From NCBI RefSeq assembly GCF_003334765.1, contig NZ_QOWT01000066.1: a DNA stretch of 5,353 nt, one strand, 5' to 3'. This stretch comes from Escherichia coli. GTDB lineage: Bacteria > Pseudomonadota > Gammaproteobacteria > Enterobacterales > Enterobacteriaceae. The notes below the pieces were generated by a model, which worked only from the letters and a program-made list of their open reading frames with translations, had not been told where the DNA came from and did no database searches. Positions 1 to 5,353 of this stretch are shown one piece after another. Made by a program: the position numbers and the translations under genes. How positions within the stretch are numbered: the stretch's first letter is position 1; every line of letters starts with the position of its first letter.

Positions 1-103
1 CGCGAGGCATCGTCTTAACGAGGCACCGAGGCGTCGCATTCTTCAGATGGTTCAACCCTTAAGTTAGCGCTTATGGGATAATTCCCCGGTTTTTTTACGC
101 CTG

Positions 104-2293
104 TTAATCAGCTAATGGCTGCGGGCGACCAATCAAATACCCTTGCAGATATTGCACCCCGAGCTTATGCAATAGCGCCTGCTGCTGTTGCGTCTCGACA
201 AACTCCGCGACCACACTCAATGACTTCGCTTTCGCCAGATCGGTAATTGATCTCACAATCATCGCATCCAGCGTGTTCGTGACAATATCTTTCACAAAGA
301 CGCCATCAATTTTGATGATATCAGCCTGCAAACGCTTTAACCGTTCGTAGTTGGCATATCCGGTGCCAAAGTCATCAATCGCAATCCGGAAACCAAACTT
401 ATGCAGCTGCTCGATGTTGTACATGCTGCTTTCTGCGTTAGAAAACGCCTGCTCCTCGGTGATCTCAAGAATGACCGCCTGCGGGGAGATGTGATAACGC
501 TTAAACAGACGAATAATCCGCCCGGCAATATTCTTTTGCAGCAGCGTGAGCGGCATTAAATTGACTGAAAAGCGCGGTCCTTTTTTGTCGCAAGGGTGTG
601 TTGCCAGCCACTTCAACAAGGATTCCAGCACTTGCAAATCAAAACGCGCGCTAAGGTTAAACTGAGCAATAAGGGGCAGAAACTTATCCGGGGTCATAAT
701 GCCGCCGTCATATTTCAGTCGCGCGAGGATCTCATCATAACCTTCACCCTCTTTGTTGCGAATTGGCTGGGCGTAGAGCAGCAAATCACCCTGATCTAAC
801 GCCGTGCGAATGGTATTCAGCAATAGCACCTGTTTAGTGGTCTGCCCGGAAACCATCTCCTCTCTGCTATCCAGCGCCAGCACATGATGATGTGCGCAGG
901 ATTGCTCCGCCAGCCAGCTTAACTGCCCCAACAAGGGTTGCAGGGTTTCCTGATTTCCATCAAAACGCCCCCAGGCAGCACCATAGCCCATATCCAGCCC
1001 GGTATTGTTCCAGTGAATTTGCCGACTATTCAGGATGTTAACCATATGCTGGAGTCGCCCTTCCGTTTCCGGCCCGCTCAGCACTAACAGCAGTTCACTA
1101 CCCGGCAATTGATACAACTTTTCGTTTTCCTGCATCAACGGCAGCAGCGTACGGCAAATTGAGCGGATACAGTGAACGCGCATCATTAAGCCGTAATGAC
1201 GACTCATAAACTCAAGATTATCAATGCGCAGGCAGCAAAAACTCTTGCCCGCCTCTTGCTCCGGCGCTTGTTCCAACGCACGAAAGTTGGGTAGGAGCGT
1301 TAACGGATCTGTCAGCGCCTGCAAATGCCAGCGGCGATTAAGCCATTCACTGCGATGATAAATGCGCACCATATAGAGCAGGCAAACGCTAAAGGAAATC
1401 AGCACCGCAAGAATAAATGCCAGCGAATATTCGGTTTCCACCCCTTGCAAAAAGTTCTGGTTGTAATTCAGAAGGCAAAGCGTTGAAACAGCCCAGGTGA
1501 GATTTAAAAACGGATAGCGAAGCTTACCGACCCCGAGGGTAAAGATGATGAAGAAAACGGGTACCAGGTAACCGGCAATAAAGTCGTTTTCATAAGGTGT
1601 GCACAACAGAAGTAGCAGCACGCTTAACGCTGCCAGCCAGCTTAAGGTAAATGCGCGTTTCTCTTTGCCCAACGACGGAGCGATATCCCTGCGCCACAAT
1701 ATCTGCGCAAAGTGGGGACTTACAATCATGCGAGTGAGATAGTAGAAAAGCATGTTGTAAATCAGCACAGCGGTGAAAAGGCTTAGCAAATCAACGACCG
1801 TGAAAATGGCATCCGCATCGCCGAAAAAGGTGGATATCTTTAGCGGGAAATCAAAGAAGCTCCCCACAAGATACATGCTGCATTTGATGCCGATCGGCGT
1901 CACCAAACCAAGCCAGAACAGACGTTGCCAGACATATCGGCTGGTCAATCCATAACGCCAACGCGTCCCCAGCTGCCAGCGTAATATTGCGCAGGCACAC
2001 AACACGACAAACGTCTGGCTACCGAGCATGACCGCAGTCTGTAAAAAAGAGAGATGAAAGTTCCACAGATTGGTGCAAAACATCCCGCATAAAACGGGAA
2101 CGACACCGCGCCAGCCAAAGATAAACAAGATTGACTGCATTACGCACAGTGGCATCCACGCCAGAAAGATATAACTGGAATGGATAATGGCAAGTGGCGA
2201 AATAAAACGGGATAGCTGAATAAGTACCACGGTGAGCGTAAACGCTAGTGTGAATATCTTGATATTTTTTATCAGGTTATGCTCCACAAACAT
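104..2293 (-). CDS. pdeA: Cyclic-di-GMP phosphodiesterase, 729 aa: N-terminal polytopic membrane domain (MASE1-like), degenerate GGDEF domain, C-terminal EAL domain
   Basis: Long minus-strand ORF ending at TAA (rc of 104-106). The ORF track extends it to a GTG at 2408-2410 (768 aa), but the first in-frame ATG (rc of 2291-2293) gives 729 aa, the length I recall for E. coli YfeA/PdeA. The N-terminal ~300 aa are hydrophobic. The GGDEF position reads PGSEL (nt 1091-1105). EAL motifs are intact: EIL-A-R (nt 725-733), DDFGTG (nt 359-376), EFVET (nt 191-205). Confidence 0.88.
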   Translation of the reverse strand: MFVEHNLIKNIKIFTLAFTLTVVLIQLSRFISPLAIIHSSYIFLAWMPLCVMQSILFIFGWRGVVPVLCGMFCTNLWNFHLSFLQTAVMLGSQTFVVLCACAILRWQLGTRWRYGLTSRYVWQRLFWLGLVTPIGIKCSMYLVGSFFDFPLKISTFFGDADAIFTVVDLLSLFTAVLIYNMLFYYLTRMIVSPHFAQILWRRDIAPSLGKEKRAFTLSWLAALSVLLLLLCTPYENDFIAGYLVPVFFIIFTLGVGKLRYPFLNLTWAVSTLCLLNYNQNFLQGVETEYSLAFILAVLISFSVCLLYMVRIYHRSEWLNRRWHLQALTDPLTLLPNFRALEQAPEQEAGKSFCCLRIDNLEFMSRHYGLMMRVHCIRSICRTLLPLMQENEKLYQLPGSELLLVLSGPETEGRLQHMVNILNSRQIHWNNTGLDMGYGAAWGRFDGNQETLQPLLGQLSWLAEQSCAHHHVLALDSREEMVSGQTTKQVLLLNTIRTALDQGDLLLYAQPIRNKEGEGYDEILARLKYDGGIMTPDKFLPLIAQFNLSARFDLQVLESLLKWLATHPCDKKGPRFSVNLMPLTLLQKNIAGRIIRLFKRYHISPQAVILEITEEQAFSNAESSMYNIEQLHKFGFRIAIDDFGTGYANYERLKRLQADIIKIDGVFVKDIVTNTLDAMIVRSITDLAKAKSLSVVAEFVETQQQQALLHKLGVQYLQGYLIGRPQPLAD

Positions 2294-2464
2294 GAGTACA
2301 CTACTCTCACTGATCGGGGTTTTCAGGCACACAAATAATAAGTTTATTCGCATCGCGAAGCAAACAGGGGGCCAGCCTGTTGCCGATTTTTCATCCAATG
2401 ATGCTTTCACCAGGCGGCACTAACCCGGACGTAGACTGTATTACAAAAGCGGCAAAAAGCAGAG

Positions 2465-2492
2465 ACAAAAAACCCCCGCTTTGCAGCGAGGG
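2465..2492 (-). terminator. Rho-independent terminator immediately 3' of tRNA-Ala
   Basis: On the minus-strand RNA: an 8-bp GC-rich stem with one G·U pair (plus 2473-2480 pairs with 2485-2492), a GCAA (GNRA) tetraloop, then six U (plus-strand A-run 2467-2472). Confidence 0.7.
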
Positions 2493-2501
2493 TTGGAAAT
2501 T

Positions 2502-2577
<76 letters not shown>

Positions 2578-2609
2578 GTCACGTAAAGCTTGTCGAGTTG
2601 ACGGGCGGC

Positions 2610-2638
2610 ATCATATGAATTCCGCCCGAATGTGTCAA
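2610..2638 (-). promoter_or_regulatory. Sigma70 promoter for tRNA-Ala: TTGACA, 17-bp spacer, TATGAT, GC-rich discriminator
   Basis: On the minus strand, -35 TTGACA is rc of 2633-2638 and -10 TATGAT is rc of 2610-2615, with a 17-nt spacer. The discriminator GCCGCCCG follows, typical of stringently controlled stable-RNA promoters. The predicted start lies about 25 nt upstream of the mature tRNA 5' end at 2577. Confidence 0.6.
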
Positions 2639-2721
2639 CGGCAAATTGCAACGTGTAGTTTCAATCGCTGAAAAATCAGGCAAATGAACAATTTTGGAAA
2701 ACCGCTCGCATTCAGTAGTTA

Positions 2722-2757
2722 TTCATGTCACGGTTTCCTGTAAAGTGGTGTTATAAA
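2722..2757 (+). promoter_or_regulatory. Candidate yfeC-yfeD promoter with extended -10 (TGtTATAAA)
   Basis: TG at 2749-2750 followed by TATAAA at 2752-2757 in an AT-rich intergenic region. The -35 is weak (TTCATG/TGTCAC around 2722-2732). Position suits a 5' UTR of about 50 nt. Motif only. Confidence 0.3.
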
Positions 2758-2812
2758 ATGAACTACTAATAGACCCACATACATTCAGGGAATTGTTATG
2801 TTCAAGGAGAGG

Positions 2813-3157
2813 ATGACACCAGATGAACTTGCCAGACTGACCGGCTATAGCCGCCAGACCATTAATAAATGGGTACGCAAGGAAGGCTGGACAACGTCAC
2901 CAAAACCTGGCGTCCAGGGTGGCAAAGCCCGACTGGTTCACGTCAATGAACAGGTTCGTGAATATATTCGCAATGCTGAACGTCCAGAAGGTCAGGGAGA
3001 AGCGCCTGCCCTTTCTGGTGATGCGCCGCTTGAAGTATTGCTGGTGACACTGGCGAAAGAGATGACGCCAGTTGAACAAAAACAGTTTACATCCTTGCTT
3101 CTGCGGGAAGGGATTATCGGATTGTTACAACGCTTAGGGATTCGCGATAGCAAATAA
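2813..3157 (+). CDS. yfeC: Small putative DNA-binding protein of unknown function (YfeC family, DUF1323-like), 114 aa
   Basis: ORF ends at TAA 3155-3157. I chose the ATG at 2813 because it is preceded by AAGGAG (2804-2809) and gives 114 aa, the length I recall for E. coli YfeC. An in-frame upstream ATG at 2798 would give 119 aa. The N-terminal helix-turn-helix-like segment is TPDELARLTGYSRQTINKWVRKEGW. Confidence 0.8.
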   Translation: MTPDELARLTGYSRQTINKWVRKEGWTTSPKPGVQGGKARLVHVNEQVREYIRNAERPEGQGEAPALSGDAPLEVLLVTLAKEMTPVEQKQFTSLLLREGIIGLLQRLGIRDSK

Positions 3158-3158
3158 T

Positions 3159-3551
3159 ATGAAAAGATTACGCAATAAAATGACCACCGAAGAACTGGCT
3201 GAATGCCTCGGTGTGGCTAAACAAACTGTTAACCGTTGGATCAGAGAAAAAGGCTGGAAAACGGAAAAATTTCCCGGCGTGAAAGGCGGTCGTGCCAGAC
3301 TTATTCTGGTCGATACGCAAGTTTGCGAGTTTATTCAGAACACGCCAGCCTTCCATAACACACCAATGTTGATGGAAGCTGAAGAGAGAATTGCTGAATA
3401 CGCTCCTGGAGCACGCGCCCCGGCGTATCGACAAATCATCAACGCGATAGATAATATGACAGACATTGAGCAGGAAAAAGTCGCGCAATTTTTGTCACGT
3501 GAAGGAATTCGCAATTTCCTCGCCCGTCTCGATATTGACGAATCAGCATAA
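3159..3551 (+). CDS. yfeD: Small putative DNA-binding protein of unknown function, paralog of YfeC, 130 aa
   Basis: ATG at 3159 lies 1 nt after the yfeC stop (TAAtATG); the ORF ends at TAA 3549-3551. The N-terminal segment TTEELAECLGVAKQTVNRWIREKGW...PGVKGGRARL parallels YfeC, and the C-terminal segment MTDIEQEKVAQFLSREGIRNFLARL parallels YfeC MTPVEQKQFTSLLLREGIIGLLQRL. Confidence 0.85.
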   Translation: MKRLRNKMTTEELAECLGVAKQTVNRWIREKGWKTEKFPGVKGGRARLILVDTQVCEFIQNTPAFHNTPMLMEAEERIAEYAPGARAPAYRQIINAIDNMTDIEQEKVAQFLSREGIRNFLARLDIDESA

Positions 3552-3557
3552 ATAAAA

Positions 3558-3593
3558 AACGGCAGGATATTATCTCCTGCCGTTTATCTTTTT
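3558..3593. terminator. Bidirectional rho-independent terminator between convergent yfeD and gltX
   Basis: Inverted repeat AACGGCAGGA (3558-3567) and TCCTGCCGTT (3575-3584) around a 7-nt loop. It is flanked by an A-run (3554-3559) on one side and TTTATCTTTTT (3584-3593) on the other, so it gives a hairpin plus U-tract in either direction. Confidence 0.7.
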
Positions 3594-3602
3594 ACACGCT
3601 AA

Positions 3603-5018
3603 TTACTGCTGATTTTCGCGTTCAGCAATAAAATCCAGCGCTTTGTTGATACGCTCGATACTGCGGGTCTTACCAATTGCGTGAACGGTAACATCCAGTG
3701 CTGGAGACTGCCCCGCACCGGTTACGGCGACACGCAGCGGCATACCAACTTTACCCATACCCACTTCCAGCTCATCCGCCGTCGCCTGAATAGCGTGATG
3801 AACGTTTTCAGCGGTCCAGTCAGTAATCGCGGCCAGTTTGTCACGAACCACTTCCAGCGGCTGACGCGCTACCGGACGCAGATGTTTTTTCGCGGCGTCG
3901 GCATCGAACTCAGCAAAATCTTCGTAGAAATAACGGCAGCTCTGTGCCATCTCTTTCAGCGTCTTGCAGCGTTCGCCCAGCAGTTTCACCAGATCAGCCA
4001 GCTGCGGGCCGTTACGGGTATCGATATTTTCCTGCTCAATGTGCCACTGTAAGTGAGTAGCAACATACTCCGGCGGCAGCGCGTTAATGTAGTGATGGTT
4101 CAGCCACAGCAGCTTGTCGGTGTTGAACGCACTGGCAGATTTGCTGACGGCATTCAAAGTGAAGTATTTGATCATCTCTTCACGAGTGAAGATTTCCTGA
4201 TCGCCGTGGGACCAGCCCAGACGCACCAGATAGTTCAGCAGTGCTTCTGGCAAATAACCGTCATCACGATACTGCATTACGCTGACTGCCCCGTGACGTT
4301 TGGACAGTTTTTTACCGTCATCGCCATTGATCATAGAAACGTGCGCGTAAACCGGCACCGGCGCTTTCAGGGCCTTAAGAATGTTGATCTGGCGTGGCGT
4401 GTTGTTGATATGGTCTTCGCCACGGATAACGTGGGTGATTTCCATATCCCAGTCATCGACAACCACACAGAAGTTATAGGTTGGGGAACCATCGGTACGG
4501 CGGATAATAAGATCGTCCAGTTCCTGGTTGCTGAACTCGATCGGACCACGGATCTGATCGTCAAAAACAACAGAACCTTCCTGCGGGTTAGCAAAACGTA
4601 CAACACACGGTTCATCATCAGCATGATGCTCATGGCTGTGGCGGCAGCGACCGTCATAACGCGGCTTCTCACCTTTCGCCATTTGCTCTTCGCGCAGCGC
4701 TTCCAGGCGCTCTTTAGAGCAATAGCATTTATAAGCAGTGCCCTCTTCCAGCATCTGATCGATCACCGCGTTGTAGCGATCAAAACGTTTGGTCTGGTAG
4801 TACGGACCTTCATCCCACTCCAGGCTCAGCCAGTTCATGCCATCCATAATGGCTTCGATAGCTTCCGGCGTGGAACGCTCAAGATCGGTGTCTTCAATAC
4901 GCAGCACGAACTCACCGCCGTGGTTACGTGCAAAAAGCCAGGAGTAAAGAGCAGTACGCGCGCCGCCAACGTGCAGATAGCCTGTTGGGCTTGGCGCGAA
5001 GCGAGTTTTGATTTTCAT
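3603..5018 (-). CDS. gltX: Glutamyl-tRNA synthetase (class I aminoacyl-tRNA synthetase), 471 aa
   Basis: Minus-strand ORF from ATG (rc of 5016-5018) to TAA (rc of 3603-3605). Class I signature HVGG (HIGH variant) at nt 4962-4973 and KLSKR (KMSKS variant) at nt 4296-4310. Cys98, Cys100, Cys125 and His127 are present, matching the Zn ligands recalled for E. coli GluRS. The SD-like TAAGG lies 7 nt upstream of the ATG. Confidence 0.97.
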
Positions 5019-5083
5019 GAAATGGCCTTACGTTTAGAAAGATGCCGACAACCGGCAAATCCTGGAAAAATTAAGTGGGCGAT

Positions 5084-5111
5084 ATTCTATCACTCCCGCC
5101 TGATTCCTCAA
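5084..5111 (-). promoter_or_regulatory. Candidate gltX promoter: TTGAGG, 16-bp spacer, TAGAAT
   Basis: On the minus strand, -35 TTGAGG is rc of 5106-5111 and -10 TAGAAT is rc of 5084-5089. Motif match only; gltX is reported to have several promoters and I cannot assign this one to any of them. Confidence 0.3.
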
Positions 5112-5231
5112 TGTAGTTCGGGTTTCTACCTTACGCATTATTGTTTTCGTTGACAAATTGCGCAACACGGTCTGTTTTGCGATCATCTTGCTTAAATTTA
5201 CGACGAACGAACAATTTCTTTAGAAAATGCG

Positions 5232-5259
5232 TTGACTCATTTTGAACTCTCCCTATAAT
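5232..5259 (+). promoter_or_regulatory. valU tRNA-operon promoter: TTGACT, 16-bp spacer, TATAAT, with AT-rich upstream region
   Basis: -35 TTGACT at 5232-5237 and consensus -10 TATAAT at 5254-5259, followed by discriminator GCGACTCC. The mature tRNA 5' end lies 17 nt downstream of the -10. An AT-rich stretch at 5200-5230 looks like an UP element or Fis-site region. Confidence 0.7.
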
Positions 5260-5276
5260 GCGACTCCACACAGCGG

Positions 5277-5352
5277 GGGTGATTAGCTCAGCTGGGAGAG
5301 CACCTCCCTTACAAGGAGGGGGTCGGCGGTTCGATCCCGTCATCACCCACCA
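5277..5352 (+). tRNA. valU: tRNA-Val, anticodon UAC (first gene of the valU-valX-valY-lysV operon in E. coli)
   Basis: GGGTGATTAGCTCAGCTGGGAGAGCACCTCCCTTACAAGGAGGGGGTCGGCGGTTCGATCCCGTCATCACCCACCA, 76 nt with encoded CCA and TAC at positions 34-36. The gene ends 1 nt before the window edge. Confidence 0.95.
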
Positions 5353-5353
5353 C

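Follow-up and report, generated by a model that had tools for sequence, protein, structure and literature searches.

Escherichia coli PdeA combines a MASE1 membrane domain and a degenerate GGDEF domain with an EAL domain of apparently intact catalytic site

Background

Proteins in which a GGDEF-like and an EAL domain lie side by side raise the question of whether they make c-di-GMP, degrade it, or do both. This question is posed by a gene in the stretch of Escherichia coli DNA analysed here (the window, 5,353 nucleotides), for which the original prediction had described a degenerate GGDEF domain next to an apparently catalytic EAL domain. We consider it highly probable that the encoded protein, PdeA, consists of an inner-membrane MASE1 domain of about ten helices, a GGDEF-fold domain unable to make c-di-GMP, and an EAL domain whose catalytic site is complete.

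The pdeA gene and its locus

A single open reading frame of 729 codons plus stop occupies positions 104-2293 of the window on the minus strand (ORF listing and translation), with its ATG start codon at 2293-2291 and its stop codon at 106-104. The original prediction had left the strand unstated.

104..2293, minus strand: pdeA (yfeA, b2395) coding sequence, 729 aa plus stop; ORF and translation, with 100% identity to K-12 pdeA (WP_000497400.1)

The reading frame has 100% nucleotide identity to pdeA of E. coli K-12, and the gene order also matches K-12 records, the neighbourhood comprising tRNA-Ala, yfeC, yfeD, gltX, and tRNA-Val in both. The protein therefore has no differences from K-12 PdeA, whose MASE1-GGDEFdeg-EAL architecture has been published (PMC6510439). 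Compared with MG1655, the window has one tRNA-Ala copy where MG1655 has two, a difference that lies only outside pdeA. The gene belongs to the E. coli core, at least 80% of it being found in 5421 of 5426 complete genomes, and its product is a member of the PdeA/YfeA orthologue group, which we sampled with 29 orthologues of 54% to 71% identity.

An in-frame upstream extension starting with GTG at 2410 was rejected as the start of pdeA: the MASE1 domain begins at residue 16 of the protein initiated at ATG 2293, and the orthologue consensus and RefSeq both begin at that ATG. A scan of the region from the tRNA-Ala terminator to the pdeA start detected no convincing sigma-70 promoter. Assignment to an NCBIfam equivalog was likewise rejected, as no model reached its cut-off (the top model, DibA, scored 138 bits where 980 are required). 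The NCBIfam result says no more than that PdeA is a GGDEF-EAL type protein.

The MASE1 membrane domain

1349..2248, minus strand: MASE1 domain, aa 16-315, about ten transmembrane helices; Pfam PF05231, E 7.2e-67

The match to PF05231 is full length (model positions 2-298 of 299) and far beyond chance, in agreement with the original prediction of a multi-helix membrane domain within the N-terminal ~300 residues. Hydropathy analysis identified about ten hydrophobic segments in the first 315 residues, separated in part by K/R-rich loops at residues 105-124 and 192-213. Together with the positive-inside rule, this predicts ten helices and a cytoplasmic C-terminus. The MASE1 region is helical throughout in the AlphaFold2 model, and the domain may sense a signal. 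The top 50 Foldseek matches of the full-length model included no solved MASE1 relative. Because the pTM of the full-length model is only 0.41, it does not fix the arrangement of the domains or the path of a signal between them.

A GGDEF fold with a replaced active site

866..1318, minus strand: degenerate GGDEF-fold domain, aa 326 to ~476; weak Pfam PF00990 match plus AlphaFold2/Foldseek
1175..1228, minus strand: RIDNLEFMSRHYGLMMRV, aa 356-373, former GTP/metal-binding segment; alignment with DgcZ, DosC, and RbdA
1121..1132, minus strand: QENE, aa 388-391, in the place of an RxxD inhibitory site; alignment partners are RSSD in DosC and REGD in RbdA
1091..1105, minus strand: PGSEL, aa 397-401, at the GG(D/E)EF signature position; translation and alignments

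The profile match to PF00990 spans residues 326-423 but no more than positions 1-109 of the 161 in the model (E 7.4e-4), and is marginal by itself. The fold is clearer in an AlphaFold2 model of residues 318-492 (pLDDT 84, pTM 0.79), which forms a full GGDEF fold and whose top 50 Foldseek matches in the PDB are all GGDEF domains, the best being DgcZ (3tvk; TM 0.74, 17% identity, ~165 columns). The marginal profile match and the modelled fold thus place this region among GGDEF domains at the level of the fold. Many database entries for PdeA orthologues give no GGDEF domain.

PGSEL was predicted at nucleotides 1091-1105 and lies exactly there. It occupies the column of GGEEF (206-210) in DgcZ and of GGDEF in DosC, PdeR, and RbdA, which makes diguanylate cyclase activity very unlikely, as originally proposed, and the position reads PG(S/N/C)EL across the 29 orthologues. 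The other residues expected of an active cyclase, such as DgcZ or DosC, are also missing. R356 stands in place of the metal-binding Asp (DgcZ D165, DosC D333), S364 in place of the guanine-binding Asn (DgcZ N173, DosC N341), and V373 in place of the guanine-binding Asp (DgcZ D182, DosC D350). An RxxD inhibitory site, common in diguanylate cyclases though not obligatory, would lie five residues ahead of the signature, where PdeA has QENE. Judged from these alignments, the degeneracy of the domain appears complete, with signature, metal, base, and inhibitory-site residues all replaced.

These replacements bear on the annotation of the gene. About 33 of 40 sampled RefSeq pdeA records are labelled 'bifunctional diguanylate cyclase/phosphodiesterase', and the GGDEF fold is retained in the model, as would be expected if the domain made c-di-GMP under some conditions. 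However, the PGSEL signature, R356 at the metal position, and S364 and V373 at the guanine positions argue against synthesis, as does the absence of an intact signature throughout the wider MASE1-x-EAL family. In Salmonella, yfeA as the sole GGDEF gene did not drive c-di-GMP-dependent PGA synthesis (PMC5464674). We regard a bifunctional PdeA as scarcely credible.

A degenerate GGDEF domain could have kept its ligand while losing catalysis. The domain of Caulobacter crescentus PdeA (CC3396) has a degenerate GEDEF motif, retains GTP binding, and acts as a GTP sensor. The two proteins share a name, in both a degenerate GGDEF precedes an active EAL domain, and the C. crescentus EAL structures (3u2e/4hjf) match the E. 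coli model, but C. crescentus PdeA is an unrelated, soluble, PAS-containing protein. The common domain order, the preserved GGDEF fold, and the 63% mean identity of the GGDEF-like domain among orthologues (against 54% for MASE1, the least conserved part) would fit allosteric activation of the EAL domain by GTP in E. coli as well. Against this, the guanine- and metal-contacting residues that a GTP-binding degenerate domain would keep appear to be lost from E. coli PdeA, replaced by S364, V373, and R356. The helix that bears the phosphate-binding Lys/Arg of cyclases is LGQLSWLAEQSCAHHH in PdeA, in a part where the alignment is uncertain. A Caulobacter-like GTP sensor is accordingly a very unlikely description of this protein.

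The EAL domain

122..817, minus strand: EAL domain, aa 493-724; Pfam PF00563, E 2.7e-59, model positions 2-236 of 236
719..733, minus strand: EILAR, aa 521-525, EAL-motif Glu and conserved Arg; aligns with PdeL EVLVR, DosP EALAR, and PdeR EALVR
560..562, minus strand: N578, metal-binding Asn in the motif SVNLM; aligns with PdeL N200 and DosP N635
452..466, minus strand: EITEE, aa 610-614, with E610 and E613; aligns with PdeL E232 and E235
359..376, minus strand: DDFGTG, aa 640-645, with D640 and D641 as metal ligands and loop 6 beginning within it; counterparts in PdeL are D262 and D263
302..313, minus strand: KIDG, aa 661-664, catalytic Lys K661; aligns with PdeL K283
191..205, minus strand: EFVET, aa 697-701, with E697 and E700; aligns with PdeL E319 and E322 (EGVET)
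122..145, minus strand: QGYLIGRP, aa 717-724, conserved Gln Q717; aligns with PdeL Q339

The PF00563 match is full length and far beyond chance. Pfam places both the GGDEF and the EAL domain where they had been claimed, the former weakly and in part. The closest solved structures to PdeA are Pseudomonas aeruginosa RbdA (PA0861; 5xgb) and the EAL domain of MucR (5m1t). The latter is the best phmmer match of the PdeA EAL domain in the PDB (E 1.4e-37), and the modelled EAL domain superposes on it with TM 0.87-0.91 and rmsd 2.0-2.5 A (Foldseek). RbdA aligns with PdeA over GGDEF and EAL together (E 3.7e-36), but has an intact GGDEF signature, a REGD inhibitory site, a GTP-binding GGDEF domain (5xgd), and a PAS sensor instead of MASE1.

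Catalytic residues were compared with PdeL, PdeH, DosP, PdeR, and PdeF as well as with MucR and RbdA. EIL-A-R, DDFGTG, and EFVET are all retained, as predicted, at residues 521-525, 640-645, and 697-701. E521 and R525 pair with E141 and R145 of PdeL, and the E, L, and R of EILAR are invariant in the 29 orthologues. PdeH agrees at the E, N, E, D, and D positions and differs at the conserved Arg, where it has V52. No essential metal-binding residue is lost, and E521, R525, N578, E610, E613, D640, D641, K661, E697, E700, and Q717 are each invariant among the orthologues. Two positions depart from the textbook motifs. PdeA has Phe for the middle Gly of EGVE, as does the active phosphodiesterase RbdA, with which it has AEFVET in common. 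Loop 6 reads DFGTGYAN, against DFGTGYAT in the active PdeL, its last two positions differing from the textbook DFG(T/A)GYSS. In the alignment, PdeA has the loop 6 motif and every catalytic and metal-ligand residue, and each metal, substrate, and catalytic position pairs with that of characterised phosphodiesterases, consistent with the proposal of an active enzyme.

EAL domains can also serve as receptors. LapD and FimX are without EAL metal-binding and catalytic residues. A catalytically silent PdeA of their kind would use the EAL domain to bind c-di-GMP and would transmit a signal through the membrane, and the dual-domain model of PdeA fits both enzyme structures and the GGDEF-EAL structures of LapD (from Pseudomonas fluorescens and Vibrio cholerae). 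The metal-binding and catalytic residues of PdeA are, however, all present and invariant, and Salmonella YfeA is required for a fall in c-di-GMP induced by 5-oxoproline (PMC9509341). We therefore judge a silent receptor to be extremely unlikely. The bifunctional enzyme, the GTP sensor, and the silent receptor were thus all rejected as readings of PdeA. For E. coli PdeA itself we infer phosphodiesterase activity from these residues and from Salmonella genetics. A literature search with partial full-text coverage turned up no study in which PdeA from E. coli was assayed for phosphodiesterase activity in vitro.

Conservation and genetics of PdeA/YfeA relatives

The GGDEF-like domain of the 29 orthologues retains several invariant residues in the former active-site region (S364, H366, R372, E391, P397, G398, and E400). 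Among more distant MASE1-x-EAL proteins, with identities as low as 26%, none has an intact GGDEF signature and most retain the EAL residues.

Salmonella enterica YfeA (STM2410) is an orthologue, 69% identical across 99% of the sequence, and has the same PGSEL and EAL residues. Mutation of yfeA impaired motility of Salmonella in a yhjH background (PMC4992967). From the 5-oxoproline response, external 5-oxoproline may be proposed as the best candidate signal for E. coli PdeA. MASE1 is the least conserved part across the orthologues, and a ligand or signal could be carried over to the E. coli protein only by analogy. In E. coli CFT073, the biofilm defect of a yfeA mutant was complemented by an exogenous phosphodiesterase and by an exogenous diguanylate cyclase alike, so the authors were unable to say which activity mattered (PMC3484386).

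PdeF (YfgF), a paralogue within E. coli, has the three domains in like order and is 30% identical to PdeA across 711 aa (E 1e-98). Its signature is likewise degenerate (SGNDL), and its EAL residues are intact. PdeF differs in its anaerobic expression and in modulating the response to aspartate. E. coli YfeA fails to reproduce this phenotype, and the paralogue data are therefore not transferable to PdeA (PMC3718329).

Proposed function

In the arrangement that we favour, MASE1-degenerate GGDEF-EAL with the EAL domain as the catalytic unit, the cytoplasmic EAL domain would hydrolyse c-di-GMP to linear pGpG with two divalent metal ions. E521, N578, E610, D640, D641, and E697 would coordinate the metals, helped by K661 and E700. 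The GGDEF-fold domain, itself catalytically dead, may be a structural and regulatory connector, the state of MASE1 being relayed to the EAL domain through it and through a long helix that extends from the last transmembrane segment (residues 290-326). Domain positions, fold, residue identities, and conservation have been established here, and catalysis, the relay of a signal, and its identity are proposals.

Direct protein contact offers another output. PdeR, PdeL, and the DgcE-RdcA pair are precedents for enzymes of the 'trigger' type. An active phosphodiesterase could likewise act mainly by touching a partner through MASE1 or through the surface of the pseudo-GGDEF domain, whose conservation despite its catalytic death is strong. 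The GTPase RdcA docks onto the MASE1 domain of DgcE, which is also a proteolysis determinant (PMC6510439), and PdeA gives a ladder of proteolytic fragments as DgcE does (PMC5635695). On the other side, the literature search found no reported partner of PdeA, and we hold a trigger role as the main output to be unlikely. Similarly doubtful is a combined proposal in which the pseudo-GGDEF domain, being better conserved than MASE1 and keeping invariant residues in its former active site, is more than a passive linker and has gained a new function, by binding another small ligand or by docking a partner as in a trigger-type enzyme, and PdeA is a direct membrane sensor of external 5-oxoproline.

Implications

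The MASE1-GGDEF(degenerate)-EAL order, PGSEL, and the intact EAL residues of PdeA are already known. An inactive GGDEF with an active EAL domain in this architecture has been described (PMC6510439, PMC3718329), and residues identical to those found here are listed for YfeA in Table 1 of PMC3484386. The original prediction had itself called the arrangement expected and not novel, and these published tables bear it out. The gene, its domain order, PGSEL, and the EAL residues thus carry little weight as a discovery. The residue evidence contradicts the bifunctional name that RefSeq gives to most pdeA records, and the complete, family-wide degeneracy of the GGDEF domain counts against a GTP-sensing role of the Caulobacter type.

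Gene identity and domain organization

The sequence is part of an E. coli K-12-type chromosome: K-12 records are 100% identical to the whole window (megablast), and its annotated gene order is pdeA, tRNA-Ala, yfeC, yfeD, gltX, tRNA-Val. The pdeA gene (yfeA, b2395) occupies exactly 104-2293 on the minus strand, with 729 codons plus stop and its ATG at 2293-2291. We took this ATG as the start because the MASE1 profile, which begins at residue 16, the consensus start of the orthologues and the RefSeq start all agree on it; on the same grounds we rejected a GTG at 2410, up to which the frame is open for 39 further codons (2294-2410, minus strand). Some database orthologues are longer (767 and 811 aa) and, to guess from their length, may have mis-called upstream starts. 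As a core gene of the species, pdeA is represented by 80% or more of its length in 5421 of the 5426 complete E. coli genomes, almost always with an identity of at least 95%.

Three domains make up PdeA: the membrane domain MASE1, a dead domain of GGDEF fold, and an EAL domain with a full set of catalytic residues. The GGDEF and EAL domains were both placed by Pfam where the original prediction had them, the GGDEF match being marginal; for many orthologues, as for the E. coli cluster itself, the precomputed Pfam annotation names MASE1 and EAL only.

Domains and motifs of PdeA (minus strand)
Residues 16-315: MASE1, Pfam E 7.2e-67, model 2-298 of 299
Residues 326-423: GGDEF, Pfam E 7.4e-4, model 1-109 of 161
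Residues 493-724: EAL, Pfam E 2.7e-59, model 2-236 of 236
1105-1091, minus: PGSEL, aa 397-401, codons CCG GGT AGT GAA CTG
719-733, minus: EILAR, aa 521-525, by translation
359-376, minus: DDFGTG, aa 640-645, by translation
191-205, minus: EFVET, aa 697-701, by translation

The N-terminal 300 or so residues form the multi-helix membrane domain that had been proposed. A Kyte-Doolittle scan found about ten hydrophobic segments within aa 13-309, in agreement with the ten segments described for MASE1 (PMC6510439), and the region is helical throughout in a full-length AlphaFold2 model. Two loops (aa 105-124 and 192-213) carry five K/R each and, given ten helices with N-in, C-in topology, share a side with the C-terminal domains. 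In the full-length model, whose pTM is only 0.41, the last transmembrane segment is connected to the GGDEF-like domain by a long helix (aa 290-326).

A GGDEF fold with a lost active site

Since the GGDEF profile match is weak, the fold was tested independently with an AlphaFold2 model of aa 318-492 built from 20 homologues (mean pLDDT 83.9, pTM 0.79). Its strand-helix order is that expected for a GGDEF domain, and the best 50 Foldseek matches in the PDB are all GGDEF domains, the closest being DgcZ (3tvk; TM 0.74-0.75, 165 columns, 17% identity). The model thus indicates an intact GGDEF fold at roughly aa 326-476. Alignment of these residues with PdeR and with two active E. coli cyclases, DgcZ and DosC, gave the same columns as a phmmer alignment to Pseudomonas RbdA (5xgb).

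Active-site positions in DgcZ, DosC and PdeA
GG(D/E)EF signature: GGEEF, GGDEF, PGSEL (397-401)
Metal-binding Asp: D165, D333, R356
Guanine-binding Asn: N173, N341, S364
Guanine-binding Asp: D182, D350, V373
RxxD inhibitory site: RDYE, RSSD, QENE (388-391)

Translation and alignment to all four proteins put PGSEL at the signature position, nt 1091-1105, as predicted. With the metal, guanine and RxxD positions also lost, the degeneracy is far wider than the signature originally noticed, and cyclase activity, already doubted on that signature, is unlikely. RefSeq names for the identical gene conflict, with "bifunctional diguanylate cyclase/phosphodiesterase" in the majority of sampled records beside "sensor domain-containing phosphodiesterase" and "EAL domain-containing protein". 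A bifunctional enzyme, although the commonest RefSeq name implies one, is contradicted by these residues. GTP sensing by a pseudo-GGDEF domain, as in the different, same-named Caulobacter PdeA, is also unlikely, since E. coli PdeA no longer has the residues that bind the base and the metal.

An EAL domain with its catalytic residues intact

PdeA was aligned with its paralogue PdeF and with four characterised enzymes, PdeL (YahA), PdeH (YhjH), DosP and PdeR, all translated from NC_000913.3. It agrees with them at every functional position, except that PdeH has V52 in place of the Arg. The eleven EAL positions, with their PdeL counterparts in brackets, are E521 (E141), R525 (R145), N578 (N200), E610 (E232), E613 (E235), D640 (D262), D641 (D263), K661 (K283), E697 (E319), E700 (E322) and Q717 (Q339). 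Pseudomonas MucR EAL (5m1t, E 1.4e-37) and RbdA (E 3.7e-36) match at these positions as PdeL does (phmmer), and all eleven residues are invariant in 29/29 orthologues. No essential metal ligand is lost from PdeA. The EIL-A-R, DDFGTG and EFVET motifs reported earlier are all present. PdeA has EFVE where the textbook motif is EGVE, but active RbdA likewise reads AEFVET, and its loop 6, DFGTGYAN, is near the DFGTGYAT of PdeL; both of these small departures from consensus are harmless. The EAL part of the full-length model superimposes on MucR EAL with TM 0.87-0.91 and rmsd 2.0-2.5 A.

The agreement of all eleven residues with those of characterised enzymes supports the reading of PdeA as a c-di-GMP phosphodiesterase, the activity itself being predicted. 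With the catalytic set complete, it is unlikely that PdeA is a silent receptor of the LapD or FimX kind. That it combines catalysis with a trigger-type role has a low probability.

Neighbouring genes and related records

Features beside pdeA
2502-2577, minus: tRNA-Ala(GGC), the single copy in the window (region 2380-2800)
2471-2494 and 2610-2638, minus: terminator and promoter elements, respectively, of tRNA-Ala
2798-3157, plus: yfeC
3159-3551, plus: yfeD

K-12 MG1655 and most E. coli carry two tandem tRNA-Ala genes (alaX/alaW) with a 115-bp period, whereas the window has one. When 60 records were sampled at even spacing, the one-copy arrangement was seen in 4 chromosomes, among them the K-12 derivative MC1061 (100% identity); it is likely the result of unequal recombination between tandem copies or of assembly collapse. 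A near-consensus sigma-70 promoter (TTGACA-17-TATGAT, 11/12 matches) just upstream of the tRNA and a strong intrinsic-terminator hairpin with T-run just downstream insulate its transcription unit from pdeA. A promoter scan of 2294-2470 found no comparable match for pdeA. Adjacent yfeC and yfeD, one base apart, encode small HTH-type "YfeC-like" regulators and are paralogues (38% identity, E 3e-27). Outside the window, the 314 sequences of Shigella flexneri cluster P0028 represent a protein of 440 aa, named "MASE1 family protein", that shares 99% identity with the first 60% of PdeA and looks like the product of a truncated pdeA without the EAL domain.

Function and conservation in the family

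Most of the functional evidence is on YfeA of Salmonella, which is 69% identical to E. coli PdeA. Both c-di-GMP and aggregation drop in response to 5-oxoproline, and YfeA is needed for this (PMC9509341). Losing it in a yhjH background reduces motility (PMC4992967), and a strain with yfeA as its sole remaining GGDEF gene fails to make PGA in the c-di-GMP-dependent manner (PMC5464674). In E. coli, PdeA undergoes strong proteolytic turnover (PMC5635695), and the biofilm phenotype of CFT073 yfeA could not be attributed to one activity or the other (PMC3484386). A literature search of partial coverage found no in-vitro assay of E. coli PdeA. The architecture had been called expected rather than novel, and it is indeed already known: exactly these residues are tabulated for YfeA (PMC3484386), with the GGDEF called inactive and the EAL active (PMC3718329). 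The original observation is confirmed and its interpretation supported. By established EAL enzymology, the EAL domain would hydrolyse c-di-GMP to pGpG with two metals, and the architecture suggests that the linker helix, together with the pseudo-GGDEF domain, may pass control from MASE1 on to it.

Among the 29 orthologues (54-71% identity) the signature motif is PG(S/N/C)EL, and mean conservation is higher in the GGDEF-like domain (63%) than in MASE1 (54%). A whole-library phmmer search provided 25 MASE1-x-EAL relatives, mostly full-length and down to 26% identity, for alignment. In none of the 25 is the GGDEF signature intact (PGNEL, SGNDL, PGYDL and SECEL are among the variants), and most retain the EAL catalytic residues, indicating that the dead domain is an old, maintained feature of the family.

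Follow-up and report, generated by a model that had tools for sequence, protein, structure and literature searches.

The yfeC-yfeD gene pair of Escherichia coli probably encodes small transcription regulators related to the repressor c of phage Mu

The yfeC-yfeD locus

The window analysed here is a 5,353-nt stretch of the Escherichia coli genome (RefSeq assembly GCF_003334765.1, contig NZ_QOWT01000066.1). It contains two small, adjacent plus-strand genes that matched annotated E. coli yfeC and yfeD (Table 1). They are preceded by pdeA (yfeA) and tRNA-Ala, both on the minus strand, and followed by the convergent gltX and, beyond it, tRNA-Val. A 1,021-base query covering the pair and its flanks (positions 2600-3620) was matched in all 5,426 complete E. 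coli genomes, in many of them with 100% identity, and the matched regions were annotated yfeC, yfeD and gltX; the median copy number was one per complete genome (n = 5,426). The genes are the same as those encoding YfeC (b2398) and YfeD (b2399) of E. coli K-12, and the matching E. coli records are 100% identical across positions 2600-3620. One tRNA-Ala gene lies upstream in the window strain, whereas K-12 has two (alaX and alaW). An Rfam search of positions 2300-3700 with gathering thresholds returned tRNA as the sole RNA element.

The YfeC and YfeD proteins of Yersinia, which belong to the yfeABCD iron/manganese ABC transporter, are unrelated membrane permeases that have the gene names alone in common with the E. 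coli proteins. Many literature matches for 'yfeC' and 'yfeD' concern the Yersinia transporter, which makes these names a trap for text mining.

We scanned 100,044 species, each represented by one genome, and identified 107 loci that encode a relative; the best 80 of the 107 were analysed. The gene-neighbourhood survey that had been proposed as a check showed that the tandem yfeC-yfeD pair is conserved, being found in 79 of 80 species-level genomes (best 80 of 107 loci), of which the named ones all belonged to the Enterobacteriaceae. In this same set (best 80 of 107 loci), the convergent gltX was located downstream in 70 of 80 and pdeA upstream in 62 of 80.

Table 1. Positions of genes, protein modules and putative expression signals of the yfeC-yfeD locus in the window
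Feature	Position	Strand	Details
Putative yfeC-yfeD promoter, extended -10 TGtTATAAA	2749-2757	+	Read from the sequence; no good -35
yfeC coding sequence	2798-3157	+	119 aa; open reading frame; Pfam PF07037, E 4.5e-51 (residues 6-118 on model positions 1-122); annotated yfeC
YfeC N-terminal winged helix-turn-helix	2813-2977	+	Residues ~6-60; wing 33-48 bears PGVQGGKAR
YfeC C-terminal helical hairpin	3023-3136	+	Residues ~76-113 (LEVLLVTLAKEMTPVEQKQFTSLLLREGIIGLLQRLGI); proposed oligomerisation module
TAAtATG stop/start junction	3155-3161	+	Probable translational coupling site; sequence, conserved gap
yfeD coding sequence	3159-3551	+	130 aa; open reading frame; Pfam PF07037, E 1.1e-63 (residues 8-129 on model positions 1-122)
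YfeD N-terminal winged helix-turn-helix	3180-3344	+	Residues ~8-62; fused-chain model, pLDDT ~80-85
YfeD C-terminal helical hairpin	3420-3527	+	Residues ~88-123 (..YRQIINAIDNMTDIEQEKVAQFLSREGIRNFLARL); fused-chain model, conserved motif
Bidirectional intrinsic terminator	3557-3585	Both	11-bp stem, T runs on either side; terminator scan

Paralogy, start codon and junction

A preliminary description of the window, made by reading the letters and the open reading frames, had called the two genes clear paralogues. The two reading frames are present where it had placed them, and BLASTP aligned their products with 48 of 127 residues identical (38%, E 3e-27). Our recount agreed with its figure of 28 identities within the first 54 residues, counted from MTPDEL and MTTEEL, and the motifs Q-T-[IV]-N-[KR]-W-[VI]-R, PGV-x-GG-[KR]-ARL and MT-x-x-EQ ... 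REGI ... RL were all found in both proteins.

The reported one-nucleotide junction is also present: the stop codon of yfeC (TAA, 3155-3157) is separated by a single T from the ATG of yfeD (3159). The gap between the two genes was 1 nt at 49 of 80 loci and ranged from -20 to +9 at the others (best 80 of 107 loci). As had been noted, yfeD has no strong Shine-Dalgarno sequence, and no purine run of this kind occurs in the 15 nt 5' of its ATG. Since yfeD lacks a ribosome-binding site of its own, it would probably be translated by ribosomes that finish yfeC and reinitiate at its ATG.

Two start codons have been annotated for yfeC. The K-12 RefSeq start corresponds to an internal ATG at position 2813, giving 114 aa, whereas the PGAP start at 2798 gives 119 aa. 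The upstream ATG was kept in 80 of 80 loci (best 80 of 107) as M-[FIL]-K-E-[R/M]-M, and the Arg codon of this extension varied synonymously (AGG, CGG, CGA and CGT). The internal Met was absent from the most distant family members (MKNEWVTPEEL, MMNDEWITPKEL), which have W-V or W-I in its place. A short basic N-terminal extension, MK.L..KM, was likewise conserved among YfeD orthologues. The 119-aa form of YfeC thus appears to have the better supported start, given the upstream ATG at every locus analysed and the distant members that lack the internal Met.

Transcription signals

The region upstream of yfeC was highly conserved across 21 genera, and a TGnTATAA(A/C) block was conserved in their alignment. 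Transcription of the pair would probably originate from the extended -10 element listed in Table 1, with a predicted start site near position 2764, and would face away from the tRNA-Ala promoter. A consensus promoter scan that required a -35 match did not report this element. The tRNA-Ala promoter, on the minus strand, consists of TTGACA (2638-2633), a 17-nt spacer and TATGAT (2615-2610), with a GC-rich discriminator after it. Apart from the tRNA promoter region, positions 2578-2830 contained no noteworthy inverted repeat. At the other end of the pair, transcription would stop at the bidirectional terminator, which is common to yfeD and the convergent gltX.

Protein family and predicted fold

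A search for DUF1323 had been suggested as a check on the two proteins. Both matched that family, now named 'Transcription regulator YfeC-like' (PF07037), over their full length (Table 1), and the same family was matched by 90 of 90 aligned relatives. Weaker Pfam matches were to generic helix-turn-helix models, such as that of YfeD to HTH_17 (E 4.9e-7). The MerR_1 model gave E values of 0.24-0.32 for the two proteins, which does not place them in the MerR family, and TIGR01764 (NCBIfam 'excise') gave 18.7 bits for YfeC and 27.7 bits for YfeD, below its cutoff of 28.8. A published SUPERFAMILY assignment describes both proteins as 'Putative DNA-binding domain / Excisionase-like', and the RefSeq name of YfeC in K-12 is 'DNA-binding transcriptional dual regulator'. 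The family has very few members: among 1.84 billion representative proteins searched with a profile, 240 reached E ≤ 0.001 and 17 reached E ≤ 1e-30, many of them fragments. Its distant named members were from Cedecea, Cronobacter, Franconibacter, Scandinavium, Entomohabitans and Chimaeribacter (Yersiniaceae).

An AlphaFold model of the YfeC monomer was built from 90 family sequences (mean pLDDT 79, pTM 0.43). It contained helices at residues 8-15 and 19-29, wing strands at 33-35 and 45-48 and a further helix at 51-60, and therefore showed the helix-turn-helix, two-stranded wing and third helix of the Mu-type fold. The following linker (residues 61-77) was disordered in the model, with pLDDT <50 at 64-71, and led to a C-terminal hairpin of helices 78-87 and 91-112 with pLDDT 87-91. 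In a fused-chain model of both proteins (see below), helices 232-242 and 246-267 corresponded to residues 88-98 and 102-123 of YfeD, and the C-terminal hairpin motif was conserved in both paralogues. The DNA-binding fold that had been surmised from the sequence was confirmed by the family models and AlphaFold as a winged helix-turn-helix of the MerR/Xis class.

PGAP names YfeD as a MerR-family regulator. Together with the small MerR-like DNA binders BldC and RacA, the MerR family is one of the closest known systems, and the two proteins share only the general fold class with it. Canonical MerR proteins have a long antiparallel coiled-coil helix after the wing and an effector pocket. In YfeC and YfeD, the place of the coiled coil is instead predicted to be taken by a disordered linker followed by a short helical hairpin.

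Relation to the phage Mu proteins

Single-sequence searches of the PDB found no relative, and the family profile alone reached the Mu domains. Against 177,635 PDB sequences, the 90-sequence profile placed domain I-alpha of the MuA transposase (1TNS) first (E 6.5e-5) and the DNA-binding domain of the Mu repressor c (1G4D) second (E 0.019). The signature W-x-[ST]-P-x-E-L-A ... G-W-x-x-x-x-x-x-G-V-K-G-G-[KR]-A is common to the family and the Mu domains. MuA domain I-alpha (1TNS/1TNT), an enhancer- and operator-binding domain, was the best sequence match among solved structures; residues 1-100 of MuA matched the profile with an hhalign E value of 8.1e-8, the Foldseek probability for domain I-alpha was 0.99, and MuA aligned to the family consensus as W-V-S-P-K-E-L-A ... 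G-W-Q-N-R-T-R-A-G-V-K-G-G-K-A. In MuA, however, this domain is one module of a 663-aa transposase, whereas YfeC and YfeD contain no catalytic or other transposase domains.

When the profile was aligned with full-length Mu c (hhalign), residues 5-110 of YfeC matched residues 16-133 of Mu c with a probability of 94.5% and an E value of 7.6e-8. The alignment thus extended past the DNA-binding domain, up to residue 133, and paired E-L-E-P-D-E-A-R-K-A-L-K-L-L-S-K-G-G-L-L-A-L-M of Mu c with K-E-M-T-P-V-E-Q-K-Q-F-T-S-L-L-L-R-E-G-I-I-G-L-L of the hairpin. We then compared the C-terminal parts alone, using YfeC-family columns 70-119 and residues 85-196 of Mu c, the latter represented by an alignment of 12 Mu c family sequences. 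This comparison scored 28.9 (P 1.6e-5, 36 columns), with Mu c aligned at ~98-133; 200 column shuffles gave a mean of 9.8 (sd 2.0, maximum 16.6), and the reversed profile scored 10.3. The C-terminal-only match, above all 200 shuffles, and the full-length profile match together argue that the DNA-binding domain and the hairpin are both homologous to Mu c.

In Mu c, oligomerisation is mediated by the central leucine-rich part and completed by the last ~60 residues, which also carry a ClpXP-sensitive regulatory tail. Mu c (Rep, 196 aa; DNA-binding domain structures 1QPM and 1G4D) is ~60-63 residues longer at the C-terminus (~134-196) than the E. coli proteins; after the aligned hairpin, 9 residues are left in YfeC and 7-8 in YfeD, compared with ~63 in Mu c. 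With both modules homologous to Mu c, YfeC and YfeD can be described as apparent Mu-c-like repressors without Mu c residues ~134-196. They also differ from Mu c in that their genes belong to the core chromosome, are duplicated and have no Mu-like genes in the neighbourhood.

The Pfam family of the Mu domains, PF02316 (HTH_Tnp_Mu_1), gave E 0.048 for YfeC, short of membership, and was not listed for YfeD; among the 90 relatives, 5 matched it at E ≤ 0.001 and 49 at E ≤ 0.1. On these profile scores, YfeC and YfeD are distant relatives of PF02316 and not members by the Pfam threshold. The Mu link of the DNA-binding domain is already in databases, the UniRef name of the Chimaeribacter members being 'HTH Mu-type domain-containing protein'. 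Our literature search found no paper naming yfeC together with the Mu repressor. What is new here is modest, namely the sequence-based proposal that the whole YfeC or YfeD protein, and not just its helix-turn-helix, is a shortened relative of the Mu c type.

Selection and history of the pair

The dN/dS values were 0.06-0.19 for yfeC and 0.07-0.23 for yfeD, with 0.06-0.14 for either gene when compared with close relatives, and both genes are under purifying selection. Their rates differed: mean identity to the E. coli protein was 75.6% for YfeC vs 58.1% for YfeD (best 80 of 107 loci), and dN for yfeD was about twofold that of yfeC. In one Escherichia lineage, an in-frame deletion has removed the DNA-binding domain of YfeC and yfeD is intact. 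Chimaeribacter has a single-copy gene, convergent with gltX; because this single copy already stands beside gltX, the linkage to gltX is older than the yfeC/yfeD duplication.

Published functional data

The preliminary description knew of no characterised function for either protein. This statement is out of date, as ChIP-exo, knockout RNA-seq and mutant and overexpression phenotypes are in print. ChIP-exo analysis yielded 50 YfeC sites and 43 YfeD site rows (Gao et al. 2021, PMC8464067). Among the YfeC sites, those at chaB-chaC, mukF, abgR and dtpB were the strongest. RNA-seq of a yfeC knockout in the same study showed changed expression of 20 bound genes, 16 of which were called repressed (PMC8464067), and this indicates that the role of YfeC is mostly repressive. 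The same report ties YfeC to an earlier finding that a yfeC mutant releases more extracellular DNA (PMC8464067). The level of yfeD RNA rose ~20-fold (log2 4.3) in the yfeC knockout, which could reflect derepression or equally a polar effect of the deletion, the construct design not being given (PMC8464067). A delta-yfeC::kan mutant of E. coli K1 colonised the neonatal rat small intestine poorly and was less lethal (PMC5847654), and overexpression of yfeD caused a glycogen-excess phenotype (PMC2853380). Our search found no EMSA, footprint or solved structure for YfeC or YfeD.

Several features of the ChIP-exo data call for caution. The YfeC and YfeD lists (50 and 43 rows) overlapped in a single identical entry, which falls at the 5' end of sfsB, and a YciT site lies ~40-70 bp away from it. 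At mdtL, the coordinates given for YfeC coincide with those of a site of YdhB, an unrelated LysR-type regulator, and within this dataset several positions turn up for many different regulators. Given these three observations, some of the peaks may be generic hot spots. The C-terminal 8-myc tag on YfeC, located at the yfeC-yfeD junction, may have disturbed yfeD expression. As a separate observation, the recognition helix and wing of the two paralogues are near-identical, which would predict a similar half-site preference and fits poorly with two site lists that barely overlap.

The published 'yfeC' site (2516052-2516085 in NC_000913.2) converted to positions 2489-2522 of the window. This places it ~280 bp upstream of yfeC, where the tRNA-Ala gene has its 3' end and terminator, and not on the yfeC promoter. 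For this conversion we used an approximate offset of +1976, based in part on differences between the two sequence versions, and checked it against the chaB/ychN, sfsB and adrA sites. Among 11 extracted site sequences, we saw no common operator motif; one clean palindrome, TTTCCG-N6-CGGAAA, was found, at araJ. A scan of the window for this palindrome gave 3 matches, each with 3 mismatches, vs 2.7 expected, and none was near the promoter.

Homo- or hetero-oligomers

The preliminary description had raised the idea of a YfeC:YfeD heterodimer. In this reading, the two proteins form an obligate heterodimer or hetero-oligomer: coupled translation would supply matched subunits, which would pair through their C-terminal hairpins and bind DNA jointly. 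Such an arrangement would fit the tightly conserved junction, the retention of the tandem pair in 79 of 80 species (best 80 of 107 loci) and the C-terminal motif common to both paralogues. We modelled the two proteins with AlphaFold2 as a fused chain (YfeC-G30-YfeD), the one two-protein arrangement modelled, from a 36-row species-paired alignment. Both winged-helix domains were confident singly (pLDDT 80-88), but their relative placement was undefined (pTM 0.32), and this single run gave the heterodimer no support. Foldseek with the fused model returned generic MarR-type matches only.

The remaining evidence is divided. The rate asymmetry between the genes would suit a pair in which one partner is becoming a modulator, and the rise in yfeD RNA in the yfeC knockout would suit joint regulation. 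On the other hand, the two site lists have a single identical site, with the reservation that tagged YfeC may have disturbed YfeD; the Escherichia lineage without the YfeC DNA-binding domain has kept yfeD intact; and a single copy suffices in Chimaeribacter. We therefore consider an obligate heterodimer unlikely. YfeC and YfeD would rather act as separate homo-oligomers, and mixed oligomers are plausible, since the hairpin motif is common to both proteins.

Other origins and identities

The relation to Mu c may also be read as descent. YfeC and YfeD would then derive from the repressor of a Mu-like phage, captured next to gltX before the Enterobacteriaceae diversified, with the regulatory C-terminal tail lost and the gene duplicated later. 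The early date would follow from the single copy at the same place in Chimaeribacter, a member of the Yersiniaceae. The fast-evolving YfeD would modulate the slow-evolving YfeC by mixed oligomers through the common hairpin, and the proteins may still recognise operators of Mu-like phages. We regard this whole scenario as very unlikely. In a tblastn search of 50,697 phage records, YfeC had no match. The same search of plasmids gave 13 records, mostly megabase-sized or short fragments, and the megabase-sized 'plasmid' records are taken to be mislabelled chromosomes.

Another reading takes the genes as excisionase (recombination directionality factor) relics of an element integrated beside the tRNA genes. 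This identity is highly improbable, given that the annotation of K-12-type strains shows no integrase in the 4 kb to either side, that both proteins have an extra conserved C-terminal module absent from Xis, that the sequences nearest to theirs are domains of the Mu repressor and transposase and not Xis, and that in-vivo binding is scattered over the chromosome.

A type II toxin-antitoxin module, which RASTA-Bacteria predicted and a Tn-seq paper restated, is scarcely credible for two full-length PF07037 products of the same helix-turn-helix family with no toxin fold, encoded at a locus found in all 5,426 complete E. coli genomes (median one copy) and syntenic across the Enterobacteriaceae, with no phage and only doubtful plasmid matches in tblastn, where the yfeC knockout was viable enough for RNA-seq and delta-yfeC::kan grew at the wild-type rate (PMC5847654).

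A role as a defence system was also considered and rejected: PADLOC gave weak matches to the MADS Mad1 helix-turn-helix protein (E about 1e-5), without partner genes.

Discussion

The family, DNA-binding nature and first regulon data of YfeC and YfeD are public, and the two proteins are already catalogued and partly studied. Our results make it probable that yfeC-yfeD is a two-gene core operon of the Enterobacteriaceae that encodes paralogous small Mu-c-like transcription regulators without the C-terminal half of Mu c.

Each protein would consist of three parts. The first is the N-terminal Mu-type (MerR/Xis-class) winged helix-turn-helix, with the putative recognition helix RQT[IV]N[KR]W[VI]R and a near-invariant GV-x-GG-x-AR wing loop. 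In the NMR complex of the Mu repressor DNA-binding domain, the wing sits in the minor groove. By analogy with this repressor-DNA complex, the helix of YfeC and YfeD would read the major groove and the wing would contact the adjacent minor groove. The second part is a variable, probably disordered linker of 17-30 residues. The third is the very hydrophobic C-terminal helical hairpin (M-T-x-x-E-Q ... L-L-x-R-E-G-I-x-G-[LF]-L-x-R-L-G-I), which most likely pairs two or more chains and would thereby allow binding to inverted repeats; its hydrophobicity and its alignment with Mu c both point to such a role in oligomerisation.

The physiological role of the two proteins is still vague, the phenotypes in print being extracellular DNA release, gut colonisation and glycogen excess. 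The published ChIP-exo assignments have weaknesses, for example the 'yfeC' site that falls on the 3' end of tRNA-Ala when its coordinates are converted with our approximate offset. If the very unlikely descent from a phage repressor were true, one or both proteins might affect lysogeny or superinfection of Mu-like phages. The view of YfeC and YfeD as shortened Mu-c-type proteins does not make them a new kind of system; it offers a concrete structure from which to design mutations in the wing loop, the recognition helix and the hairpin, and the homology to Mu c suggests a testable link between this enterobacterial regulator pair and transposable phages.

Intergenic region between tRNA-Ala and yfeC

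A perfect palindrome, TTGCGAG-N4-CTCGCA, was found between the divergent promoters of tRNA-Ala and yfeC. Among the best 80 of the 107 loci from our one-genome-per-species scan, it was exact in 27, including loci of Enterobacter, Leclercia, Lelliottia and Yokenella, and near-perfect in approximately 14 others; the arms were conserved and the spacer was variable. Only the right arm is left in Escherichia, Salmonella and Citrobacter. The palindrome is a candidate operator for some dimeric factor.

The window strain carries one tRNA-Ala(GGC) gene between pdeA and yfeC; in K-12 MG1655 this gene is present as a tandem pair, alaX and alaW, and the sequence is 115 bp longer. The difference looks like the collapse or expansion of a tandem tRNA repeat. 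On the other side of the tRNA gene, the pdeA frame continues upstream from its annotated start (M40) for 39 more open codons, as far as a GTG codon; this extension probably amounts to no more than intergenic sequence that happens to lack stop codons.

One published YfeC ChIP-exo site has been assigned to yfeC itself, and its position in the window depends on a partly assumed coordinate offset. Mapped with this offset, the site covers the 3' end of the tRNA-Ala gene and its terminator hairpin, and is located approximately 280 bp upstream of yfeC in the window (400 bp in K-12), with pdeA being nearer. It may be an artifact of a highly transcribed tRNA gene and not an autoregulatory operator.

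Coordinates of the features discussed (L-numbers, loci used for comparison; K-12, NC_000913.3 for the 'yfeC' and sfsB sites, as listed in Dataset S4 of PMC8464067 for the others)
Feature	Window (strand)	K-12	Other locus or remark
pdeA frame	104-2410 (-)		annotated start at 2293; GTG at 2410
ChIP-exo site 'yfeC' (YfeC)	2489-2522, presumed	2518028-2518061, presumed	
tRNA-Ala(GGC)	2502-2577 (-)		
Palindrome	2695-2711 (corresponding)		in L024-L077, about -118 relative to the internal ATG of yfeC
Right arm, CTCGCA	2705-2710		
sfsB site (YfeC and YfeD)		~3334930-3334959	L088:3431-3460
mdtL site		3889534-3889558	
uxaB site		~1608737	
uxaC site		~3242823	
yffQ site		2561401	
MOD1-EC7003 yfeC/yfeD			L005:5560-6045

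Published binding sites of YfeC and YfeD

The published ChIP-exo lists give identical coordinates for YfeC and YfeD at one site only (PMC8464067), which falls within the first codons of sfsB (nlp). Since a YciT site has been reported approximately 40-70 bp away (PMC8464067), this common site may simply be a hot spot. Curiously, phage Mu Ner has its host homologue in sfsB, and the Mu-c-like YfeC and YfeD have been reported on this Ner-like gene. Several coordinates reappear among unrelated regulators: the mdtL site is listed for both YfeC and YdhB, and the uxaB, uxaC and yffQ sites are each listed for many regulators (PMC8464067, Dataset S4). In the same dataset, 7 of the 50 YfeC sites are grouped inside 40 kb (402-441 kb). 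The published regulons may be partly non-specific.

In Yersinia, Photorhabdus and others, the names 'yfeC' and 'yfeD' belong to genes that encode permeases of the yfeABCD metal transporter and are unrelated to the E. coli regulators; many text matches in our literature search concerned those genes.

Relatives and natural variants

The YfeC-family profile search also matched long proteins of 400-1300 aa (P0172, P0174, P0183 and similar matches) composed of 5-14 tandem HTH repeats with the unit PW.DEE.L..LY..E.LS..EIA..L.CS..T...WL, at least one of which appears to end in an HNH-type nuclease motif. The match was confined to the HTH part, and these proteins have no bearing on the yfeC-yfeD pair.

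Chimaeribacter (Yersiniaceae; L091/L092) has a single YfeC-like gene of 125 aa that is convergent with gltX, with different upstream neighbours. Cedecea neteri (L093/L094) has two copies of 118 aa each, 47 nt apart; because the second resembles YfeC (MFKEKM...) rather than YfeD, its sequence hints at independent duplication or gene conversion.

In Escherichia sp. MOD1-EC7003, yfeC contains a 249-bp in-frame deletion bounded by two GA(G/T)GATGAC(A/G)CCAG microhomologies, the codons of ..ERMTPDE.. and ..KEMTPVE.., and yfeD is intact. The 36-aa product consists of the C-terminal hairpin only, and this gene represents a natural variant of yfeC with the proposed oligomerisation module alone.

Follow-up and report, generated by a model that had tools for sequence, protein, structure and literature searches.

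The gltX–valU intergenic region of the window (the 5,353-nucleotide stretch of Escherichia coli DNA analysed here) is in all probability the known divergent control region of E. coli K-12, in which a valU promoter of the rrn P1 type stands opposite an extended -10 promoter of gltX. The divergent promoter pair is already known, and it is real but ordinary. The locus was studied earlier, as the titles of two papers indicate (Brun, Sanfacon, Breton, Lapointe 1990, J Mol Biol 214:845; Champagne, Lapointe 1998, Mol Microbiol 27:1141), and because experiments in 1990 and 1998 had already dissected the region, its confirmation adds no new biology. It offers a textbook-style case in which one growth-phase protein influences both a tRNA operon and a synthetase gene. 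The addition made here is modest: the promoter-to-promoter geometry is rigid across the family despite sequence drift, and this rigid spacing may bear on how divergent promoters communicate.

Identity and gene layout of the locus

BLAST shows 100% identity between window positions 2497 to 5353 and E. coli K-12 MG1655. NC_000913.3 coordinates equal window coordinates plus 2,515,654, which places the gltX ATG (5018) at 2,520,672 and valU (5277) at 2,520,931. The intergenic region, 5019-5276, shows no difference from MG1655; its 258 bp agree with the roughly 260 bp given for the distance between the gltX start codon and the valU tRNA in a first-pass annotation of this DNA. Compared with the published K-12 gltX–valU divergent promoters, the DNA, the genes and their orientation are the same and the control region is without differences, whereas outside it the window carries one tRNA-Ala(GGC) gene and K-12 carries alaX and alaW. 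The gene order in MG1655 is pdeA, alaX, alaW, yfeC, yfeD and gltX (minus strand), followed by valU, valX, valY and lysV (plus strand). A megablast search with 4950-5353 as query matched every one of the 5,426 complete E. coli genomes, and the matched stretch is annotated as gltX and tRNA-Val. The G+C fraction is 0.33-0.38 over 5180-5259, compared with 0.50-0.68 in the gltX coding part and the tRNA. Two long antisense ORFs, at 4053-5153 (plus strand, opposite gltX) and 5131-5346 (minus strand, opposite valU), were taken as spurious.

A GltX search of species-representative genomes identified 80 Enterobacteriaceae loci with 92-99% protein identity. The nearest upstream gene of gltX is a divergent tRNA-Val(UAC) gene in all 75 loci with enough upstream DNA, and the gap between the two is 245-260 bp in 72 of these loci and 372-384 bp in the other three. 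The intergenic regions of these 75 loci were aligned with that of the window (76 sequences), and conservation of each element was expressed as mean identity to the window sequence. The features of the region, with their conservation where it was calculated, are as follows.

5277..5352, plus strand: valU, tRNA-Val(UAC), first gene of valU-valX-valY-lysV (ARAGORN, Rfam, MG1655 annotation)
5268..5276, plus strand: valU transcription start A5268 and 9-nt leader (Agrawal, Mohanty, Kushner 2014); mean identity of the leader 0.98
5260..5267, plus strand: G+C-rich discriminator GCGACTCC, 8 bp, invariant in 76/76; mean identity 1.00
5232..5259, plus strand: valU core promoter TTGACT-16-TATAAT from the scan, with the -35 TTGACT at 5232-5237 and the -10 TATAAT at 5254-5259; mean identity 1.00 for both hexamers, 0.93 for the spacer
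5209..5230, plus strand: UP-element-like A/T tract, -59 to -38 of valU, from the consensus match and its conservation; mean identity 0.89
5190..5204, no strand assigned: Fis-like site I, GCTTAAATTTACGAC, centre 5197, -71 from the valU +1, two mismatches to the consensus; mean identity 0.86
5164-5189: stretch between the Fis-like sites; mean identity 0.56
5149..5163, no strand assigned: Fis-like site II, GTTGACAAATTGCGC, centre 5156, two mismatches to the consensus GNNYAWWWWWTRNNC
5116-5136: stretch on the gltX side of site II; mean identity 0.48
5106..5111, minus strand: gltX P1 -35 TTGAGG, 16-bp spacer, from the scan, same spacing in 73/76; mean identity 0.96
5101, minus strand: second gltX start, 83-nt leader (Kim et al. 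2012 table)
5084..5092, minus strand: gltX P1 extended -10 TGaTAGAAT from the scan, hexamer TAGAAT at 5089-5084; mean identity 1.00 for the -10 and its TG, 0.66 for the n of TGn
5076, minus strand: gltX start A5076, promoter-proximal (P1), 58-nt leader (Kim et al. 2012 table)
5043..5057, minus strand: gltX leader hairpin UGCCG-GUUGU-CGGCA, then UCUUUCU, from a terminator-like pattern and conservation
5026..5030, minus strand: gltX Shine-Dalgarno, UAAGG on the mRNA, 7 nt before the ATG, read from the sequence
5018-5016, minus strand: gltX start codon ATG (ORF list)
3603..5018, minus strand: gltX coding sequence, glutamate--tRNA ligase, 471 aa (ORF list; identical to MG1655 b2400)

Two promoters in the intergenic region

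A consensus promoter scan over 4900-5353, with the shuffled region as control, yielded exactly two sites against 0.3 expected from shuffles, and these are the two promoters that had already been named, one on each strand. Over the whole window, matches at 11/12 positions occur only at the valU and alaW tRNA-operon promoters, and the valU site stands on its own sequence. The gltX site belongs to the 9/12 class, of which 10 were found in the window and 6.1 expected. Because this class is near chance, sequence alone gives the gltX site no significance, and it needs outside support.

The promoter of the valU operon

The near-consensus valU promoter of the first-pass annotation, TTGACT-16-TATAAT, is borne out by its 11/12 scan match, by the published start at A5268 and by its conservation, TTGACT-N16-TATAATGCGACTCCA being exact in 76/76 sequences. 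Cloning of circularised transcripts placed the start 9 nt before the mature 5' end of valU, against 7 nt in EcoCyc (Agrawal, Mohanty, Kushner; PMC4176162). The 9-nt leader is removed by RNase P. Upstream of the hexamers, the UP-element consensus AAAWWTWTTTTNNAAAA (for -57 to -41, reportedly that of Estrem et al. 1998) has its sole match in the window with at most two mismatches at 5211-5227 (plus strand), where 13/15 specified positions agree. This match is in register with valU, at -57 to -41, and 0.32 matches are expected anywhere in the window; substitutions in the UP region across the alignment preserve A/T. The first-pass annotation had described 5200-5230 as an AT-rich stretch typical of UP elements and of Fis-activated stable-RNA promoters. 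The UP element stands, with a match in the correct register, but the stretch is only moderately AT-rich, at about 65% A+T. As to Fis activation, a candidate Fis site is present upstream at -71, but it lies outside 5200-5230 except for its last five bases.

The valU promoter thus combines near-consensus hexamers, a suboptimal 16-bp spacer, a G+C-rich discriminator, an unusually long distance (9 nt) from the -10 to the start and an UP-element match, and by these sequence determinants it is an rrn P1-type stable-RNA promoter. When rrnB P1 from MG1655 was aligned ungapped to window positions 5185-5280, 49/96 positions were identical, including 19/21 across -19 to +2. The two promoters share the 16-bp spacer, TATAAT and the offset (9) of the +1 A, and in each an A/T tract spans -59 to -38 and a 15-mer of the form G...C has its centre at -71. 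Their discriminators, GCGACTCC in valU and GCGCCACC in rrnB P1, are identical at 6/8 bases, with the common pattern GCG.C.CC. The -35 elements differ (TTGACT in valU, TTGTCA in rrnB P1), and valU has a single promoter whereas rrnB has a P1-P2 tandem. Unlike rrnB P1, the valU promoter drives a four-tRNA operon behind a 9-nt leader, with a protein-coding gene diverging from 192 bp away. Promoters of Fis-activated tRNA operons (tyrT, thrU-tufB, leuV) have a strong sigma-70 promoter, an A/T-rich upstream activator and a Fis site near -71. In contrast to tyrT, thrU-tufB and leuV, the upstream activating region of valU doubles as the region upstream of a synthetase gene that lies on the opposite strand.

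By analogy with these promoters, valU-valX-valY-lysV would be driven by a single strong sigma-70 promoter of the rRNA P1 type, whose UP element (-59 to -38) would recruit the alpha subunits of RNA polymerase. Fis bound at -71, and perhaps also at -112, would stimulate valU in fast growth. The short spacer and the G+C-rich discriminator predict short-lived open complexes, responsive to ppGpp/DksA and to initiating-nucleotide levels. In promoters of this class, growth-rate and stringent (ppGpp/DksA) control rests on short-lived open complexes, and from its class the valU promoter would be expected to be subject to both.

Candidate Fis sites between the two promoters

The Fis consensus GNNYAWWWWWTRNNC was scanned over the whole window, allowing at most two mismatches. 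It is not enriched (29 matches against 36 expected), so a motif match alone is no evidence, and the case for the candidate sites draws on their position, their pattern of conservation and published titles. Site I, centred at -121 from gltX P1, occupies the classical Fis site I position at -71 of valU. Three of its positions never change across the alignment (G at -7, T at -4, C at +7) and its A at -3 is conserved in at least 90% of sequences, while the free positions vary; the commonest form is GTTTAATTTTACGAC. Site I also aligns without gaps with the Fis site I stretch of rrnB P1, GGTTGAATGTTGCGC. Site II is centred at -112 from the valU +1 and at -80 from gltX P1. Its end G and C are invariant in all sequences, and most species carry the form GTTTATAAATCATGC, which departs from the consensus at a single position. 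Site I stands 41 bp from site II in 68 sequences, and 64 bp from the valU -10 in every matched sequence (75/75). Given these patterns, Fis may bind at site I, and perhaps also at site II.

A plus-strand promoter built on the perfect TTGACA at 5150-5155 was considered and rejected, as no usable -10 lies downstream. This TTGACA falls inside Fis-like site II and is found only in Escherichia, its place being taken by TTTATA or TTTAGA in other genera.

Geometry and possible coupling of the two promoters

The mapped starts of gltX (5076) and valU (5268) are 192 bp apart, so that polymerases at the two promoters do not overlap. The first-pass annotation had held that back-to-back placement implies shared growth-rate-dependent control. 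Adjacency alone is insufficient for this, given the 192 bp between the starts and the word 'non-overlapping' used for the gltX and valU promoters in the 1998 title. The prior reports to which the annotation had appealed do exist, the same title stating that Fis influences transcription at both members of the divergent pair. Two conserved Fis-like 15-mers lie between the gltX and valU starts; for an effect on both promoters the source is the wording of that title. Candidate Fis sites in this position would let one growth-phase protein act on both sides. In published work on gltX–valU, Fis is said to activate valU and not to activate gltX, whose transcription it probably lowers. If these effects hold, control would be differential and not simply shared.

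In 69/76 sequences the two -10 elements are 170 bp apart, though the intervening sequence diverges. The shorter distance from the gltX ATG to the P1 -10 is, by comparison, spread evenly over 63-67 bp. The commonest exception to the 170-bp spacing is 160 bp, in three sequences, and is due to the loss of 10 bp, about one helical turn, in Kluyvera-like sequences. As the spacing is fixed although the stretch it spans is conserved at only about 50%, the relative position of the promoters may matter, and the observation is suggestive only.

The layout could also be historical, gltX and valU being mere neighbours without functional coupling and each promoter being regulated alone: valU would be run as a stable-RNA promoter, and gltX through its own promoters and mRNA processing. 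With 192 bp between the starts polymerase footprints cannot overlap, the 1998 title itself calls the promoters 'non-overlapping', and the central stretch, 5116-5189, is conserved at only 0.48-0.56, all of which suits such independence. Against this stand the divergent gltX/tRNA-Val layout, held in 75/75 loci, the -10 to -10 distance, which stays at 170 bp in 69/76 sequences despite a diverged middle and a variable shorter leader, the conserved Fis-like sites between the promoters, and the influence of Fis on both promoters announced in the published title. Plain neighbourhood is on balance unlikely, with an appreciable chance of being right.

Coupling in a stronger, mechanical form is a more speculative proposal, and a doubtful one: the promoters and the two Fis-like sites might form one phased nucleoprotein unit, in which the output of gltX would be set mechanically, through Fis bending or through negative supercoils generated by the very active valU promoter. 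If that were true, synthetase supply would be tied to the firing of the tRNA operon and not to an independent signal.

The promoters of gltX

The outside support needed by the gltX promoter TTGAGG-16-TAGAAT, also named in the first-pass annotation, comes from a mapped start and from conservation, and the assignment holds. Kim et al. give a gltX start at 2518752 (U00096.2, minus strand) with 33 reads, a 58-nt 5' UTR and the flank ...GATAGAATATCGCCCA, which is A5076 of the window, and a second at 2518777 (U00096.2) with 19 reads and an 83-nt 5' UTR, which is 5101 (PMC3415461). Start 5076 is better supported than 5101 (33 against 19 reads) and falls 7 nt after TAGAAT. P1 has 9/12 hexamer matches and a TG extended -10; the TG stands one base upstream of the hexamer, with the start 6-8 nt downstream, as in extended -10 promoters. 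TGnTAGAAT is present in 76/76 sequences, with only n varying. The first-pass annotation had proposed 5' end mapping on both strands as a check, and the published starts, 5268 (plus strand) and 5076 (minus strand), both lie downstream of the -10 elements it had named. It was incomplete in that it missed the second gltX start, 5101, and the conserved leader hairpin. The -10 element for the 5101 start is likely TACATT at 5115-5110, which lacks a good -35.

On this evidence, gltX is transcribed mainly from TTGAGG-16-TGaTAGAAT with its start at A5076, and more weakly from 5101. P1 would depend on its extended -10, and candidate upstream Fis sites at -80 and -121 may modulate it.

Brun et al. reportedly described, in 1990, three gltX promoters and RNase E processing of gltX transcripts. 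The 5076 end could on that account be a processing product, such as an RNase E cut of longer transcripts, with the true gltX promoters further upstream. A single-read gltX 5' end at -33 in another data set resembles a processed end, and the P1 hexamers match at only 9/12 positions, a chance-level class in the window. The invariance of TGnTAGAAT in 76/76 sequences with only n free is, however, the signature of an extended -10 and is found 7 nt upstream of the mapped end, and 5076 has more reads than the other mapped gltX end. Initiation at A5076 from P1 is accordingly preferred, and a processing origin for this end is improbable.

The start-site table of Kim et al. contains no start for a third gltX promoter. 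Two candidates for such a promoter were rejected: TTGCGC-17-AATAAT at 5165-5137 (minus strand), with a conservation of 0.37, and TTGTCA-17-TAAGGT at 5156-5128 (minus strand), which is unconserved; both are without a mapped start. In three Kluyvera-like loci (L023, L030 and L071) a 10-11 bp deletion (5102-5112) removes the P1 -35 and the 5101 start and keeps TGnTAGAAT; it brings the two promoters to 159-160 bp from each other, shorter by about one helical turn.

The gltX leader

The hairpin of the gltX leader is followed by UCUUUCU and then by the Shine-Dalgarno sequence, around which alignment columns are at least 90% conserved. All five base pairs of the hairpin are intact in 58/58 distinct leaders, with one G-C pair becoming A-U in three leaders and G-U in two. 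Fold energies of the leader, taken as 58 nt or 114 nt, are ordinary (z = -0.24 for the hairpin leader). A search of Rfam over 5019-5276 at E <= 1 found no leader RNA or riboswitch, the Rfam matches in the window being tRNAs only, and the Term-seq tables of Adams et al. contain no 3' end in the gltX 5' UTR. Mendoza-Vargas et al. 2009 report one read with a gltX 5' end at -33, which is window position 5051, inside the hairpin loop, and list an attenuator prediction over 2518702-2518749, corresponding to window 5026-5073 (PMC2760140).

That the hairpin and its U-rich tail (5057-5036) form a transcription attenuator ending gltX transcripts early is suggested by the terminator-like pattern, the 2009 prediction and the conservation of the hairpin in every distinct leader, but it is highly unlikely, above all because no Term-seq 3' end lies in the leader, and also in view of a stem of only 5 bp, an interrupted U tail, the ordinary fold energy and the lack of a leader or riboswitch match in Rfam.

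Like the translational operator of thrS and the attenuation system of pheST, the gltX leader has a conserved structured element adjoining the ribosome-binding site; unlike the thrS and pheST leaders, it has no leader peptide, convincing terminator or unusual folding energy. A tRNA-Glu-like fold is said to have been proposed for the gltX leader by Brun et al. in 1990. A further speculative proposal is that the invariant hairpin might mimic tRNA-Glu or serve GluRS as an operator.

Three species, Intestinirhabdus alba, Entomohabitans teleogrylli and Buttiauxella brennerae (L055, L072 and L077), have an insertion of 112-126 bp at one point of the gltX leader, between 5070 and 5071. Two of the three inserts have ACTCGTCA..ACTTCA termini, and we take them to resemble ERIC/IRU repeats.

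Other features of the locus

In a ChIP-chip study of S. Typhimurium, the gltX–valU intergenic region is among the FabR-enriched regions, together with several other tRNA promoters (PMC4804515). This enrichment may reflect a general ChIP tendency of highly transcribed promoters.

The tRNA-Ala(GGC) gene at 2502-2577 (minus strand) is a single copy by ARAGORN and BLAST, while MG1655 has the alaX-alaW tandem. In BLAST, region 2497-2577 differs from MG1655 by a clean 115-bp collapse, with one repeat unit missing. In a spread sample of E. coli genomes with 12 rows, 11 of them full-length, each full-length row has two tRNA-Ala copies, a two-copy locus being recognised by a match in two pieces and a length of 436 bp against the 321-bp query. 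Recombination specific to this strain, or a collapse during assembly, could account for the single copy. Just upstream of the tRNA-Ala gene lies the alaW promoter, TTGACA-17-TATGAT, at 2638-2610 (minus strand), which matches the consensus at 11/12 positions.

At 3557-3585, in the convergent gap between yfeD and gltX, lies a perfect stem of 11 bp, and T-runs are present on either strand; to judge from this structure it is likely a bidirectional terminator. The Term-seq tables also list a Rho-dependent 3' end antisense to gltX at window position 3780 (NC_000913.3 2519434, plus strand), which implies read-through from yfeC-yfeD into the antisense strand of gltX.
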